Shown here: piece by piece, positions 1-64,000 of the stretch
Layout of the letters: each line of letters opens with the position of its first letter
Position numbering within the stretch: position 1 is the first letter of the stretch
Virus record (IMG/VR): IMGVR_UViG_3300045988_011398
Reading direction: 5' to 3' (one strand)
DNA length: 64,000 nt
Source: a virus
Made by a program: the position numbers and the translations under genes
Notes under the pieces: model-generated
What the model was told of the DNA's origin: nothing
Database searches by the model: none
Seen by the model: only the letters and a program-made list of their open reading frames with translations

Positions 1-1
1 C

Positions 2-1684
2 CTTATTGCAAAGGAAATGGCAGGCATTATAAGTGCCCATCAGACTTCTGATTACAGTAAGGTTGAGTTCTATAAGAAACAAGTTGCTGTAGGATTCCTA
101 TTTAAGAGAATAATGAGAACTGCTGATAGTCTTGGTCAGCTTGTACAAGCTACAAGGTCTGATACTCAAGGTGGTGCAGCAGGTCCAACTATTGCTGATA
201 CAAAGCTCAAAATCCAAAAGGTTCAAGACTTCTTGAAAGATATGGAGGAGAATGACAAGTTCCCACTTGTAGGGGCAGATGTAATCAGTGACAGTATTTC
301 TCTTAATGATGACATTGACAACATAAGAGAGCAATTGCTTGCAAGTAAATTGCCTTTTTTACAGGCATTCTACACACTTGGATTGAAGCAATCAGAGAGA
401 ATGCTAAGCAAGTATTTCCCTCAATTCACTGAGTCATTTGATGAAGTGGTTGATGTTCTTAGAAACATGACAAAGACAGGTAGATTAAATGTGAAGACTA
501 TGAATAGTATTTACAATGATTTGCTTGCTTACATAATGTCTAAGACAGATTTCTTTGGTGCAGAACCTGATTGGAGTTCAGTAGATGAGAATGGTAATCC
601 TACAAAGATGATTACATCTGCTGACAAGAGAAGGGACTTCATCAATAATTTCCCAACTTACTTCAAGAAAGTGGTTGCAGAGAATGAGGATATAGCTGAC
701 CTTGAGTTTATTAAGAGACTTAGAGTGATAAGGGCAAATGATACAAATCCTGTGGATACTGTAGTATTCAAGAATGTTGGTCAGTTAAGTCCTACTCTAA
801 GAGAAAGATATATGAGAGACTGGGCTTCTCTATTATATATGAGTAACCCAGAAGCTCAAAAACTTGCTCTTAATCTATTCAGATGCAGCTTCTACAGAAA
901 TGGCTTTGCATTTGGTCCTTCCACATTTATTCACTTGGCTCCTGTAGCTGTAAGAAATGCAGTTCCAGAGTACATTGAAACACTGAGAAGTCTCCTTACA
1001 TCTGAGGATGATTACAGTAACTTTGTTGAACAGTATATCTATAATCACCTTGATAATAGAAAGCTTGTTCCTGAAGTTCCTGATGATGCCTCAACATCAT
1101 TCATAGGTGAAGACAATGAAATAAAAGATGAAGTCACATTTGTAATAGATGAAAATGCCAACTTTGGTGATAAAAAGGTTGTCAAGAAGAGAATAGATAC
1201 ACCTGATGGTCCTGTATATGATTTCTTTGATTTCATTGCAAGAAGAAACAGAGGTAACTATGTTTATTACAGATTGACTACAGACAGAGTTGATGAGTCT
1301 AATGTGGCAGTCTATAGGAGAATTGAGCCACTTGGATTTAGAAACAGTTTCATTGAATATGAATATGGCAAGGAAGCAAGTGAGATGACTTCTGTAATTG
1401 AGAAGAATAGTAAGGACTATAATCCTAATCCTAATGTTGATTATGAGGCATTTGCTTCATTTGAAACTCCTCAAATGACAGAAGAAGACTTGGCTTATTC
1501 TGAGATATATAGAGAGGCATTCAGTGAGGATGCTTTAAGACAGGCTTATGGAGACATTTATGGTGCTCCCCTTGAAATGCCACAAGGTTCTGAAAATGAT
1601 GTGACATCTATTCAGCCTAATATGGATTACAAGGATGAGAATGGTGATAATATTTGTGGTGCAACAACTTTATATAGCTTATAA
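2..1684 (+). CDS. C-terminal part of a large hypothetical protein; the ORF is open to the left window edge
   Basis: Frame is open from nt 2 (LIAKEM...), so the ATG at 17 need not be the start. At least 555 aa without stops, TAA at 1682-1684, 3-nt gap to the next ORF. No motif recognised. Confidence 0.6.
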   Translation, partial: LIAKEMAGIISAHQTSDYSKVEFYKKQVAVGFLFKRIMRTADSLGQLVQATRSDTQGGAAGPTIADTKLKIQKVQDFLKDMEENDKFPLVGADVISDSISLNDDIDNIREQLLASKLPFLQAFYTLGLKQSERMLSKYFPQFTESFDEVVDVLRNMTKTGRLNVKTMNSIYNDLLAYIMSKTDFFGAEPDWSSVDENGNPTKMITSADKRRDFINNFPTYFKKVVAENEDIADLEFIKRLRVIRANDTNPVDTVVFKNVGQLSPTLRERYMRDWASLLYMSNPEAQKLALNLFRCSFYRNGFAFGPSTFIHLAPVAVRNAVPEYIETLRSLLTSEDDYSNFVEQYIYNHLDNRKLVPEVPDDASTSFIGEDNEIKDEVTFVIDENANFGDKKVVKKRIDTPDGPVYDFFDFIARRNRGNYVYYRLTTDRVDESNVAVYRRIEPLGFRNSFIEYEYGKEASEMTSVIEKNSKDYNPNPNVDYEAFASFETPQMTEEDLAYSEIYREAFSEDALRQAYGDIYGAPLEMPQGSENDVTSIQPNMDYKDENGDNICGATTLYSL

Positions 1685-1687
1685 GAT

Positions 1688-4600
1688 ATGGCAAGAAATT
1701 GTGCAATTATCCCTCAAGTAAGAAACAATAAAGGTCAGGTAGTAGACAGCAAGCTCTTTAAGGGCTTGCTTGCCTACACTGGCAATAATAGGTCAGAAGC
1801 TACCAGACTTTATTTGATTACTAAGAGTAGTGAGTTTATTAAGAATTGGAATCCAAGGCTAACTCTTGATGAAAACAATGAACCTACATTGAGAAGTCTT
1901 CTACAAAAGACCAATCTTAGTGATGTTATTCCTGAGTCAAAAGTACTTGAAAGACTCAATAGGGAAATAGGGTACTATAAGAGGGGAATGGATAGACCTG
2001 CTCTTTGGGTAAATAATGATGAGAACTATCAGAAGTTACTACAGAAGGCAATCTCATTCAATCAAACCTCAGATTTCAGGGATGACTATGTAGCTAAGAT
2101 TATTAAGATTCAGGACACTGAATCTCCAAGAATCTTCATAGGAGTAAAGGTTGAGAAGAGAAACAGGCTTAACTCAATTGATGCTGACAAAATGGCATAT
2201 AATGCCAATCTTAATAGTAGATTAAGAGACATTTTGGCAGCTAATGGCATTGCAATAGGTGCTCTTACAGACCTTGAGAAGAGAATGGGAATCAATGGTG
2301 TAACTGACTTTGATGTGGCAAGAACTGCTGCTAATGGAATGATTGAGATGATTAGATTGGCTAATGGTATTGAAGGAGAAAAAGCTCTTCCTGAAGAGTT
2401 TGCCCACTTTGCTATTGAGGCAATGGGAGAGTCCCCCCTTATCAATAGATTGATTAATAATCTCAGTTCAAGTGGTCTTATAGGTGAAATACTTGGTGAT
2501 GAGTATGAGACCTACAATACTCTCTACAAAGGTGATACTGCAAAGTTAGCTAAAGAAGCAGCAGGTAAATTACTTGCAAAGCACTTATTGAAGTCAGAGC
2601 CTATAGGACAGAAACCCTACAAGAATTTATTAGAGAGAGTAATCTCAGCTATTAAATCCTTCTTCAAGACAATGAATGCCAACCAGATACAAAAGGCTAT
2701 GTATGAAGTAGACAAAGACTTTGGCAGGCTGGCAAGAGATATTCTCAATGGTAGAATGGATGAAGAGATAAATGTGGGGAACATTAATTCCTCTGGCTTA
2801 TTCTATCAGACCAATGAAAGAGTTCAAAGGGATAGAAGGCTATTGCAGGACATCATGAATAATGAGTTGAAGAGGCTCAAGATTTATGAGAAGAGAAATC
2901 CTAATAGCCAATTCAGTGCCAACCAAAGACTTCTTATTGACAGGCTTGAGCTTGAATTAGCTGACAATAATGAAGTTGAGGGAATCTATGCTTTCCTTGA
3001 TAATGCTCTTGAAGAATTACAGAAGGTAAGCAGTAGGCTTGAGGTGCTAAGAAACACTCCAGCCACTAATGCAAATGAAAGGGCTTCTGTATTGAGAGAT
3101 GTGAGAAATTACATGTACTCATATAAGAATATCATTGAGGATATAAGAAAGGCATTGGTAGATGAGGAAAGATACACTGATAATAGATATGGTCAGAGAG
3201 TCAGAGTAGCATTGGATAATGCTTCTATTTTGATTGGAGACCTATTTGTTAAGTACAATGATGTTTCTATGCCTCTATTTGTGGACTTCATTAAGCCATT
3301 TGTAGGAGAAAATATCATGATACCTTTTGGTAAGTTCAAGGGTAAAGTGATTAAGGCTGAGGATTTAGTGAAGATGGCTGATGAGGATATTTCCTTCTTT
3401 GACAGATGGCTTGATAGTATGGCAGATTCTTCTGACTATATGTTGAAAGTAATGGACCAAGCTGTCAAGAAGAGTAAGGAACAGGCAAGATTGAGGACTA
3501 TTGATGTAATGAAACAATTACAGGCTGCCACTATTAAACTTGAAAAGGCTGGTATTAAGAATACTGACTGGATGTTTGAGAGGGACAGCAAGGGTAATTT
3601 AAGTGGTAATTACATCTCTGAAATCAATCAAGCCTTGTTCAAGGAGAAAGTAAGGGAAATGTTCAAATCTCTTAATGAGAAGTATGGAAAGAACCCTGTT
3701 GGTGAAAATGCTGAGAAGTATAAGAAAGAAAGACAGGCTTGGTTTGATGCCAATATGGAAATAGTCAATGGTAAGAAAGTACCTAAGATGTCAATCTATG
3801 GTAATAAGCAATACCAAAGACTGAATGCAGCTCAGAAAGAGTATTATGATACAGTGATGAACATTAAGTCCCAGTTGGATTCTTATTTGCCTGAGAAGTA
3901 CACTACACTTACTAATGCTGTCAAGATAAGAAAGGACTTGCTTGAGAGGGTCAAGTCATCTGATGGTGTGAGGTCAGGGGCAAAGCAGATATGGGAAAGT
4001 ATCAAGGATGAGTTTATTAGAAGGACTGATGATGTGGACTTTGGAGACAGAGCCACAGTGAAGGACTTTGAAGGCAATGAGGTACAGACTCTTCCTATAT
4101 ACTTTACTAAACTGAAAGAGGGAGAAAGTGCAAATGACCTGTCTACTGACATTGTAAGTACTCTCACAGCCTATGCTGCAATGGCTAATGACTTTGATGA
4201 AATGAACAAGGTTATTGATGTGCTTGAGTTAGGCAGAGACTTACTAAGAGAAAGGCAAGTAATTCAAACTCAAGGAGGTAAGCCACTTGTAGAGAAGTTT
4301 AAGGCAGTAGGTAGAAAGGTTGAGAGTAAATTAACAAAAGAAGGAGAAGCTACAAGATTTGTCCAAAGACTGAATGACTTCTTTGAAATGCAAGTATATG
4401 GAAGATACATGGCAGATGAAGGTACATTTGGTAAGACAAATATTGATAAGGGTAAAGTCGCTAACTTTGTAAATAGAGTTACTTCTATGAACAACTTAGC
4501 ACTCAATGTTCTTTCAGGTATTTCCAATATAGCTACTGGTAAAGTGATGATGAGAATTGAGTCATTTGCTGGTGAGTTCTTCAATGAGAAGAATACAATT

Positions 4601-5725
4601 ACTGCTGATAGGATATATGGTCAATCTCTTCCTGCATATCTTGCTGAAATAGGTAATAGAGTAAAGACAAGTAAACTTGCTCTATGGGATGAATTGTTCA
4701 ATGTGATGCAAGAGTATGAGCAGGATGTCAGAGAAGTGAACTTTGATAGGAAGACTTGGTTCAGTAGAATGTTTGGCGCATCTACATTATTCTTTATGAA
4801 CAATGCGGGTGAACATTGGATGCAGAACAGAACCTCTTTAGCCTTAGCTGATGCCTATAAGATGAAAGCACCTAATGGTAAGATTGTCAGTCTATGGGAT
4901 GCTATGGAAGTAGTTCCTATTGATAAGAATAATAAGAAAGCTGGTGCTAAACTTCAATTGAAGCAAGGTTATACAAAGGCTGATGGCTCTGCATTTACAC
5001 AGGATGACATTATCAAGTTCAGTAGAAGAAGTGCAGCAATCAATCAGAGAATGCACGGTATTTACAATAAGGCTGATAGGTCAGCAGTACAAAGATTGGC
5101 TATTGGTAGAATGGGTATGATGTTCAGAAAATGGATTAAACCATCTCTGAATAGAAGATTCAAGTCAGCTACTTATAACTATGATTTGGATGCTTGGACT
5201 GAAGGTTATTATAGAACAAGTGGTAGATTCCTGTTACAACTTGCAAGAGATTTGAGAGAAACTCAATTTAATCTTGCTGCAAGGTGGAAAGAGCTTACCC
5301 CTACTGAGAAGGCTAACATAAGAAGAGCATTGACTGAGACAGGTCACTTCTTGGCAGTAATGGCTATTATTGGTCTCATTGAGTGGTCTGATGATAAGGA
5401 TAGACCTTGGTTAGTGAGGATGGCTGAATATCAAGCAAGAAGATTGTACACTGAATTAGGTGCTATGATACCCGGCAAACCTATGATTTCAGAAGGTTTG
5501 AAGATTATCAAATCACCTGCTGCTGGTGTGAATACAATTGAGAATATGCTTGATTTAACTAAACTGCTTAATCCTTGGAACTACATGGATGAATTACAGT
5601 CTGGTAGATATGAAGGACACAGTACTGCATACAAGTCATTCTTTGAATCTCCTATAATTCCTATGAACAGGACTATTTATAGAGGATTGCATCCTGAGAC
5701 TGGTATTCCATTCTTCAAGCAATAA
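1688..5725 (+). CDS. Large hypothetical protein (1345 aa), coiled-coil rich with a C-terminal hydrophobic segment
   Basis: Uninterrupted 4 kb ORF tightly coupled to the upstream ORF. Hydrophobic stretch GHFLAVMAIIGLIEW near the C-terminus. No DxDGD or other catalytic motif seen. Ends at a convergent terminator. Confidence 0.65.
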   Translation: MARNCAIIPQVRNNKGQVVDSKLFKGLLAYTGNNRSEATRLYLITKSSEFIKNWNPRLTLDENNEPTLRSLLQKTNLSDVIPESKVLERLNREIGYYKRGMDRPALWVNNDENYQKLLQKAISFNQTSDFRDDYVAKIIKIQDTESPRIFIGVKVEKRNRLNSIDADKMAYNANLNSRLRDILAANGIAIGALTDLEKRMGINGVTDFDVARTAANGMIEMIRLANGIEGEKALPEEFAHFAIEAMGESPLINRLINNLSSSGLIGEILGDEYETYNTLYKGDTAKLAKEAAGKLLAKHLLKSEPIGQKPYKNLLERVISAIKSFFKTMNANQIQKAMYEVDKDFGRLARDILNGRMDEEINVGNINSSGLFYQTNERVQRDRRLLQDIMNNELKRLKIYEKRNPNSQFSANQRLLIDRLELELADNNEVEGIYAFLDNALEELQKVSSRLEVLRNTPATNANERASVLRDVRNYMYSYKNIIEDIRKALVDEERYTDNRYGQRVRVALDNASILIGDLFVKYNDVSMPLFVDFIKPFVGENIMIPFGKFKGKVIKAEDLVKMADEDISFFDRWLDSMADSSDYMLKVMDQAVKKSKEQARLRTIDVMKQLQAATIKLEKAGIKNTDWMFERDSKGNLSGNYISEINQALFKEKVREMFKSLNEKYGKNPVGENAEKYKKERQAWFDANMEIVNGKKVPKMSIYGNKQYQRLNAAQKEYYDTVMNIKSQLDSYLPEKYTTLTNAVKIRKDLLERVKSSDGVRSGAKQIWESIKDEFIRRTDDVDFGDRATVKDFEGNEVQTLPIYFTKLKEGESANDLSTDIVSTLTAYAAMANDFDEMNKVIDVLELGRDLLRERQVIQTQGGKPLVEKFKAVGRKVESKLTKEGEATRFVQRLNDFFEMQVYGRYMADEGTFGKTNIDKGKVANFVNRVTSMNNLALNVLSGISNIATGKVMMRIESFAGEFFNEKNTITADRIYGQSLPAYLAEIGNRVKTSKLALWDELFNVMQEYEQDVREVNFDRKTWFSRMFGASTLFFMNNAGEHWMQNRTSLALADAYKMKAPNGKIVSLWDAMEVVPIDKNNKKAGAKLQLKQGYTKADGSAFTQDDIIKFSRRSAAINQRMHGIYNKADRSAVQRLAIGRMGMMFRKWIKPSLNRRFKSATYNYDLDAWTEGYYRTSGRFLLQLARDLRETQFNLAARWKELTPTEKANIRRALTETGHFLAVMAIIGLIEWSDDKDRPWLVRMAEYQARRLYTELGAMIPGKPMISEGLKIIKSPAAGVNTIENMLDLTKLLNPWNYMDELQSGRYEGHSTAYKSFFESPIIPMNRTIYRGLHPETGIPFFKQ

Positions 5726-5740
5726 GATAAGGATAAAAAG

Positions 5741-5772
5741 AAAGGGAAGTAGATTAAGTTCTACTTCCCTTT
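5741..5772. terminator. Bidirectional intrinsic terminator between convergent gene blocks
   Basis: 12-bp stem AAAGGGAAGTAG / CTACTTCCCTTT with an 8-nt loop, A-run on the left and T-run on the right. Lies between the stop at 5725 (+) and the stop at 5808 (-). Confidence 0.8.
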
Positions 5773-5807
5773 TTCTTTCTCCTTTATAAAAAATTTCACC
5801 CTACTGA

Positions 5808-8800
5808 TTAAAGAGCTATACATTTAACTGCTTGGTCTCTCTCTTGTTGTGAGACTGCATCAAACTTCTCTTGTGTCCATCCCTTATTCAATAGGGATTC
5901 TTGTATCTCAGCATCTAATGACTCAAATGATGTAGTATCTTGCTTTTTTGATTCTCTCATTTGACTTAGTGAAGGTACTTTATAATTACTTGATGAGTAC
6001 TTTCCTTCATTGATATTTCTGTAATAATCAATCAAGTGGGGTCTCATGTTATTCCAATTAGTAACCTTAGCAAATAAGTCTTTGAAGAAATCAAGAATCT
6101 TTCTACCAATACCTCTATTCCCTCTGGTCATTACATACTCTCTGAATCCTTCTGCCATATCCTCTTCAAGAGAGGCATCATCTTTATTACCATACATTTC
6201 CTTAGCCTCAGCCAATAATGCTTGTCTCTCATTATTGTCAAGAAGAAGTTGAAATACTGCATGGAAGGCTTCATGGTAAGTAGTACCCTCAGCAGCTATA
6301 TCAGATAAAGTAATTATGCCATTATTGAATTGTCCCCAAGCCAATGCTCCTTGATTTCCAACTCTAATAAGACCCTTTATTACTCTTACCCTATCATTAT
6401 CAGATAATTGAGGAAGGACTTTCTTTATCCAAGCAAGTTCCTTTTCTTGATTCCAAGTACCTCTTGTCTCATCATCTACCCTTCTCAAACTACCCAAATC
6501 CAAGTCATCCTCAAATTCATCATCATTCTCATTTACTGCTTGTTCTGCTTGTGCAGCCTTAGCTGCCCCAGACTCAGTAGGAGTAGATAATATAGTGGCA
6601 GGAGTCTCAGTTTTAGGTGCTTCTACTACAGGAGCAGATGAAGGGTCAAATATGAGAGTCTTCTCATTTGACATATCTACCACTCTTTGAGGATTACCAT
6701 TAAGCATCTTCTTGATAGTATCCTTAGCCTGCTGCTCAGTCATGGTCATTGGGTCATTCTTGATAAGAGTAATTGAATTACCATTAGGGAATACTGCCAT
6801 GTATGAATTACTTGCAACATGGGCTTCTTCACCTTGTCTACCAAATCCCTTAGTTATAGTAGGTATCTTAGCCATATACACCTCAACACCATTCACTTTA
6901 CCAATAGGAGTTAGATAACTCTTGTGTAATTTACCATCTCTTACAAAATAACCTACCTTACTATCTTCAAGACTATATTCAGGAAGCACATCATTAACAG
7001 GGTCTTGTGTTTCAAGAGCACTATTAAAGACTGGTACTGTTGAGTTAGTAGGAGTAGGTTCACTTGCCTTTACAGCACCTACTAATGGTACATTAACAGC
7101 AGGATTATAGGTTATCATTATACCCTTCTCCTTTGTTACTCCATCAACAACATCCTTATTATAGTTAAGAACAAATGGTAGAACAGCAAGTGTAGTGATA
7201 GGAGTATGATATTGAGACTCAAACAGATTCTTATATGCAGACAATTGTAGAGTATAGTAATCCTTAGCACTCATTCTTTGAGTAGCTGAAGGGCTGGTGA
7301 AGTAATTCACTCTATGACCATATCTGTCTGTGAAATCATAGAAGCTATATCTGCTTGTCTTTACATCATATATCCTGAAGTTTCCATCTGCATCTACTGA
7401 AAGAATATCAACCTCACCTGCAACTCTTGTCCCATCAGCATACTTCTGGAATAGTACAATGTTATTGGTTAGGAATCTTTCACCTCTTGCCTCAATGTTA
7501 GACCTGATTTCTGTAAGTGAGGCAATCAAATCTGTGAAAGCTTTCTCACTCATATTATCAGGCTTTACAGGAGTATCATTTGATGTAAAGAAGTTTCTAA
7601 TCACACTATCCACAGCAGTACCAGCATTTAAGGCTCTTTGTGAGTTAGTGCCAGACATACTGTCTCTTATGATGTTTACAATAGTATCTCTACTTCTTGC
7701 ATCAATCTTACCACTGAATGCACTTAAATCAACCTTCCAATGATTACCTAAGTACTTCAAGTAGTTATTGTACTGAGTAACATTATCTGCCAATTGAGAC
7801 AATCTTACTCTTATATCTTTAAGAGCATCAGTTTGCTTCTTTGATTCAATCCAATTACTTCCTAATCTGCTGTGTACTCTTTCATACTTATGGTACTGAC
7901 CATCTTCCTCAAGTATATAATAGAACTCACCATCAGTTCTTGTCTTATCTACTTTCTTCTGATTCTCAGCTATCTGAGCTATGACTTTCTTACTGTCTCC
8001 TACAGTTCTTTCTCTACCAGCAATCTTATCCTTAACCTCTTGAGCTTCTTTACCTGTCAAGTATTTCTGAGTTCCTCTATCCAATACCTGACCACTTGGT
8101 AACAGGATTTTATTATTCCATATCAAAGAACCATTAGTAGCATCACCAAAGTTAGCACTTGCCCAAGCTAAATCACTGATTAACTGAGCATTCTTAGGAT
8201 ATACCCTTTGATTGTTACTACCATATATAACACCAGTAGTCAAATCTACTCCATAAGTAGCACCATCAACAACTACCTTAGTACCTGTAATAACACCCTC
8301 AGTCCCACCTACAGGAGTTTCTATCTTCCTTGTAGTATCTGGAGTTACAGATGCAGGGTTTATAGCCTGATGTAAATTACCTTCCACATCAAAGTAGTCA
8401 GTAGTAAACCAGCTACTTATCACTCTTGCATCAGAGATATTTGATGTAAGTACATTAGAATTGATAAGTACATTGTTATATCCACCTCTATTCAACATAC
8501 CAAGATTCACCTGAATAGGTAGATTGAAGTCAAGAAGGATTTCACTTATCTCCTTTGATACATCCTCAATACTCTTTGAGGCAGGCTCTGTTTGTACCTC
8601 TTCATTTCCTGTAATAGAGAATAGAGTGTTTTGGTCCCACTTCTCAGTTAAGAATACTGTCTTTACAGTCTCCTTTCTTATTCTCTTGCCATCTTTCTCC
8701 TCATATATCTCATTACCTTGAGCATCTCTTTGCACCTTAGTAAATCTAATACCATTACCTGAGTCAGATGTAAACCAGTCAATGTGCAAATCTCCAGTAT

Positions 8801-11800
8801 AAAGATTGGTTGCAAGAGACTTGACTGCATTATTCAAATCATCCTCACTCAATGAATTAGCAAGTGCATCAATGGACTCTTGTATATTCTTATATACCTG
8901 AGTACTTTGTACTTCAACATCCTCAGGATTAAACTCAGTTTTGTTGAAGTGCTTTACTCTTACAGCAGCAGGTGAATACTTACCAGCAGCATTAGGTATA
9001 AGAAGATACATTCTACCCTCCTTTTGAGCCATATCTACTGGCTTGATAATAAGACTATCATCCAATCTACCATTAGTAGCCAATGTACCATTCTTGATTA
9101 TACCAAAGATAGGTGCTCTGCCCTCTCCTGATACATTAGGTATATTAGCCAAGCTTCTTTCCTCTGTGCTATAAGGTATTCTACCTACCATTACTTGTGA
9201 CACTCTTGTAGTAGGAGTAGCAATAAATCTCTTACTCTTATCACTTCTCTGTGCAAACTCAGCTTTTATCTTCTCTTCAAGACCAGCCAGACCCTCATAT
9301 CTATCTACTGAATAGTCAGATTCATCAAGGCTACCTACAATCTGGTTATTTCTTCTATCTACAATAAAGATTGTATGGTCATTGAACTCAGGGTCAATCA
9401 TAAATCCAAGCTCATCACCTGCCTTCAGATTACCTTCATTCACATAAGTAAATGCACCATTATCTCTTAGATAGTTATATAACTCATCAAAGTTTACACC
9501 TTTCTCTCTTTCAGCAGCTACTACATTGAATGGTCTAAAATCTCCTTCCTTACTTGCCTGAATATGCAACTCAGGTATTGAAGGTCTGTAGTAGGGTCTT
9601 CTACTCTTTTGCTTGCTGTCAAGTGATTGTGGGGTTTCAACTCTATTATTAGTTTCCTTATTCTCATCCTTTACTTGAGTTGCAGTTACATTACCTACAG
9701 GAGGTTCATAAGTAACCACAGGAAGACCCTCAGTGCTAACTGGAGGAATAGTAGAAGTACCACTATCACCTGTAGTATCTTTTGTAGGAGCCTTGGGATT
9801 TGGCTTGCCCTTTTCTCTTAGTGTCCTATAATCTTGTGAGAATCTATCCTTAAATCTATTCTCATTGTTGATTTGATTCATTGCTCTAAGAAGTGCATAC
9901 TGAGCTTCTTGGAATTTAACAGCATTCTCCTCTGGTGTTAAATTATCATCATACAGAGCATCTGCATTATCAACATATATAGAGTTAGGATTTGCTATCT
10001 CATTTAGATTAGAGGAGTTCTCAAATTGGTCTTGAAGTAGTTTAAGAGCATCTGCCTTGACAGCAGGACTTTCATCAAGAGAATTAATTGCTCTTTGCAC
10101 ATCTGTGTTGTAGGCATTTACTTCCCTATAATTCTTAGCCATCTCATTACCTTCATCTTCAAGAGATTTAAGTGTCTCTTCTCTTGTAGCAGCATCCTCT
10201 TCCTCATTAAGAGCCTGTCTGAACTCAGATAAGTTAGTGGCTGAGAGTAGTCTGCTCTTCAGATTATCAGACTTTTTCTTAGCTTCTTCCTTAGCAATGT
10301 TCTCAGTAGATGAGACTATATCTTCTTGGAGCTTAGCAGGATTCTCAAGATATTCCTTTAGCTTAGTATTATATTTACCAGTAGCATCTACTAATTTCAC
10401 AATATCATCAATCTTCTCATTGAATGCTTGTGCATCATCAGCAGTTACTCCACTAAGAGGACTCTCTATTACTGACTTGATTCCCTCTACTAACTTGGGG
10501 TCACTTGACAAGAGATAAGCAAAAGTCTTATCATCAAGACCTCTTACAGTCTCAAGAATAGACATATTCTTCCTTATCTGTCTCTCATTCTTATCAGCAG
10601 AATTATACAAATCAGACAATCCTGCATGAGCCTTACCTTCCTCAGTCTTGATTGAATTGTACATATCAGCAAGCTGAGACATACTTCCAAGCACTGTACC
10701 AATAGTAGGCTTTACTTCACTTGAAAGTTGATTAGCCCTATCTTGCCAATTACCAATTTGAGACTTCAACCAAGTCAATTCCTCAAGTTGCTCATCACTT
10801 AATTGCTGACCAGTTCTTACATCAATATCATCCTTAATCTTAGTATAGTTAGTGATAGTATTAAGCATTTCATCTCTTGTCTGAGTCAGCTTATCTATCA
10901 TTTCCTGCTTTCCCTCAGGAGTACTGTACATAGGATTACCATTCTTATCAATGAATGGACCAACCTTAGCTTCCTTACCATTTTCATCAGTTATAGTAGA
11001 AGTAGTATTTTCTACTATTGATGCAAGGTTCTCATCAGAAGTGTCATAGGCAGAATTAATGAGAGTAGTTAAATCTTCAAGTTTACCTGCATTATCAAAC
11101 ATTGCAATGTCAGAAATCAACTGAGCATGTTCAGCATTCTTGAACTCAAACTCATCATTGTTTTCTACAGCTTGGTTCATATCATTCTGATACTTATTAT
11201 GTCTGATAAGACCTTGATAGTAATTTATGAACTCAGGAGATTGAACCCTCTCATTCATATAATTAGCTATCTCATTCTCTCTATTCATCTTGTCTCTATA
11301 CTCTCTGAACTCACCAATAGTTCCACCTTCAAGAGTAACAGGAGATTGTAATCTACCTTCACTACTTCTTATCCCTCTGAACCTTGGCATACCAAGAGCA
11401 CCAGTAAGAGTACCAATAAAGAACTCCTCCCATGATGAACCATCATTCACTGTCTCATTAATACCTTGAGCAAAGGATTTCATCCAACTCAGTGTCTCCT
11501 GCTCAGCCTGTGAGTCTATCTTGGCTTTGTAGAAGTTATTTACATCATCCTCATAGTAATTACCAAATATTCTACTTGCTGCACCTTGTGAAATTTCCTC
11601 AAGACCCTCAGAAAGAGGACTCAAAGTAGCTCTTGCAATTCCCTTACCTGTAGTTCTTCCTGTAGTATATTCTCCTGCCTTACCAACTATGTTGGTTGCT
11701 TTTCTTGCAGTCTTGAAGCCATTGGCATACATTCTACCAAACTGAATAAGGTTAGATGCAGTAAGAATAGGTATATTCATAAGCAGGTCTGCATTACCCA

Positions 11801-12722
11801 TCTTTAGTCTGTCTTCAGTTAATTTACCAAGAGTAGCTTCATAATTGGCATTCTCTTGTGCAATCATTCTATTGTGCATCTCAGGGCCCAAGTACATACC
11901 ATCAATAGCTTGAAGTCTTGCAGTATGCTGGTCATCAAGTTGAGTCTTATGTAGATTAAACCAGTCTGTAGAATTGTTCAATGCCTCTATTCTACCTTCA
12001 TTCACAGCAGAGACAGTAGCACCTACACTTGATGTTACAATAGCAGGTGCTCTGGAAGACTTAGCTATAGCACCTATAATCTGAGGCAACTTTGTAGCTT
12101 TTAGCCCTGCACCTACAACACCACCACCATAGAATGCACCAACAGTGAAACCTAAGTTCTTTATGAACTTGTCCCCTAAGAAATTGGCAGTGAATATGTT
12201 TTCATACCAAGGTTCATTTCTCTCAGCATCAGTATAATAGTTAGGAAGTGCTTCCTCAGACCACTCATTAATAGATTGCATTGCTTTGCTAAATGGGTTA
12301 TCCCATAGGGCAGAACCTCTACCCTCTGCAATAGCTTGTGCTCCACCAAGTACCAACCCTAATGTACCATCAAGGAATGTAGTACCTGCAAGAATTACAC
12401 CCTTAGCCAAACCTGCACCAATCTGTGCATACCAAGGCTGTAATTCTCTTCTTGTATTAGCCAAGTTATCAAGTTGTGTAGCTGAGGTAATATCTTCATC
12501 AAACATACTGTCATTGACCCCAACAAAGCCTATATCCTGTCTTGGAGTTGCAGTTCTGTTGATTTCCTGCATTGTACCTCTATAGTCTCTGGCAAGACCA
12601 AGAATAGAGGTATCAATATTGATACCCCTTTCTCTTAGTCTATTAATACCATCCAGACCTCTCAAACCTCCAGTCCCTTGTGTAGAAGGGTCTTGTATTT
12701 GTTGATTATCTGCTGCTGCCAT
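5808..12722 (-). CDS. Giant (2304 aa) multidomain virion/ejected-cargo-like protein with RecB-family PD-(D/E)XK nuclease motifs and a C-terminal HExxH metallopeptidase-like motif
   Basis: N-terminal Gly-rich hydrophobic segments (GAGLAKGVILAGTTFLDGTLGLVLGG; FTVGAFYGGGVVGAGL). Long coiled-coil middle. GEVDILSVDADGNFRIYDVKTS (D ... DxK) followed by TLQLSAY (QxxxY) at ~nt 7230-7425. TTYHEAFHAVFQ (HExxH) at ~nt 6261-6275. It is the last gene of the minus-strand structural operon. Confidence 0.7.
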   Translation of the reverse strand: MAAADNQQIQDPSTQGTGGLRGLDGINRLRERGINIDTSILGLARDYRGTMQEINRTATPRQDIGFVGVNDSMFDEDITSATQLDNLANTRRELQPWYAQIGAGLAKGVILAGTTFLDGTLGLVLGGAQAIAEGRGSALWDNPFSKAMQSINEWSEEALPNYYTDAERNEPWYENIFTANFLGDKFIKNLGFTVGAFYGGGVVGAGLKATKLPQIIGAIAKSSRAPAIVTSSVGATVSAVNEGRIEALNNSTDWFNLHKTQLDDQHTARLQAIDGMYLGPEMHNRMIAQENANYEATLGKLTEDRLKMGNADLLMNIPILTASNLIQFGRMYANGFKTARKATNIVGKAGEYTTGRTTGKGIARATLSPLSEGLEEISQGAASRIFGNYYEDDVNNFYKAKIDSQAEQETLSWMKSFAQGINETVNDGSSWEEFFIGTLTGALGMPRFRGIRSSEGRLQSPVTLEGGTIGEFREYRDKMNRENEIANYMNERVQSPEFINYYQGLIRHNKYQNDMNQAVENNDEFEFKNAEHAQLISDIAMFDNAGKLEDLTTLINSAYDTSDENLASIVENTTSTITDENGKEAKVGPFIDKNGNPMYSTPEGKQEMIDKLTQTRDEMLNTITNYTKIKDDIDVRTGQQLSDEQLEELTWLKSQIGNWQDRANQLSSEVKPTIGTVLGSMSQLADMYNSIKTEEGKAHAGLSDLYNSADKNERQIRKNMSILETVRGLDDKTFAYLLSSDPKLVEGIKSVIESPLSGVTADDAQAFNEKIDDIVKLVDATGKYNTKLKEYLENPAKLQEDIVSSTENIAKEEAKKKSDNLKSRLLSATNLSEFRQALNEEEDAATREETLKSLEDEGNEMAKNYREVNAYNTDVQRAINSLDESPAVKADALKLLQDQFENSSNLNEIANPNSIYVDNADALYDDNLTPEENAVKFQEAQYALLRAMNQINNENRFKDRFSQDYRTLREKGKPNPKAPTKDTTGDSGTSTIPPVSTEGLPVVTYEPPVGNVTATQVKDENKETNNRVETPQSLDSKQKSRRPYYRPSIPELHIQASKEGDFRPFNVVAAEREKGVNFDELYNYLRDNGAFTYVNEGNLKAGDELGFMIDPEFNDHTIFIVDRRNNQIVGSLDESDYSVDRYEGLAGLEEKIKAEFAQRSDKSKRFIATPTTRVSQVMVGRIPYSTEERSLANIPNVSGEGRAPIFGIIKNGTLATNGRLDDSLIIKPVDMAQKEGRMYLLIPNAAGKYSPAAVRVKHFNKTEFNPEDVEVQSTQVYKNIQESIDALANSLSEDDLNNAVKSLATNLYTGDLHIDWFTSDSGNGIRFTKVQRDAQGNEIYEEKDGKRIRKETVKTVFLTEKWDQNTLFSITGNEEVQTEPASKSIEDVSKEISEILLDFNLPIQVNLGMLNRGGYNNVLINSNVLTSNISDARVISSWFTTDYFDVEGNLHQAINPASVTPDTTRKIETPVGGTEGVITGTKVVVDGATYGVDLTTGVIYGSNNQRVYPKNAQLISDLAWASANFGDATNGSLIWNNKILLPSGQVLDRGTQKYLTGKEAQEVKDKIAGRERTVGDSKKVIAQIAENQKKVDKTRTDGEFYYILEEDGQYHKYERVHSRLGSNWIESKKQTDALKDIRVRLSQLADNVTQYNNYLKYLGNHWKVDLSAFSGKIDARSRDTIVNIIRDSMSGTNSQRALNAGTAVDSVIRNFFTSNDTPVKPDNMSEKAFTDLIASLTEIRSNIEARGERFLTNNIVLFQKYADGTRVAGEVDILSVDADGNFRIYDVKTSRYSFYDFTDRYGHRVNYFTSPSATQRMSAKDYYTLQLSAYKNLFESQYHTPITTLAVLPFVLNYNKDVVDGVTKEKGIMITYNPAVNVPLVGAVKASEPTPTNSTVPVFNSALETQDPVNDVLPEYSLEDSKVGYFVRDGKLHKSYLTPIGKVNGVEVYMAKIPTITKGFGRQGEEAHVASNSYMAVFPNGNSITLIKNDPMTMTEQQAKDTIKKMLNGNPQRVVDMSNEKTLIFDPSSAPVVEAPKTETPATILSTPTESGAAKAAQAEQAVNENDDEFEDDLDLGSLRRVDDETRGTWNQEKELAWIKKVLPQLSDNDRVRVIKGLIRVGNQGALAWGQFNNGIITLSDIAAEGTTYHEAFHAVFQLLLDNNERQALLAEAKEMYGNKDDASLEEDMAEGFREYVMTRGNRGIGRKILDFFKDLFAKVTNWNNMRPHLIDYYRNINEGKYSSSNYKVPSLSQMRESKKQDTTSFESLDAEIQESLLNKGWTQEKFDAVSQQERDQAVKCIAL

Positions 12723-12724
12723 AT

Positions 12725-14410
12725 TTATTCCTCTTTACTAAATGTATTACTTTGTCTCTTCTCAAGAGTATTGTACCTCTTATAGAATGCTTCCATAGTA
12801 GCATCAATAAGTGTGGTAGCCAACTCATCTTCTCCATTTTCCAAAGCTACTTTAATAGCCTGCTGTGCTCTACTGAATGTTCTGTTCTGGTCATCAAGCA
12901 ATTCAGTATCAAGTATTGCTGACCTTGTTTTACCTTTACTATCAGTAGAATTGATAATGAATCCCAAATCAGGGTCAAAATCTATATCAGCATCTGATGT
13001 GAAGTAATTATTCAAATCTTCAATATCTACCTCATCACCCTTCTTATTATCATCAAGTTCCCATAGACCAGTGCTATTAGACCTTCTATAATATGACCTT
13101 GTATTCTCTTTCAATACCTGAGTTATCAAGTCACTCTGAGTGATATTAGGCTTATAAGAAAAAGCTCTTACTGCACTACTTCTAATATCATTTTCAAGTT
13201 TTTGGGCAAGCTCTCCAAGATTACCTCCTGTCAATACACCGTCTGTTAGGGTATAACTTACATTTCCATATCTTTTTGATAACTCAGTTAATTTTTCTCT
13301 GTAAGGATAGTATGTTTCCTGCCTTGTAGGTCCTGTGCCAGTGTCTATCCAGAAATTAGTCATTGGGTCAGGATTTATCAAGTGAGGCTCTCTTACTGTC
13401 CTTGTAGATGCTTGGTCAAGTAAAGCTGGATTAGCCAGTACCTCTCTTAATACTTGCAGGTCAGTATTCATTTGAGTAGTCTTCTTGTCACCATCTACAG
13501 TAGTTTTAGGAACAGCTCTATAATAGAGTCTTGCTTTCTCTTCTGCCTCTTTTGCAGCTCTGGCTCTTGCCTCTTTATTTCTTGCAAGTTGGTCTTGCAT
13601 TGCATAGTCATAAGCCTTATTAGACTGTATCTGATATTGAGTCTCTCCTACTGCATTCCATAGTCCTTGTCTTGCATATTCATAAGCTCTATTAAGAGTG
13701 GCTTGGTCTCCCCAGCTTGATATATTTGAGCTACCTACTGCATCCTCAACAATACCTTTTAATACTGAAGAAGCATTAGGGTCATTCTGCAATACCTGAA
13801 TAATCTCTTCAGGTCTATATCCCTTCTGCATGATAGTTTCAAAGTACTGATTACCAAGAATAGTTCTCCACTTTCTTGGATTATCTCTCATTTCCTTAGC
13901 CAAGTTCTGAGCAGCAGTCCCTACTTGTTTTGCAAGAGTGGCACCTGAATATGATTGATATGTAAGTTGAGGATTCTTAATCAAATCATCAAGACTGAGC
14001 ATAGAGGCATTCCTATCAAACATAAGTGTGTTATCCTGTGCCAACAACTTTCTTTGCTCATCAATCAATTCCTGTCTTCTCTTATATGCCTGTTCTATAG
14101 GGACTATATCACTTGAGTATCTTTGCTTCATTCTCAGCATATTCTGTCTACTTGCAGGAGTAAGACCCTCTCTTGCTAATTGACCAGCCTGTTCCTCAAG
14201 GTCATTTGAATATGTCTTGTACATCTTGTAAGCATAAGGGTCAGTCTGCTCATTAGCCATTTCATCCCATACATTAGCCTTAGTTGCCAACTCAGCATAT
14301 TCATTCTCAACTTCCTGATGTGCCAATGTTGCCATTTGTACTGGCTGAAGCATCTCTGCATAAGAGAAAGGTTTGAATTTACTATTTACTACAATATAAT
14401 TTGCTGCCAT
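12725..14410 (-). CDS. Hypothetical virion-associated protein (561 aa)
   Basis: Long ORF abutting its neighbours (2-nt and 1-nt gaps) inside the structural operon. Charged, coiled-coil-like composition. No motif recognised. Confidence 0.6.
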   Translation of the reverse strand: MAANYIVVNSKFKPFSYAEMLQPVQMATLAHQEVENEYAELATKANVWDEMANEQTDPYAYKMYKTYSNDLEEQAGQLAREGLTPASRQNMLRMKQRYSSDIVPIEQAYKRRQELIDEQRKLLAQDNTLMFDRNASMLSLDDLIKNPQLTYQSYSGATLAKQVGTAAQNLAKEMRDNPRKWRTILGNQYFETIMQKGYRPEEIIQVLQNDPNASSVLKGIVEDAVGSSNISSWGDQATLNRAYEYARQGLWNAVGETQYQIQSNKAYDYAMQDQLARNKEARARAAKEAEEKARLYYRAVPKTTVDGDKKTTQMNTDLQVLREVLANPALLDQASTRTVREPHLINPDPMTNFWIDTGTGPTRQETYYPYREKLTELSKRYGNVSYTLTDGVLTGGNLGELAQKLENDIRSSAVRAFSYKPNITQSDLITQVLKENTRSYYRRSNSTGLWELDDNKKGDEVDIEDLNNYFTSDADIDFDPDLGFIINSTDSKGKTRSAILDTELLDDQNRTFSRAQQAIKVALENGEDELATTLIDATMEAFYKRYNTLEKRQSNTFSKEE

Positions 14411-14411
14411 A

Positions 14412-16916
14412 TTACTTACCTTTTCTTATAGTTAAATAACCTCCCTTAGCTTTCTTCTTTCCCTTAGCTTTATTAGCAGCATCTCTTACTACCTTCTTCT
14501 CAGCCTCACTCAAATCCTCATAACCATTCTTATAAGTTATTCTACCACTACTGTCAATAGAATAGTAGAGTGCAGGATTTGTTTGAATCATATTTCTGCT
14601 GAACTCTTCTCTACCTATCTCACCAAGTGAGTCAAACAGATTAGTAAGATTAGCTGCTCTACCAGCAGAAGACCTTGCATCAGCTTGGTCTCTTAATTGA
14701 GCCTGTGTGGTTCTTGCCTGCAATCTCAATTTATCATTTGCCTGATTAGCTATGCTTGCTTTAAGACCCATTTCAGAATTGAACTGATTAGTTCCTCTAT
14801 TGAATGTCTCAACCTCTTTTCTTTGATTGAAGTTGTATTCCTCAGCCTGTCTTGCAAGGTCTCCTAATACATTCTGAGCATTATAGTCTGCTGCCAATAA
14901 ACCTGCTAATGCAGTAGCTCTGTTACCACCTGATTGATTTACTATTGCTCTTCTTGTTGCACCTGCTTGTGCATTTAGCTTGTTTATATAATAGTTTCTA
15001 TCTAATGGTCTGTAAGTTAAATAATTACCAATAGGAGTAAATTCTACATTGGTTAAATTGTCCACTGCACTACCTACCAAGTCAGCATTACCATAGTCAG
15101 GACTATTAGTCCATTCCAGTGCATCAGTCAATACACCAAGACCTGCTCCTACTGCTGGGGCATATCTCAACCATGTAAGTCCCCTACCTTGTCTTGAAGA
15201 GTTAGTATTTGGGTCTTCTGTGTCAGTATCACTTCCTGCATCACCTGTAATGGCAGATGGATTGAATTGAATAGGCTTAATATTTTCATCCATCCATCTC
15301 TCAGCAGGAGTTCTTGTATCAACCAAAGAAGGAACTTCAAGATTGAAACTTGCTGTTCTTTCTTCAGGGGTCATCATACTGTAAGGCTTTTGGAAAGCAG
15401 GAAGTTCATAAGTAGGAACAACCCCTTGTCTCTGTAATGTTCTTAACCATCTTTCTTGTGGAGTATAGAACTGAAGAAGATTAGGTTCATCACCCTCACC
15501 ATCATACTTTCTGCCTATCTTACCACCATGTGCATACTTATTACCTCCTCTGTTCTCTTCCATTCTCACTTGTTCCTGAGCTTGTTGCAATCTTGTCATT
15601 GCACTCATCAATCCTCTTTTACTGATAGGGTCATTAGGTCTTTCAGAAGATTCTTTACTTAACCTCTCTGCTATATCAGCAAATGAGTGGTCTGCATAAG
15701 TGGTAGGAAGATTATGTGCTGCAAGTAATCCACCTGTAGCAAATAGTCTATTGCTGAATACATAGTTATTGAACTTAACCTCACCTTGCTCAACAAGATT
15801 AGGAGTACCATCAGGAGCTACACCCATAGGTACACCTTCCATAGGATTCTCTTCATGAGTACCACCATTACCTATGATAGTAACCCCATTAGAAAAGTCT
15901 CCACCATGCTGACCTATATTAGGAACTGAGGTATATAGATTACCTCCTTCATCATATAGATAACCACCAAAAGCATGATGCCACTTTCTTGCATTAGCAG
16001 CAAATGTGGCTCTCTTTCTTACAGCAGCACTCTTACTTCTCTTGCCTCTTGCAATACATTCAGATGTGACCTTTCCACCACAGTAGTCAGTGAACTTACC
16101 TCTATTAGCCTTCTTGATATGTATCTTACCTCCTTTAGCAAATACAGCAAGCTCTGGTGTCTCAAATGAGTTGGGCATTGAAGACATCTTATATTTACTC
16201 ATAGCACTTAATTGTTTGTTATATAAGTCCTCTTTGGCAAGCTCATAATCAATAGCCCCACTGCCAAAGATATTTATAGGACCTCCATAAGCAGAGAAGT
16301 TAGCAAGCATATTAAGGTCATTTTGTGTATCAATATTTCCAGCCTTATCTTCCAATGCAACCATATTCTTTTCATTAGCTGCATTTATCTGCTTATTGAA
16401 TTTCTTAGCTTTCTTCTTAGCTTTGCTATTACCACTAATCCAGCCTGCAATAGAACTACCCAGACCAACCACACCACCCACAATAGCACCAATAGGTCCA
16501 CCTACAGAAGCACCTGCTGCTGCACCTGAACCTGCTGCACCAATAGTATTGCCAATTCTCTGACCAGTGCTTCCTCCTCTAATATCCTTCCAAGATATAT
16601 TCTCCATTGGGGAAAACATTCCCCATTCACTCATCAGGTCATCATTATTATTGGCTTGTACTGTGTATGTCTGTGCTTGCTTTATTTCTCCTTCAAGGTC
16701 AGAGGTGTCAGCTATTTGGGCATTTTGAATGCCAGCATTTACTATTGTGCCTACTGCTGAACCTATTCCTCCAATGGTACTTCCTAAATTCTGACCACTG
16801 AAAGCACTTTGAGCTGAGGACTTAGCCTGCTGACCCCAAGTCTGCTTAGTGTCTCCACCATCTGCAAAGAGATTAAGAGTTCTATTAGACTTTCTTATAA
16901 TCTTTTTCTTAGCCAT
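14412..16916 (-). CDS. Large virion/cargo-like protein (834 aa) with a glycine-zipper-like N-terminal region
   Basis: GGIGSAVGTIVNAG and GAAGSGAAAGASVGGPIGAIVGGVVGLGSSIAGWISG segments followed by the basic KAKKKAKKFNK. Own promoter box upstream at 16935-16942. Confidence 0.6.
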   Translation of the reverse strand: MAKKKIIRKSNRTLNLFADGGDTKQTWGQQAKSSAQSAFSGQNLGSTIGGIGSAVGTIVNAGIQNAQIADTSDLEGEIKQAQTYTVQANNNDDLMSEWGMFSPMENISWKDIRGGSTGQRIGNTIGAAGSGAAAGASVGGPIGAIVGGVVGLGSSIAGWISGNSKAKKKAKKFNKQINAANEKNMVALEDKAGNIDTQNDLNMLANFSAYGGPINIFGSGAIDYELAKEDLYNKQLSAMSKYKMSSMPNSFETPELAVFAKGGKIHIKKANRGKFTDYCGGKVTSECIARGKRSKSAAVRKRATFAANARKWHHAFGGYLYDEGGNLYTSVPNIGQHGGDFSNGVTIIGNGGTHEENPMEGVPMGVAPDGTPNLVEQGEVKFNNYVFSNRLFATGGLLAAHNLPTTYADHSFADIAERLSKESSERPNDPISKRGLMSAMTRLQQAQEQVRMEENRGGNKYAHGGKIGRKYDGEGDEPNLLQFYTPQERWLRTLQRQGVVPTYELPAFQKPYSMMTPEERTASFNLEVPSLVDTRTPAERWMDENIKPIQFNPSAITGDAGSDTDTEDPNTNSSRQGRGLTWLRYAPAVGAGLGVLTDALEWTNSPDYGNADLVGSAVDNLTNVEFTPIGNYLTYRPLDRNYYINKLNAQAGATRRAIVNQSGGNRATALAGLLAADYNAQNVLGDLARQAEEYNFNQRKEVETFNRGTNQFNSEMGLKASIANQANDKLRLQARTTQAQLRDQADARSSAGRAANLTNLFDSLGEIGREEFSRNMIQTNPALYYSIDSSGRITYKNGYEDLSEAEKKVVRDAANKAKGKKKAKGGYLTIRKGK

Positions 16917-16934
16917 ATCACATTAATTTGATTA

Positions 16935-16965
16935 CAAAGGTAAGTAATTATATTGAGATTACCAA
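16935..16965 (-). promoter_or_regulatory. Bacteroidetes-type promoter (-7 TACCTTTG)
   Basis: Gene-sense sequence TTACTTACCTTTGTAAT, with the -7 box 19 nt upstream of the ATG at 16916. Member of the repeated TTTTACTTAyCTTTGCA family. The -33 element is weak. Confidence 0.55.
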
Positions 16966-16983
16966 CCCTTTATGTAAAAAAGT

Positions 16984-17017
16984 AAGGGTGAGCAAATGAA
17001 ATTATTTACTCACCCTT
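16984..17017 (-). terminator. Intrinsic terminator after the 1582-aa gene
   Basis: Stem AAGGGTGAG...CTCACCCTT extended by AAAT/ATTT, followed by a T-run in the minus sense (plus aaaaagt at 16976-16982). Confidence 0.65.
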
Positions 17018-17024
17018 AAATATA

Positions 17025-20000
17025 CTATTCAAAATAGTGTACTATCATATCATGAAGCACAGTCTTATTTGTATTCTCACCTTCCATTGACAACTTAATA
17101 TATAGCCAAGGGTTCCTCATTCTATCCCTACCATTAGTGCTGGCTCTTGGTATATTAGCTCTCCATATTCTGAACTTCTTCTTTAACTCAGAAGGTCTTC
17201 CAAGTATGTTATTGAGAGTTGCAGTACCAGTTTGGTACTCATTCCAAGTAGTCAAAGTATCAAATGTAGTATTAAGTAAAGTACTTCCATTCCATGAATC
17301 TGCCCTAAATTCAATATTATTGAATATCTTGTCCTCTGGCATATCAGGGTTAGCTATCACAGTAGTATAAAATGGTTGGTACTTATTGAAGAACATATTG
17401 TAATTGCCTTCATTATGCAACCATGCTTTATATATTGTACCCCCCTTAGCAGTGTTAAGAGCTATTCCTCTATCTTCAAGATTGATAAAATATGGCATGT
17501 GCTCATAACTATAGAATGAGGTAAACTGAGCAACAGGCTCAGAAAATGCAAGACACTCATCTTTTGATATAAAGAACACATCTCCATTTACCTTATCATA
17601 GTAAGTTACAAACCCATTGAAATCTACAGGGTTCCAAATATTAATACCAGTAGATTTAGCATTTATCCATGAGTGGAATCCTAATCTATCAGATAGATTA
17701 TCTAATTTACCATTAAATAGGAATATACCCTTAGTAGTATCATCTATAAAGTAAATGCCATTAGAGGTTTCACACATTGACCATTTATTAGCACATCCTA
17801 TCTTATCTGATAAATATCTCTTACCATTGACTTTACCACTGTTAGCTATCTCAATAGGAACTCCTTCAGTTGAAGTAATCTGCATATTTTCATTGTACAG
17901 AATCTGACTTATGCCTCTATCTTGAAAAGCAATGAGAGTATTATTAAATCTTCTTATTGCTCTCACATCTCCCTTGTCTCCATCAAGGTCAAGAGTAGAT
18001 GCTAATGTGATATTAGTCCATGTGTCAATTAATTCTCCAGCAGTCTTGGTCTTAGTCCATGTGATTGAGTTGTGGAAATTATCCAGATTCAATTTATTTG
18101 GATTGACTGTTCTGTAATTGAAGAAATTATTCTGTTGGCTATATACATCATTCATCAAGTTGAAGTTAGTAGGAGTTACAGCAAAGTTATTTGTCTGTCC
18201 TCTATTCCTATCATATCTTCCATCAATGTTTACTCTTGTTTCACACATGAATGATACAATATCAGTAATGGCATTCTGGTCTTCAAGAGTAAATGGATAG
18301 GTCTTCAGGTGGTCATATCTCTGATAATATGTGTCTCCCTCAGTCCATGTTATAGCAACACTACTCTTAACACCATTAGTGTCATTTATTAATGACACAG
18401 GGTCTCCACATGGAAGCCATTGATTATTTTCAAATGCTTCCTCAGTCTGACCTCCGAACCTGTTAGTAACCTCTGGATTGTATATCTCACCTAACCACAA
18501 CCACCCATATTCAATAGAATATCCATTGAATGAGCCATTTAGATTAGATAGTGGAATATCAAGAATACTCTGATAAGTACCTGCACATACCTTATTCTTA
18601 TCCCAAAAGGCATGTTGTCCAGATGATATGCTTCCAGCAACATTTACATTCCATAATTCTGTAGTAGAAGGGTATGATATGTCACCATCTTTAATGGTTG
18701 GTAAAATACATTGGTAGTGGTTCTCAGTAAAATTCAAAGCAATGACAGCATGAGGAGTTGATTTGTACTTCATTCTAACAGGGTCTACACCAGTAACTTG
18801 GTCTGTAAATCTACCATCAATCTGTATATAATTACCACTGAATAAGGAGTGTGCATTAGTGTCAGCATTCTGTACTCCAGTAGTCATTATAGGGTATCCT
18901 TCTTTCTTATCTCCTATTCTTGATATATTGATAATTTTATCTACATTACCATAGTAGTTTATATCCCCTAATCCAGAGTTCTTTTGGGCAGGCAGTCTTA
19001 CAAGTGAGACTTCATCAGAATCAAACACTACAATACCTGACACACCTGTCTTATATCCACTTCCCTCTCTATAGAAATTATATACACTTCCTGAGTCCAA
19101 GAAATAAGTATTGTAAGAAAATCTCATATTTGAAATCTTCTTTTTATCAAGCATAGCAGGTCTGTATCCATCTGTAGCCCATTTCTTATTATTCAAAGAA
19201 CCATTTCTGTGGAATGGATATACAACAAATCCTGTTGTATAGTGGTTTGAGTTTCCTGTATCTTTCTTGTAATCAGATAATTCATCAAACCAGAATCCAC
19301 CAGACATCAATCCTCTCCATCCAAATCTTGATATATTCTCAGAACTTACAGGCTCTTTGTAGAATCCCGGAGCTACCTCACTACTATCATAGTAGTTGTT
19401 AGCTGGTGTGGAGGTTTGAATATCAATATCTCCAATGAATGCTGTAAGTGGAACCATTCCTACAATCCTTAATTGCAGTCCTGAGGTATCTATACTTCTT
19501 ACATTATTATCAAACTCTATATCTGGAGAGTGTAATGTAACAATAGATTGGTCTATATAGAAATTCTCAGCATTTTGAGATACCCAAGCATTTACATCTG
19601 CTTCAGATGCAGTATCTGATACACTTGGCTTGCTTGGTGGATTCCATATACATTGTATTTCAGCATTTCTTTCACTATTTGAAGGTATTGGGTGTAGGTG
19701 TCTGAACTCAGCCCAAGCTCCTTTATTTGGCAATTCCATTATAAATGGAGTGCCATCATAATTCACATTGGTTCTGCTATTACTCATTACTCCTGCTCTT
19801 GAATTAGGAGTAGGGTCATGTAGTGGACCATTTTCTCTATCCCACCAGTCACCACCCCATTTTCCTGAAGAGTCCTGAGTATAGTGGTGAGCCTTATATT
19901 CATCAAATGGAGCATTTGCCCTTATAAACCAAGATGATTGGGCAAATGGGGAATTACCTTGTCTATCCCCTACATTAAATACAGTAGGACATAGAATACC

Positions 20001-21773
20001 CTGACATATACACTCTCTATCAGTTAGAGAGGGATATACTACTACAGGTCTTACTCTTATGTATCCCTGATTGACCAATCTATTTATTATAGATTTATCA
20101 CTCAGTGTATAAGATGCAACAGGCAGATACACACTTGAACCACTTATATAACTACATTGAACATGTTGTGTATTCCTTACATCATTAATCCATATTGGTT
20201 CTGACCACTTTCCACTTACATGCTGGAACTGAACACCAAACCTATATGTCTCCAAATATTTGAAAGTCTTAATCTTGTATGAGTTAAGCTTTAATTGGTT
20301 ATCATAAGGATAATATCCCAATGGCTGTGGTGGGGTTAGATATTTTGTTGGGTAGCCTACACTTGTAAATGTAACTGTCTTACCTCTGAAGAAGTTTCTT
20401 ACTGTACTGTCTATCAACTTTCTCTTCAAAGTTATGTCACCTAAGAACAATGTATTATCTTTTTGAGCCATTGTTCCAAATACCACTTCTTCTCCTCCAA
20501 CATACAGTAATTCCGTAGGGTCTATAGTATCTCCTGATGTTCCATTGTCTGTATAAGATACTTTGCCCTTTGTATATAGATAAGTAGTCATCTCTGTTCT
20601 ATCTGTGTAATATATAATCGCAGTACCTCTACTTGTTACACTTATATACGCAGTTTTACTTCCATTTATATACATATAATCTCTATCTGGAAATCTAATG
20701 TATCTATAAGCAGAGCCTGCAAGATTCCAAGAATTTACAGAAGGGGAAGTTGAGTCTGGTGTTATTGATGATAGTGGAACATATGCACCTTGTGATATGT
20801 TATATACTTCAATATTATCAGCAATAGCATACTTATTCCATTCTGTCATAGAATATGTAGTAGCTCCAGCAGGAGGAGCCAAATCTACCACTCTTTTAAC
20901 TGTAGGCACAGCATCTATTGAAGTCCTGTATATTGAGTATATCCTTATATAGTCAAAACTTTTATCAACATTATCTATTACAATACTGAAGCTATTTCCA
21001 ACTTTATCTTCTGGACTTGCCCCTCTATTATTGTAAGATATATAGTATAATGGGGATGTATAAAATATATTACTCTCCTGTCCATATTTATCAAAATATG
21101 TAAAAGCATATTGTATAACTCCCGGACTGAATGTACCATTTGCCACAATATTTCTATCTATTGTAATAGTCTCTTGCAGCTTTAGTTTTCTTGTAAAGTT
21201 AAATGAGTTATCATTCCATTTACTAATCACATCTGAAGCTGCTGCAACATTAATAACTCTTGGTTGATTAAGCCCATCTGTCCAATATATCTTTTTTATT
21301 TCTTGGTTTTCATAGAAGGATATAGTCTCAATAGGGTATCTGTAATCAAAGTCAAGCTGACCTCTATATATTCTTGTGCCAGATAAAGTAGTGCCATTGA
21401 ACCATAGCTTATATATTCTGTCATCTATGTCACTATCTATATCAATAGTAAACTCCTCACTTGTAATATTATCAACTGTATCAACAGTTGGAGTAATATC
21501 TTCTACTGTCCTTGCAGTGTCATCCCCAGCAGTGAATATGATAAGCTCATCATCTATTAGGGCTTGTCCAATAGGTATTCCCTTCAAAGAACTGCCAATA
21601 CCACTTATATTTGCAAGTTTATTACCCTTTTCATTTACTATACTAAGCAGAGTACTCTCATCAGTAGGCATAATTCTGACATTCTTATTCTCATAAGCAT
21701 ACTCAGGATTAAATGCTGAGGCACTCAAGTCTCTCTGCATTCCTTTCACTTTGAATTGAATTTGCTTCTGCAT
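17025..21773 (-). CDS. Large tail structural protein (1582 aa), possibly the tail hub/muzzle-type protein of crAss-like phages
   Basis: Size, and position between connector-like genes and cargo-like genes. Beta-rich, Trp/Tyr/Asn-rich composition typical of tail proteins. Assignment is by synteny recollection only. Confidence 0.5.
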   Translation of the reverse strand: MQKQIQFKVKGMQRDLSASAFNPEYAYENKNVRIMPTDESTLLSIVNEKGNKLANISGIGSSLKGIPIGQALIDDELIIFTAGDDTARTVEDITPTVDTVDNITSEEFTIDIDSDIDDRIYKLWFNGTTLSGTRIYRGQLDFDYRYPIETISFYENQEIKKIYWTDGLNQPRVINVAAASDVISKWNDNSFNFTRKLKLQETITIDRNIVANGTFSPGVIQYAFTYFDKYGQESNIFYTSPLYYISYNNRGASPEDKVGNSFSIVIDNVDKSFDYIRIYSIYRTSIDAVPTVKRVVDLAPPAGATTYSMTEWNKYAIADNIEVYNISQGAYVPLSSITPDSTSPSVNSWNLAGSAYRYIRFPDRDYMYINGSKTAYISVTSRGTAIIYYTDRTEMTTYLYTKGKVSYTDNGTSGDTIDPTELLYVGGEEVVFGTMAQKDNTLFLGDITLKRKLIDSTVRNFFRGKTVTFTSVGYPTKYLTPPQPLGYYPYDNQLKLNSYKIKTFKYLETYRFGVQFQHVSGKWSEPIWINDVRNTQHVQCSYISGSSVYLPVASYTLSDKSIINRLVNQGYIRVRPVVVYPSLTDRECICQGILCPTVFNVGDRQGNSPFAQSSWFIRANAPFDEYKAHHYTQDSSGKWGGDWWDRENGPLHDPTPNSRAGVMSNSRTNVNYDGTPFIMELPNKGAWAEFRHLHPIPSNSERNAEIQCIWNPPSKPSVSDTASEADVNAWVSQNAENFYIDQSIVTLHSPDIEFDNNVRSIDTSGLQLRIVGMVPLTAFIGDIDIQTSTPANNYYDSSEVAPGFYKEPVSSENISRFGWRGLMSGGFWFDELSDYKKDTGNSNHYTTGFVVYPFHRNGSLNNKKWATDGYRPAMLDKKKISNMRFSYNTYFLDSGSVYNFYREGSGYKTGVSGIVVFDSDEVSLVRLPAQKNSGLGDINYYGNVDKIINISRIGDKKEGYPIMTTGVQNADTNAHSLFSGNYIQIDGRFTDQVTGVDPVRMKYKSTPHAVIALNFTENHYQCILPTIKDGDISYPSTTELWNVNVAGSISSGQHAFWDKNKVCAGTYQSILDIPLSNLNGSFNGYSIEYGWLWLGEIYNPEVTNRFGGQTEEAFENNQWLPCGDPVSLINDTNGVKSSVAITWTEGDTYYQRYDHLKTYPFTLEDQNAITDIVSFMCETRVNIDGRYDRNRGQTNNFAVTPTNFNLMNDVYSQQNNFFNYRTVNPNKLNLDNFHNSITWTKTKTAGELIDTWTNITLASTLDLDGDKGDVRAIRRFNNTLIAFQDRGISQILYNENMQITSTEGVPIEIANSGKVNGKRYLSDKIGCANKWSMCETSNGIYFIDDTTKGIFLFNGKLDNLSDRLGFHSWINAKSTGINIWNPVDFNGFVTYYDKVNGDVFFISKDECLAFSEPVAQFTSFYSYEHMPYFINLEDRGIALNTAKGGTIYKAWLHNEGNYNMFFNKYQPFYTTVIANPDMPEDKIFNNIEFRADSWNGSTLLNTTFDTLTTWNEYQTGTATLNNILGRPSELKKKFRIWRANIPRASTNGRDRMRNPWLYIKLSMEGENTNKTVLHDMIVHYFE

Positions 21774-21776
21774 AGC

Positions 21777-22469
21777 TTATTGTAATTTTAATCTTTCCTT
21801 TGTACCATTGTTTCTGAACCCTGTTCTGTGTTCAGTATCTCTAAGTAATAGAGTCCTCCATGAATTATAGAATGACTCTGCCTTGTCAATAGACAATCTA
21901 TTAAATTCAGTCTGGCAATCACCAACTGCCCAAGCATACTCCTGTTGCACATTCTGTAACACAGCAGGATTTATCTTTCCTAAATCAAACAGTATTGTGA
22001 ACCACTGTTTCTTAATATACAGCTCCAATGCTCTTGTGAAACTACTATTGTCAGGAAGAAGAGGATAGCCTTCTGAGTCTGTAGCAATAGCTTCATAGGA
22101 CAGCTCAATCTCTCCCTTTTCAATAGAAGTGTATATCATATTGCCTTGAATCTTATATGTCAAATCAGCAAGTTCTCTGCCACAATTACCCTTACATTCA
22201 CTCATATGAAATGAGTCTGAAGAATATCTAAAGGCTGGTCCACCTGCTTTTCTGACTTGAATCATCTGATAGTAATCACAAGGAAGCATGGCTCTATACT
22301 TTTCAACTTCTACTATCTCTGTTTTCTCCATGAACATATTAGGAACACCTACTATTCTCATGAAATCTACAGTATAGTCAATAGCAGTCTCAAGAGATAT
22401 ATCCTGCATAAGAGGATGTCTCATTATCTTATCCAAGATAAGTCTTACATTTGTATATTGTTCTGCCAT
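21777..22469 (-). CDS. Hypothetical structural-module protein (230 aa)
   Basis: ORF packed 3 nt from the downstream gene. No motif recognised. Confidence 0.55.
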   Translation of the reverse strand: MAEQYTNVRLILDKIMRHPLMQDISLETAIDYTVDFMRIVGVPNMFMEKTEIVEVEKYRAMLPCDYYQMIQVRKAGGPAFRYSSDSFHMSECKGNCGRELADLTYKIQGNMIYTSIEKGEIELSYEAIATDSEGYPLLPDNSSFTRALELYIKKQWFTILFDLGKINPAVLQNVQQEYAWAVGDCQTEFNRLSIDKAESFYNSWRTLLLRDTEHRTGFRNNGTKERLKLQ

Positions 22470-22480
22470 ATTTGAATAGT

Positions 22481-23047
22481 TTATATTGTGAAAGCATCTA
22501 ACTTTCCTTCTTTAATATTCTGTTTTAATCTTCTCTTTAACTCTCTATTAACATCAAATTGATAGAAAGTCTTGTTAGTAAACTCTGCTACATTTCTATT
22601 GTAGTAGACTTTATATATCTCTTTCTCCTCGACTTTAATGAGTGTTTTATTCTTATAGGATTCCTCGTCTTCATACCAGAGCTTGAGAGTCCTATCCCAA
22701 TCAATGGGCAAATTAGTTCTGATTTTCTTACCATGTACAGTTATTCTTGCTTCATATTTTCTTATCTCAAGTCTACCCAGTCTATGTGGCAAAGTAATAT
22801 CTTCTCCATTTATTAATGCTTCACCAAGCAATTCATTTACTCTTCTAATAATAGAGAAGTATTGTGACTCAGTAAGTACATACTTATGCTCTTTAGGTCT
22901 ATTCTTTCTGTAGTACTTAAAACCATCATAGACTCCATAAGAGTTCTTCACTTTATGTGTTCTTGGTTCATTAACCCTCTTAATAGAATTAATGAACCCC
23001 AAGAACCCTTTATCTAACTCTTCCTGACAATGTTTTATCTCTCCCAT
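22481..23047 (-). CDS. Possible HU/IHF-fold DNA-binding protein (188 aa)
   Basis: Segment IIRRVNELLGEALINGEDITLPHRLGRLEIRKYEARITVHGKKI resembles the HU/IHF helix-helix-beta-arm pattern. crAss-like structural modules are known to carry an IHF-like gene. Weak by-eye call. Confidence 0.35.
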   Translation of the reverse strand: MGEIKHCQEELDKGFLGFINSIKRVNEPRTHKVKNSYGVYDGFKYYRKNRPKEHKYVLTESQYFSIIRRVNELLGEALINGEDITLPHRLGRLEIRKYEARITVHGKKIRTNLPIDWDRTLKLWYEDEESYKNKTLIKVEEKEIYKVYYNRNVAEFTNKTFYQFDVNRELKRRLKQNIKEGKLDAFTI

Positions 23048-23053
23048 ATTTCA

Positions 23054-23746
23054 TTATTTCCTTGTCAGCTTATTCACCAAATCATCTTTAGCATTATTTT
23101 CCTCATCATCAGGCTTATAAACTGGTCCAGCAAGCTCCTTTACTACAAGCTCAATTAATGGTGGAACCAGTGCATCCTCAATAGGGAATGTCCTGTCTAC
23201 AGGGTCACATATAGTCTCACCATTATCATCTGGGCATTGTAAATCAGATGCTTGCATAGAGTCCTGAAATATACCTGTAAACTTGGCTTTCTCAAGATAC
23301 AGATATTGGGGATTGAATGACTTGAAATACAGGTAATTATCAGGTCCTATTGAACAATATATTATATTCTGTAGGAACTTATTGTAACCTACATATCTCA
23401 TTCTATCTCTACTTACATAGGTAATTTCCCCTTGATAGTAGTCAAGAGGATATACTCTTGGAGTACCTATCTGCATTAAGAATGGAATCTTCTCCTTACT
23501 TCTTAGGTATGTACCCCCCTCACAAGGTTCTCCTGATATGGCAGGTACTTGTATAAGGTCAAGGCAAATAGTCTGATAATTACTCTCAGGTATCTGCTTC
23601 TTAATATCTGAGTACCTCTGCTTCAATAGGAAAGTTCTGTACTTATTTAGTAGAAACATTACATGGTCTTCAGTGAATTGTGCATCATCAGATGACAGTT
23701 TCAATTCATCAAGTACCATATAGGTTAATTCTTTATATGTGCTCAT
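23054..23746 (-). CDS. Hypothetical structural-module protein (230 aa)
   Basis: ORF with its own promoter box at 23783-23790. No motif recognised. Confidence 0.55.
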   Translation of the reverse strand: MSTYKELTYMVLDELKLSSDDAQFTEDHVMFLLNKYRTFLLKQRYSDIKKQIPESNYQTICLDLIQVPAISGEPCEGGTYLRSKEKIPFLMQIGTPRVYPLDYYQGEITYVSRDRMRYVGYNKFLQNIIYCSIGPDNYLYFKSFNPQYLYLEKAKFTGIFQDSMQASDLQCPDDNGETICDPVDRTFPIEDALVPPLIELVVKELAGPVYKPDDEENNAKDDLVNKLTRK

Positions 23747-23782
23747 ATCTTTACTATTAGTTATAACTAAAAATCCTCACTG

Positions 23783-23816
23783 CAAAGATAAGCAAAATAT
23801 ATCTAAGCAGCAAGGA
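23783..23816 (-). promoter_or_regulatory. Bacteroidetes-type promoter (-7 TATCTTTG)
   Basis: Gene-sense TTTGCTTATCTTTGCAGTG. TTGC at about -33 (plus gcagcaagg at 23808-23816). 37 nt upstream of the ATG at 23746. Confidence 0.6.
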
Positions 23817-23853
23817 TTTTACTATTTTTCTGTCAGTAGTATTAGTTTAATTG

Positions 23854-24129
23854 TTATACAGTTCTACCACTACAGGTTACAGAGGCATTTGATATATACT
23901 CTGGATAAGGTATTAAGCAAGTAGAACCATATAGACAATATAGTGACTTATGAATGGTCATATACTCCTCTTCAGTTATAAATGACTTGCAGTCACTATC
24001 CAATAGCTCTTGTATGAATATAAGCATTAGAAGTCTATCAACATCTGCATAACTCTTATATCCAAACTTTGACAAGGCATTGAAATACCTTTCAAGTGAT
24101 GTATTAACCAATTCCTCCATAACAACCAC
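23854..24129 (-). CDS. Hypothetical protein (91 aa)
   Basis: ORF overlapping the upstream gene end by 26 nt, inside the structural operon. Confidence 0.45.
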   Translation of the reverse strand: MVVMEELVNTSLERYFNALSKFGYKSYADVDRLLMLIFIQELLDSDCKSFITEEEYMTIHKSLYCLYGSTCLIPYPEYISNASVTCSGRTV

Positions 24130-24667
24130 ATTTACTTGTTACCACATCCTTTTTAAGACCTCTGAAGAACTTCTCCCAATACTTTATTGCTTGGGTATAA
24201 TGACCTGTTCTAACTGCAAGTTGAAGTGCTTTCAACTGTAATATGAAATTGATGAATCCTTTAGGAGTGGCACACTCTTTTTCCAATTCCTTGATATAAC
24301 CAAAGGCTTGTTGGTACAAAGGATATAGTGCTATCACAACCCCAAGGGTTAGTATATTATCTTCACCACAAGGTGTACTTATAGCAGGTGTACCCTTTGT
24401 TTTAACCCATACAAAGAACATGTTGTCAAGAAGAGATGGTAATAGGTCTCCTATCCCAAGTTCTAATCTTACAGTTTTATTATCTCCTGCAAGTGTGTTT
24501 GTGTATGCTACATTACTACTTGGACCACTATCAATAAAAGTATCTTGAGTGTCTATTGATATAGTATCAATGTACACATTTTCATAGTACACAGAGCCCT
24601 TTACAGATACATCAATTATAAGCTTAGTGCCTTCAGGATTGATTCTTAACTCATTAAATTGTACCAT
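24104..24667 (-). CDS. Hypothetical structural-module protein (187 aa)
   Basis: ORF following a terminator hairpin. No motif recognised. Confidence 0.55.
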   Translation of the reverse strand: MVQFNELRINPEGTKLIIDVSVKGSVYYENVYIDTISIDTQDTFIDSGPSSNVAYTNTLAGDNKTVRLELGIGDLLPSLLDNMFFVWVKTKGTPAISTPCGEDNILTLGVVIALYPLYQQAFGYIKELEKECATPKGFINFILQLKALQLAVRTGHYTQAIKYWEKFFRGLKKDVVTSKCGCYGGIG

Positions 24668-24688
24668 AGTATCTTATTTATAAAATAA

Positions 24689-24713
24689 AAGGGAGACTTT
24701 GTAGGTCTCCCTT
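24689..24713 (-). terminator. Intrinsic terminator after the 349-aa gene
   Basis: Stem AAGGGAGAC / GTCTCCCTT with a 6-nt loop and a T-run in the minus sense. Confidence 0.7.
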
Positions 24714-24727
24714 CATTGGTTTTATCT

Positions 24728-25777
24728 TTAGTCACCAGCAGAAGCATCCAATGCTTTAATTGATAGACCAGTAGCAGTGTTGATTGCTGAAATAATGTCA
24801 TTAGCCAGATTGTTGCTTGCTTGATTATTAGCACCAATCTTAGGAACTACAATAGTAATATCCTTCTCTGACTTCTGAACTGACTCATTAGGACCTACAT
24901 AGGCATAATGAATATCAATAACATTGTACTTGCTATCAGGATTAACAAGATACTTGGTTCTGATTACATTAGGGAATCCTACCATTCTGTAAACATCACC
25001 TCTTTCACCCATGCAGAAGTACTCAAGGTCTGCAATCTTGTGACCATCAGGAATGCTGCTTGTAGAAGCAACTTGCTTTACAGTACCCCAGATTCTCTCA
25101 TCACCATTAGCAGTGATTGTGTCAGGCTGTAGTGTAAAATTCACAGGAGTCTGTTCCATTACACCAAGAATCCACTCTTGAGGTGCTTCCTCAATTACAA
25201 TACCAGTATAAGTACCAGTCAAAGTACTTTCCTTAGTATCTTTAGTTACCTCTGTAGGTGTACCTGCTACAGTACCTGCATCTGTACCTCCTGTTTCAAG
25301 ATAGAACTTCAATAGACCTTCCTCTTCTCTGCTGAAGTTCTTTACTAAAGATAGAGCAAGAGTCTTGTAGAAATCTGAAGCAGTCATACCTGCAACTGCA
25401 TGAACCATACCATACTTGAAGTATTGGTCTTCCTCTGACAAGCCAATGTAGTTTCTGAAAGCAATTCTCAAGATGTAATCTTGACCTGCTACAGGAGCCC
25501 CACCATTGACACTTGCATCAAGAGTTAACTTGTACTTAGCTAAGTCATGTGCCAAGTCATCAGCATCAGTTGCCTTTGCATACAAGATGTTCTTGATGTC
25601 AATCAAATCACTTCTTGTCATGCCACCAGCACCCATATACTCAAAGTACAGATGAGTCTTAGCTGTATCAGCCTTTACTGCAATAGAGCCTGCTGCATCA
25701 GTTGTAATCACATTAGGAGTTTTTAATGCTTCTGCTACATAAAGCTGTCTTACTTGATTTGTACTAAATGTTGCCAT
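24728..25777 (-). CDS. Probable abundant virion protein (349 aa)
   Basis: ORF immediately followed by a strong terminator, as seen for the MCP. Ala/Gly/Thr-rich beta-type composition. Function not recognised. Confidence 0.5.
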   Translation of the reverse strand: MATFSTNQVRQLYVAEALKTPNVITTDAAGSIAVKADTAKTHLYFEYMGAGGMTRSDLIDIKNILYAKATDADDLAHDLAKYKLTLDASVNGGAPVAGQDYILRIAFRNYIGLSEEDQYFKYGMVHAVAGMTASDFYKTLALSLVKNFSREEEGLLKFYLETGGTDAGTVAGTPTEVTKDTKESTLTGTYTGIVIEEAPQEWILGVMEQTPVNFTLQPDTITANGDERIWGTVKQVASTSSIPDGHKIADLEYFCMGERGDVYRMVGFPNVIRTKYLVNPDSKYNVIDIHYAYVGPNESVQKSEKDITIVVPKIGANNQASNNLANDIISAINTATGLSIKALDASAGD

Positions 25778-25809
25778 TTTAATTTAATATTAAATTATAC
25801 AATTGTTTG

Positions 25810-26520
25810 TTACTTACCTGCACTTGGAGCTTTACTGAGGATAGCCAATTTGACTGCCTTTTCAAGTATTGCCCTGTGTATTACAGGATTCAATTTACAT
25901 TCTGTTTTCTCACTTATCTTATTGATAGATAAGTTATCAGGTAAATCAGTCAGTATAATAGGGTCAGGTCTTGCAATGTATCTCACAAGATACCTGTCTA
26001 TATTATACTCTGATACTATTTCTACTATCCCATTACCATTGTCCAATCTTAATGCTCTTCTCTTATTTGAGCCTCTAAAAGGATTACCAGATATTCTGAA
26101 ATAGTCATCTTGTGAAATAGGTATCACTGATATTTCCTCTCCATTCATACATCCTAATCTACTATCTTCAAGACCAGCAGATTCATAAGTGATGAACCAT
26201 AAGTCTTCAGGTAGTTCAAAGAATATAGAAGTCTTGGATAGTCCTACATAACCTGTTTTCTTTTCAGTAGTAGTATAAGTCTTAATCAAATCACTCAAGT
26301 ATCTTCTGACTTCCTCAGTCTTCTCAAATGAGTCTCCAAGTGGATTCTTACCACTATAAAGGTCAATGACTATTTCCTCCTGTGCCTTTGTCAAGAACAC
26401 TGACTTCTCATATTCATCAAGTTCAATAGTAGAGGGATTTTCTCCTTTGCCAAACTTATCAATTACTGAATAACTGTTCAGTAAAGTGTCAAACTCATTA
26501 GAAAATTCTTCAGTTGTCAT
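25810..26520 (-). CDS. Structural-module protein (236 aa), paralog of the upstream gene
   Basis: N-terminus MTTEEFSNEFDTLLNSY...LDEYEKSVFLTKAQEEIV matches MTTQEFSNEFDVLYNNI...LDEYEKSVFLTKAQSEIL of ORF 26520-27251. The C-terminal IARPDPIILTDL vs VRRPKPIILTNL segments are also shared. Confidence 0.6.
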   Translation of the reverse strand: MTTEEFSNEFDTLLNSYSVIDKFGKGENPSTIELDEYEKSVFLTKAQEEIVIDLYSGKNPLGDSFEKTEEVRRYLSDLIKTYTTTEKKTGYVGLSKTSIFFELPEDLWFITYESAGLEDSRLGCMNGEEISVIPISQDDYFRISGNPFRGSNKRRALRLDNGNGIVEIVSEYNIDRYLVRYIARPDPIILTDLPDNLSINKISEKTECKLNPVIHRAILEKAVKLAILSKAPSAGK

Positions 26521-27251
26521 TATTCACTTCTTTGACCAAGTTCTACTATGTTCTTTATATCACCAGTATATGCTGCCTTAGCAAGTTCCACTGCTCTCTG
26601 TAGTATCTCTGGATGAAGAATTGGGTCTAACTCACATTCTGTAACAGTAGTCAATCCTTCAATACTTACATTTGAATAAGTATCTGCAAGATTAGTCAAT
26701 ATAATTGGCTTAGGTCTCCTTACATATCTTACTTTATAATCAGTAAGAGTACTGCCTGTCTTGACAATTATCTCTGAAATAAAGTCTACACCACCAGTAG
26801 ATTGGAATAATCTCCAGCCTTGATTCTTCAAAGGCTGCTTATATGGTTTTGACATTATCCTTGAATACTCATCAAAGTTAATAGGAACTATATTTATTAA
26901 CCTGTTTACTCCATCAACAGTATTAAGAGCAGTCTCATTCAACACAAACAGAATATCACTTGGCATTTGAAATAACTGACTTCTGTCATCAAACTTAACA
27001 TAAGAGCTGCCTACATAAGTAGCTGGCTTCACTGCCTTAATGAGAGTAGAAAAGTCTATCTGTCTTTTCTCACTATCATCAAATCCTTCTTGGTATTTAT
27101 TGCCCTTTGGATTGAAGTAGTTCTTCAATATCTCACTTTGGGCTTTTGTAAGAAAGACTGACTTTTCATACTCATCAAGACCCGGAGCTTGATTGCTCAT
27201 TATATTATTGTACAGAACATCAAATTCATTTGAAAATTCCTGTGTTGTCAT
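26520..27251 (-). CDS. Structural-module protein (243 aa), paralog of the downstream gene
   Basis: See ORF 25810-26520. Tandem duplicate sharing one nt between stop and start. Confidence 0.6.
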   Translation of the reverse strand: MTTQEFSNEFDVLYNNIMSNQAPGLDEYEKSVFLTKAQSEILKNYFNPKGNKYQEGFDDSEKRQIDFSTLIKAVKPATYVGSSYVKFDDRSQLFQMPSDILFVLNETALNTVDGVNRLINIVPINFDEYSRIMSKPYKQPLKNQGWRLFQSTGGVDFISEIIVKTGSTLTDYKVRYVRRPKPIILTNLADTYSNVSIEGLTTVTECELDPILHPEILQRAVELAKAAYTGDIKNIVELGQRSE

Positions 27252-27257
27252 ATTCTC

Positions 27258-28286
27258 TTATTTTAGGTTAGCTTCCAAAGCAAACTTAATGTCTTGGTGT
27301 TTTGGAGCATTAAGGTACTTAGCAGCTATATTCAATGTTGGCTCTTCATTAGCCTCACATAGAGGAGAGTTATCACTTCTCAGATATAGGTAATTACCTC
27401 TATTTGAGATTAGACCAGATTCAATGCTCTTCTTGATAAGAACCTTAGTACTTAAAAGAGGGTCTGTAATTACTCTCAAGAATATCTTGCTGTCAGCTTG
27501 GATAAGGTTATTAATCTTTGTCTGCAAGAACTCAAGTTTAGCTGAAGGAGAAGTAGGTCTACCATCAATAGACTCAATTATTACTCTTAGAGTATCAATA
27601 TCATTCTCAATCTTACCAAACTCCTTATAGCATCTCATTGTGGTGCTCATATTATCCTTAGCTGTCTTGGTCTCTTCACCTTCTGATATGATGACAAATT
27701 GATAAGTAGCCTTAGGATTATCCTGTAATGCTTGCAGTGAAGGAGCAATAAAATCCTTATTTGCCAATAGTATCTTGTATCTGATGTAATCCTCTGGGTC
27801 AGCAAGGTTAAGATAATTGTCTTGCTTAGTCAATCTCACTCTTGAGATGCCATTCTCATTACTATCATCCCAGAAGTTATCAACCTTCTTATAAATGCTA
27901 AGAGCATTGTACTCTAAGCCCATCACTTCCTCAAGGAAAGCCTTCTCTTTATCTGTAAGAACATTGACAAACATACCTGAGGACAATCTTGGAACTACAA
28001 AAGTCCTTGTAGCATTCTCAGCCATGCCTCCAAATAGAATGTGCTTAGGATTAGTAACCATGCCACCTTCCTTTGGAATATGCCTTACAATCACTCTTTC
28101 ATTTCTCAAACAGCTTACAAGGGTATCATCTTCTACTGACACAGCCTTCTTAGCTGGCTTTGAGGGTCTTGTTTTTACTTCTTCTTTTGGTACTTCTTGT
28201 AGAGGCATCTCCTGCATTGGGGTTTCATCAATATCAAAGTCAGGAGCTGTGTAATCTACTTTCTCTTCCATTTTTTCTTTTGCCAT
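27258..28286 (-). CDS. Hypothetical head-module protein (342 aa)
   Basis: First ORF after the MCP terminator. Acidic/Pro-rich N-terminus. No motif recognised. Confidence 0.55.
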   Translation of the reverse strand: MAKEKMEEKVDYTAPDFDIDETPMQEMPLQEVPKEEVKTRPSKPAKKAVSVEDDTLVSCLRNERVIVRHIPKEGGMVTNPKHILFGGMAENATRTFVVPRLSSGMFVNVLTDKEKAFLEEVMGLEYNALSIYKKVDNFWDDSNENGISRVRLTKQDNYLNLADPEDYIRYKILLANKDFIAPSLQALQDNPKATYQFVIISEGEETKTAKDNMSTTMRCYKEFGKIENDIDTLRVIIESIDGRPTSPSAKLEFLQTKINNLIQADSKIFLRVITDPLLSTKVLIKKSIESGLISNRGNYLYLRSDNSPLCEANEEPTLNIAAKYLNAPKHQDIKFALEANLK

Positions 28287-28315
28287 ATCTTCTCCTTATT
28301 TGTTTTTATAAAAAT

Positions 28316-28344
28316 AAGGGAGTAGGAGCAATTCCTACTCCCTT
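28316..28344 (-). terminator. Strong intrinsic terminator after the MCP gene
   Basis: 12-bp stem AAGGGAGTAGGA / TCCTACTCCCTT with a 5-nt loop and a T-run in the minus sense. Confidence 0.75.
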
Positions 28345-28351
28345 TGTATCA

Positions 28352-29866
28352 TTAGCCCTGTAGTACAGCAGGGATTAGTGACATAGTTCTTGTTGGGTCA
28401 AGAACACAGATACCAAGTGTAGCCATTCTGTGAATAACTGCTGAGTCCTCATCAAATGACATATAAGGATTACCCTTTTGCCCTGTGAATGGGTTTCTCA
28501 GACCCCACTGATAACCTCTGTATTCAGTATCACCCTTAATCTTACACTTGAAGATATTAGGTTGGTCCATAGTACCAATGTACATAATATCATATCTGTA
28601 AGACATAGCCACACCACCAAGTGGGTGAAGGATTTTATTTCTTACTGGGTCATCATAGAATGGGTCTACATCAATCTTAACTCTTACACCATTAGGTGCT
28701 TTATACTCTACAAACTGGAATCCAGCAGATAGAGAGTTAGAGTGAAGTCTTGATTGTGTCTTCTCAATTACACCAATTGAACTGTTGTCAAGTACAAATT
28801 GAGTCCAACCTGATACTACATTCAGTACAGCCTTGTGGAACTGAATAGCACCTCTTTCACCTGTCTTGATTAAGAAGTATCTATCACCAAAGTCCAACTT
28901 AGCGGCAGATAGCTCATACAGTGCATCCTCAAGCAACTTCAGTGAGAATGTATTGTAATACATAGTGTTGGCTACTTCCATTTGCTCAAATAGACCAGCA
29001 CCAGTCTTGATTACATTACCTGACTTACCAAAGTTCATGTACTCACCATTAGCATTTCTGTTAGAAGTACCAAATGCAAGTGCATTATTCTTATATTCAG
29101 AGAATTGCTGCTCTACTTCCCAGTCTACATTGTGCATCCACATTGTAGCTACAGACTTAACAAGCTTGCCACTTTCAGTAGCCTTAGTAATAGGCACACC
29201 TACAGCCAACTTCTTATTAAGCATAGAACCCGGAACTTTATGTTGGATTCTAATTGTAGACCACTCATTTCTCATAGAAACAGGGCTTGTGAATCTTACA
29301 TCACCAACCTTTCTTGATAGTTCCTTCTCTACAGGAGCAAAGTCTACAGAGAATCTTTCACCTGCAAGTAACCTCTCAGCAGGGCAACCTGTAGTATTAC
29401 CACCCATCAGCTCTACCTTGTAGACAGCATTAGTTCCTTCCATTCTTGCATCACCAAGGATTCTGAAAGGATATACCTGATTCAAGTGACCTACAATTAC
29501 CTCACCATCAGCAAACCAATCTTCAGGGAATACAAGATAGAAAGGAGTAGTTCCTACACCAACATTACTACTACTTGCAGTAACAACAGTGCCATTTTCA
29601 TCTCTTGCCTCCACAAGAGGAATGTTTCTTCTTGAAGAGCCAATTACATCCCAGTAATACTCATTGTCATCCTCAAATTCTCTTGTAGGGAATTGATTCA
29701 GGAATGTATCAAGGGTCTTTCCTCTGTAATAGGCAAGCAATTGAACCATCAGGTTTGTAGCCTTCTGTGGAGCTAACTGAAAGATAGAACCCAAGTGATT
29801 CTCCTTAGTAAGTCCCTTCCAGTGTTGGAAGCCTACCATTTGAAATTTACCTAACTTTCCAGCCAT
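28352..29866 (-). CDS. Major capsid protein (crAss-like MCP)
   Basis: 504 aa. Preceded by a very acidic scaffold-like ORF and followed by the strongest terminator hairpin of the module. The size, the N-terminus MAGKLGKFQMVGFQHWKG and the position match my recollection of crAss-like MCPs. No search possible. Confidence 0.7.
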   Translation of the reverse strand: MAGKLGKFQMVGFQHWKGLTKENHLGSIFQLAPQKATNLMVQLLAYYRGKTLDTFLNQFPTREFEDDNEYYWDVIGSSRRNIPLVEARDENGTVVTASSSNVGVGTTPFYLVFPEDWFADGEVIVGHLNQVYPFRILGDARMEGTNAVYKVELMGGNTTGCPAERLLAGERFSVDFAPVEKELSRKVGDVRFTSPVSMRNEWSTIRIQHKVPGSMLNKKLAVGVPITKATESGKLVKSVATMWMHNVDWEVEQQFSEYKNNALAFGTSNRNANGEYMNFGKSGNVIKTGAGLFEQMEVANTMYYNTFSLKLLEDALYELSAAKLDFGDRYFLIKTGERGAIQFHKAVLNVVSGWTQFVLDNSSIGVIEKTQSRLHSNSLSAGFQFVEYKAPNGVRVKIDVDPFYDDPVRNKILHPLGGVAMSYRYDIMYIGTMDQPNIFKCKIKGDTEYRGYQWGLRNPFTGQKGNPYMSFDEDSAVIHRMATLGICVLDPTRTMSLIPAVLQG

Positions 29867-29900
29867 AAATCTTTAATTATTTATCAGTTATTTAATATGT

Positions 29901-31070
29901 TTAGACATCAAGGTCCCAACCTTTTCCAATGAAAGATTCTGGGTCATCCTCAACTCCACTTGCAAACTTCAAATTTCCATCTGAGGTTCTTGATGTATTG
30001 TTGAGGGTATGCTCTAATTCCCTAAGACCTTTCTTTACTTCTTTTCTTACCTTGCCTTTAACCAGACCATCAAGGTTCTTAAAGCCATCAGTCAGTGTGA
30101 AAAGCAAGCCTACATTCTTGAGGAACTCAGTTCTATTCTCCATCTCATACTTTTGTATGGCTGTGAATAATTCTCCTGTTTCAGGGTCTTTGTAAACAGG
30201 CTTACTGATATTATCAAATACTTTCTGTCTTGTGGCTTTGTCTACTTGAATATCTCCAAATACTTTGGTGTCCTCAAGGATAGATTTCTTTAATTTCTCT
30301 GCCTGCTCTTTTCTTTCCTGAGCTTCTCTTTTCTCCTCTTCTTGAGCTTCCTTAACAAGATTATCATACTCATTTTGGAAGAACTCCTTATTACTTGCTA
30401 AAGCCTCTTTAGCATCTTCTATATCAGTACCAGAGTTAAAGGACTTCTGCACTTCTCTTTGTGCTCTTTCCTTACTATAACCTCTGTTAATGAAATCTTG
30501 GAAAATGAGTTGCTGTCTCAATTTCTCACCCTTGTCAGTCTCATCAGAGATTGCACTGTCTTGAAGAGAGTTAAGATAGCTGAGTGTATTCTCATATCTT
30601 TTTATCTCAGAAGGCTCAATACCAGCATTCAATGCCTCATCAATCCTCTTCTGTCTCTCATCAAATCTTGCTTGAATCTGTTTCTCAACAGCCTCAGCAA
30701 AGTCCTCAGGTGCTTTAATCTTATCAGCAGTCTCTTCATCAAGGTCTGGGAAGATACCTTCTTCTTTCAAGGCTTTGGCAATGGAAGAGTAGAAGTTGTT
30801 TTTGGGAGAAGTACCTTTTTCCTTGTCAGATTCAGTACCTTCCTTTTCCTTATTATCCTCTTTTCCACTACCTACGCTCTCTGGTTCTTCAGTAAATAAA
30901 GTATCTACATCAACAACCTCAGTAGTTTCTTCTTTGTTCTTGTCTTTATCCTCTTTTTCAGAGGTCTCCTCATTGGCAGGTGGAGTCTCCTGTGTCTCTT
31001 CATCATCTACAAACAGATTCTCTATTTCATCTGCTCCTAAGATGTTATCTAAACTTAGTTCTTCTTCCAT
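29901..31070 (-). CDS. Acidic scaffold-like protein (389 aa)
   Basis: Extremely Glu/Asp/Lys-rich, predicted helical (EEKREAQERKEQAEKLKK). Directly upstream of the MCP, with its own promoter box. Confidence 0.5.
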   Translation of the reverse strand: MEEELSLDNILGADEIENLFVDDEETQETPPANEETSEKEDKDKNKEETTEVVDVDTLFTEEPESVGSGKEDNKEKEGTESDKEKGTSPKNNFYSSIAKALKEEGIFPDLDEETADKIKAPEDFAEAVEKQIQARFDERQKRIDEALNAGIEPSEIKRYENTLSYLNSLQDSAISDETDKGEKLRQQLIFQDFINRGYSKERAQREVQKSFNSGTDIEDAKEALASNKEFFQNEYDNLVKEAQEEEKREAQERKEQAEKLKKSILEDTKVFGDIQVDKATRQKVFDNISKPVYKDPETGELFTAIQKYEMENRTEFLKNVGLLFTLTDGFKNLDGLVKGKVRKEVKKGLRELEHTLNNTSRTSDGNLKFASGVEDDPESFIGKGWDLDV

Positions 31071-31100
31071 ATCTTCTACCTCTTGTTTTATTAAAACAAT

Positions 31101-31133
31101 GCAAAGATATGCACAATTTCAGACTTACGCAAG
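31101..31133 (-). promoter_or_regulatory. Bacteroidetes-type promoter (-7 TATCTTTG)
   Basis: Gene-sense GCATATCTTTGCATTG, TTGCG at about -33, 31 nt upstream of the ATG at 31070. Confidence 0.6.
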
Positions 31134-31224
31134 TACATAAAGAATGCTCTTATAATAGTATAAGAAAAACATTTATCTTATACATAAAAAGAAAGGGCAA
31201 GATATTAATCCTGCCCCAACTTAA

Positions 31225-31896
31225 TTAGTCTTCCTTGAAGTAATTCCATAGCTTGAAGCCATCCTTGTAATCATCATCCTTGAACCAGAATATAACAGCA
31301 GATTCAATTATCTTTTGTTCTACTCCATCACCAAACCATGACTTAAACAGCTCACAGTAATCATGATACTGTGCATTGATAGCTACATATACATCAGCAT
31401 GAGTTACAGTCTGTGGTATGATACCTCTATATCTCTCACATACTTCTTTGGCTTTAGTCATGTCAAATTTCTCTCCAACATACTTTCTGCCATTCTCAAA
31501 GTGATACATATTAGATACTAAGTATCTTGCATAAGAGTCATTGAAGTGCTCATTACCAGTAGTGCTCTTACCCTTCATAGCTCTCATCATTTCATACATA
31601 TCCTCCTCACTCATGCCTTCTGACATTCTATTGAATCTATCAAAGAATCTGTGCTGACCTCTACTACCTGAGTTGAACATTTCATTGAACTCTTCAGGAT
31701 AGTTATGTCTTCTCATATAAAAGTCATCATACATTCTATCAGGCATTGGATAATCTCCATCACCATGATGTCTCATATAATGGCTTCTACTACCCTTAGA
31801 CATAAATTCCTTGAACTTATTCATGAACTCTTGTTCACTCATATTCTTGCCTATACCTTTATCTCTAAGGTATTCCATTAACATAAGTTCATCCAT
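31225..31896 (-). CDS. Hypothetical protein (223 aa)
   Basis: ORF in an operon context. Met/Tyr/His-rich. No motif recognised. Confidence 0.5.
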   Translation of the reverse strand: MDELMLMEYLRDKGIGKNMSEQEFMNKFKEFMSKGSRSHYMRHHGDGDYPMPDRMYDDFYMRRHNYPEEFNEMFNSGSRGQHRFFDRFNRMSEGMSEEDMYEMMRAMKGKSTTGNEHFNDSYARYLVSNMYHFENGRKYVGEKFDMTKAKEVCERYRGIIPQTVTHADVYVAINAQYHDYCELFKSWFGDGVEQKIIESAVIFWFKDDDYKDGFKLWNYFKED

Positions 31897-31901
31897 ATTT
31901 C

Positions 31902-32282
31902 TTAGTCTTTAGTGATTAACATTTCTTTGAAATTCTCTAAGTCTGTCATGTCAAATACCAGTCTCTTATCTGTAAGAGGTATGTTAAGTTTAATACTTCC
32001 ACCACCTACTTCTATGTCACCAATAAATGAAGTCTTGAAGGTAAATGGTTGAGTAGTCATCAGGTTCTCCATCATTTCTGACAGTATTCCCTCTACATCT
32101 ACATTACCATTCTCATCAGCTATTAAATCCAAAGCCTTAGTAACTTTACTGAAATTCTTATCCAAAGCCCTTGTAATAAGGGGTTTCATAAAGCCTACCA
32201 TAGGAGTAGTCTTGGACATTGAATCAAGTTGTGTTGCTATATAAGACTTCAGCTTGTCAGTCAATTGTATCACAGCCACCAT
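31902..32282 (-). CDS. Hypothetical protein (126 aa)
   Basis: ORF tightly packed with its neighbours. Confidence 0.5.
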   Translation of the reverse strand: MVAVIQLTDKLKSYIATQLDSMSKTTPMVGFMKPLITRALDKNFSKVTKALDLIADENGNVDVEGILSEMMENLMTTQPFTFKTSFIGDIEVGGGSIKLNIPLTDKRLVFDMTDLENFKEMLITKD

Positions 32283-32284
32283 AA

Positions 32285-32794
32285 TTACATATTTGCTTTA
32301 ATAAATTCATCATAGGTTACTCCGGGATGTTGTTTACTATACTCCCTGAACCTTCTAAACATTTCCATTTCCCTATTAGTTTCATCAATTATTTTACCCT
32401 TCAATCTTTTGACTGTTTTCAATTGATGAGATAATAGCTCTTTACCCTCTGGAGTGCTTTCAATTCTGCCTTTTACAAGATTAAGAATCTCAGCATTCAC
32501 CATATTTTGGATTTTAGTGTAAGTCTCAACATAATCCTCATCCTGAAGAAGTCTGCTCTTCTGCTCATCAGTCATTGGTTCTACCTCAGCATCAATATCA
32601 TCCCATATTAATTTCTGAGGAGGAATTGGCTGTTGTGGCATAGGTTGCTGGACTTGTTGCTTCATTTGCTTTGCAGCTTCAAGGTTCTGTTTGTATCTCT
32701 CAAGCAATTGAAGTTGCTCATCAAGACTATTTCCTATTACACTGCCTCCTAATAGAGGGTCTCCTCCTAATATAACTTGATTTACTGGAATCAT
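32285..32794 (-). CDS. Hypothetical protein (169 aa) with a Gln/Pro-rich linker
   Basis: ORF containing QQVQQPMPQQPIPPQ. Packed with its neighbours. Confidence 0.5.
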   Translation of the reverse strand: MIPVNQVILGGDPLLGGSVIGNSLDEQLQLLERYKQNLEAAKQMKQQVQQPMPQQPIPPQKLIWDDIDAEVEPMTDEQKSRLLQDEDYVETYTKIQNMVNAEILNLVKGRIESTPEGKELLSHQLKTVKRLKGKIIDETNREMEMFRRFREYSKQHPGVTYDEFIKANM

Positions 32795-32822
32795 ATCTCA
32801 CAATTTTGAAATTAGTATTTGA

Positions 32823-32848
32823 AATAAGGGGTATTTCTACCCCTTATT
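32823..32848 (-). terminator. Intrinsic terminator
   Basis: 11-bp stem AATAAGGGGTA / TACCCCTTATT with a 4-nt loop, directly after the stop at 32852. Confidence 0.7.
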
Positions 32849-32851
32849 ATC

Positions 32852-33652
32852 TTAGGCATTTGCAGGAGCAGCAGCAGTAGCAGCATTAGAGCAGCAGCAA
32901 TAGCTACCAAAACCTGTTACAGTAGGAGTATTAGGTAATACTACCTGACCTTCAATCATCTTGCAAGTCTTTCTATCTGTGTAGTTGATACCAGCAGTGA
33001 ATGCCTTGTCAATCTCACATTGGATAAGCTTGTCCTGATATGGTCTTATAGCAGCATTAATAGCTACTTGTGCCTTCAGGTCAGACAATTCTTGTCTGAT
33101 AGAATCATCAGCATCTCTTTGTGATTTGTATAGATTGAAAGCATCAGCATTTTGCTTAGCACTCAATACATCAAATCCATCTCTTGTGCTCTTGTATAGA
33201 CCAAAGTCTGCATCAATCTGGCTCTTCCAAACACTGAACAACTCAGCATTCAGAGTTTGTCTGTCAGCAAATCTTTGTGATTGCTGTGTTAGTGCCCAGT
33301 CATAAAGACCCTTCTGTAGAGCAAGAGTGTCCTCACAGCTCTTTTCCCATGCTTGGAATGCAGTAGGAGCAGCATATCCATAACCACTTCCAACTCCACC
33401 ACAAGAAGCAATAGCTATGTTAGCATCACTTCCTGAAGTTCCAGTACCAGAGTTACCAAATAGGCTGAAACCATTTCTTCTACCAAGCAATGCAGCACCA
33501 CCAAGTACAGTACCTATAATACCAAGAGTCAGGCCTGCATTAGCCTTGCCATTGACATTTCTACCATAGCCATAGCCTCCATAGCCACAGTTTTCCCAGT
33601 AACCATAAGGAACTTCCTTTGTCTTTTCTACTTGCTTTTCAATAATTTCCAT
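32852..33652 (-). CDS. Gly/Tyr-rich membrane-associated hypothetical protein (266 aa)
   Basis: GYGGYGYG repeats, a hydrophobic GLTLGIIGTVLGGAALLG segment and a C-terminal CCCS cluster. Flanked by a promoter box and a terminator. Confidence 0.5.
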   Translation of the reverse strand: MEIIEKQVEKTKEVPYGYWENCGYGGYGYGRNVNGKANAGLTLGIIGTVLGGAALLGRRNGFSLFGNSGTGTSGSDANIAIASCGGVGSGYGYAAPTAFQAWEKSCEDTLALQKGLYDWALTQQSQRFADRQTLNAELFSVWKSQIDADFGLYKSTRDGFDVLSAKQNADAFNLYKSQRDADDSIRQELSDLKAQVAINAAIRPYQDKLIQCEIDKAFTAGINYTDRKTCKMIEGQVVLPNTPTVTGFGSYCCCSNAATAAAPANA

Positions 33653-33709
33653 AATAGCAATTTTTGAAATTAGTTAATAAATCATTTCTCTTCTGTAAGC
33701 TTACAAGTG

Positions 33710-33717
33710 CAAAGGTA
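33710..33717 (-). promoter_or_regulatory. Bacteroidetes-type -7 box (TACCTTTG)
   Basis: Gene-sense TTTGACTTACCTTTGCACTTG, 58 nt upstream of the ATG at 33652. Confidence 0.5.
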
Positions 33718-33828
33718 AGTCAAATATCTCAGGATGCCTATCATTGCTAAAAAGCCCCATAACTTATTAAGTTACAGGGCTTTAATTTAGCATTATGTTA
33801 CTAATAATGATAAAAAGAAAGGTAGCTG

Positions 33829-34161
33829 TTATTTAGCTACCTTATCATGCTTGTAGAATACATCTACAATCTTGTTATATATGTAGGTAATCAAGTAGGC
33901 ATCTACCTCATCATTGTCTCTTTGAGGTCTATATCCAATGAAGTCCCATATATTATTCTTTATATGCTCAGCTTCATGAACAATACTACTTCCTCTCTTA
34001 GAGTTCACAGCTACTAATGATGCTCCATACTGAGATTTTGTTATGGCTCTTGGCTCTGGACCACCATCAAATAAGTGTTCTACTTCTTCCCACTTATCAA
34101 ATATGACTATAGTTAATTTATAGTCAAAGATGGGTATATTTATCTTCTTTTGTGTTACCAT
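33829..34161 (-). CDS. Small HExxH-motif protein (110 aa), putative zinc metallopeptidase-like
   Basis: SIVHEAEHIKNNIW contains HEAEH. Otherwise unrecognised. Confidence 0.4.
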   Translation of the reverse strand: MVTQKKINIPIFDYKLTIVIFDKWEEVEHLFDGGPEPRAITKSQYGASLVAVNSKRGSSIVHEAEHIKNNIWDFIGYRPQRDNDEVDAYLITYIYNKIVDVFYKHDKVAK

Positions 34162-34209
34162 GACTTTTTCTCCTCTTAGTCATTTCAACAAACTCTATTA
34201 TGGACATTA

Positions 34210-34551
34210 TTAAGCAAGCTGCGATTTTGGCTTGCTCCGCAAGCTGCGATTATCTCTACTCTTCCTGACAAATTCATCCAAGTCTTTCTTAGACCAACTT
34301 AATTCTTTGAAACCAATTTCATGCTTGCCTTTAGGCAATTTGCCTTCTCTCACATAATTATCAAAGGTTGCTCTACTTACATTCAAGTATTCACAAGCAG
34401 CATATTTACTTAGTCTCTTCTCTTTGTCAGTCAATTCCTTTAGTGTATCAATCAACTTGGTGGCTTCATCTTCAGTTATATTTGAATTACCTGCATCTAT
34501 GTCATCCACTATCTTCACCAACAGGCTTCTTATGATTCTTAACATACACAT
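34210..34551 (-). CDS. Helix-turn-helix DNA-binding protein (excisionase/MerR-like HTH)
   Basis: KYAACEYLNVSRATFDNYVREGKLPKG has the typical HTH_17-like pattern. 113 aa, start uncertain (overlaps the upstream ORF by 50 nt). Confidence 0.5.
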   Translation of the reverse strand: MCMLRIIRSLLVKIVDDIDAGNSNITEDEATKLIDTLKELTDKEKRLSKYAACEYLNVSRATFDNYVREGKLPKGKHEIGFKELSWSKKDLDEFVRKSRDNRSLRSKPKSQLA

Positions 34552-34909
34552 ACAATATTATAAATAGTGAAACACCTGTTATTACACTATGCAGCATTAA
34601 CAACTCAAAGTTTGTGATTGGTATGCCTACATAGTAATCAATTATGTTTATTATATCTGTTGCAAGTATATAATACAAGAACATTCTATGATATAAACAA
34701 AACCTGAATACTATAGCTGACAGGTACATAAATATCCAAGTAAGCAAAGACATCCCTGCAATATTACTTAGTACAGGGATGTCAATACCAATATAAGCTG
34801 TGGCAGTGTTAATTACATAGAATAATGCTATGAGCATAGGTATATACTTCAGCATTATCAGTAATAACTTATACAAAGACTTACTTTTTAAGTTTTCCTC
34901 CTTTGCCAT
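34502..34909 (-). CDS. Multi-pass membrane protein (135 aa), holin-like candidate
   Basis: Three to four hydrophobic helices (IPMLIALFYVINTATAYIGI, MSLLTWIFMYLSAIVF, GVSLFIILYVYV). Adjacent to a putative wall-hydrolase gene. Confidence 0.45.
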   Translation of the reverse strand: MAKEENLKSKSLYKLLLIMLKYIPMLIALFYVINTATAYIGIDIPVLSNIAGMSLLTWIFMYLSAIVFRFCLYHRMFLYYILATDIINIIDYYVGIPITNFELLMLHSVITGVSLFIILYVYVKNHKKPVGEDSG

Positions 34910-34973
34910 ATCTGCCTTTCTTAACTCCTGCTTTTGGAGACATTGGTTTAGGTCTCCCAGTTCTTCTTGCCAT
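34881..34973 (-). CDS. Tiny Lys/Gly/Arg-rich ORF (30 aa), speculative
   Basis: ATG at 34973. MARRTGRPKPMSPKAGVKKGRYGKGGKLKK-stop. Overlaps the start of ORF 34502-34909 in another frame. Below the ORF-track cutoff. Confidence 0.2.
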   Translation of the reverse strand: MARRTGRPKPMSPKAGVKKGRYGKGGKLKK

Positions 34974-34993
34974 AATGATTAAATTTTTAATTG

Positions 34994-35047
34994 TTACTTA
35001 CTCTTTTTACCTTTGCCTTTACCTTTGCAACCACATTTCTTTGCCAT
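34994..35047 (-). CDS. Tiny Lys/Gly-rich ORF (17 aa), speculative
   Basis: MAKKCGCKGKGKGKKSK-stop. Shares the ATGGCAAAG start context with the two ORFs downstream. Confidence 0.2.
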   Translation of the reverse strand: MAKKCGCKGKGKGKKSK

Positions 35048-35065
35048 AATAACAGTATTTAATGG

Positions 35066-35494
35066 TTAAACAATTTCTATAGTTATCTCTTCTCCTCTTG
35101 CAATAGCTTCCTTCATCATCTTAACTAACCTTTCCTCATAAGGGGTTGAATTAAGTACCTTTCCTACTGCCTTATTCTCCCCTACAAGTATGCAACCTGC
35201 TGAGTCTTTAGCAGTATTTCCTCTGTGAATCAGGATACCTTCAAATGAAGGTACATCAAGCAGTCTTGGTAGTTCCCTTTTGAACTTAGGAGACATATTT
35301 ACCACTATCTTATATGTGCCAAAAGGAATACAAGTCTCTCCATAAACCTTTGCTTCACCATTGTCAAACTTCCCATTCTTATTCACATCCCTATTCTTGT
35401 CTTCAAGAGTATTAGAAAAGAATGAGCCATCAACATAAAGATTGCCTATTGTATAGGTGTCCTTAAAATACTTTCTCTCAAGCTTTAGTTTCAT
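35066..35494 (-). CDS. Putative cell-wall hydrolase / endolysin candidate (DUF5675-like, His...Cys motif)
   Basis: GILIHRGNTAKDSAGCILVG resembles the H-x(n)-S-x-G-C catalytic signature of YkuD-like L,D-peptidases. 142 aa, flanked by membrane proteins. Confidence 0.4.
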   Translation of the reverse strand: MKLKLERKYFKDTYTIGNLYVDGSFFSNTLEDKNRDVNKNGKFDNGEAKVYGETCIPFGTYKIVVNMSPKFKRELPRLLDVPSFEGILIHRGNTAKDSAGCILVGENKAVGKVLNSTPYEERLVKMMKEAIARGEEITIEIV

Positions 35495-35861
35495 CTTTAT
35501 CCTCCTCTGTATGGGGAGCTACCTCCCCTAATATTTCTCTAATCTGCTCTTCTGTGTAGAACTTTCTCTTGATACAACCATTATCAAGACATGAGTTATT
35601 CAATAGTCTATGAATAACACCCTTCAATCTATAAACTTCTATCCTGTTATTTTCAGCCAAGTCAATATAGAATTGAAGTTTCTTGTTGTTGTCCTTTACA
35701 ATACTCTCATAAAACTCAAGTGACTTCTTCAGATTTTCAATTTCATTAGAATCCACCTCAGTATTGTACTTCTTTCTTGCGAAGAACCATGAAGTCCAGC
35801 CACTGACTACTGTAGTAACTAAACCTATCCCACCAGTAATTAGAATACCTACATCAATCAT
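35478..35861 (-). CDS. N-terminally anchored coiled-coil protein (127 aa), lysis-accessory (spanin/holin-like) candidate
   Basis: TM segment GILITGGIGLVTTVVSGWTSWFF followed by a helical charged domain. Confidence 0.35.
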   Translation of the reverse strand: MIDVGILITGGIGLVTTVVSGWTSWFFARKKYNTEVDSNEIENLKKSLEFYESIVKDNNKKLQFYIDLAENNRIEVYRLKGVIHRLLNNSCLDNGCIKRKFYTEEQIREILGEVAPHTEEDKDETKA

Positions 35862-35867
35862 AATACC

Positions 35868-36494
35868 TTACTTTACAATTTCAATGAATCTTTGTTGTTT
35901 GTTCTCAATATAAGGGTTCTTCTCAACAACTTCTACTTCCACTACCTTATGTTTCTTTTGAAACCATCTGGCTATAAAACACTTTTTAGGTGGGTCTATA
36001 GTCTCCTTCCTATAATCTACTATTACATATTTCTCACTAATGAATTTAGGCTCAGTTATAATTGTGCTTGGGTATCTAAGACCTAATTTCAATTGATACC
36101 ACTTGTCTCCCAACAATGTATCAACTCTTACCAAAGGGTCTCTAAATATAGTATCTCTAAATACAATAGTATCCTTCTTCTGAGCTTCTGACAGGAGATA
36201 CTGCATTTGCTTCAAATCCTTGTCCTTTATTCTCAGTTCCTTCCTGACCTCATTCATCTTTGTAATCAATGAGTCATTAAAGTATTCAAGCTGTTCTACT
36301 GTAAACTGAAATGCTCTATTTTGGTCTTTCAATCCACTATTCTCTATAGCAAATGCTTTTTCATTAGACTTAGATATATCTAATTGAGACTCTAATGATT
36401 TGTTATTCTGATATAATATATAAGTTGATATGGATAATATACCAACAATAACCAATACCAGTATCTTTATATATTTAGATAATCTCTCTATCAT
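35868..36494 (-). CDS. N-terminally anchored protein (208 aa), lysis-accessory candidate
   Basis: TM segment ILVLVIVGILSISTYILY followed by a coiled-coil. Own -7 box at 36515-36522. Confidence 0.35.
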   Translation of the reverse strand: MIERLSKYIKILVLVIVGILSISTYILYQNNKSLESQLDISKSNEKAFAIENSGLKDQNRAFQFTVEQLEYFNDSLITKMNEVRKELRIKDKDLKQMQYLLSEAQKKDTIVFRDTIFRDPLVRVDTLLGDKWYQLKLGLRYPSTIITEPKFISEKYVIVDYRKETIDPPKKCFIARWFQKKHKVVEVEVVEKNPYIENKQQRFIEIVK

Positions 36495-36514
36495 AGCCCA
36501 TTACTTTAATAATA

Positions 36515-36522
36515 CAAAATTA
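36515..36522 (-). promoter_or_regulatory. Bacteroidetes-type -7 box (TAATTTTG)
   Basis: Plus-strand CAAAATTA, 21 nt upstream of the ATG at 36494, just downstream of tandem terminator hairpins. Confidence 0.45.
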
Positions 36523-36546
36523 TAAATTATAATTGGATTATACAAT

Positions 36547-36598
36547 AGCATAAATAAAATATTTATGCTAAGAACAGTGTCTGAAAAGACACTGTTCT
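36547..36598 (-). terminator. Tandem terminator hairpins after the tail-fibre gene
   Basis: AGCATAAATA aaa TATTTATGCT (36547-36569) followed by AGAACAGTGTC tgaaaa GACACTGTTCT (36571-36598). Confidence 0.7.
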
Positions 36599-36605
36599 TT
36601 CTTCT

Positions 36606-39600
36606 TTATTTAACTGTCTCTATAAGAGCCTTTCCTAAACAAGCTTGTATATAATTACCATCATTTGGGTGTGCATAATCACCTGACCATTGATTATATG
36701 CTAGCTTAATTGCTACAGGAGTATCTACTGATGGTATGTTCTTCTTCCATCTTAATGTCATAGTAGTTCTCTTATCATAAGGCTTCAAGTAATTATCACT
36801 ACCTTGCCAATTAAGGTCTGAACCACTACTCTCTGGATTCACTGTATATAGCCATCCTGTCTCAACATAACAATCTGTGCCATACACATTCTTATCTCCT
36901 ATCCAGACTTCAATACCCTCCCAATGACCTAAACTACTAGGGCTATTAAATGTTAATGAGCTTGACCCATTTGCTGTAGTATTTATTACTCTTGAATGAG
37001 AACTTGTTTCTACATAATCTCTTGAATATTTCCAAGCATCAATATACTTAACAGAGTCATCAAAGTTAGAAGCAATCCATTTTTGTATATAAGTATATTC
37101 AGCAACATTTCTGTTCCACATATCTACATAGTACACATTAAATAGATATACTTTGCACTTAGGATTAATCTTCTTGATATTAGTTATAAGAGCTTTCATT
37201 TGGTCCATATAATTAGATATACTTCTTATAGAAACATCCTGACCCACTAAATCCTCTATACTATCAATACAGATAAATTCCTCCAGATGTAAAGGCTCAT
37301 CCCATTTAACCTCTCCTTGAGATATATCAACCTCAGAGACTCTTCTTGTCTGAACTTGCCTCAAATCACCTGTGTATGTTCCAATCCTAATAAAGTCTCC
37401 TACTGATACATCAGTATTTTTAATGTCCTCAGACCTTAAAGACCTTAGAGTAATACTAGAAATGACTCCAGCATTTTTAACAACTGTGTATGTATCACTA
37501 TCACTATTATAAGTTATACCTCCTAACTCAAGAGAGGGCATTTTCTGTAGCTCCTCAAGAGTAACTCCAGTAATAGTATGCTTTACTTTTCTAGGATAGT
37601 TTCTCCAATCATCATTACCAGTTAATCCTATAGTTACTATTTCAGGAGTGAAGTAATTAGCAATATCATACCATGTTCTATTAGGATAATCTTCACTATT
37701 AAACATTTCAGCAGTCCACCCTCCAATGCCAGCATTCATAACATTATGATATTCAGATGATGCAAAATTAAATCCAAAATAAGGATTAGAGCTTCCTCTT
37801 TCTATCTTCAAAGTTATAGTTCTTTCATTATCATTATCAAAATGATAATGGTAGAATGACTTATTATTAACAAGTCTATAATCTAATCCCGAACCAATAG
37901 TTGCTGGATTTATTGGGTCATAGGACACAGTACCATCTCCATAAGGACTCTCATTAGTATTATTCTCATCTTCACCAACTGTTGATTTTACAAAGCATAT
38001 AGTCTCCCCATATTTGTATGACACTTGTATGCTAGCTCCTGAAGAAGGAGCATCCTTAAACCATATAGAGTGGATTACTTTGCCGGCAGAATTAAGACTT
38101 CTTATCACTAAAGCATCTGTGCCTTCAGGGAATGAAGCACCATATCCTTGAGTATTTAACTTAATTGTCTTTGGAGTACCATCTACAGTTAGTGAGTGAT
38201 TATAAGTAAAACATCTATCTAACTCAAATTTAGTACTTTCACCATCTCCTGTAAATGATTTTGAATCACTTCCTATAGTATTATTATGATTAGTAAACTC
38301 AGCTACTTTTGTATTACCATCATATAAACCAATTACTGAATATTCAGAAGTTCTTTCTATAACTTGGCATATATGAAGTTCAGTACCCTTATGAGTAAAT
38401 GATATTGATGAGCCAACTCCCTTTATCTTGATAGCCTCCTCATCTAGGAATTTCTTACTATTGTATATTTTTTCACTTTCTCCACTTACAGTTACCTTTG
38501 AAGGTGGGTTAAATGAGGCTTTATTCTTAAATAGGAAGTCTATAGGAGATTTTAGATATGAGTAGAACAAAAATCCATCTCCCCAAACATTAGATGACCC
38601 CATAAAAACTAAGTTCTTATTTGGTTTATATTCTACAGATGAATCCCCACTTTTTAACTCTTCAATTGCTTTTTCATTTTTATTTAATCTCTCCTGAATT
38701 GTACCTTGGCTCCAAGTCTTATTTAGATTAAAAGAAATCTTATTTGCAGTATTTGTACCATAATTAAAAGGTGCATAATCTGTGAATACAGAAAAGTCTA
38801 CTTCTAATCTAATTCTCATGCCCTTCATCTCTCCAGATTGAACTGTAACATCAAAGGACTGAACATCAAAGTTACAAGGTTTTTTAGAAGATACTAATAT
38901 AGAAGCCCCTGTATTCCAGTTCTGCTCCTCTTCATATATTCTTCTATTAGCAAAGTATATCTGCTGACCATATTTACCTCCAGTAGTCTCAGATGCTGCT
39001 GAAAATGACCTGATGAATATATCATCATCTTTTATTGACTCTGGTACATTTTCAAATCCAATATTCTTTATTGAAGATATTATCAGCTCTTCATTGCTAG
39101 TATATTTATCATAGGGATTCTTCAAGAAATTAATGCTTGAATTATCCAACACATTACTTTGTAAGACCTCTATATCTGAAGTATTTTTACTTAGTTGTGT
39201 CTTTACTTCTTCACCATTATTCAATGGGATATATGGCAGATAAAGCTTAGACAATTTCACTACTGAGGTTGTGCTCCTTGATACATATATCTTATTTTCA
39301 GGCAGGCTATTATTTTTTATAATAGTGATTTTACAATCTTGCCCATCAATTGTATAAGGTATAGGAGAATCAAAGTCTACACTAGATAATTGCTTTCCAG
39401 TAGTTCTTTGTCCATCTTTTGTCCATGCTATACCAAATCTATTTCCATAAGTATCATGTTTATAAATAAAAGAATATATATCTAAATCAGCATCTCCAGT
39501 ATATCCATCTATGGCTACCTGTTGAATATACATTAGAAGAGTTTTCTCTTCATTATTTAGCAATCCTACATTAGGGTTATTCTTACCATCAAACCATTCA

Positions 39601-40397
39601 GGATATTGAGCAGAATTTTTTATTTTATCCTCTACCTCCTCTGGACTAGAATAATTAGTAAAATTCTTTCTATCAATTAATACTTTGGGGTTTGCACCTG
39701 ATATAAGTACTCCATCTGGTAAATCCTCTGCATATATTTCCATGCAGATAGTTCTTTCCTGCCCATCTGCAAATTGAAATTTCTTTTCAGTATATCCATT
39801 AAATAGTGTATCTGATTTGATTTCAGATATTGCAGCCCAATTGCCATTATATTTCCACTTGAATACAATTCTTGAGCCATAATCTCCGTAATTCTTTGTA
39901 ACAGAATTAAATCCTATCTCAATATATGAACCCCCCTTAATTTCTATTGACCTAATTCTTTTATAGAGTTCTATTTCTTTCTCAGTAACACTACTACCTT
40001 CTACAATACTAAGACCATTAGCAAGAAGAATTGCAGATGACATATCTTTATTATTTGCTAAGATATTCCAATTATCTTGGTTAGTCCAGTCACTAATATC
40101 CTCTTTTAAGTACTGTATTACCTTCCATCCGTCACTTGATAGATAAGTACCTACATACCCACTTACTCTCTCATCTACAGGAACTTTACTGATTGCTTGA
40201 GATAGTGTATATGTTTTGACAGTACCATCTGTGCTATACCTAGTTGATATATTATTAGATATACCAGCCTTTAATAGAGTATCCAGCCTAATATTTTTAT
40301 TATCATATACAGCTTTTGTAGAAGTTACTGGGTAAATTTCAGTACTTTGTGAGCCTCCTACTAACTCTGATTCTATAAGTTTCTTTACCTTTCCCAT
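36606..40397 (-). CDS. Tail fibre/spike protein (1263 aa) with a C-terminal SGNH/GDSL-type esterase domain
   Basis: SGNH blocks: LVFMGSSNVWGDG (block I, ~nt 38590), IVTIGLTGNDDW (GxND, ~nt 37610) and GDYAHPNDG (DxxH, ~nt 36670). Beta-rich N-terminal two thirds. Follows the portal-proximal fibre genes. Confidence 0.65.
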   Translation of the reverse strand: MGKVKKLIESELVGGSQSTEIYPVTSTKAVYDNKNIRLDTLLKAGISNNISTRYSTDGTVKTYTLSQAISKVPVDERVSGYVGTYLSSDGWKVIQYLKEDISDWTNQDNWNILANNKDMSSAILLANGLSIVEGSSVTEKEIELYKRIRSIEIKGGSYIEIGFNSVTKNYGDYGSRIVFKWKYNGNWAAISEIKSDTLFNGYTEKKFQFADGQERTICMEIYAEDLPDGVLISGANPKVLIDRKNFTNYSSPEEVEDKIKNSAQYPEWFDGKNNPNVGLLNNEEKTLLMYIQQVAIDGYTGDADLDIYSFIYKHDTYGNRFGIAWTKDGQRTTGKQLSSVDFDSPIPYTIDGQDCKITIIKNNSLPENKIYVSRSTTSVVKLSKLYLPYIPLNNGEEVKTQLSKNTSDIEVLQSNVLDNSSINFLKNPYDKYTSNEELIISSIKNIGFENVPESIKDDDIFIRSFSAASETTGGKYGQQIYFANRRIYEEEQNWNTGASILVSSKKPCNFDVQSFDVTVQSGEMKGMRIRLEVDFSVFTDYAPFNYGTNTANKISFNLNKTWSQGTIQERLNKNEKAIEELKSGDSSVEYKPNKNLVFMGSSNVWGDGFLFYSYLKSPIDFLFKNKASFNPPSKVTVSGESEKIYNSKKFLDEEAIKIKGVGSSISFTHKGTELHICQVIERTSEYSVIGLYDGNTKVAEFTNHNNTIGSDSKSFTGDGESTKFELDRCFTYNHSLTVDGTPKTIKLNTQGYGASFPEGTDALVIRSLNSAGKVIHSIWFKDAPSSGASIQVSYKYGETICFVKSTVGEDENNTNESPYGDGTVSYDPINPATIGSGLDYRLVNNKSFYHYHFDNDNERTITLKIERGSSNPYFGFNFASSEYHNVMNAGIGGWTAEMFNSEDYPNRTWYDIANYFTPEIVTIGLTGNDDWRNYPRKVKHTITGVTLEELQKMPSLELGGITYNSDSDTYTVVKNAGVISSITLRSLRSEDIKNTDVSVGDFIRIGTYTGDLRQVQTRRVSEVDISQGEVKWDEPLHLEEFICIDSIEDLVGQDVSIRSISNYMDQMKALITNIKKINPKCKVYLFNVYYVDMWNRNVAEYTYIQKWIASNFDDSVKYIDAWKYSRDYVETSSHSRVINTTANGSSSLTFNSPSSLGHWEGIEVWIGDKNVYGTDCYVETGWLYTVNPESSGSDLNWQGSDNYLKPYDKRTTMTLRWKKNIPSVDTPVAIKLAYNQWSGDYAHPNDGNYIQACLGKALIETVK

Positions 40398-40405
40398 CTC
40401 TTTTT

Positions 40406-40603
40406 CTATTTAGTTACTATATCAGGAACATCTTGAATATACTCAAAACTAAGACCACCTGTATCATCAGATGATAAAGATGTCCACCCATTATCACCAT
40501 ATATAAACAATTTATAGGTGCCTTTAGCTTGAGGCTGTAGCCAAGCTACATTATTAACAGGAGGCTCAGTATTACTGATAATAATATCTTTAATATATTT
40601 CAT
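40406..40603 (-). CDS. Small fibre-module protein (65 aa), paralog of the N-terminus of the collagen-like protein
   Basis: MKYIKDIIISNTEPPVNNVAWLQPQAKGTYKLFIYGDNGW aligns with MIIIKNIVISEVAPDLKEVGWLLPLQDGTFKLRFFSSNGW of the upstream ORF. Confidence 0.5.
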   Translation of the reverse strand: MKYIKDIIISNTEPPVNNVAWLQPQAKGTYKLFIYGDNGWTSLSSDDTGGLSFEYIQDVPDIVTK

Positions 40604-40604
40604 A

Positions 40605-40979
40605 TTATCCTTGAGTTACTGTTATTTGTATTACAGATTCATCACTTAAAGTAGCTGTACCTCCAGTTACAGCCCCCTCTGCATTAGTGGTTAATGCTAT
40701 GGCAGTTATTGACTTACCATCTGCACCAGCAGGACCAACTTCACCTTTGTCTCCCTTATCCCCTTTAGGTCCTGTTGCTCCTGTATCTCCTTTCTCTCCC
40801 TGAGGTCCTTGTGGACCAGCATCTCCTTTAGGTCCCTGTACTCCAGATGCAGCATCTACCCAACCATTAGAACTAAAGAATCTAAGCTTAAAGGTACCAT
40901 CTTGTAGTGGTAGTAGCCACCCAACCTCTTTAAGGTCAGGTGCTACTTCGGATATAACAATATTCTTAATTATAATCAT
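40605..40979 (-). CDS. Collagen-like repeat fibre protein (124 aa)
   Basis: About 15 uninterrupted Gly-X-Y triplets (GPKGDAGPQGPQGEKGDTGATGPKGDKGDKGEVGPAGADG). Immediately downstream of the portal. Confidence 0.7.
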   Translation of the reverse strand: MIIIKNIVISEVAPDLKEVGWLLPLQDGTFKLRFFSSNGWVDAASGVQGPKGDAGPQGPQGEKGDTGATGPKGDKGDKGEVGPAGADGKSITAIALTTNAEGAVTGGTATLSDESVIQITVTQG

Positions 40980-40980
40980 A

Positions 40981-43386
40981 TTACTTAGTATTTACTGTTT
41001 TCTTTCTTAATGCTTGTCTTTTTACAGATATTTCATCCTCATGCTTTTTCTTATCATGATTTAGCCTATCTCTATCAAGTTTTAATCTTTCATTGAACTC
41101 TCTCATTTTCTCCATTAGATTTGCCTTGGCTTCCTCAGAAAATTCTTGCTCTACAATACCATCATCATCTTTATTGTTAGCTTGTATTTGAGCTATCATG
41201 AGTTTAGTCTCATTATCTCTGATATTAGCCTGTTCTTTCTGTTGAAGTTCAGCTTGTCTCTGCTCAGCCTCTATTTGTGCAATCTGCTGTTGAGACTCCA
41301 ATTGCTGTTGCTGTGCTTGAGCATTTCTTTCTTGTATAGCTTGTTCATCTTTCTCTACAAGTCTCTGTTTTTCTGCAAGAGAGCTTGAACTGTATAACTT
41401 CATAATAGTTGAGAATGACAGAGTCTGGTTTTGAAGTGCTGCTTGTGCTAATACATCAAGTTTCTGAGATAACTCTTGAACACCTTGACTATTATCCACT
41501 ATCAATCCATAATCAGCTTCAGCAAATTCATCACCATCTATATCCATAATCTTTATGGAATTATCAGATAGTATATACTGGAACTTCTTACTTCTTCCTT
41601 TAAGGGCTATTTTGGCAGTCTCAAGGAAACATTCTAAGACTCTTCTCTTTACATCATCATGCTGTACAAACAACCATTCTGTAATATGTGAAGACTGTAA
41701 TGTAGCTCTTTCAACTCCACCTACTGTCTCTCTATTACTTACCTGACCTTCTCTCTGTCTTGTAATACCTGCTACTTCTGACATCTCCATCTTGATAAAT
41801 TCAAGGAGATTGATTTGTTGCTGAATTGAATTTCCAAACTCAGCATCAATTACTCCAGAAGAGGCATTATTAAGAGCACCAGCAAGTTTACCAGTAGAAG
41901 CACCTATATTACCTTCCTTAAAGCTGTCTTCAACTGCAAGACCATTAGCCTTTGCATAATACATCCACTTTTCAACATCCCATCCTTTAGGTATCTTTGC
42001 TAAATCAAGCTTCAGTATCTTTCCCCAGTTCTTAGCCATCATCTTATTCAGTCTATCATGAATAGCATCATACAAGTAATTATACTGCTTCATCATATCT
42101 ACAAGAGAGAATGGTCTACTGTCATTGAGGTTGTATATAGAACCTATAATACCAAAGTGACATCTTGATGGGTTTGACAGCCTATTGTATTGTACAACTC
42201 TTGGTCTCATATTCACATAAATATCAGTACCAATCTTTGTACCTTCCCAAGCCTCATTTATATAGAAAATCTGTTCCTCTTCTCCAGCATCTTTATCAAT
42301 GATGTAAGTCTCAGGATAGAAGTTATATACTTCTTCTCCTGTCTCTGGGTCATAAGATTTAACCTTCTTGATTCTTCTTCTTGACTTCCAATATACTCTA
42401 AGTACTCTAAGGTTGCCAGCTAAGTCATAAGGAAGAAGGGAATTTGAGATGGAGTCTGAGAATAAATTGAATGGGTCAAAATAGAATCCATCAGTACTTA
42501 TCTCTTCTCCTACCATGTGATTATTCACATACCCAAATCTCTCATCAATGTTATCCATAGAATCTACAGAGGCTTGACCAACATGGTCAGGCAGTTTTTC
42601 TATATATTCCATGTCTTTCTTACTTAATACATCATAGTAAGTATCTATTACTCTTCCCGGACTCCAATAGTCCTCTATAATAATCATGTCTGCATCTTCT
42701 ATCCTATTAGAATACCCAGACTTGAAGATTCTCACCTTCAATGGATTAAGTCTCTCAATAACAGGCTCTCCACCTACTATATCACATTGATATATCTCCT
42801 CCCCCACAGCCATAGCATCCATAAAGCCATTATTGAACAGCAGAGGAATATTATACTCTTTTACATAATGATTAAGAAGGGCATTTGCCCTAATCTCTCT
42901 CATGTCTTGCCACTCATAGGTATAATAATCATTTAGTTTCTCAAGCTCTTGGTTAAACTCCTCTTCTGACTGTGATGTATCAGCTATAAGCTGCTGGAGT
43001 CTTTGAAGCAATTCTCCTTTCTTGTTGTTCTCAATCTCAGAGATGGCATTAGGGTTAGTAACCACTACTCTATAGTCAAATACTCTCTTTGATTCTTCGC
43101 CTCTAAGAACATTTAGTTTACTATTCATGATAGGATAGTGTTGTATTCTATCAGGTACAAAACCAGCTTTTATGTTCTCAGGGTTCAGAACAAGCTCCAA
43201 GTCTGTCATATGAAGCTTGCCATTCAACAAGTCATAGTTAATCTTCTTATGAATCACAGATTTTCTCACAAGACTATAATTAAAGAAAGTCTTGCTGTCT
43301 GCCCAATCCAAGTGCCTCTTTCTCCAAGCCTTGTTCTTCTTACTAAAAGGCAGTTGTTGTGGTGGTAAATTTATTAATTCAGACAT
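40981..43386 (-). CDS. Portal protein
   Basis: 801 aa ORF directly downstream of the terminase-like gene. C-terminal Gln/Glu-rich coiled coil (QERNAQAQQQQLESQQQIAQIEAEQRQAELQQKEQ). Size and synteny as in crAss-like phages. Not search-verified. Confidence 0.65.
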   Translation of the reverse strand: MSELINLPPQQLPFSKKNKAWRKRHLDWADSKTFFNYSLVRKSVIHKKINYDLLNGKLHMTDLELVLNPENIKAGFVPDRIQHYPIMNSKLNVLRGEESKRVFDYRVVVTNPNAISEIENNKKGELLQRLQQLIADTSQSEEEFNQELEKLNDYYTYEWQDMREIRANALLNHYVKEYNIPLLFNNGFMDAMAVGEEIYQCDIVGGEPVIERLNPLKVRIFKSGYSNRIEDADMIIIEDYWSPGRVIDTYYDVLSKKDMEYIEKLPDHVGQASVDSMDNIDERFGYVNNHMVGEEISTDGFYFDPFNLFSDSISNSLLPYDLAGNLRVLRVYWKSRRRIKKVKSYDPETGEEVYNFYPETYIIDKDAGEEEQIFYINEAWEGTKIGTDIYVNMRPRVVQYNRLSNPSRCHFGIIGSIYNLNDSRPFSLVDMMKQYNYLYDAIHDRLNKMMAKNWGKILKLDLAKIPKGWDVEKWMYYAKANGLAVEDSFKEGNIGASTGKLAGALNNASSGVIDAEFGNSIQQQINLLEFIKMEMSEVAGITRQREGQVSNRETVGGVERATLQSSHITEWLFVQHDDVKRRVLECFLETAKIALKGRSKKFQYILSDNSIKIMDIDGDEFAEADYGLIVDNSQGVQELSQKLDVLAQAALQNQTLSFSTIMKLYSSSSLAEKQRLVEKDEQAIQERNAQAQQQQLESQQQIAQIEAEQRQAELQQKEQANIRDNETKLMIAQIQANNKDDDGIVEQEFSEEAKANLMEKMREFNERLKLDRDRLNHDKKKHEDEISVKRQALRKKTVNTK

Positions 43387-43407
43387 ATTGATTCATTTTA
43401 TTTCCTG

Positions 43408-43440
43408 CAAAAGTAAGTAAAAATCTTCACTTGTGCAAGG
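43408..43440 (-). promoter_or_regulatory. Bacteroidetes-type promoter (-7 TACTTTTG, -33 TTGC)
   Basis: Gene-sense CCTTGCACAAGTGAAGATTTTTACTTACTTTTGCAGGA, with the -7 box 22 nt upstream of the portal ATG. Confidence 0.6.
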
Positions 43441-43483
43441 ATATAAGTGATTTATTAAGTATCCACATCTATTTTTGCTAAAT

Positions 43484-45748
43484 TTACTGTTTGAATCTTG
43501 CATCATAGTTGGTCTTAAAGAAAGGGTCATTGCCTAAGTATGAAGCAGAGGCATCCTCCTCCTTACTCTTGCTTACCTCACCCTTATAGAGAATCATCTT
43601 ATCTTCCCTAAGCAACATAAGCATACCCATAGATGAGATTCTATCAAAGTTACCTTCTGAATTGTACAGTATAAGCTCTTTTATCAATGCTCTTGACCTC
43701 AAAGTATATAGATTGGGAATCATTACTTCTTGGTCTTCACCATCAATTGTTTGTATTACAGGAACTGGTCTTAATAGCCAAGACCTTAATAGGTTTCTTG
43801 CATAAGCATTTATAGCTGCTGTAGCATTAGTACCTTTAGCCTTATTTCCATAGGAGCTACCCTTGACCATATCTTTGTCTTTCAAGAAGTCAAGTACATC
43901 AGTAAGCAGATACAGGCAATTCATTTTTGAGAAGTATGCAAATAATCCCTTCTTGTTATTTTCATAATTCATTCTGCCATTGTAGAATAGACACATCTTT
44001 CTGCAAATCTCATAGAAGTCATCTGCAAATAATGGTCTACCTGTGTACTCAGCTACTACCTTGTCAGTCCATAAATCAAGCACATATACAGAACCAAGAG
44101 ACATAGTATTTGACTCATCATCATCATAGGGGTCACACCCTAATATGTATCTATTATCAAATACTCTGCCTGACCTATCTTTCTCAGGCAGCTTATATAT
44201 CTCAATAGCACCCTCTATCTTATTATCCTTATGTGGAAATTCTCTTATAGGCTGGTCTGAAGTAGGCTTAAATTCCACCTCCTTACTACCATTAATAGCT
44301 AAATCACCTACATATACATCATCATACTCTCTTGGGTTAGAATCCAATTGACCTAATCTTTCAGTAAGGTCAGTTACTGGGAACATATTAACACCAGTCT
44401 TTACAATAGCTTCAGCAGGAGTAATAGGAACCTCAGCAATAGTCTTGATTACAGTATTGGGGTCAGTAGAATTATACTTAACCCTATATCTATTCATCAA
44501 TATCTCAATCAGTGCCTGTACTACATCAGATACACCATCTCTATTATAGCATCCTTTTCTATTGATATATCCCGGAAAGAAGAATACAAAGTATCTTTTA
44601 CCTTGGTTGTTTTTATCATACACATTAGGCAAAGCATACATATTATAACCCCTTGGGTTATACATAATCTCCTGAGCACCAGCAAAGTCTGATTCATTAT
44701 CACCAGCAGTACCTTGTAGGTACATAAGACCAAACACATAATCACCATCCTGTACAGAAGGAAGCATTACATTGTACAAATCAATCAATCTTGGAAATGT
44801 ACCAAACTCTTCAATACCAATAAATGCAGCTCTCTTACCTCTTAATTTGGACTCATCATCTTTTGATGATACTCCCAATACTGAGTTTTGTGTACCCTTC
44901 TCAATATCAAGCTCCAAATCCTTATATCCCATTTTCCAAACCATGTCTTGAAGAGATGATTTAAGCCTCTTTCTTGGGAACTGGGTATGTTCAGCACAGA
45001 AATTAGCCATTGAGACAAATTTATTAAGTACACCATCCTTTGTCAAGTACTCTTTCTGATAGGCTGTAGCAATAGATACAATCTCTTCACAGGCTGTACT
45101 ATTCTCACCTAATACAAAGTTATGAGTAAGAATTGAAGCCATTGAATAGGACTTTGATTTACCTCTGGAGGCTAACTCTGCACCATGATTACCACCTAAG
45201 AAGTCATTATATAGACCACCACTTCTGGCTTGTTCCATATAATGAAATCTCCAATAAATACCTTCCCACATTTCAGGGAAGTCCACAATTCTATCTGCCT
45301 GCTTAGTACCTTTCCTAATCTTTGATTGTATAATAGGACAGTAATTCATATAGAAGTAAAGAGGTCCTGTAACCCACTCACCATCAGACTCTCTTACATA
45401 TCCATTCCAACATCTATCTCTCTCCTGTCTAATCCATTTACCATACTCACTATTAGGATTGGCATTAGGTCTTAGACTTGTAAAACACCCATACTTCTTA
45501 TAGTGAAGTGCAGTAGGTCTGAAGTAATCCATATCCTCAAGAATATGAGGATTAACTAAGTCCACTATTATTCTACCTTGTGAGTCTCTTGGTCTGTCTT
45601 TGGCATACTGTCTTGCAGGAGAAATCAATCTCTTAACAAACTCTACATTATTGATTATGTCTAATAACTGGTCTTGTACTTCTTGTGGCAATCCACTAAG
45701 TAACTCATCAGTTATTTGAGTTTGATACTTATTCATCAATATATCCAT
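43484..45748 (-). CDS. terL: Terminase large subunit
   Basis: 754 aa. Walker-A-like ELASRGKSKS and Walker-B-like AAFIGIEEFG. Located immediately upstream of the portal gene. Confidence 0.7.
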   Translation of the reverse strand: MDILMNKYQTQITDELLSGLPQEVQDQLLDIINNVEFVKRLISPARQYAKDRPRDSQGRIIVDLVNPHILEDMDYFRPTALHYKKYGCFTSLRPNANPNSEYGKWIRQERDRCWNGYVRESDGEWVTGPLYFYMNYCPIIQSKIRKGTKQADRIVDFPEMWEGIYWRFHYMEQARSGGLYNDFLGGNHGAELASRGKSKSYSMASILTHNFVLGENSTACEEIVSIATAYQKEYLTKDGVLNKFVSMANFCAEHTQFPRKRLKSSLQDMVWKMGYKDLELDIEKGTQNSVLGVSSKDDESKLRGKRAAFIGIEEFGTFPRLIDLYNVMLPSVQDGDYVFGLMYLQGTAGDNESDFAGAQEIMYNPRGYNMYALPNVYDKNNQGKRYFVFFFPGYINRKGCYNRDGVSDVVQALIEILMNRYRVKYNSTDPNTVIKTIAEVPITPAEAIVKTGVNMFPVTDLTERLGQLDSNPREYDDVYVGDLAINGSKEVEFKPTSDQPIREFPHKDNKIEGAIEIYKLPEKDRSGRVFDNRYILGCDPYDDDESNTMSLGSVYVLDLWTDKVVAEYTGRPLFADDFYEICRKMCLFYNGRMNYENNKKGLFAYFSKMNCLYLLTDVLDFLKDKDMVKGSSYGNKAKGTNATAAINAYARNLLRSWLLRPVPVIQTIDGEDQEVMIPNLYTLRSRALIKELILYNSEGNFDRISSMGMLMLLREDKMILYKGEVSKSKEEDASASYLGNDPFFKTNYDARFKQ

Positions 45749-46073
45749 TGTACTCTCCCTTTACAACCTGTTCATAGAAATTAGAGCCTATCCAATTGAA
45801 TATCAGCCTACTAAGTTCTACATTCATCCTTCTTATCATAGTCTCCTCCTGACCATCAAGGACTTTTGCAGTCTCCTTTACTGTTATTACTCTATACTTC
45901 TTGCCACCTTTTACAAACCATATCACAGACTCATATTCCTTATATGCTTTGAATGTTTGATGTGGCTTTACAGTCCTCTGAAGTACAAGATGTCCAGTAG
46001 TCTTTATCTTGAGTGCATCTCTCTTATCTTCAATAGACCTGTTAAGTCCTTCTATAATATCTTCTGCTTTCAT
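45729..46073 (-). CDS. Hypothetical protein (114 aa)
   Basis: ORF overlapping the TerL start by 20 nt. A small-terminase position is possible but not supported by any motif. Confidence 0.45.
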   Translation of the reverse strand: MKAEDIIEGLNRSIEDKRDALKIKTTGHLVLQRTVKPHQTFKAYKEYESVIWFVKGGKKYRVITVKETAKVLDGQEETMIRRMNVELSRLIFNWIGSNFYEQVVKGEYNGYIDE

Positions 46074-46076
46074 ACC

Positions 46077-46676
46077 TTAAATGTTTAGTCCATCTTCCAT
46101 TATTGTCTTCTCTCCTTGACCTCTCATCTTACCAGCTACCATAGACTCCTTGGCTATAGCTTTTTCAGCATCATCCAAATCCTTCACAAGTGATGGAACT
46201 TGTTTGATAGTAGCTGTAATTGTATTCAGTGTATATATAGGCTTACCCTTGTCATCTGTTTGTGTAAGGTCTATGTCTCTCAACAGTTTCCTTAATTTAT
46301 CAACTGCATATCTTGTGTCTTCAAGAAGAAGAGCAGAAGTAGGCTTGAAGCTGTTATAAAATTCCATAGCAGCCAATACTACTTTATCAGGTTCCCATTT
46401 CTCAGGTAATCCCTCACCTTCCTTAATAGCTTGCTTTCTCTGTTCCTCATCAGTAAGATACTGATAATCACTTCTTGGGTCACAGAAGAAATAAATAAAG
46501 CCTAATTCCATCATAGCCTTATCCTTATTCTGAGACCTATCTCTTTGCCATATCTGTTTGAAGGGCTTCAATAGTAGAGCCTCAGGCTCAATTACCATTT
46601 TATAACCCTCATATTTGAACAATCTTATCATAACTAAAATAAAAGAAAAAGAGCCTGTCAGGTTTAATTTTCCCAA
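46077..46676 (-). CDS. Hypothetical protein; the true start is probably internal (Met at ~46631 or ~46598)
   Basis: The first ~15 codons overlap the terminator hairpin at 46651-46683, so a shorter product (MVIEPEALL...) is more plausible. Confidence 0.5.
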   Translation of the reverse strand: MGKLNLTGSFSFILVMIRLFKYEGYKMVIEPEALLLKPFKQIWQRDRSQNKDKAMMELGFIYFFCDPRSDYQYLTDEEQRKQAIKEGEGLPEKWEPDKVVLAAMEFYNSFKPTSALLLEDTRYAVDKLRKLLRDIDLTQTDDKGKPIYTLNTITATIKQVPSLVKDLDDAEKAIAKESMVAGKMRGQGEKTIMEDGLNI

Positions 46677-46683
46677 CAGGCTC
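46651..46683 (-). terminator. Intrinsic terminator-like hairpin
   Basis: 8-bp stem GAGCCTGT / ACAGGCTC with a 17-nt loop and a T-run in the minus sense (plus aaaagaaaaa). Confidence 0.5.
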
Positions 46684-46691
46684 TCCTATAA

Positions 46692-47117
46692 TTATACAAT
46701 CAGCTTCTTCTCTTCTGGCTTAATCAAGGTTGAAGGAGTTGGGTCTGGAACCTCTTCATATTCCTCAATTATGAAATCAATATCTCTATCCTGAAGTAGA
46801 AGACATTGCTTACCATCCATCTCAATCACATCAAAGTTATACTTTACTACAGGATTGTCAGTAACTACACCATCTTTAAGTGTGCCTGCCTGATGTTGCT
46901 TGACAGCAAATCTTGTAGGGTTTACACAAACCAAATCTCCAACTTTAATATCTCTTACTGAACTACCAATTGCAAGTACAGTCTGATATTCCTTTAGTCC
47001 ACCTTGTTGCTTAGTTACATCAAGCAATCCTCCAGATGTTCTTACATCCTCCTCATACTTATCCATTGTAGTGATAAGTGCAGTGAACATGGGTTTTATC
47101 TTTTTAACTTTCAGCAT
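46692..47117 (-). CDS. GroES-like co-chaperonin (gp31-type) candidate
   Basis: 141 aa. Pattern SGGLLDV...VLAIGSSVRDIKVGDLVCV...LLLQDRDIDFIIEE parallels GroES (SAGGIVL...VLAVG...VKVGDIV...DILAIVE). Confidence 0.45.
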   Translation of the reverse strand: MLKVKKIKPMFTALITTMDKYEEDVRTSGGLLDVTKQQGGLKEYQTVLAIGSSVRDIKVGDLVCVNPTRFAVKQHQAGTLKDGVVTDNPVVKYNFDVIEMDGKQCLLLQDRDIDFIIEEYEEVPDPTPSTLIKPEEKKLIV

Positions 47118-47379
47118 TTTCTCTTAATCTCTTAATATATTTGAATCTTTTCTTAACACCCATCATCCTGTCAAATGTACAAGTTAATTTGCCTAATGAT
47201 GGAATATTGAAATTTGTTCTTAGTTTAGCAAATTCCTCTTCACTAATATCATCCTTTAATGGTAAGGACTGTATAGTTTGTTTTATGAACTTCCAATAAG
47301 ATTTGTAGGCTGTGTCTACCACTTCAAGTGGTATATCCATCTCTTGTGAGACCTTACCAATTATATCAGGATAATTCAT
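47104..47379 (-). CDS. Hypothetical protein (91 aa), weak HU-like pattern
   Basis: IIGKVSQEMDIP...NFNIPSLGKLTCTFDR is reminiscent of the HU helix/beta-arm. Weak. Confidence 0.3.
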   Translation of the reverse strand: MNYPDIIGKVSQEMDIPLEVVDTAYKSYWKFIKQTIQSLPLKDDISEEEFAKLRTNFNIPSLGKLTCTFDRMMGVKKRFKYIKRLRENAES

Positions 47380-47759
47380 TTCAATTCAAAAAGTAACAAT
47401 AGTTGGAAAGTACCAGTCTCTTCATCAATGTTTGGGATAAATCTTGGGTTTATCTTACCATCAACTATGACTTTATTCTTTCTCAGTTTTCCCATAATCA
47501 CTTGGAAGTGAGGAAGAGTGATATTGCACTCTTCCCTTACCTTCCTTTTAGTATCTTCACTCATTGTAACCTTATCAAGAATGTCATTATCCTTAATAAC
47601 TTTACTGAGTTCATATCTTTGCTTTACGAAGCTTGTGATTACATCAATCTCTCTATCAGTTAATTTATGAAAAGGCTCTAAGAACTCAAACCAATATCTA
47701 AAGAACTTACCATTTAATGAAGTAGGAATCCTAACTATATTGTTAGCCTTCTTATTCAT
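47376..47759 (-). CDS. Hypothetical protein (127 aa), possible winged-helix DNA-binding protein
   Basis: LTDREIDVITSFV and ITLPHFQVIMGKLRKNKVI are HTH-like. Weak. Confidence 0.3.
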   Translation of the reverse strand: MNKKANNIVRIPTSLNGKFFRYWFEFLEPFHKLTDREIDVITSFVKQRYELSKVIKDNDILDKVTMSEDTKRKVREECNITLPHFQVIMGKLRKNKVIVDGKINPRFIPNIDEETGTFQLLLLFELK

Positions 47760-47770
47760 AATAGTTCAGT

Positions 47771-48079
47771 TTACTCTTCAGGTTTATCTTCTGTCTCCTC
47801 CTCAGTCTCAGGAACTGTCATCAGGTCTTCAATCTCAGCCACACACTTAGCCACAAACTCCTCACTAAAGGCATGTGCATTCTCCACTACCTTGAACAGG
47901 TAATCAAGTCTCTTGAACATATTAACCATGTTGGCTTCCTGCAATTTTGCATACAGTTGCTTTGCTTGGTTGCTCAACTGATGAGCAATGTTTTCAAGTT
48001 GCTCATAAGACATCTTTTCAGGTCTTGCAGCCTCAGGAGTAGGCTTCATTTCTACTTTTGCTTCTTTCTTCTCTTCCAT
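47771..48079 (-). CDS. Acidic hypothetical protein (102 aa)
   Basis: ORF in an operon context with a Glu-rich C-terminus. Confidence 0.45.
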   Translation of the reverse strand: MEEKKEAKVEMKPTPEAARPEKMSYEQLENIAHQLSNQAKQLYAKLQEANMVNMFKRLDYLFKVVENAHAFSEEFVAKCVAEIEDLMTVPETEEETEDKPEE

Positions 48080-48090
48080 TTTATTATTTA

Positions 48091-48303
48091 TTAAAAAGGT
48101 TTACCATACTTCTTTTTATACATCTCCCTCCAAGACTCTATATCTGTAGAGTCTGTATCAGTACATCCACATTCATCACAGTAGTCTACCTTATCATTAA
48201 GGACCATGACTTTTAATGAGAGACAATTCTTACAATAGACCACTGGAACTGCATCATAGTATTCCTTAGGATGCTCTTCTTTGGTATTGTTTAAGTTGTC
48301 CAT
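48091..48303 (-). CDS. Zinc-ribbon protein (70 aa)
   Basis: CKNC...x17...CDECGC (CxxC...CxxC). Confidence 0.45.
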   Translation of the reverse strand: MDNLNNTKEEHPKEYYDAVPVVYCKNCLSLKVMVLNDKVDYCDECGCTDTDSTDIESWREMYKKKYGKPF

Positions 48304-48565
48304 AAATCTTCTTCTTTAACTCATTAGTACTTCTACTGTGTACCCCTTTCCTTTTGCTTGTATTAGCTCTATTATTGAAAGGTCTTCTTGGCATTACAAT
48401 ACCCTCAGCAGTCACATGTCCTCTTCTCATAGCTCTTCTAACTGACTTAAATCTATGAACTCCATCATAGGTAATCAAGTGTAGAACTATGATACCTTTT
48501 GAGATATAATCCTCAAACTCTTCTTGACTCATCAGGTCTCTTTCAATTTTCTTCTGCTCTTCCAT
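48266..48565 (-). CDS. Basic hypothetical protein (99 aa)
   Basis: ORF with an Arg/Lys-rich C-terminal half. Confidence 0.45.
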   Translation of the reverse strand: MEEQKKIERDLMSQEEFEDYISKGIIVLHLITYDGVHRFKSVRRAMRRGHVTAEGIVMPRRPFNNRANTSKRKGVHSRSTNELKKKIYGQLKQYQRRAS

Positions 48566-48584
48566 ATTTCACAATGTTATGTTA

Positions 48585-48785
48585 TTACTTGTAGTACACT
48601 AACACAAATTGACCATTTTCCTTCAGAAGGGAAACAATGTCTTCTCTTTTTACCCCTTCCTCATTAGCAGTTTTTACAATCTCCCTAATTGTATTAGCTG
48701 CCATTGCAGTCATAATTTGGTGAACCACATTGGTTTCAGAAACCTTCTTAGTTCTTACCATTTTGCTCTTCTCAATTTCTTCCAT
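48585..48785 (-). CDS. Hypothetical protein (66 aa)
   Basis: First ORF downstream (minus sense) of the tRNA array. Confidence 0.4.
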   Translation of the reverse strand: MEEIEKSKMVRTKKVSETNVVHQIMTAMAANTIREIVKTANEEGVKREDIVSLLKENGQFVLVYYK

Positions 48786-48802
48786 AGCTTAACTAAAATT
48801 AG

Positions 48803-48872
48803 TTGCGGAGGTAGGAATTGAACCTACGGAGTCCAGCTTATGAGACTGGATTGAATACCAATTCTCCCCGCG
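48803..48872 (-). tRNA. tRNA-Met(CAT), irregular acceptor/D junction
   Basis: Anticodon arm CCAGT CTCATAA GCTGG and T arm GTAGG TTCAATT CCTAC. The acceptor is either 6 bp, or CGCGGGG/CTCCGCA with a C1xA72 mismatch. Confidence 0.6.
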
Positions 48873-48880
48873 ATGTTTAG

Positions 48881-48952
48881 TGCAGATAGACAGACTCGAA
48901 CTGTCACATTGACATTGGAAGTGTCACATACTGACCTTTATACTATACCTGC
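48881..48952 (-). tRNA. tRNA-Gly(TCC)
   Basis: Acceptor GCAGGTA/TATCTGC, anticodon arm TGACA CTTCCAA TGTCA, T arm GACAG TTCGAGT CTGTC. Confidence 0.8.
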
Positions 48953-48957
48953 ATTTG

Positions 48958-49030
48958 AGTAGATAACTGGATTTGAACCAGCCCCTTGACATTGGCAATG
49001 TCATATGCTAACCACTAACACCATACCTAC
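48958..49030 (-). tRNA. tRNA-Gly(GCC)
   Basis: Acceptor GTAGGTA/TATCTAC, anticodon loop TTGCCAA, T loop TTCAAAT, discriminator U. Confidence 0.8.
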
Positions 49031-49209
49031 ATAAAGCCAAAGATTTGCATCTGGTACTTTGGCATTGCAAGGTTTCACCTTAACTTGCACCCTCCTTCAC
49101 ATTCCACCCATATCCAGCTTGTTATAGTGTCAGCTCACTTTGGGGTTTCCATTGGACTAAGGAGTGTTAGCCTCTCACTGAATGGAATACAGCTTTTACT
49201 AACTTGTTG
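49031..49209 (-). other. 179-nt structured spacer inside the tRNA array (unassigned, possible ncRNA)
   Basis: No T-arm consensus, but several stable hairpins: GCCAAAG...CTTTGGC, AAGGT ttc ACCTT nested in GCAAG...CTTGC, and TTCCATT...AATGGAA. Confidence 0.3.
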
Positions 49210-49281
49210 AGGCTTCTGTCAGAATCGAACTGACATTACTGGGTTACAAAGCCAGTTTCCTAACCATTGAAAGAAGAAGCC
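49210..49281 (-). tRNA. tRNA-Thr(TGT)
   Basis: Acceptor GGCTTCT/AGAAGCC, T arm GTCAG TTCGATT CTGAC, anticodon loop TTTGTAA (31:39 C-C mismatch). Confidence 0.75.
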
Positions 49282-49285
49282 ATTG

Positions 49286-49369
49286 TAGCTCAAGAGGGAT
49301 TTGAACCCTCAATCCCTAAAGGGCGAGGGATTTTAAGTCCCTTGTGTATGCCAGTTCCACCATTGAGCC
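49286..49369 (-). tRNA. tRNA-Leu(TAA), type II
   Basis: Long variable arm, anticodon arm AGGGA CTTAAAA TCCCT, T arm GAGGG TTCAAAT CCCTC, G1:U72. Confidence 0.8.
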
Positions 49370-49377
49370 ATTATATA

Positions 49378-49830
49378 TTAATAAGGTCTAATATCACAAA
49401 GTTCAAATAGATACTTATACTTATTAATATTCTGAATGAATGTCTCACACTCTGAAGTAATACCTTTATATACAGTCTCCTGTGGTATCTTATCATAGAA
49501 TACTACAGTAGCACCTCTTACTTCATTTATGAAGTCTATAGCATTAAGAGTATCACTTGGAGTACCTTTTATAACATTAGGTTGCATCTTACCAAGTATT
49601 CCCATGTATCCTTCTGCAAGACTGTCTTGATAGTCTGAAAGTATGCTCAGAAATTCATCAAGATATACATGTATATTCTTCTTAGGTGCTGCCCAATGCA
49701 AGTTTTTACACTTTGTTTTCCACCCTTCAAGTCTATTCAAGAAGCTAATAAAGAACTCGGAAGGATTCATATTAGGGTCTTCTTGTTTCATTGTTTCAAG
49801 TGGTGTCAATAACATATCATCACCATACAT
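49378..49830 (-). CDS. Dps/ferritin-like four-helix protein (150 aa) embedded in the tRNA array
   Basis: KNLHWAAPKKNIHVYLDEF...DYQDSLAEGYMGILGK parallels the Dps signature (HW...H...D-x3-E ferroxidase ligands). Own promoter box at 49856-49863. Confidence 0.45.
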   Translation of the reverse strand: MYGDDMLLTPLETMKQEDPNMNPSEFFISFLNRLEGWKTKCKNLHWAAPKKNIHVYLDEFLSILSDYQDSLAEGYMGILGKMQPNVIKGTPSDTLNAIDFINEVRGATVVFYDKIPQETVYKGITSECETFIQNINKYKYLFELCDIRPY

Positions 49831-49855
49831 AAGCTTTATTGTTTATTTGATAATG

Positions 49856-49889
49856 CAAAGGTAAGTATTTTATTTGGAATATGCAAATA
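49856..49889 (-). promoter_or_regulatory. Bacteroidetes-type promoter (-7 TACCTTTG, -33 TTTGC)
   Basis: Gene-sense ATTTGCATATTCCAAATAAAATACTTACCTTTGCATTA, with the -7 box 26 nt upstream of the ATG at 49830. Confidence 0.65.
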
Positions 49890-49916
49890 AAATGCTAATT
49901 ATTTTTCAATTATTTG

Positions 49917-50005
49917 TACCCTCTGTGAGACTCGAACTCACACACTACTATTACTTCATCCCAGTTTCTAAGACTGGTGTGTCTACCAAATTCCACCAAG
50001 AGGGC
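49917..50005 (-). tRNA. tRNA-Leu(TAG), type II
   Basis: Anticodon arm CCAGT CTTAGAA ACTGG, T arm GTGAG TTCGAGT CTCAC, long variable region, G1:U72. Confidence 0.75.
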
Positions 50006-50011
50006 ATATTG

Positions 50012-50097
50012 TGCTCCTGAAGAGAGTCGAACTCTTAATCTCTATTTCAAGCCCTGACTTTTGAGGTCAGTGTGTATTCCAATTCCACCACAGGAGC
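50012..50097 (-). tRNA. tRNA-Leu(CAA), type II
   Basis: Acceptor GCTCCTG perfectly paired, anticodon arm CTGAC CTCAAAA GTCAG, T arm AAGAG TTCGACT CTCTT. Confidence 0.8.
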
Positions 50098-50103
50098 ATT
50101 ATG

Positions 50104-50179
50104 TGGGGACTCTGGGAATTGAACCACAAGCCTACAGTTTTTCAGACTGCCGTGCAATAACCACCTACACCAAGTCTCC
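50104..50179 (-). tRNA. tRNA-Phe(GAA)-like with a defective T stem
   Basis: Anticodon arm GCAGT CTGAAAA ACTGT is good. The T loop TTCAATT is flanked by only 2 clear base pairs. A3:C70 mismatch in the acceptor. Confidence 0.5.
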
Positions 50180-50247
50180 ATATTGACTTATTTGCATCTC
50201 TACCTGCATCACCTTCCATAAGTCAAGGACAAAAATTTCTATTGAAG

Positions 50248-50333
50248 TGGGAGTGGTAGGATTCGGACCTACTGAGTTTCTAATGTGCTGGTTTTACAGA
50301 CCAGTGCCCATCCACCATCTGAGCAGCACCCCC
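50248..50333 (-). tRNA. tRNA-Tyr(GTA), type II
   Basis: Acceptor GGGGGTG (one G:U), anticodon arm CTGGT CTGTAAA ACCAG, T arm GTAGG TCCGAAT CCTAC, long variable arm. Confidence 0.8.
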
Positions 50334-50341
50334 ATAATAAG

Positions 50342-50414
50342 TTCCCTCATAAGGAATCGAACCTTACTCTCAGGATTAAAAGTCCAGAGCATCCACCAAC
50401 AATGCTTTGAGGGA
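50342..50414 (-). tRNA. tRNA-Lys(TTT)
   Basis: Acceptor TCCCTCA/TGAGGGA, anticodon loop CTTTTAA, T arm TAAGG TTCGATT CCTTA. Confidence 0.75.
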
Positions 50415-50419
50415 ATATG

Positions 50420-50493
50420 TGCTCCCACAAGGACTCGAACCTTGAGTCCCCTGTTTAAGAGACAGGTGCTTTAACCAATTCAGCTATAGGAGC
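50420..50493 (-). tRNA. tRNA-Lys(CTT)
   Basis: Anticodon arm CCTGT CTCTTAA ACAGG, T arm CAAGG TTCGAGT CCTTG. Confidence 0.8.
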
Positions 50494-50500
50494 TTATAAG

Positions 50501-50575
50501 ACTTGGAGGTGGGATTTGAACCCACGAATCATCAGATTTGCAGTCTGTGCCCTTAGACCACTCAGGTACTCCAAG
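50501..50575 (-). tRNA. tRNA-Cys(GCA)
   Basis: Acceptor CTTGGAG/CTCCAAG, anticodon loop CTGCAAA, T arm GTGGG TTCAAAT CCCAC, discriminator U. Confidence 0.75.
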
Positions 50576-50579
50576 ATAG

Positions 50580-50651
50580 TACTGGTATAAGGACTTGAAC
50601 CTTCATCTTGAGTGTATAAGACTCCTGCACTAACCATTATGCTATACCAGT
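50580..50651 (-). tRNA. tRNA-Ile(TAT)
   Basis: Acceptor ACTGGTA/TACCAGT, anticodon loop CTTATAC (UAU anticodon, reads AUA), T loop TTCAAGT. Confidence 0.7.
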
Positions 50652-50658
50652 ATATTGG

Positions 50659-50730
50659 GGTGTCTGATGGGACTTGAACCCACACAATTTGGAGCCACAA
50701 TCCAAAGCTCTACCATTAAGCTACAGACAC
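50659..50730 (-). tRNA. tRNA-His(GTG)
   Basis: Acceptor GTGTCTG/CAGACAC, anticodon arm TTGGA TTGTGGC TCCAA, discriminator C. No G-1 is encoded. Confidence 0.75.
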
Positions 50731-50732
50731 AG

Positions 50733-50804
50733 TTCTGATGGATAGACTCGAACTATCAACTACTGCCTTATGAGAGCAGCTTTCTACCATTGAAATACAT
50801 CAGA
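50733..50804 (-). tRNA. tRNA-Met or Ile2 (CAT)
   Basis: Acceptor TCTGATG/CATCAGA, anticodon arm CTGCT CTCATAA GGCAG, T arm GATAG TTCGAGT CTATC. Confidence 0.75.
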
Positions 50805-50811
50805 ATATAAG

Positions 50812-50884
50812 TGGGCAAGTAAGGACTCGAACCTTCATTACTTGAATATCAGTCAAGCTTCCTGACCAATTAGAAGACATGCCC
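50812..50884 (-). tRNA. tRNA-Ile(GAT)
   Basis: Anticodon arm CTTGA CTGATAT TCAAG, T loop TTCGAGT, one U:U mismatch at 6:67. Confidence 0.7.
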
Positions 50885-50891
50885 ATTTTAG

Positions 50892-50964
50892 CTAAGGTGG
50901 CAGGACTTGAACCCACAACTGCTGGTTTTGGAGACCAGTGTTCTACCAATTGAACTACACCCTA
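50892..50964 (-). tRNA. tRNA-Trp(CCA)
   Basis: Anticodon arm CTGGT CTCCAAA ACCAG, T loop TTCAAGT, discriminator G. Confidence 0.8.
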
Positions 50965-50970
50965 ATTTAG

Positions 50971-51043
50971 TTGCAGGTAGTGGATTTGCACCACTGTTCC
51001 CCCCATTATGAGTGGGGCAAGATAACTACTTCTCCAACCTGCG
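50971..51043 (-). tRNA. tRNA-fMet-like (CAT) with a C1xA72 mismatch
   Basis: Acceptor CGCAGGT/ACCTGCA (C1 opposite A72, the bacterial initiator hallmark). Anticodon arm CCCCA CTCATAA TGGGG. Unusual T loop TGCAAAT. Confidence 0.7.
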
Positions 51044-51156
51044 GAAGAAACATCAAATCATGTGATTATGTCTCCTTATTGCACTCAGAGACTTTTCAGA
51101 AATGATGGCATCAAGTATTGCAAGCTACTTGACTGAACTTCTTGCAAAAGTTCTTG

Positions 51157-51228
51157 CGGGAAGTGTAGGACTCGAACCTACAGCCTGAGGATTAACAGTC
51201 CCCTGCTCTACCATTGAGCTAACAACCC
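51157..51228 (-). tRNA. tRNA-Asn(GTT) with two U:U mismatches in the acceptor stem
   Basis: Canonical D arm AGCTCAATGGTAGAGCA, anticodon loop CTGTTAA, T arm GTAGG TTCGAGT CCTAC. Acceptor GGGTTGT vs ACTTCCC. Confidence 0.6.
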
Positions 51229-51236
51229 ATTATTAG

Positions 51237-51310
51237 TTGCTCCTATTAGAATCGAACTAATGACCTTCTGTGTGTAAAACAGACATTCTGAACCACTGAA
51301 CTAAGGAGCA
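51237..51310 (-). tRNA. tRNA-Val(TAC)
   Basis: Acceptor TGCTCCT/AGGAGCA, anticodon arm TCTGT TTTACAC ACAGA, T arm ATTAG TTCGATT CTAAT. Confidence 0.8.
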
Positions 51311-51396
51311 ATGAAGGCAGTTTCTTTAATCTCTAACTGCCCAAAAGAGTGTCCAAAGCAAAAGCTCTAACATTATGAAAACATGAAAACAATGAG

Positions 51397-51469
51397 TGGA
51401 GAATGAGGGACTTGAACCCTAAACTCTTCTTTGCAAAAGAAGTGTGTTAGCCAATTACACCACAAACCC
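51397..51469 (-). tRNA. tRNA-Ala(TGC)-like with a poorly paired acceptor stem
   Basis: Anticodon arm CTTCT TTTGCAA AGAAG and D arm GTGT/ACAC are good, and G3:U70 is possible. Positions 4-7 of the acceptor are mismatched against ATTCTCC. Confidence 0.5.
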
Positions 51470-51475
51470 CATTAG

Positions 51476-51551
51476 TAGAGTAGACAAGACTCGAACTTGC
51501 AATATCACTGCATCCCAAATGCAGGGGGCTAACCAATTACCCTACTACTCT
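51476..51551 (-). tRNA. tRNA-Pro(TGG)
   Basis: Acceptor AGAGTAG/CTACTCT, anticodon arm CTGCA TTTGGGA TGCAG, T loop TTCGAGT. Confidence 0.75.
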
Positions 51552-51558
51552 ATATTTG

Positions 51559-51643
51559 CGGAGAGCATTGTACTCGAAACAAATGCCTTTTACAGCACAC
51601 ATTACTTAGCAGGTAAGTCCACTGCCTCAGTGGTTTACTCTCC
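51559..51643 (-). tRNA. tRNA-Ser(GCT), type II
   Basis: Anticodon loop CTGCTAA, long variable arm, T arm ATTGT TTCGAGT ACAAT, discriminator G. Confidence 0.75.
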
Positions 51644-51668
51644 ATTAATCAGCCTTTCAAAGAACATG

Positions 51669-51753
51669 CGGAGGAATGAGGTCCCGACCCCCAAGCATTT
51701 TACTGCTCAATCTGTTTTCAAGACAGTTCCCAGTCCCACTGAGTTACCCCTCC
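51669..51753 (-). tRNA. tRNA-Ser(TGA), type II, atypical T loop
   Basis: Anticodon loop CTTGAAA, variable arm AGCA...TGCT, discriminator G. T loop GTCGGGA deviates from the TTCRANY consensus. Confidence 0.6.
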
Positions 51754-51759
51754 ATTGGC

Positions 51760-51830
51760 AGGATGTGGGGGAATTGAACCCCAATCTCCTGATTGACAGT
51801 CAGGCACATTAACCACTATGCTACACACCC
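51760..51830 (-). tRNA. tRNA-Asp(GTC) with a 4-bp T stem
   Basis: Acceptor GGGTGTG/CACATCC (G3:U70), anticodon arm CCTGA CTGTCAA TCAGG, T arm GGGG TTCAATT CCCC. Confidence 0.65.
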
Positions 51831-51839
51831 TATAATATG

Positions 51840-51912
51840 TAGTGTCACTGAGAATTGAACTCAGATTTCCAGTTTGAGAGACTGGTTGCCTCACCATTTA
51901 GCAGATGACACC
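51840..51912 (-). tRNA. tRNA-Glu(CTC)
   Basis: Anticodon arm CCAGT CTCTCAA ACTGG, T arm CTGAG TTCAATT CTCAG. Confidence 0.8.
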
Positions 51913-51918
51913 ATTTAG

Positions 51919-51991
51919 TATTGGGTAGGAGACTTGAACTCCTCTCTTCAGATTGAAAGTCTGATGAACTGACCACCTATTCTAACCCAAC
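51919..51991 (-). tRNA. tRNA-Glu(TTC)
   Basis: Anticodon arm TCAGA CTTTCAA TCTGA, T arm AGGAG TTCAAGT CTCCT. Confidence 0.8.
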
Positions 51992-51998
51992 ATTTATG

Positions 51999-52070
51999 TA
52001 CCCCCTGAGGGAATCGAACCCCCATTAAAGGCTTAGAAGACCCTTGCATTATCCATTATACTAAGAGGGC
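51999..52070 (-). tRNA. tRNA-Arg(TCT)
   Basis: Anticodon loop CTTCTAA, T loop TTCGATT, acceptor GCCCTCT with two G:U pairs. Confidence 0.7.
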
Positions 52071-52078
52071 ATTTATTG

Positions 52079-52150
52079 TTGCTGTTAGAGGACTCGAACC
52101 TCTACTATAAGAGCCAAAATCTTATGTGACTACCATTACACCAAACAGCA
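52079..52150 (-). tRNA. tRNA-Gln(TTG)
   Basis: Acceptor TGCTGTT/AACAGCA, anticodon arm TAAGA TTTTGGC TCTTA, T arm AGAGG TTCGAGT CCTCT. First gene of the array. Confidence 0.8.
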
Positions 52151-52299
52151 ATATAAAAAGAAAAAGGAATACTACTTAACACAATGGTTCAAGTGGTATT
52201 CCTTCTAACACTAAATTACCAACCAAAACCAATCTTTATGTACCTTCAATTAGTTGCCCATTATTGTTTTGCATATCCTTTTTATCCTTAATTGCACTG

Positions 52300-52334
52300 C
52301 AAAGATAAGTAAAATTTTTGAGATATGCAAATCT
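52300..52334 (-). promoter_or_regulatory. Bacteroidetes-type promoter driving the tRNA array (-7 TATCTTTG, -33 TTTGC)
   Basis: Gene-sense GATTTGCATATCTCAAAAATTTTACTTATCTTTGCAGTG, ~150 nt upstream of the first tRNA (52150). Confidence 0.65.
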
Positions 52335-52448
52335 TTAAGGAATTATTTTATCAACTATTTTATAACTCTCTCATTATCAGTGTTTACTGCATTGTCAGGA
52401 AGAGTAGTATTAAGATTGATTTTGAGTGCTGTTTATCAAAACAAGCTA

Positions 52449-52841
52449 TTAATCACTATTACCCATTAACCAATGCTCAGTATAAAATTTGTAATAATCC
52501 CAATTGAGACCTAATTTACTACATACAGCATGTACAATGTTATGTATTACTGAAGGTATTCCAATGACTATCAGATACAATGGTCCAAGTATATCAGATT
52601 GTCTACTATGACCATATTCATGCTCTATACTTTCCTTAGTAGCATCAGTAGGCATGAATAGATAATCACCTAATGACATAGGTGAAGGCAATACATCACA
52701 CCATATTATCTGATTGCCATCTTCTTTAACACCTCTTGTAGCTGCATTACACAATATACCTTCAAGACATACAGCTAACATGTTCTGTGGAAATTGCCAT
52801 ATCCACTTCAAAGATTCTTTAATTGTCTTCTTAATATCCAT
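52449..52841 (-). CDS. Small HExxH-motif protein (130 aa), putative metallopeptidase-like
   Basis: KESIEHEYGHSRQSD contains HEYGH. Hydrophobic LYLIVIGIPSVIHNIV segment. Preceded by a ~300-nt leader from the promoter at 53152. Confidence 0.45.
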   Translation of the reverse strand: MDIKKTIKESLKWIWQFPQNMLAVCLEGILCNAATRGVKEDGNQIIWCDVLPSPMSLGDYLFMPTDATKESIEHEYGHSRQSDILGPLYLIVIGIPSVIHNIVHAVCSKLGLNWDYYKFYTEHWLMGNSD

Positions 52842-53151
52842 CTCTATTATCTTTAAGATATAATAAGTCCCTTAGAGCTACCATAACTCTTCAAGACCAC
52901 AATTGCTTGTACCCCTCTTTAACTACTTATTTCATTAGACCCGTTCCTTACCCCCTAAAGTGTGATTCCCTGTGCCTTTTCTCAGATATGCTTGCTCACA
53001 CAATCTAACTTATAAAGTAGCAGTTTTTGTAGTATTGGGGACAACTTATCCTCTATATAAAGTGAGGACTACAACCCAACTTCTGTTCCATGTAACTTAG
53101 CCTTAATAAGTGTAATGGAAGTCATATAGGCATATCTCTATATCTACGGTG

Positions 53152-53182
53152 CAAAGATAAGTAAAATAAATGACATGTGCAA
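53152..53182 (-). promoter_or_regulatory. Bacteroidetes-type promoter (-7 TATCTTTG, -33 TTGC)
   Basis: Gene-sense CTTGCACATGTCATTTATTTTACTTATCTTTGCACCG. Points leftward into a 300-nt C-rich (plus-strand) leader. Confidence 0.6.
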
Positions 53183-53394
53183 GACCCTAAATAGAATATT
53201 TTTTTTTTCTGATTTTTTTTTGAAGTCCACTTATTTCTATAAGTGGTTTTCCATATATAAAACACCCCCTATACCTTTTTCTATTATACTTCTATGAGTG
53301 GTGGATACTCCAACCTCACCTCCCCCATCACTTAGCCAGTGGGGTCCTTACCCCCAGCATAAACATATTTATTAACATTCAAATTTTTATCATT

Positions 53395-53655
53395 ATGGAA
53401 AGAAATCTGATTTTCAATGAGACCCTGACTGTTGAACAGTTCAAAGCAACAATGAATGTTTCACGCATTGATGTGAAGCAGAATCCCAAGACCAACAAGC
53501 TCTTCTTCACTTATGGTGCCAAGACTGGTGCTGTGGCAGTGAAGGGCATTCCTCAGCATCCTATGTTGAGCAATGTCACTGGCTCTGATGGTCAGTCATT
53601 CTGGCTTCTGCATGAGGAAGGTCAGGGTGGTGCACCTGTGCTGGCATCCTTCTAA
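53395..53655 (+). CDS. Hypothetical protein (86 aa)
   Basis: First + strand ORF of the right arm, followed by a terminator 4 nt after the stop. Confidence 0.55.
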   Translation: MERNLIFNETLTVEQFKATMNVSRIDVKQNPKTNKLFFTYGAKTGAVAVKGIPQHPMLSNVTGSDGQSFWLLHEEGQGGAPVLASF

Positions 53656-53658
53656 GGG

Positions 53659-53679
53659 AAGGGTGCTATGCACCCTTTT
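53659..53679 (+). terminator. Intrinsic terminator
   Basis: AAGGGTGC tat GCACCCTT followed by TT(C)ATT. Confidence 0.65.
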
Positions 53680-53687
53680 CATTCCTC

Positions 53688-53866
53688 TGAGCATTAATAG
53701 TATTAAACCTCTGAGCATTAATAGGTTTGTGCTACAAAAGTTCAGTGTGGAATGAGAATGTTCAGTAGATTATATTACTGCACAAGAGTAATTAGGGGAT
53801 AGAGTGTGGAATGCACTTTATCCTCTTTTTATTTCTTTGAGCATTAATAGTCTTGAGCATTGATAG
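53688..53866 (+). repeat. Four copies of TGAGCATT(A/G)ATAG arranged as two pairs, each pair just downstream of a terminator hairpin
   Basis: Copies at 53688-53700, 53712-53724, 53838-53850 and 53854-53866. Flanks are also similar (TTC[CT]T[CT]TGAGCATTAATAGT ... TTGTG(T)GC). Confidence 0.8.
53795..53830 (+). terminator. Second terminator-like hairpin with a T-run
   Basis: GGATAGAGTG tggaatg CACTTTATCC (one G:U) followed by TCTTTTT. Confidence 0.55.
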
Positions 53867-54701
53867 ATTGTGTGCAATGTTTTATGATTCAATTAATTAA
53901 GTCTGTGAACTGAATGAAACTGGTTCACCTTATAAATTGAACTTATGCAGTGCTGTAGTCAGGTGAAGGTAGTAATGCAAAACCCCTCACTACTTTGCCA
54001 ATTTGAATCATCAACAAATCACCATCAATCTGTAATGTATAGCTAAATTTACTGAGTGCAACACAAAATCAAACTATTGATAACCTGATTAAATATCACC
54101 CCAATGCACAATATTGCCCAGTTTATTTGTGAATAATAGTAGCAAAAGACACCAAACACAGGGCTAAATGTGTGAGAGAACAAACTAATAATCCTATAAT
54201 CACTGATTAGTCATACATTATTTCTTATTTAGACTACTGAGGAGCATGACTTAATGAAAGTTAGCTGGGAAGTAAAGATACATACACCTCCAAGGACTGT
54301 GTGAGATTAAAAGGGTGATTTCATCACTCAGAATACATCAATAGCTTAGTGAGTGGAAAGGAATAGACTCAACTTAGAACCCAGAAACAAGTAATGAGTA
54401 AGATTGTGAACTGTGTATCCAATATTGTGTAGTAAAATAAAATATGATGTAGTAAAGTGGCACAGGTTTATGTTCAGTGCATTAAATAGGTAATGGAGAC
54501 TAAAGAGACATACATTATATAATAATATTGTCTTGGATAAAGTCTGACCTTCTATCTTTACAGGATTAATCAAGAGAACTACAAAGCACATTAGTTTAAT
54601 GGAAAACATTATTGAGGTATAGTACTTAATAATATGATGGTTCAAATCCATCATGTGCTTCAATTAACAAACAACAATCAATCAATCAAACTTTCAAACA
54701 A

Positions 54702-54914
54702 ATGTCCAAGAAACATACATTTCACCGAGAGAATTGCAACACTTGCATAAGAATGTCCATAGTGGATATGCTCGGCAGAACAATTGTTCTATCAGGTACT
54801 CATGCCTTTGAATGGCAGGTAACTATAGTTGGTGAAAACAGTTTAACTGTCATCAAATTTGTCAACAGAGTAAAAGCAACAAAGGAGTTCAATAAATACA
54901 GGAGGAAGAGATGA
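54702..54914 (+). CDS. Hypothetical protein (70 aa)
   Basis: ORF with a basic C-terminus. Its stop overlaps the ATG of the next small ORF (ATGA). Confidence 0.45.
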   Translation: MSKKHTFHRENCNTCIRMSIVDMLGRTIVLSGTHAFEWQVTIVGENSLTVIKFVNRVKATKEFNKYRRKR

Positions 54915-54997
54915 TAAGTACAGAAGATATTATAACAATCATACTAATCATTGCTTTCTTTGTATATTTGGCATCAAAAGACAAGAAGAGTAAATGA
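54911..54997 (+). CDS. Small single-pass membrane peptide (28 aa), speculative
   Basis: MISTEDIITIILIIAFFVYLASKDKKSK. ATGA overlaps at both ends suggest translational coupling. Below the ORF-track cutoff. Confidence 0.3.
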   Translation: MISTEDIITIILIIAFFVYLASKDKKSK

Positions 54998-55299
54998 GAA
55001 GAACAGCAATTTACACACTACTCATCACATTAGTGGTGAGTAGTTGTGGTCCAATAGAACCTACTGAGTCAGAACCAGTGACCAGTCAGGACTCAAGTTA
55101 TGTATTTACAAAAAGCAAAAGCAGAGTAATCATGGAAGAAGAAAAGGAAATATTGGAACTTGAAGGAGACATTAAAATGGATGAGTCTTCTGTATTTGTT
55201 CCAGAAGTAACATATGCACCACAATATACATGTCCTAATTGTGGAGAATTGTTTGATGGACATGAGTGTGAAAATTGTCATTATACAGAAAACAGATAA
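54994..55299 (+). CDS. Putative lipoprotein with a C-terminal zinc ribbon (101 aa)
   Basis: Signal peptide plus lipobox (LITLVVSSC). C-terminal CPNC...x8...CENC. Confidence 0.5.
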   Translation: MRRTAIYTLLITLVVSSCGPIEPTESEPVTSQDSSYVFTKSKSRVIMEEEKEILELEGDIKMDESSVFVPEVTYAPQYTCPNCGELFDGHECENCHYTENR

Positions 55300-55300
55300 A

Positions 55301-55543
55301 ATGAAAACAACCATTGAATTGGTGGGTATGATAATTACCTTGCCTTTCCTTGCTTTAGAAGCAATGATAAAAGGAGTAATGTATATTCTTTACTTCCCTC
55401 TCATATTGTGTATTGCCATCATCTATCCTTTCATCAAGAGGGCAGACCTCAGCTGGACTGAGAAATGGTGGAAATATGCCAACACTTGGAAGAAGGGATT
55501 TTACTCTGGTTACATTTATAGACTGTGGAAAGTAGAAGATTAA
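55301..55543 (+). CDS. Small membrane protein (80 aa)
   Basis: Internal Met (MKTTIELVG...) of track ORF 55214-55543, chosen because the upstream part overlaps the lipoprotein gene. Two hydrophobic helices. Confidence 0.45.
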   Translation: MKTTIELVGMIITLPFLALEAMIKGVMYILYFPLILCIAIIYPFIKRADLSWTEKWWKYANTWKKGFYSGYIYRLWKVED

Positions 55544-55550
55544 CAACCAT

Positions 55551-56321
55551 GTGGGAGTAGGAAACTGCTCCCACTTAAATAAACAAATAATCATGGTACG
55601 AACAATTTATGTAGTATTTGTAGAAGACAAAGTGTCAAACACTTCTCACTTGAAGGAATACATGTTCCTGTGTCCTTTTGACTATATCAGGGTTGGAGAT
55701 ATTATCAAAGACCCAAGATATGTACCTTACATGCAGGTGACAAAGATTACTCCTTGCTCTGCAAGAGTACAGGAAGGCTTTACCTTGAAGGATATTCAGA
55801 TTGAGAGTCTGAATAAGAGAAAGGTAGTAGCAACTCAAGGTAGTGATTTTGACATTGACAAGCGGAGAAACAACATGGAAACAAGAAACATCAGTATCAC
55901 TCTTGAACAGGCAATGGAGTGGTACAACAGTGGAAATGCCACACTGAGAACATTGGCATTGAATGCTTATACAAAGGATGAGTTGGAACTCAACTATGGC
56001 TTGATTGAATCCAAAGTAGACCAAGCCTGTGGGTGTTTCAATACTCCTATGTGTGAGCAGAAGAAGTTCCAAGTACTTGCAAAGCTGGCTATCATTGCCA
56101 AGCACTATAACAAGAATTGGAAGAAGACTACCTGCAACACAGGATATTTCCTTGGTAATTACAACAATGGAAATGGTCCTGTAGTTGAGTGCTGCAAGGG
56201 TGTTGGTGTATATCAGCACAATACAGTACAGTATGCAGGGGTTGTGTACTTCAAGAACCAAGAGGATGCTATCAAAGCAGTCAAGATTCTTGGTGATGAA
56301 GTCAAAGAACTGTTCAAATAG
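55551..56321 (+). CDS. Hypothetical protein (256 aa; alternative start at 55593)
   Basis: Balanced composition, unlike the Leu/Ile/Cys-rich antisense ORF 55635-56261. Followed by a terminator. Confidence 0.55.
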   Translation: MGVGNCSHLNKQIIMVRTIYVVFVEDKVSNTSHLKEYMFLCPFDYIRVGDIIKDPRYVPYMQVTKITPCSARVQEGFTLKDIQIESLNKRKVVATQGSDFDIDKRRNNMETRNISITLEQAMEWYNSGNATLRTLALNAYTKDELELNYGLIESKVDQACGCFNTPMCEQKKFQVLAKLAIIAKHYNKNWKKTTCNTGYFLGNYNNGNGPVVECCKGVGVYQHNTVQYAGVVYFKNQEDAIKAVKILGDEVKELFK

Positions 56322-56346
56322 GTTTTAGTTCGGGTAATAAGCCAAT

Positions 56347-56380
56347 GGCAAGCTGGTCTTCACAGATGAGCTTGCCTTTT
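56347..56380 (+). terminator. Intrinsic terminator
   Basis: GGCAAGCT ...13-nt loop... AGCTTGCC followed by TTTT. Confidence 0.7.
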
Positions 56381-56383
56381 CAT

Positions 56384-56457
56384 GCTGCCATAGCTCAATT
56401 GGATAGAGCAACAGACTTCTAATCTGTAGGTTCTGAGTTCGAGTCTCAGTGGTAGTA
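56384..56457 (+). tRNA. tRNA-Arg(TCT), second copy, + strand
   Basis: Acceptor GCTGCCA/TGGTAGT (two G:U), D arm GCTC AATTGGATA GAGC, anticodon arm ACAGA CTTCTAA TCTGT, T arm CTGAG TTCGAGT CTCAG. Confidence 0.8.
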
Positions 56458-56494
56458 CAACAATAAACAATTAAACAATTAAACATTTAATCTT

Positions 56495-56719
56495 ATGATG
56501 GTGATATTAAATTCCTCTGCTATATTAGAGGGAGTCAAAGATTTACAAGCAAATTCTATTAAAGAAGGGTTATTACTCTGTGCTGAGAATACTAAAAAGG
56601 CTAATGAATTTGAAGAAATATTGAAGAAATTCAATATCAAATATCAAAGATTTGGTCAAGGTACTCAATTTGAAATAAATTGTTGGTCTGTTAGTGCCTA
56701 TGATAATATAAATAGATAA
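56495..56719 (+). CDS. Hypothetical protein (74 aa)
   Basis: ORF at the start of a visibly more AT-rich stretch (~56470-58060). Confidence 0.45.
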   Translation: MMVILNSSAILEGVKDLQANSIKEGLLLCAENTKKANEFEEILKKFNIKYQRFGQGTQFEINCWSVSAYDNINR

Positions 56720-56721
56720 AT

Positions 56722-57183
56722 ATGGGACAGAAATGGCAATATTACGGTTTATTTCTTAATAAAGAGGCAAAAATACAATTATTTACAATGGTAGTAGCGA
56801 ATTTTTTGAATAATATTAAGAACCCCAACAAAGTATGTTTGGACCATTGTACTTTATTGCATAAATCTCAATTAGACAATGATAATACCATATTCCTTAA
56901 TAGATGTATAAAATCCAGACTTGATTATCTATTGGAGAATAATATAATCAGAGCTAAATTGATGATTACCTCAGTAGGTATATCTGAAAAAGCTATGGCT
57001 TTCAAAGTTATAATTCTTAATAATAATGAGGGAATATATGACTATGAAATCTGTGCTAACGAGATACCACATATTACTATTTGCACATTTAATGGTGGTA
57101 AGCCAGTAGATAGTAATAATATTGTTAAGTGGCATGATTTAGATGAGCCTATAGAGATTGAAACAACACTAAAAAGAGTATAA
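56722..57183 (+). CDS. 2H phosphoesterase superfamily protein (two HxT motifs), Acb1-like or LigT-like
   Basis: 153 aa. LDHCTLLH (H42-x-T44) and IPHITICT (H117-x-T119). Size and motif spacing are those of small 2H cyclic-nucleotide/2',3'-cyclic phosphodiesterases. Confidence 0.6.
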   Translation: MGQKWQYYGLFLNKEAKIQLFTMVVANFLNNIKNPNKVCLDHCTLLHKSQLDNDNTIFLNRCIKSRLDYLLENNIIRAKLMITSVGISEKAMAFKVIILNNNEGIYDYEICANEIPHITICTFNGGKPVDSNNIVKWHDLDEPIEIETTLKRV

Positions 57184-57184
57184 A

Positions 57185-57511
57185 ATGAAAATAACTTCAC
57201 TACAACAATTAAAAGACTGGAATAATCAATATGCTGTTGGTTCAACTTTTAGAAAAGAACATGATGAAGCTAAATTTCCTATCTTATTAGAATGGTTTCT
57301 TGATTGGTTCTTTGAAGAAGCTTTATTAGATATAGAAGTAGCAAGAGAGGCTTTTAATGAATATGTAAATTTTGCCTATATATGTACAGAGCTTCCACCA
57401 GAAGCTTCTCTTGGAAGGTGCTTACATAACCTTAATTATTGGTATGATAGAGCATCCTATTATAATTCAAGAGCAAAACAATTTAAGAAATTTAAGGCAG
57501 AGTGTTTATAA
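57185..57511 (+). CDS. Hypothetical protein (108 aa)
   Basis: ORF 1 nt after the upstream stop. Trp/Phe/Glu-rich. Confidence 0.45.
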   Translation: MKITSLQQLKDWNNQYAVGSTFRKEHDEAKFPILLEWFLDWFFEEALLDIEVAREAFNEYVNFAYICTELPPEASLGRCLHNLNYWYDRASYYNSRAKQFKKFKAECL

Positions 57512-57531
57512 ATTAATAATTTGATATACAA

Positions 57532-58065
57532 ATGAACAAGAAACTAAGATTGCTTGTTACGACAGATTGTCCTAACAAGTGCCCTATGTGCTGCAATAAT
57601 CAGTTTGATTTCAGCAAACTGCCTGTAGTAGATAGGTGGAATTATGATGAAATCATGATTACTGGAGGTGAACCTTTGTTGTTTACAGATACTTTAGTAG
57701 AGGTATTAATTTCCATAAAAGAATTAAGTTCTCTCACTGGAAACCATCCTAAACTATTTATTTATACTGCTGATTGCACTAACAAGATTATTAAAGTCTT
57801 ACCCCATGTTGATGGTATAGTACTTACTCCACACAAGCAATCAGATATTGTACACTTTATTGAACTAAATAAGTTCATACTTGTACATAAGACCCAATTT
57901 TATATCCGAGATACATCACTTAGATTAAATCTTTTTCCTGACATGAAAGCCCTCTTACCTAAAGATATTGATTTATCATTATGGGAAGTAAAAGATATGG
58001 AGTGGATAGAAAACTGTCCAGTTCCAGAGGGTGAGGACTTCAGGAGAATAGCTAATTTATGGTAA
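57532..58065 (+). CDS. Small radical-SAM enzyme (177 aa), NrdG/QueE-sized
   Basis: CPNKCPMC (CxxxCxxC) at residues 13-20 and IMITGGEPLLF (GGE SAM-binding motif). Confidence 0.6.
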   Translation: MNKKLRLLVTTDCPNKCPMCCNNQFDFSKLPVVDRWNYDEIMITGGEPLLFTDTLVEVLISIKELSSLTGNHPKLFIYTADCTNKIIKVLPHVDGIVLTPHKQSDIVHFIELNKFILVHKTQFYIRDTSLRLNLFPDMKALLPKDIDLSLWEVKDMEWIENCPVPEGEDFRRIANLW

Positions 58066-58391
58066 TAATTCAAAACAGAAATACAATGAGAAAATGGACA
58101 GAAGAGGATAAGAATATCCTCCTTGAGGAAATCTCAAATGACCCAAGTAACTTACAGAATGTCTTCAGAAGAACTGCTGAAAGAATAGGCAGGACTAAAG
58201 CCGCAGTTGCAACATACTGGTATCAGGTACTTGCTCCTAAGAACAGAAATAACAGGAGTAATACTGCATTCATGTCCTACAGTAAAGGCAGCATAAACAG
58301 CAATAGGAAAATATCCAGAGAGAATACTCAACAGCCTGTTGCAGTAAGAAGGAGCAAATGGAGAAGAATACTTGATATAATCTTTGAATAA
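58059..58391 (+). CDS. Myb/SANT-like DNA-binding protein (110 aa; possible start at the MRKW Met, 58086)
   Basis: RKWTEEDKNILLEEI...IGRTKAAVATYWYQVL has the W-x(18-20)-W Myb-repeat pattern. Basic C-terminus. Overlaps the upstream stop (ATGGTAA). Confidence 0.45.
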   Translation: MVIIQNRNTMRKWTEEDKNILLEEISNDPSNLQNVFRRTAERIGRTKAAVATYWYQVLAPKNRNNRSNTAFMSYSKGSINSNRKISRENTQQPVAVRRSKWRRILDIIFE

Positions 58392-58400
58392 GATTGGATT

Positions 58401-58725
58401 GGGGCATGATTTGGTTTTGATTGCTGATTATCAGGTAAGAGAACATGCAGAGACTGATGGAGAGACATCAAACAATTAACTGGCAATACTTCTTATAGAG
58501 TTGCTGCCTAAACATAGGCTGAGCAGCACTTGCTTGGAAACAGAAAGGTGCAATAGTGGTGGATTTTCCTTATTTATCTGACCCTGACAAGTTAAATAAG
58601 GTGGTGGAATGGTATGTCAATCCGGGCAACCCCAGTAGATAACCAACTGCACATCAAATAGGTAAGCATGTGAAATTCTTTTACAGGAGATTAGTAAGAC
58701 AGGGGTTCGAGTCCCCTATGCTCCA
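58401..58725 (+). ncRNA. ssrA: tmRNA (ssrA-like) with tag ORF GNTSYRVAA-stop
   Basis: 5' GGGGCATGATTTGGTTTTGATTGC matches the tmRNA 5' consensus. 3' GACAGGGGTTCGAGTCCCCTATGCTCCA gives a T arm plus acceptor. Acceptor GGGGCAT/ATGCTCC has G3:U70 (Ala identity). Internal frame GGC AAT ACT TCT TAT AGA GTT GCT GCC TAA lies at 58482-58511. CCA is not encoded. Confidence 0.85.
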
Positions 58726-58752
58726 CATTAAACTTAATTAATTCTTAAAACA

Positions 58753-58938
58753 ATGGGAGAAATTTCAGAGATGATTCTTGATGGCACATTAGATGCTGTC
58801 ACAGGAGAGTACATTGGTGAGCCTTGTGGTTATCCTCGAACCTATGTGAAGGATAGTGCCTATGCTTATGTGAGAAAGAGTAAGAGAGCAAGGCAAAGCA
58901 ACAAGCCTAAAGTAAAGAAAATGAGAAACAAATATTAA
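58753..58938 (+). CDS. Hypothetical protein (61 aa), basic C-terminus
   Basis: ORF 27 nt after the tmRNA 3' end. Confidence 0.45.
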   Translation: MGEISEMILDGTLDAVTGEYIGEPCGYPRTYVKDSAYAYVRKSKRARQSNKPKVKKMRNKY

Positions 58939-58970
58939 GTTGAACAGTCCTTTTGGACAAAAAAAAAGTT

Positions 58971-59339
58971 ATGTATCTTGAGTTTATGATTATTGGTCTC
59001 ATTGGAGGCTTGTTGGGCATTTTCTATAGAAATTGTCTCAAAGTAGAGGACATGATTTTCAATCCTCTGTACAAGAAGGTATTAAAACCTTGGGCATTGG
59101 GCAGTAATAGATTCTTATCTTTTATTGCTTATCCTCTTGGATTCTGTATCTATTGCAGTACCACTTGGATTACATTCTTCCTTTGCTTACTCTTCCTGAC
59201 ATCATGGGAAGTGTTACCTAAATGGCAGGATATAGTAATAGGAGTAATTGCAGCAAGTGGTGTACAACATCTTGTAGTGTGTGCAGTTTGTAGATGGCTG
59301 ATACACAAGCATCCAGACTTAGACAATAGTTATAATTAA
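58971..59339 (+). CDS. Multi-pass membrane protein (122 aa)
   Basis: The track ORF starts at a TTG (58953); the first ATG is at 58971. Three to four hydrophobic helices, CIYC motif. Followed by a terminator. Confidence 0.5.
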   Translation: MYLEFMIIGLIGGLLGIFYRNCLKVEDMIFNPLYKKVLKPWALGSNRFLSFIAYPLGFCIYCSTTWITFFLCLLFLTSWEVLPKWQDIVIGVIAASGVQHLVVCAVCRWLIHKHPDLDNSYN

Positions 59340-59354
59340 TAGGTGAGAAAAAAA

Positions 59355-59389
59355 AAGTTCCCAATTTTCTTGTGTAATTGGGAACTTTT
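59355..59389 (+). terminator. Intrinsic terminator
   Basis: 12-bp stem AAGTTCCCAATT / AATTGGGAACTT with a 9-nt loop, followed by TT. The 3' arm abuts the next promoter. Confidence 0.7.
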
Positions 59390-59400
59390 ACTTACCTTTG
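59368..59400 (+). promoter_or_regulatory. Bacteroidetes-type promoter for the Ro60/Y-RNA unit (-7 TACCTTTG, -33 CTTG)
   Basis: CTTGTGTAATTGGGAACTTTTACTTACCTTTGCAGTG, with the -7 box 30 nt upstream of the ATG at 59430. Same extended consensus as the minus-strand promoters. Confidence 0.65.
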
Positions 59401-59429
59401 CAGTGTCAAACAATTAAAAAGACAAAGAA

Positions 59430-60839
59430 ATGAGTAAAGTAAATCCGTCATTGAAGAAAACCTCAAAGTTTGAGGAAGAAAGATTGGCTGGTGGTTCAGG
59501 TGCATTAGCAGCTAAACAGAGTAATGTTGCATTGTTGAGGAGAGCAGTATTAGCTAATCTTCTTTGGGAAGATGTAGCATACATGGATGGAATGAAGGTT
59601 GCTGAAGAAATTCAGAGATTGATTCCTTTGTGTCCTGCTGAAGATGTATATCACATTGCTCTTGAAGCAAGGACAATGCAGAAGTTAAGACATACTCCTT
59701 TATTCCTTGCAGTGGAAATGTGCAAGTATCCTGAGCATAAGAAGTTTGTGCAAGAATTGCTGCCTCAGATTATCACAAGAGCAGACATGCTTACTGATTT
59801 CTTGGCTATTTATTGGAGGGATGGTAAGAAACCTATTGCTAATCAAGCAAAGAAAGGTTTGGCAAAGGCATTCCATAATTTCAATGAATACAAGTTTGCT
59901 AAATATGATAGAGATGCAGCTATTAAGCTGAGAGATGTCATGTTCTTATGCAGACCTAAGCCTGAGAATCAGTATGAGCAGACTTTGTTCAAGAAGGTAG
60001 CAGATAGAACTCTTGCAACACCTGAGACATGGGAAGTGCTACTGTCTACTGGAAAGGATAAGAAAGAGTCTTGGGCTAAACTTATCACTGAAGGTAAGAT
60101 TGGTGGTCTGGCTATGTTGAGAAATATAGCCAACATGAGAAGAGCAAGTGTGGACAAGAAGGTGATTGAAGAAGGTCTTGAGAAGTTGAAATCTTCAATG
60201 CTCATGCCTTTGGACTTCTTGAAAGCAAATAAAATGAACCCTGAGTTCAGCAGACAGATAGAGGATGCTATGATAAGTAGCTATGCTAATTTGCCTGAGT
60301 TGAAAGGTAAGACTCTTTTCATTGTGGATGTGTCAGGTTCTATGCAAGCTCCAATGTCTGCAAAATCTGATTTCAGCAGATATGATGCAGCATGTGCTAT
60401 GGCTATGTTAGCAGCCAATCAGTGTGAGGACTATGAAATAGTTTGTACTGCTGGTAATGACTACTCTCATACAGGAGCACATGAGCATATTCCTTATCCT
60501 CAGAAAGGTTTTGGAATCTTTGAACAAATCCATAGCACTAATAGGAGAATTGGAGGTGGAGGTATATTCACCAGACAATGCCTTGAATGGTGTAATGACA
60601 AGTTCAAGGGTCAGAAGTTTGATAGAATCATTGTATTCTCAGACTCTCAAGACTGTGACTTGCCTGCAAGGAGAGTTCCTAAACCTTTTGGTACTTACAA
60701 CTATATTTGTGATGTGTCAGCACACACAAAAGGTGTAAACTACAGAGGTGCATGGACTGCTGAGATAAGTGGCTTCTCGGAGCATTTCATCACATTCATT
60801 GCAGCAATGGAAGGTATTCAGAATACCTTTGAAGAATAA
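59430..60839 (+). CDS. rsr: Ro60-like protein (TROVE domain + vWA domain with a MIDAS motif), Rsr ortholog candidate
   Basis: 469 aa. N-terminal RLAGGSGALAAKQSNVALLRRAVLANLLWEDVAY and VYHIALEARTMQKLRHTPLFLAVEM resemble TROVE signatures. C-terminal LFIVDVSGSMQAPMS (DxSxS MIDAS) and IIVFSDSQD indicate a vWA fold. A Y-RNA-like element starts 4 nt after the stop. Confidence 0.7.
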   Translation: MSKVNPSLKKTSKFEEERLAGGSGALAAKQSNVALLRRAVLANLLWEDVAYMDGMKVAEEIQRLIPLCPAEDVYHIALEARTMQKLRHTPLFLAVEMCKYPEHKKFVQELLPQIITRADMLTDFLAIYWRDGKKPIANQAKKGLAKAFHNFNEYKFAKYDRDAAIKLRDVMFLCRPKPENQYEQTLFKKVADRTLATPETWEVLLSTGKDKKESWAKLITEGKIGGLAMLRNIANMRRASVDKKVIEEGLEKLKSSMLMPLDFLKANKMNPEFSRQIEDAMISSYANLPELKGKTLFIVDVSGSMQAPMSAKSDFSRYDAACAMAMLAANQCEDYEIVCTAGNDYSHTGAHEHIPYPQKGFGIFEQIHSTNRRIGGGGIFTRQCLEWCNDKFKGQKFDRIIVFSDSQDCDLPARRVPKPFGTYNYICDVSAHTKGVNYRGAWTAEISGFSEHFITFIAAMEGIQNTFEE

Positions 60840-60842
60840 AAC

Positions 60843-60986
60843 AAAGAGTACTGTGTAGTGTTTTGTCAGACTTACTTCATTAACTAAGTGGTATAGTGCA
60901 AAACTTTTAATTTTGATGTCACAGGTTCGAGTCCTGTATGAGATTGGGGAAACCTAAGTCTGACATCTGTTCTCACAGTACTCTTT
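60843..60986 (+). ncRNA. YrlA-like Y RNA: a long terminal helix carrying an embedded tRNA-like cloverleaf
   Basis: Terminal 13-bp helix AAAGAGTACTGTG/CACAGTACTCTTT, an internal loop, then 10-bp GTCAGACTTA/TAAGTCTGAC. Inside: acceptor-like TTCAT/ATGAG, D arm ACTA AGTGGTA TAGT, anticodon-like arm CAAAA CTTTTAA TTTTG, T arm ACAGG TTCGAGT CCTGT. Confidence 0.65.
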
Positions 60987-60993
60987 TCAATAT

Positions 60994-61125
60994 GGAGGAG
61001 TTAGCTCAGTTGGTAGAGCACTTAAATGTTACTCTGTCAAATGTTCCATAGTAATATTGGTGGCAGATAGAGTTACTTCGGTATGTGGAACCAGTGGTCA
61101 TAGGTTCGAGTCCTATACTCCTCCC
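60994..61125 (+). ncRNA. tRNA-like RNA 1: canonical acceptor, D and T arms, with ~74 nt in place of the anticodon arm
   Basis: GGAGGAGT...ACTCCTCC (8 bp possible), D arm GCTC AGTTGGTA GAGC, T arm ATAGG TTCGAGT CCTAT. The insert contains stem ACTCTGTC/GATAGAGT, a GTAA-capped hairpin and the motif AGAGTTACTTCGGT. Confidence 0.55.
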
Positions 61126-61126
61126 T

Positions 61127-61235
61127 AAATGCAGTATAGTGTACATTAGACTTTCATCAATTTGAATTTGATAATAGTTGCGGATATGCTTTTGCAAAGT
61201 GTATATATTGTCTGATGGCTTTTCTTACTGCATTT
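61127..61235 (+). ncRNA. Stem-closed structured RNA (unassigned)
   Basis: 10-bp terminal helix AAATGCAGTA/TACTGCATTT enclosing ~90 nt with internal hairpins (ATCAA...TTGAT; TTGC...GCAA). No ORF. Confidence 0.4.
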
Positions 61236-61243
61236 CACAATAT

Positions 61244-61375
61244 GGGGATGTAGCTAAATAAATTCATACTCTTATGCCTTTTCTCTGGTAAAGCAGTAGT
61301 GTTTGTAAGAGTTACTTCGGTTATAGCATTTGTCTTGTAAACAAAAGTATATTGGTTCGAGTCCAATCATCCCCG
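61244..61375 (+). ncRNA. tRNA-like RNA 2, paralog of tRNA-like RNA 1
   Basis: Acceptor GGGGATG/CATCCCC, T arm ATTGG TTCGAGT CCAAT, degenerate D region. The insert has a covarying stem ACTCTTA/TAAGAGT followed by the same AGAGTTACTTCGGT motif. Same 5' flank CAATATGG as RNA 1. Confidence 0.55.
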
Positions 61376-61381
61376 CAAAAT

Positions 61382-61518
61382 AGAGGTTGGTGTATGTAGT
61401 GGTTACTTCATATTATACATGACTATATTTGAATTTAACCCCCACAGATGTAAACAGACTGATTCTGTGGTTTCAATACATACAAAAACAACATGCCATT
61501 ACAGGATGTTCCACCTCT
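61382..61518 (+). ncRNA. Stem-closed structured RNA (unassigned)
   Basis: Terminal helix AGAGGT(T)GG/CCACCTCT. Inner pairings GTATGTA/TACATAC and hairpin CCACAGA...TCTGTGG. Contains GGTTACTTC, related to the motif in the tRNA-like RNAs. Confidence 0.4.
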
Positions 61519-61521
61519 TTA

Positions 61522-61553
61522 GGGCTACAGTAGAAATATTGTAGCCCTTTTTT
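61522..61553 (+). terminator. Intrinsic terminator closing the Ro60/ncRNA transcription unit
   Basis: GGGCTACA ...10-nt loop... TGTAGCCC followed by TTTTTT. Confidence 0.8.
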
Positions 61554-61554
61554 A

Positions 61555-61582
61555 TTTGAGTATGTTACCAAACATATATTTG
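61555..61582 (+). promoter_or_regulatory. Bacteroidetes-type promoter (-33 TTTG, -7 TATATTTG)
   Basis: TTTG at 61555-61558 and TATATTTG at 61575-61582, 27 nt upstream of the ATG at 61609. Confidence 0.55.
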
Positions 61583-61608
61583 ATTTATTAACTTTCTAAA
61601 AAAAAAAG

Positions 61609-61971
61609 ATGGAGAATCAAGAAAAGACTACTCTTGACAGAGTATTGAAAGAACAGCACTTTAAGAATGCTGAGGAAGCCATTAAAGGTGGTGAGAAAAC
61701 TGGAAGCCTGAAGAATCCTGAATTAGTCAAAGAGCTTATTGAAGGATACAAAGGCAAGACTGTTCAAGCACCTATTGAGGTGATTATAACAAGTGCCATC
61801 TTCCTTGATGCAAAGGAGCTGATTGGCACTATTGAAGCCTTGAAGCACACTGTACAGATGAAGATAGTAGAGGAGCTGAAGGCTAAGGCAGACAAAGGTG
61901 AAGCAACAGCAGAAGATGCAATGCTTGCACTTATGATTGCCATGAGCAACAAAATGGGTAAGAAGGAATAA
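61609..61971 (+). CDS. Hypothetical protein (120 aa)
   Basis: ORF preceded by an A10 tract. Helical Lys/Glu/Ala-rich composition. Confidence 0.5.
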   Translation: MENQEKTTLDRVLKEQHFKNAEEAIKGGEKTGSLKNPELVKELIEGYKGKTVQAPIEVIITSAIFLDAKELIGTIEALKHTVQMKIVEELKAKADKGEATAEDAMLALMIAMSNKMGKKE

Positions 61972-61988
61972 ACCATCACAGACAAAGG

Positions 61989-62369
61989 ATGAATAATACA
62001 ACTAAAATCTCCCTGACCATTGAATTGGAGGGGAGTACTCTTGTACACAAGAGTGAGCCTGAGACTATTAAATACTCAGTAACCAAGAGAGACCTTGAGC
62101 CTAACAAGAAGTGGAGAGGCAAAGATGGTCTGGAAGTAGTGAGAAAGGGTACTTTCAAGCATTATCCTCTCATTGCAAAGCCAGCCAGTCAGCACATCAA
62201 CATGAGTGCAGAGGCATATGAATATATGACCTCAAATGAATGTCCCTTCTGGGCTAAGCCTAAGGTATGGGCAATCATGAGTGAAACTCAAAGGCTCGAA
62301 GCACATTTGCAGAGAACTTGTGAGCATGTAGGAGGTAAGTCTTTCACTTATGAAGTGTTAGGAGATTAA
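61989..62369 (+). CDS. Hypothetical protein (126 aa)
   Basis: ORF followed by a hairpin plus a T9 tract. Confidence 0.5.
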   Translation: MNNTTKISLTIELEGSTLVHKSEPETIKYSVTKRDLEPNKKWRGKDGLEVVRKGTFKHYPLIAKPASQHINMSAEAYEYMTSNECPFWAKPKVWAIMSETQRLEAHLQRTCEHVGGKSFTYEVLGD

Positions 62370-62385
62370 TTATCTCAGTGCAAAG

Positions 62386-62429
62386 AGAAAGGAGTATGCT
62401 GAATAAGCCTGCCCCTTTCTTTTTTTTTA
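62386..62429 (+). terminator. Probable terminator (weak stem, T9 tract)
   Basis: AGAAAGG ...21 nt... CCTTTCT followed by TTTTTTTT. Confidence 0.45.
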
Positions 62430-62513
62430 GTGTAAACTGATTAAATAATAAGGTTATTATGACTAAAAAAAAAAGTATAATATAGTCTTAATGCCAAGAT
62501 AAATGATGGAGAT

Positions 62514-63056
62514 ATGGCAGAATTTGTATATTTCAAGAATGCTTGTAGGATGTGGTATCCTGTAGGACAGTATTTCTCTTCAGATAACTTTGATTATATA
62601 AGAGAAGCTGCATCTTCCATTAATAAAGTATTCCCAACAGGTAAACTTATCTTGGTAGTAAGAGGACACTCAGGCTCCATACTTGCAGGTGGTATAGCAT
62701 ATATACTGAAAAGAAAAGACAGGGATGTATTAATATCTGTGTCAAGGAAAGCAGAATCTACTCATGGTGATAATCTTGAAGGTATATCATCATATACTGT
62801 ATCAGGTGACACACACATAATAGTTGTTGATGACTTTGTTCAAACAGGTGAAACTATTGAGGCTATACTCAAAGATTTGACTGAAAGAATAGAGGATATG
62901 AAAGTATTTGACATGTTATGTGTTGCTAATCACTGGGATGAGGATGATTTGACTGAGGAAGGAGGAAAGAGAGGAACTAACAGATATTGGGAGGCAAACA
63001 AAAGGATTGCTTCTCATTTTGAGTATATATTGTGTAACAGACCAGATGAGGAATGA
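62514..63056 (+). CDS. Type I phosphoribosyltransferase-fold protein (180 aa)
   Basis: PRPP-binding signature HIIVVDDFVQTGETI, upstream LILVVRGHSGSILAG loop. Confidence 0.55.
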   Translation: MAEFVYFKNACRMWYPVGQYFSSDNFDYIREAASSINKVFPTGKLILVVRGHSGSILAGGIAYILKRKDRDVLISVSRKAESTHGDNLEGISSYTVSGDTHIIVVDDFVQTGETIEAILKDLTERIEDMKVFDMLCVANHWDEDDLTEEGGKRGTNRYWEANKRIASHFEYILCNRPDEE

Positions 63057-63226
63057 AAGTATTGGTAGTATTACTGTTCCTATTCTACTTAGTGTGGGCA
63101 TACATCAGGTATGACCCTAAGTTGGATTGGATAGAGAAAGAAGGTGAGACCCTGCACATCATACTGTGGTATAACAAGTATTATTGGAGTGGGGAAGTAA
63201 AAAGAGTTTATGTAAAACTATTTTGA
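63053..63226 (+). CDS. Small membrane protein (57 aa), speculative
   Basis: The ATG overlaps the stop of the PRTase gene (ATGA). MKVLVVLLFLFYLVWAYIRY N-terminal helix. Below the ORF-track cutoff. Confidence 0.35.
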   Translation: MKVLVVLLFLFYLVWAYIRYDPKLDWIEKEGETLHIILWYNKYYWSGEVKRVYVKLF

Positions 63227-63229
63227 GAC

Positions 63230-63982
63230 ATGATAGAATTTGGAACTAAAAGGTCAGGTGGGGGTAAGAAATCAAGACTTCATAAGAAGTTTCCAAGAAA
63301 GAAGATAGACAAGGTAGGTGAGAAAGTTGCTGGATGGTTTAGAAGCAATTGGGATGATGATAGTTATCCTTATTTCAGTGGAAACCTTCGTAAATTTCTC
63401 TTATCTAATGTAGGCAGACCTGTTGATAAAGTATTCTCTGAGTTCTTGGGTAGATGTAGGACATCAGCGAAGAGGTACAATCTTAGGCATGAGTTCTATA
63501 GCATGTTTGAGGAAAAAGAGGATATTGGCTATTGGGGAGGATTCTATCTTACTAATGGTATTATCAACTATAAGAAGAAAAGAAAGTCTACTTGCAGAAA
63601 ATCTCCTGTGTCTATATCAGACCTCAATAGAAAGCTTATCCCTGAGAATCTCAATGAGATATGCAAAAGATGTGAGGAAACACACAAGAAGCAGTATTTA
63701 GGGAAGTTTTGGGTGGACTACAAAACTTTTCAAGAGATATATATCATAGAGAGAAAGGTATGGGATGATTGGATTTATAACTATAATACATCAAAACTCA
63801 TACAGAACTACAAGAGATGTTATCTTTATGGAGTAGGCTCAGGCATATATAAGCTGTCTTGGACTGTGCAAAATAAGTTATATCCAAGAGTTACTTATGG
63901 AATAACTGATTCCTTTGATATTATAAGAGATAAATCTGATATAATATTCATTACCAAAATAAATCCTGATAAGCAAATGTAA
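63230..63982 (+). CDS. Hypothetical protein (250 aa), basic N-terminus
   Basis: Long ORF. Lys/Arg-rich N-terminus, Trp/Tyr-rich body. No motif recognised. Confidence 0.5.
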   Translation: MIEFGTKRSGGGKKSRLHKKFPRKKIDKVGEKVAGWFRSNWDDDSYPYFSGNLRKFLLSNVGRPVDKVFSEFLGRCRTSAKRYNLRHEFYSMFEEKEDIGYWGGFYLTNGIINYKKKRKSTCRKSPVSISDLNRKLIPENLNEICKRCEETHKKQYLGKFWVDYKTFQEIYIIERKVWDDWIYNYNTSKLIQNYKRCYLYGVGSGIYKLSWTVQNKLYPRVTYGITDSFDIIRDKSDIIFITKINPDKQM

Positions 63983-64000
63983 GTTTAACAAAAAAAAAAG

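What the first reader, a model, noticed from the sequence alone, without database searches (positions are those of the whole stretch)
60994..61375. Two paralogous tRNA-like RNAs with real acceptor/T arms and a 75-90 nt expansion replacing the anticodon arm
Elements 60994-61125 and 61244-61375 both start after the flank CAATATGG. Both have 7-8 bp acceptor stems (GGAGGAGT/ACTCCTCC; GGGGATG/CATCCCC) and perfect T arms (GGTTCGAGTCC). In place of a 17-nt anticodon arm they carry long inserts. The inserts share a covarying helix (ACTCTGTC/GATAGAGT vs ACTCTTA/TAAGAGT) immediately followed by the identical motif AGAGTTACTTCGGT. Element 1 keeps a textbook D arm and a possible G-1:C73-like eighth pair, while element 2 has a degenerate D region. 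The flanks of the inserts cannot form an anticodon stem, so these are not simply intron-containing tRNAs. They may be a new class of tRNA mimic (Ro60 partners, RNase P/CCA-enzyme decoys, anticodon-nuclease decoys, or primers).
Basis: seen in the sequence. Interest (0 to 1): 0.78.

Follow-up and report, generated by a model that had tools for sequence, protein, structure and literature searches.

The report
Ro60-linked tRNA mimics carrying inserted hairpin
Two unannotated RNAs next to a gut phage's Ro60 gene are complete tRNA look-alikes that carry an inserted, conserved hairpin shared with neighbouring Y-RNA-like genes, so they are most likely a new form of Ro60-partner "Y RNA" with a real, fast-changing anticodon loop.

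Summary
Both elements exist as described, and they are conserved and covarying in more than 60 related phage loci. Neither element has lost its anticodon arm. E2 (61244-61375) is a full cloverleaf (anticodon UGU) with a ~59-nt insert inside the D loop. E1 (60994-61125) is a full cloverleaf (G-1:C73, anticodon GUG) with a 57-nt insert between positions 28 and 29 of the anticodon stem. Deleting the inserts in silico makes ARAGORN of 42 homologues as tRNAs.

The insert is a conserved bulged hairpin followed by an invariant UUACUUC. A model of it hits only these two sites in the 64-kb window. Elsewhere it hits almost only next to TROVE/Ro60 genes, on the same strand. Here that gene is ORF 59430-60839, directly upstream. 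The same module, circularly permuted, forms the terminal stems of three Y-RNA-shaped neighbours (Y0, Y2, Y3).

The anticodon changes between near-identical phages while U33 and purine-37 are kept.

Best reading: non-permuted, tRNA-bodied Y RNAs that partner the phage Ro60, possibly as anticodon-loop baits. This is a new variant of a known kind. Ro60 binding and RNA processing are inferred, not shown.

The parts
59430..60839 (+). Phage Ro60 (TROVE + vWA) gene, immediately upstream of the RNA cluster
   Evidence: Pfam TROVE E 8.9e-14, with weaker vWA_Ro60 and VWA_2 matches. phmmer to Thermus phage phiLo Ro60 (PDB 9KOP/9L5Y) gives E 9e-16 over residues 24-461. The crAss001 orthologue Gp96 is annotated as a TROVE domain protein.
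60843..60986 (+). Y0: a Y-RNA-shaped element. Its leader (60843-60873) and trailer (60956-60986) pair to form the 'open' version of the module around a tRNA-Lys(UUU)-like body (60874-60945). Motifs: UAGUG 60856-60860, UUACUUC 60872-60878, GUUCU 60969-60973.
   Evidence: ARAGORN and Rfam call the tRNA body (59 bits). RNAfold gives -45.7 kcal/mol, z -3.6, with the long terminal stem. After circular permutation it aligns collinearly with the closed modules.
60994..61125 (+). E1: tRNA-His-like cloverleaf with a 57-nt insert between positions 28 and 29. Acceptor 60994-61001 with 61117-61124 (8 bp including G-1:C73); D arm 61004-61019; split anticodon stem 61021-61022 plus 61080-61082 with 61090-61094; anticodon GUG 61085-61087; T arm 61100-61116.
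   Evidence: Rfam tRNA 46.1 bits with a 70-nt insertion. With the insert deleted in silico, ARAGORN calls tRNA-His(gtg). On 16 spliced homologues, 96.6% of cells are paired and 16 of 22 pairs show compensatory changes.
61023..61079 (+). E1 insert: linker, closed module and motif. Helix a 61031-61038 with 61066-61073; GUUCC 61043-61047; capped hairpin 61048-61057; U-GGUG 61058-62; invariant UUACUUC 61073-61079.
   Evidence: Covariance model R1 scores 64.4 bits at 61030-61080. Module covariation: 94.7% paired against 24-48% for slid controls, with 9 of 14 pairs compensatory.
61127..61236 (+). Y2: open-module, Y-RNA-shaped element that fills the E1-E2 spacer. Terminal helix AAAUGCAGUA with UACUGCAUUU; UAGUG 61137-61141; the UUACUUC motif is degenerate here (UUUCAUC).
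   Evidence: RNAfold -28.9 kcal/mol, z -2.8. Permuted alignment to the closed modules. Relatives L007 and L009 carry an intact TTACTTC in this spacer.
61244..61375 (+). E2: tRNA-Thr-like cloverleaf with a ~59-nt insert in the D loop. Acceptor 61244-61250 with 61368-61374; D stem 61253-61256 with 61324-61327; anticodon arm 61329-61345 (UGU at 61336-61338); T arm 61351-61367.
   Evidence: Rfam tRNA 34.3 bits over model positions 9-63. With the insert deleted in silico, ARAGORN calls tRNA-Thr(tgt). On 20 homologues, 96.1% of cells are paired and 19 of 34 pairs are compensatory, including the D stem that encloses the insert.
61267..61319 (+). E2 closed module plus motif. Helix a 61268-61274 with 61306-61312; UUCU-CUG...CAG-UAGUG (UAGUG 61297-61301); UUACUUC 61312-61318, followed by G18 G19 at 61319-61320.
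   Evidence: R1 scores 66.5 bits. Covariation as counted.
61386..61490 (+). Y3: a weaker open-type element (GUGUAUG-UAGUG-G-UUACUUCA ... AAUACAUAC).
   Evidence: The motif pair T[AG]GTG-N-TTACTTC is present. RNAfold gives only -24.2 kcal/mol, z -1.1, and the permuted alignment is poor. This part is tentative.
61521..61548 (+). Intrinsic terminator that closes the Ro60 + RNA cluster unit
   Evidence: 12-bp stem followed by a T run. It is the only + strand terminator-like site between the Ro60 stop codon and the next ORF.

Best explanation
E1 and E2 are non-coding partners of the phage Ro60 protein, that is, Y RNAs built on an unpermuted tRNA body.

**Shown**
- Each is a complete, covarying cloverleaf with an open acceptor stem, a D/T elbow and a real anticodon stem-loop.
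- Each carries one inserted module: helix a, an internal loop, then a short helix with a U-U mismatch and a bulged U (5'-GUUCY...URGUG-3') capped by a variable hairpin, followed by a single-stranded UUACUUC.
- The same module, circularly permuted, forms the terminal stem of the neighbouring Y-RNA-shaped genes.

**Inferred**
- The five RNAs are co-transcribed with the early Ro60 gene up to the terminator at 61521-61548.
- They are cut apart by tRNA-processing enzymes at the tRNA-like ends.
- The module is the docking site for the Ro60 ring.
- The tRNA body is the effector or bait domain. It presents an authentic-looking anticodon loop to a tRNA-binding factor.
- My preferred sub-hypothesis is that this factor is a host tRNA-targeting (anticodon) nuclease or a repair enzyme. 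The RNAs would then act as Ro60-tethered decoys or sensors rather than as decoders in translation.
For: **Context.** The elements start 155 nt after a TROVE+vWA ORF on the same strand. In crAss001 the orthologous stretch is unannotated and lies directly downstream of Gp96 TROVE, an early gene (PMC8375218).

**Specificity of the module model R1**
- 2 hits in the 64-kb window, both inside the finding.
- 144 hits in 57 related loci, all on the + strand and within about 1.2 kb after the TROVE gene.
- In 99.6 kb of the crAss001 genome, hits occur only there.
- In 39 divergent TROVE loci (37-71% identity), 16 hits with E<0.01 in 13 loci, all on the TROVE strand. All but one (L209 1253-1316) lie within a few hundred nt, at most about 800, of the gene.
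- In about 1.8 Mb of pattern-selected control loci, 9 hits with E<0.001 in 6 loci. Three of those loci are TROVE-linked (one is a contig already in the set) and three are tRNA arrays.

**Structure**
- Module: 93-95% of cells paired, 9-11 of 14 pairs compensatory.
- E2 and E1 cloverleaves.
- An invariant U-G pair and many G-U pairs mean the fold forms only on the TROVE-strand transcript.

**Kinship with Y RNAs**
- Y0, Y2 and crAss001 Y0' have the classic Y-RNA shape and align with the module after permutation.
- YrlA-like RNAs next to very distant TROVE genes (24-29% identity) carry AGUUACUUCC or AUACUUCA at the stem/tRNA-domain junction.
- Published YrlA RNAs are tRNA mimics encoded within 4 kb of Ro60 on the same strand (PMC4201824).

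**Not ordinary tRNAs**
- The anticodon differs between close relatives that share the same acceptor stem. E1 family: His, Lys, Ser, Glu, Gln, Phe, Asn. E2 family: Thr, Pro, Ser, Met, Ile, Gln, Asn, Tyr.
- Anticodon-loop columns are 5-8 times more variable than the rest of the element.
- Even so, U33 is kept in 17 of 21 distinct loops and purine-37 in 21 of 21.
Against: - No binding, expression or RNA-end data were available. Ro60 docking to the module is inferred from linkage only.
- The canonical Ro60-site motif of YrlA and metazoan Y RNAs (GNCGAAN0-1G) is absent.
- Rfam's YrlA model scores 20.8 bits against a gathering threshold of 69, and that match spans a chimeric stretch.
- In known Y RNAs the Ro60-binding helix lies next to the RNA termini. 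Here it is capped by a loop.
- Insert-bearing tRNAs also occur inside ordinary tRNA arrays (L098, L121, L273) with no TROVE gene in the DNA held. One of them even has an encoded CCA. That pattern suits a tRNA-like life cycle.
- No RNA-repair or nuclease gene was recognised among the window's neighbouring ORFs.
Confidence: 0.6

Rival explanations
1. They are genuine tRNA genes interrupted by a new kind of intron. The module would act as a protein-recognised handle. An unknown endonuclease would excise it and an RtcB-type ligase would rejoin the halves. The products would be functional tRNA-His and tRNA-Thr, or other specificities in relatives.
For: - Removing the insert in silico restores a tRNA that ARAGORN calls in 42 of 42 cases.
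- All tRNA helices covary.
- U33 and purine-37 are kept.
- Some relatives sit inside tRNA arrays, and one has an encoded CCA.
- In bacteria, rsr is often in an operon with the splicing-type ligase RtcB (PMC7790460). The YrlA literature itself raises the possibility of processing to tRNA-like forms (bioRxiv 10.1101/312249).
Against: - No group I or other ribozyme match in the region at E up to 10. A 57-59-nt insert is far too small for a self-splicing intron (established knowledge).
- By inspection there is no bulge-helix-bulge motif, and the insert position differs between elements: D loop, 28/29, anticodon loop in L020, and the acceptor ends in Y0.
- The same module also occurs with no tRNA at all (crAss001 Y0').
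- The anticodon changes while the acceptor and identity elements stay the same (for example G-1:C73 with UUU in L004). That would cause mischarging or miscoding (plus known identity rules).
- The window already has tRNA-His(gtg), tRNA-Thr(tgt) and tRNA-Lys(ttt) in its main array.
Confidence: 0.08
2. The tRNA bodies are only scaffolds and punctuation marks. They give RNase P and RNase Z sites that cut the polycistronic early transcript into separate stable RNAs, and they stabilise the embedded module. The anticodon arm would have no function of its own.
For: - The elements alternate (Y0, E1, Y2, E2, Y3) with no internal terminator.
- tRNA-like processing of Y RNAs has a precedent: M. smegmatis YrlA is cut by RNase P (PMC4201824; bioRxiv 10.1101/312249).
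- The acceptor and T arms are the best-conserved tRNA parts.
Against: - A mere scaffold would not need a covarying 5-bp anticodon stem with a 7-nt loop that keeps U33 and R37.
- Nor would it be expected to turn over its anticodon 5-8 times faster than the rest of the RNA.
- This reading overlaps with the best explanation rather than excluding it.
Confidence: 0.17
3. They are decaying tRNA pseudogenes disrupted by a repeated or mobile sequence, or DNA-level signals of the early region such as hairpin promoters for the virion RNA polymerase. In either case they would have no function as RNA.
For: - The region recombines readily. There is an E1/E2 chimera in L031, the copy number varies from 2 to 4 closed modules per locus, and there are module remnants.
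- Early promoters of crAss-like phages are unknown (bioRxiv 10.1101/2020.03.07.982082).
Against: - Every helix keeps pairing through compensatory changes, down to about 40% TROVE identity.
- G-U and an invariant U-G pair would be C-A and A-C mismatches on the other strand.
- The structures span the whole 130 nt, including acceptor stems that would be meaningless for a promoter.
- There is no excess of sigma-70-like promoters.
Confidence: 0.05

Closest known systems
YrlA (Y RNA-like A; Rfam RF02553), the tRNA-mimicking Ro60/Rsr partner of bacteria and mycobacteriophages
   Same: - Encoded on the same strand within a few hundred nt of a TROVE/Ro60 gene, often in multiple copies.
- Modular: a bulged or internal-loop helix plus an L-shaped tRNA-like domain with conserved D and T arms.
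- A 'UACUUC'-type motif at the stem/tRNA-domain junction is shared with YrlA-like RNAs near distant TROVE genes.
   Different: - YrlA is a circularly permuted tRNA. Its ends form the Ro60-binding stem in place of the anticodon stem, its acceptor stem is a closed hairpin, and it has no anticodon loop and no free CCA end (bioRxiv 10.1101/312249).
- E1 and E2 have the opposite topology: an open acceptor stem, a capped module, and a genuine anticodon stem-loop.
- The GNCGAAN0-1G motif is absent, and the Rfam score is far below threshold.
Deinococcus radiodurans Yrn1 and classical Y RNAs
   Same: The neighbours Y0, Y2 and crAss001 Y0' have the classical shape: a long stem made by the 5' and 3' ends, an internal loop, and a distal effector domain. 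Yrn1 can also be drawn with T- and D-like arms and an anticodon-like arm (PMC4201824).
   Different: E1 and E2 themselves do not use their termini for the stem. The Yrn1 'anticodon loop' has 6 nt and no variable arm. Here the loops have 7 nt with U33 and R37. No sequence similarity to the metazoan or Deinococcus Ro60 site was found.
Archaeal tRNA genes with non-canonical introns, and permuted or split tRNAs
   Same: tRNA genes interrupted at unusual positions, including the D loop and positions 29/30, that become normal cloverleaves once the insert is removed. Permuted relatives exist.
   Different: Those introns are defined by a bulge-helix-bulge motif that the archaeal/eukaryal splicing endonuclease cuts. 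No such motif or enzyme is evident here, and the hosts are Bacteroides phages. The insert is a conserved, protein-site-like module that also occurs outside tRNAs.
Phage tRNAs whose anticodon loops mutate to evade host anticodon nucleases (e.g. T5; eLife 2023, PMC10264068)
   Same: Phage-encoded tRNA-shaped RNAs whose anticodon loop is the focus of evolutionary change, in a genome with a large tRNA array.
   Different: Those are functional decoders that keep their anticodon and change neighbouring loop positions. Here the anticodon triplet itself is swapped between specificities, and the RNA carries a large insert that should be incompatible with ribosome use.

Membership tests
tRNA (RF00005) | Cloverleaf with acceptor, D, anticodon and T helices and the D-loop GG / T-loop UUCRA elbow nucleotides | tested here: met
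   All four helices are present and covary in both families. GG is present in the D-loop region of the E2 homologues by inspection. Rfam tRNA scores 46.1 and 34.3 bits, above the gathering threshold of 29.
tRNA (RF00005) | Contiguous 70-95-nt molecule with no large insertion outside the variable arm or the 37/38 intron site | tested here: not met
   Both elements are 132 nt. The inserts are 57 nt at position 28/29 in E1 and ~59 nt in the D loop of E2. ARAGORN does not call either element.
tRNA (RF00005) | Stable decoding identity: anticodon conserved among orthologues and consistent with the acceptor/discriminator identity elements | tested here: not met
   The E1 family shows 7 anticodon specificities and the E2 family at least 8, on essentially the same acceptor stems. 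The loops are 5-8 times more variable than the rest of the element.
tRNA (RF00005) | 3' CCA end, aminoacylation and use on the ribosome | not testable with these tools
   No CCA is encoded after C73 of E1 (CTAAAT follows the discriminator C) or after G73 of E2 (CAAAAT follows the discriminator G). CCA could be added after transcription. One distant relative in L121 has an encoded CCA.
YrlA (RF02553) | Encoded near (<4 kb) and on the same strand as a Ro60/TROVE gene | tested here: met
   155 nt and 405 nt downstream of ORF 59430-60839, on the same strand. The same holds in more than 60 related loci.
YrlA (RF02553) | Match to the curated covariance model at or above its gathering score | tested here: not met
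   The best match is 20.8 bits (gathering threshold 69). It spans the T arm of Y0 and the D arm of E1, so it is chimeric.
YrlA (RF02553) | Permuted topology: 5'/3' ends form the Ro60-binding stem in place of the anticodon stem; acceptor stem closed by a loop; no anticodon loop | tested here: not met
   E1 and E2 have an open acceptor stem at their ends, a capped module, and a 5-bp stem with a 7-nt anticodon loop. YrlA features are taken from bioRxiv 10.1101/312249.
YrlA (RF02553) | Conserved GNCGAAN0-1G motif associated with the Ro60 site | tested here: not met
   No match, and no CGAA at all, in 60840-61560. The motif is defined in PMC4201824.
Y RNA (functional class) | Physical binding to Ro60 through a conserved bulged helix | not testable with these tools
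   A conserved helix with a U-U mismatch and a bulged U exists and tracks TROVE genes. Binding itself was not measured.
Intron-containing tRNA (group I or BHB type) | Recognisable splicing signal: a group I ribozyme core, or a bulge-helix-bulge at the exon-intron junctions | tested here: not met
   No ribozyme or intron family matches at E up to 10. The inserts are 57-59 nt. The junctions form a three-way junction in E1 and a D-loop branch in E2, not a BHB (inspection).

The most novel reading that the evidence does not exclude
The inserts are a previously unknown class of tRNA intron, a protein-(Ro60-)recognised module. It would be excised and the halves religated, for example by a host RtcB-type ligase. 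Phages would then carry a cassette of conditionally matured tRNAs whose anticodon can be swapped rapidly. That would be the first protein-dependent tRNA splicing pathway in the bacterial or phage world, and it would give Ro60 a direct role in tRNA biogenesis.
Probability: 0.07. Interest if true: 0.95.

Novelty: new variant of a known kind. Interest (0 to 1): 0.72.

Why it matters
**Open questions about Ro60.** Ro60 and Y RNAs are conserved from bacteria to humans, where Ro60 is a lupus and Sjögren autoantigen. What the tRNA-like half of bacterial Y RNAs does is still unknown, and so is where Y RNAs came from.

**What these elements add**
- They are the missing unpermuted form: a full tRNA, with free acceptor ends and a true anticodon loop, carrying the Y-RNA stem as an insert.
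- They sit beside permuted versions in the same operon. This supports a tRNA origin of Y RNAs by insertion plus circular permutation.
- The fast-changing but canonical anticodon loop points to an interaction with anticodon-reading factors, such as nucleases, repair enzymes or modification enzymes. It therefore points to the phage-host conflict over tRNA.

**Why it is testable now.** The elements are present but unannotated in crAss001, a cultured member of the most abundant phage group of the human gut, and the Ro60 gene there is an early gene. Direct experiments are possible: Ro60 RIP, tRNA-seq and deletion mutants.

**Practical point.** tRNA finders miss E1 and E2, and they mislabel Y0 as a plain tRNA-Lys.

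Tried and rejected
- **UUCG tetraloop (rejected).** I read the shared 'ACTTCGGT' as a UUCG-tetraloop hairpin. The pairing is not conserved: crAss001 has UUACUUCAAAAG or UUACUUCAAGG.
- **E1 pseudoknot (rejected).** A GUUCCA/UGGAAC pseudoknot in E1 has no counterpart in relatives.
- **Self-cleaving or self-splicing ribozymes (rejected).** The sensitive Rfam scan of 60850-61560 found nothing beyond tRNA and a weak YrlA match.
- **TTACTTC as an early promoter of the virion RNA polymerase (not supported).** The phi14:2 study found no common early motif. The motif is embedded in covarying RNA structure.
- **Extension of helix a through a U-U mismatch (GUU-ACUCU with AGAGU-UAC) (rejected as a general feature).** It is seen in window E1 and in L148 but is not conserved.
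- **Loose pattern scans (mostly noise).** AGTTACTTC-N-GGTTC in viral contigs and the module pattern in genomes returned mostly chance matches. Filtering with R1 kept 9 hits with E<0.001 in 6 loci.
- **Complete genomes related to the array-embedded elements (failed).** Searches with L098 and L121 gave only generic tRNA similarity. Whether those genomes encode TROVE remains untested.
- **RNA-repair neighbours (nothing found).** Pfam and PHROGs found none among the window's neighbouring ORFs, and the window has no homologue of the crAss001 PNK genes.
- **Copies of the phage's own tRNAs (rejected).** E1 and E2 are only 67-71% identical to any tRNA of the array.
- **Exact helix-by-helix homology between the module and the YrlA stem (unresolved).** 'AUGUUCC' and 'UUGGGG' resemble each other, but the position of ACUUC conflicts.
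Full report
**1. What is in the sequence**

The window is a crAss-like phage. The nearest cultured relative is Bacteroides phage crAss001 (Kehishuvirus). The finding matches crAss001 at 96159-96596, a stretch with no annotation.

Rfam's tRNA model hits E1 end to end (60995-61124, 46.1 bits) but has to skip 70 nt. It hits E2 only from the D region to the T arm (61310-61367, 34.3 bits). ARAGORN calls neither. It does tRNAs and a tmRNA elsewhere in the window. The shared 14-mer AGAGTTACTTCGGT occurs exactly twice.

**2. Corrected anatomy**

E2 reads as follows:
- acceptor GGGGAUG;
- U8 A9;
- D stem GCUA (61253-61256);
- a D loop that contains a ~59-nt insert and ends ...UUACUUC-GG-UUA;
- D stem UAGC (61324-61327);
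- an ordinary anticodon arm UUUGU-CUUGUAA-ACAAA (61329-61345, anticodon UGU);
- a 5-nt variable loop, the T arm, and acceptor CAUCCCC followed by G73.

On 20 distinct homologues this cloverleaf has 96.1% of cells paired, against 37-52% when the partners are slid. Nineteen of 34 pairs show changes on both sides. That includes the D stem that encloses the insert (C:G to U:A and U:A to G:C), three anticodon-stem pairs, four T-stem pairs and four acceptor pairs.

E1 has an 8-bp acceptor stem (G-1:C73) and a normal D arm, followed by A26 C27 U28. A 57-nt insert (61023-61079) comes next. Then comes G29 G30 U31, the loop AUGUGGA, and A39 C40 C41 A42 G43. Together these form a perfect 5-bp anticodon stem around a 7-nt loop with anticodon GUG. 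A UGGUC variable loop and the T arm follow.

I removed the inserts in silico using fixed distances from the D and T arms. ARAGORN then called 42 of 42 elements as tRNAs. On 16 spliced E1 homologues, 96.6% of cells pair. Sixteen of 22 pairs have compensatory changes, including all five pairs of the split anticodon stem. The -1:73 pair switches G:C to U:A. One caveat applies: the 3' boundary was chosen among three loop lengths for best pairing, so this alignment leans slightly towards the structure.

These were that the expansion replaces the anticodon arm, that the flanks cannot form an anticodon stem, and that E2's D region is degenerate.

**3. The insert is one conserved module**

From 5' to 3' the module consists of:
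- helix a, 5' strand (ACUCUNNN);
- a 3-5-nt joiner;
- GUUCY;
- a short hairpin of variable length and loop (GUAA, GAAG and others);
- U-R-G-U-G;
- a joiner;
- helix a, 3' strand (NNNAGAGU);
- single-stranded UACUUC.

GUUCY and URGUG form a continuous irregular helix: a U-G pair, a U-U mismatch, C:G, Y:R, and a bulged U. C:G becomes A:U in L040 and L098, and Y:R switches between C:G and U:A.

On a 19-sequence seed, 94.7% of cells pair (24-48% when slid), and 9 of 14 pairs are compensatory. A covariance model built from this seed (R1) gave these results:
- exactly two hits in the window, both in the finding (64.4 and 66.5 bits; the next best scores 11 bits);
- 144 hits in 57 related loci, all on the + strand and all within about 1.2 kb downstream of the same gene;
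- on the 69 distinct hits, 93% of cells paired, 11 of 14 pairs compensatory, and an invariant U-G pair.

The many G-U and U-G pairs mean the fold exists only on the transcript of this strand.

**4. The decisive context: a Ro60 gene**

The gene directly upstream (59430-60839, + strand) encodes a TROVE + vWA protein. Pfam TROVE gives E 8.9e-14. phmmer to the crystal structure of Thermus phage phiLo Ro60 gives E 9e-16 over residues 24-461. The crAss001 orthologue Gp96 is annotated as a TROVE domain protein and is an early gene (PMC8375218).

In bacteria and phages, Y RNAs are encoded within 4 kb of Ro60 on the same strand. At least one of them (YrlA) mimics tRNA (PMC4201824).

The linkage holds far beyond close relatives:
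- In 99.6 kb of the crAss001 genome, R1 hits only the 600 nt after Gp96.
- In 39 TROVE loci with 37-71% protein identity, R1 gives 16 hits with E<0.01 in 13 loci, all on the TROVE strand. All but one (L209 1253-1316) lie within a few hundred nt, at most about 800, of the gene. They are downstream in the closer group and upstream in the ~40% group.
- The sequences include E1-type insert-bearing tRNA-likes (L218, L209, L228, L219, L222, L220, L247, L252), E2-type ones (L218, L209), and a YrlA-order domain followed by a closed module (L233).
- In about 1.8 Mb of loci pulled in by loose patterns, R1 found 9 hits with E<0.001 in 6 loci. L070 is a contig already in the set. L271 is a Bacteroidota contig whose TROVE is 56% identical and adjacent. 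L265 carries two TROVE paralogues. L098, L121 and L273 are tRNA-array contigs.
- Three further chance pattern hits (L148, L152, L139) turned out to be YrlA-like RNAs next to TROVE genes only 24-29% identical to this one (YrlA 41.6 and 36.6 bits, below threshold). They carry AGUUACUUCC or AUACUUCA where the stem meets the tRNA-like domain. The UACUUC junction motif is therefore shared well beyond crAss-like phages.

**5. The neighbours are permuted versions of the same thing**

The combined motif T[AG]GTG-N(1-14)-TTACTTC occurs on the + strand of the whole window only at 60856, 61058, 61297 and 61388/61397.

- **Y0 (60843-60986)** is a long stem made from a leader and a trailer around the 'tRNA-Lys(ttt)' that ARAGORN reports. 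It carries UAGUG on the 5' side, GUUCU on the 3' side, and UUACUUC leading into the tRNA body.
- **Y2 (61127-61236)** fills the spacer between E1 and E2.
- **Y3 (about 61386-61490)** is weaker.
- **crAss001 Y0'** (L001 2822-2912) has the same open stem around a plain hairpin, with no tRNA.

RNAfold recovers the predicted shapes, with z scores of -3.6, -2.8, -1.1 and -2.7. When each 3' half is joined to its 5' half, Y0, Y2 and crAss001 Y0' align collinearly with the closed modules.

The cluster therefore holds five RNAs with one shared platform. In three it is open at the termini, the classical Y-RNA shape. In the other two it is capped and inserted in a tRNA. A single strong terminator (61521-61548) follows the cluster.

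**6. The anticodon loop is the fastest-evolving part yet stays canonical**

Among close relatives (TROVE 88-99% identical), the mean pairwise difference is 0.38-0.40 per column in the anticodon loop. It is 0.047-0.073 overall and 0.0 in UUACUUC. For example, the window has AUGUGGA and L004 has CUUUUAA on an identical stem.

The called specificities are:
- E1 family: His, Lys, Ser, Glu, Gln, Phe, Asn;
- E2 family: Thr (three anticodons), Pro (two), Ser, Met, Ile, Gln, Asn, Tyr.

These sit on essentially unchanged acceptor stems. Of 21 distinct loops, 17 keep U33 and all 21 keep a purine at position 37.

By the known identity rules, such swaps would cause mischarging or miscoding in a working tRNA. 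An example is HisRS reading G-1:C73 while the anticodon reads Lys codons. The window's main array already supplies His(gtg), Thr(tgt) and Lys(ttt). E1 and E2 are only 67-71% identical to any tRNA of that array. This pattern argues for mimicry of anticodon stem-loops, not decoding. That is an inference.

**7. How it most likely works**

*Shown:* the structure, conservation, covariation, strand, and linkage to Ro60.

*Inferred:*
- The cluster is transcribed with the early Ro60 gene.
- The tRNA-like ends are cut by RNase P and RNase Z-type enzymes, as reported for M. smegmatis YrlA. This would release five RNAs.
- Ro60 docks on the bulged GUUCY/URGUG helix with helix a and UUACUUC.
- The tRNA body recruits or distracts a tRNA-binding factor.

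Three observations shape my preferred sub-hypothesis, which I put at about 0.25-0.3. The loops are variable but canonical. rsr-Y RNA modules are associated with RNA repair in the literature (PMC7790460, PMC7824862). crAss001 carries genes annotated as polynucleotide kinase/phosphatase, Gp60 and Gp61 (annotation only). I therefore favour a Ro60-tethered bait or decoy for host anticodon-directed nucleases, or a sensor or platform for tRNA repair.

**8. Rivals**

- **A new tRNA intron (0.08).** It is attractive because excision restores perfect tRNAs, and because relatives sit inside tRNA arrays (L098, L121, L273), one of them with an encoded CCA. Against it: no splicing signal, variable insertion sites, the module also occurs without a tRNA, and the anticodon is unstable.
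- **Scaffold or punctuation only (0.17).** This overlaps with the main reading. It does not explain the maintained anticodon arm.
- **Pseudogenes or DNA signals (0.05).** Covariation and the strand-specific G-U pairs contradict this.

**9. Comparison with what is known**

The closest family is YrlA. It shares the gene neighbourhood, the modular logic and the tRNA mimicry.

E1 and E2 nevertheless fail YrlA's defining tests:
- the Rfam score is 20.8 bits against a threshold of 69, on a chimeric span;
- the GNCGAAN0-1G motif is absent;
- the topology is inverted.

YrlA is described as a circularly permuted tRNA with a closed acceptor stem, no anticodon loop and no free CCA end (bioRxiv 10.1101/312249). 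E1 and E2 are the unpermuted counterpart with an anticodon loop.

I found no paper in the searchable library that describes such RNAs, or any Y RNA of crAss-like phages. The crAss001 papers mention the TROVE gene only as a possible ribonucleoprotein component.

**10. Verdict**

This is a real, conserved, unannotated RNA class, and a new variant of a known kind (Ro60-associated tRNA mimics). Interest is high but not extreme. The family context is known, whereas the architecture, the permutation series within one operon and the hypervariable anticodon are new. All of this is directly testable in a cultured gut phage.

Noticed in passing
window 60843-60986 (tRNA call 60874-60945): The 'tRNA-Lys(ttt)' reported by ARAGORN and Rfam is embedded in a 13-bp + 9-bp leader/trailer stem that carries the same UAGUG / GUUCU / UUACUUC signature as the inserts. 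It is probably a Y-RNA-like molecule (or its precursor), not an ordinary tRNA gene. Its acceptor stem has a C-A mismatch.
   Followed up: partly
window 61127-61236 and 61386-61490: Two further Y-RNA-shaped elements lie here: Y2 in the E1-E2 spacer and Y3 after E2. The Ro60 gene is therefore followed by five tandem structured RNAs before a single terminator.
   Followed up: partly
L031 4699-4856: This is a chimera: the 5' half of E1 is joined to the 3' half of E2 exactly at the shared GAGTTACTTCA motif, giving mismatched acceptor strands. It could be recombination between the repeated modules or an assembly artefact. More generally, copy number and order of the modules vary between loci (2-4 closed modules).
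   Followed up: no
L098 4110-4240 (-), L121 4310-5290 (-), L273 4600-4760 and 6180-6320 (+): Insert-bearing tRNA-likes of the same design lie inside large ordinary tRNA arrays of other viral or MAG contigs, with no TROVE gene in the DNA held. One in L121 ends ...GCCCGCCA, that is, with an encoded CCA. I could not determine whether these genomes encode Ro60 elsewhere.
   Followed up: partly
window 58401-58728: A phage-encoded tmRNA (ARAGORN tag peptide GNTSYRVAA*; Rfam 66.4 bits) lies about 0.7 kb upstream of the Ro60 gene, in the same RNA-rich early region.
   Followed up: no
window 54585-54661: An odd tRNA: ARAGORN reports an undetermined type with a four-base 'anticodon' atag (enlarged loop), and Rfam tRNA scores 47.1 bits. 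It could be a suppressor or frameshift-type tRNA, or another mimic.
   Followed up: no
window 53680-53870: Four direct copies of TGAGCATTAATAG-like sequence (one reads TGAGCATTGATAG), interleaved with hairpin-like GC-rich stretches, lie in a non-coding region downstream of a small ORF. Their meaning is unknown.
   Followed up: no
L001 2731-2812 (crAss001, just after the TROVE stop): A hairpin AAAGAGUGAG...CUCACUCUUU encloses GGUCCAAGUGAG. This loosely recalls the metazoan Y-RNA Ro60 site GGUCCGAAGGUAGUGAG. It could be a further Y-like RNA or simply a structured spacer, and it is absent from the window.
   Followed up: no
L379 19478-20349 (crAss001 Gp60, Gp61) and 17424-17864 (Gp55): crAss001 is annotated with polynucleotide kinase/phosphatase genes and a HicA-like mRNase. 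That fits a tRNA or RNA damage-repair conflict. tblastn found no homologues in this 64-kb window.
   Followed up: partly
L265 3582-6294; L139 2480-2711: L265 (a Candidatus Angelobacter MAG) has two tandem TROVE paralogues (42% and 40% identical to the window protein) with a module-like hit upstream. L139 has a sub-threshold HDV-like ribozyme match (37.8 bits against a threshold of 44) and a tmRNA fragment next to its TROVE-linked RNAs.
   Followed up: no
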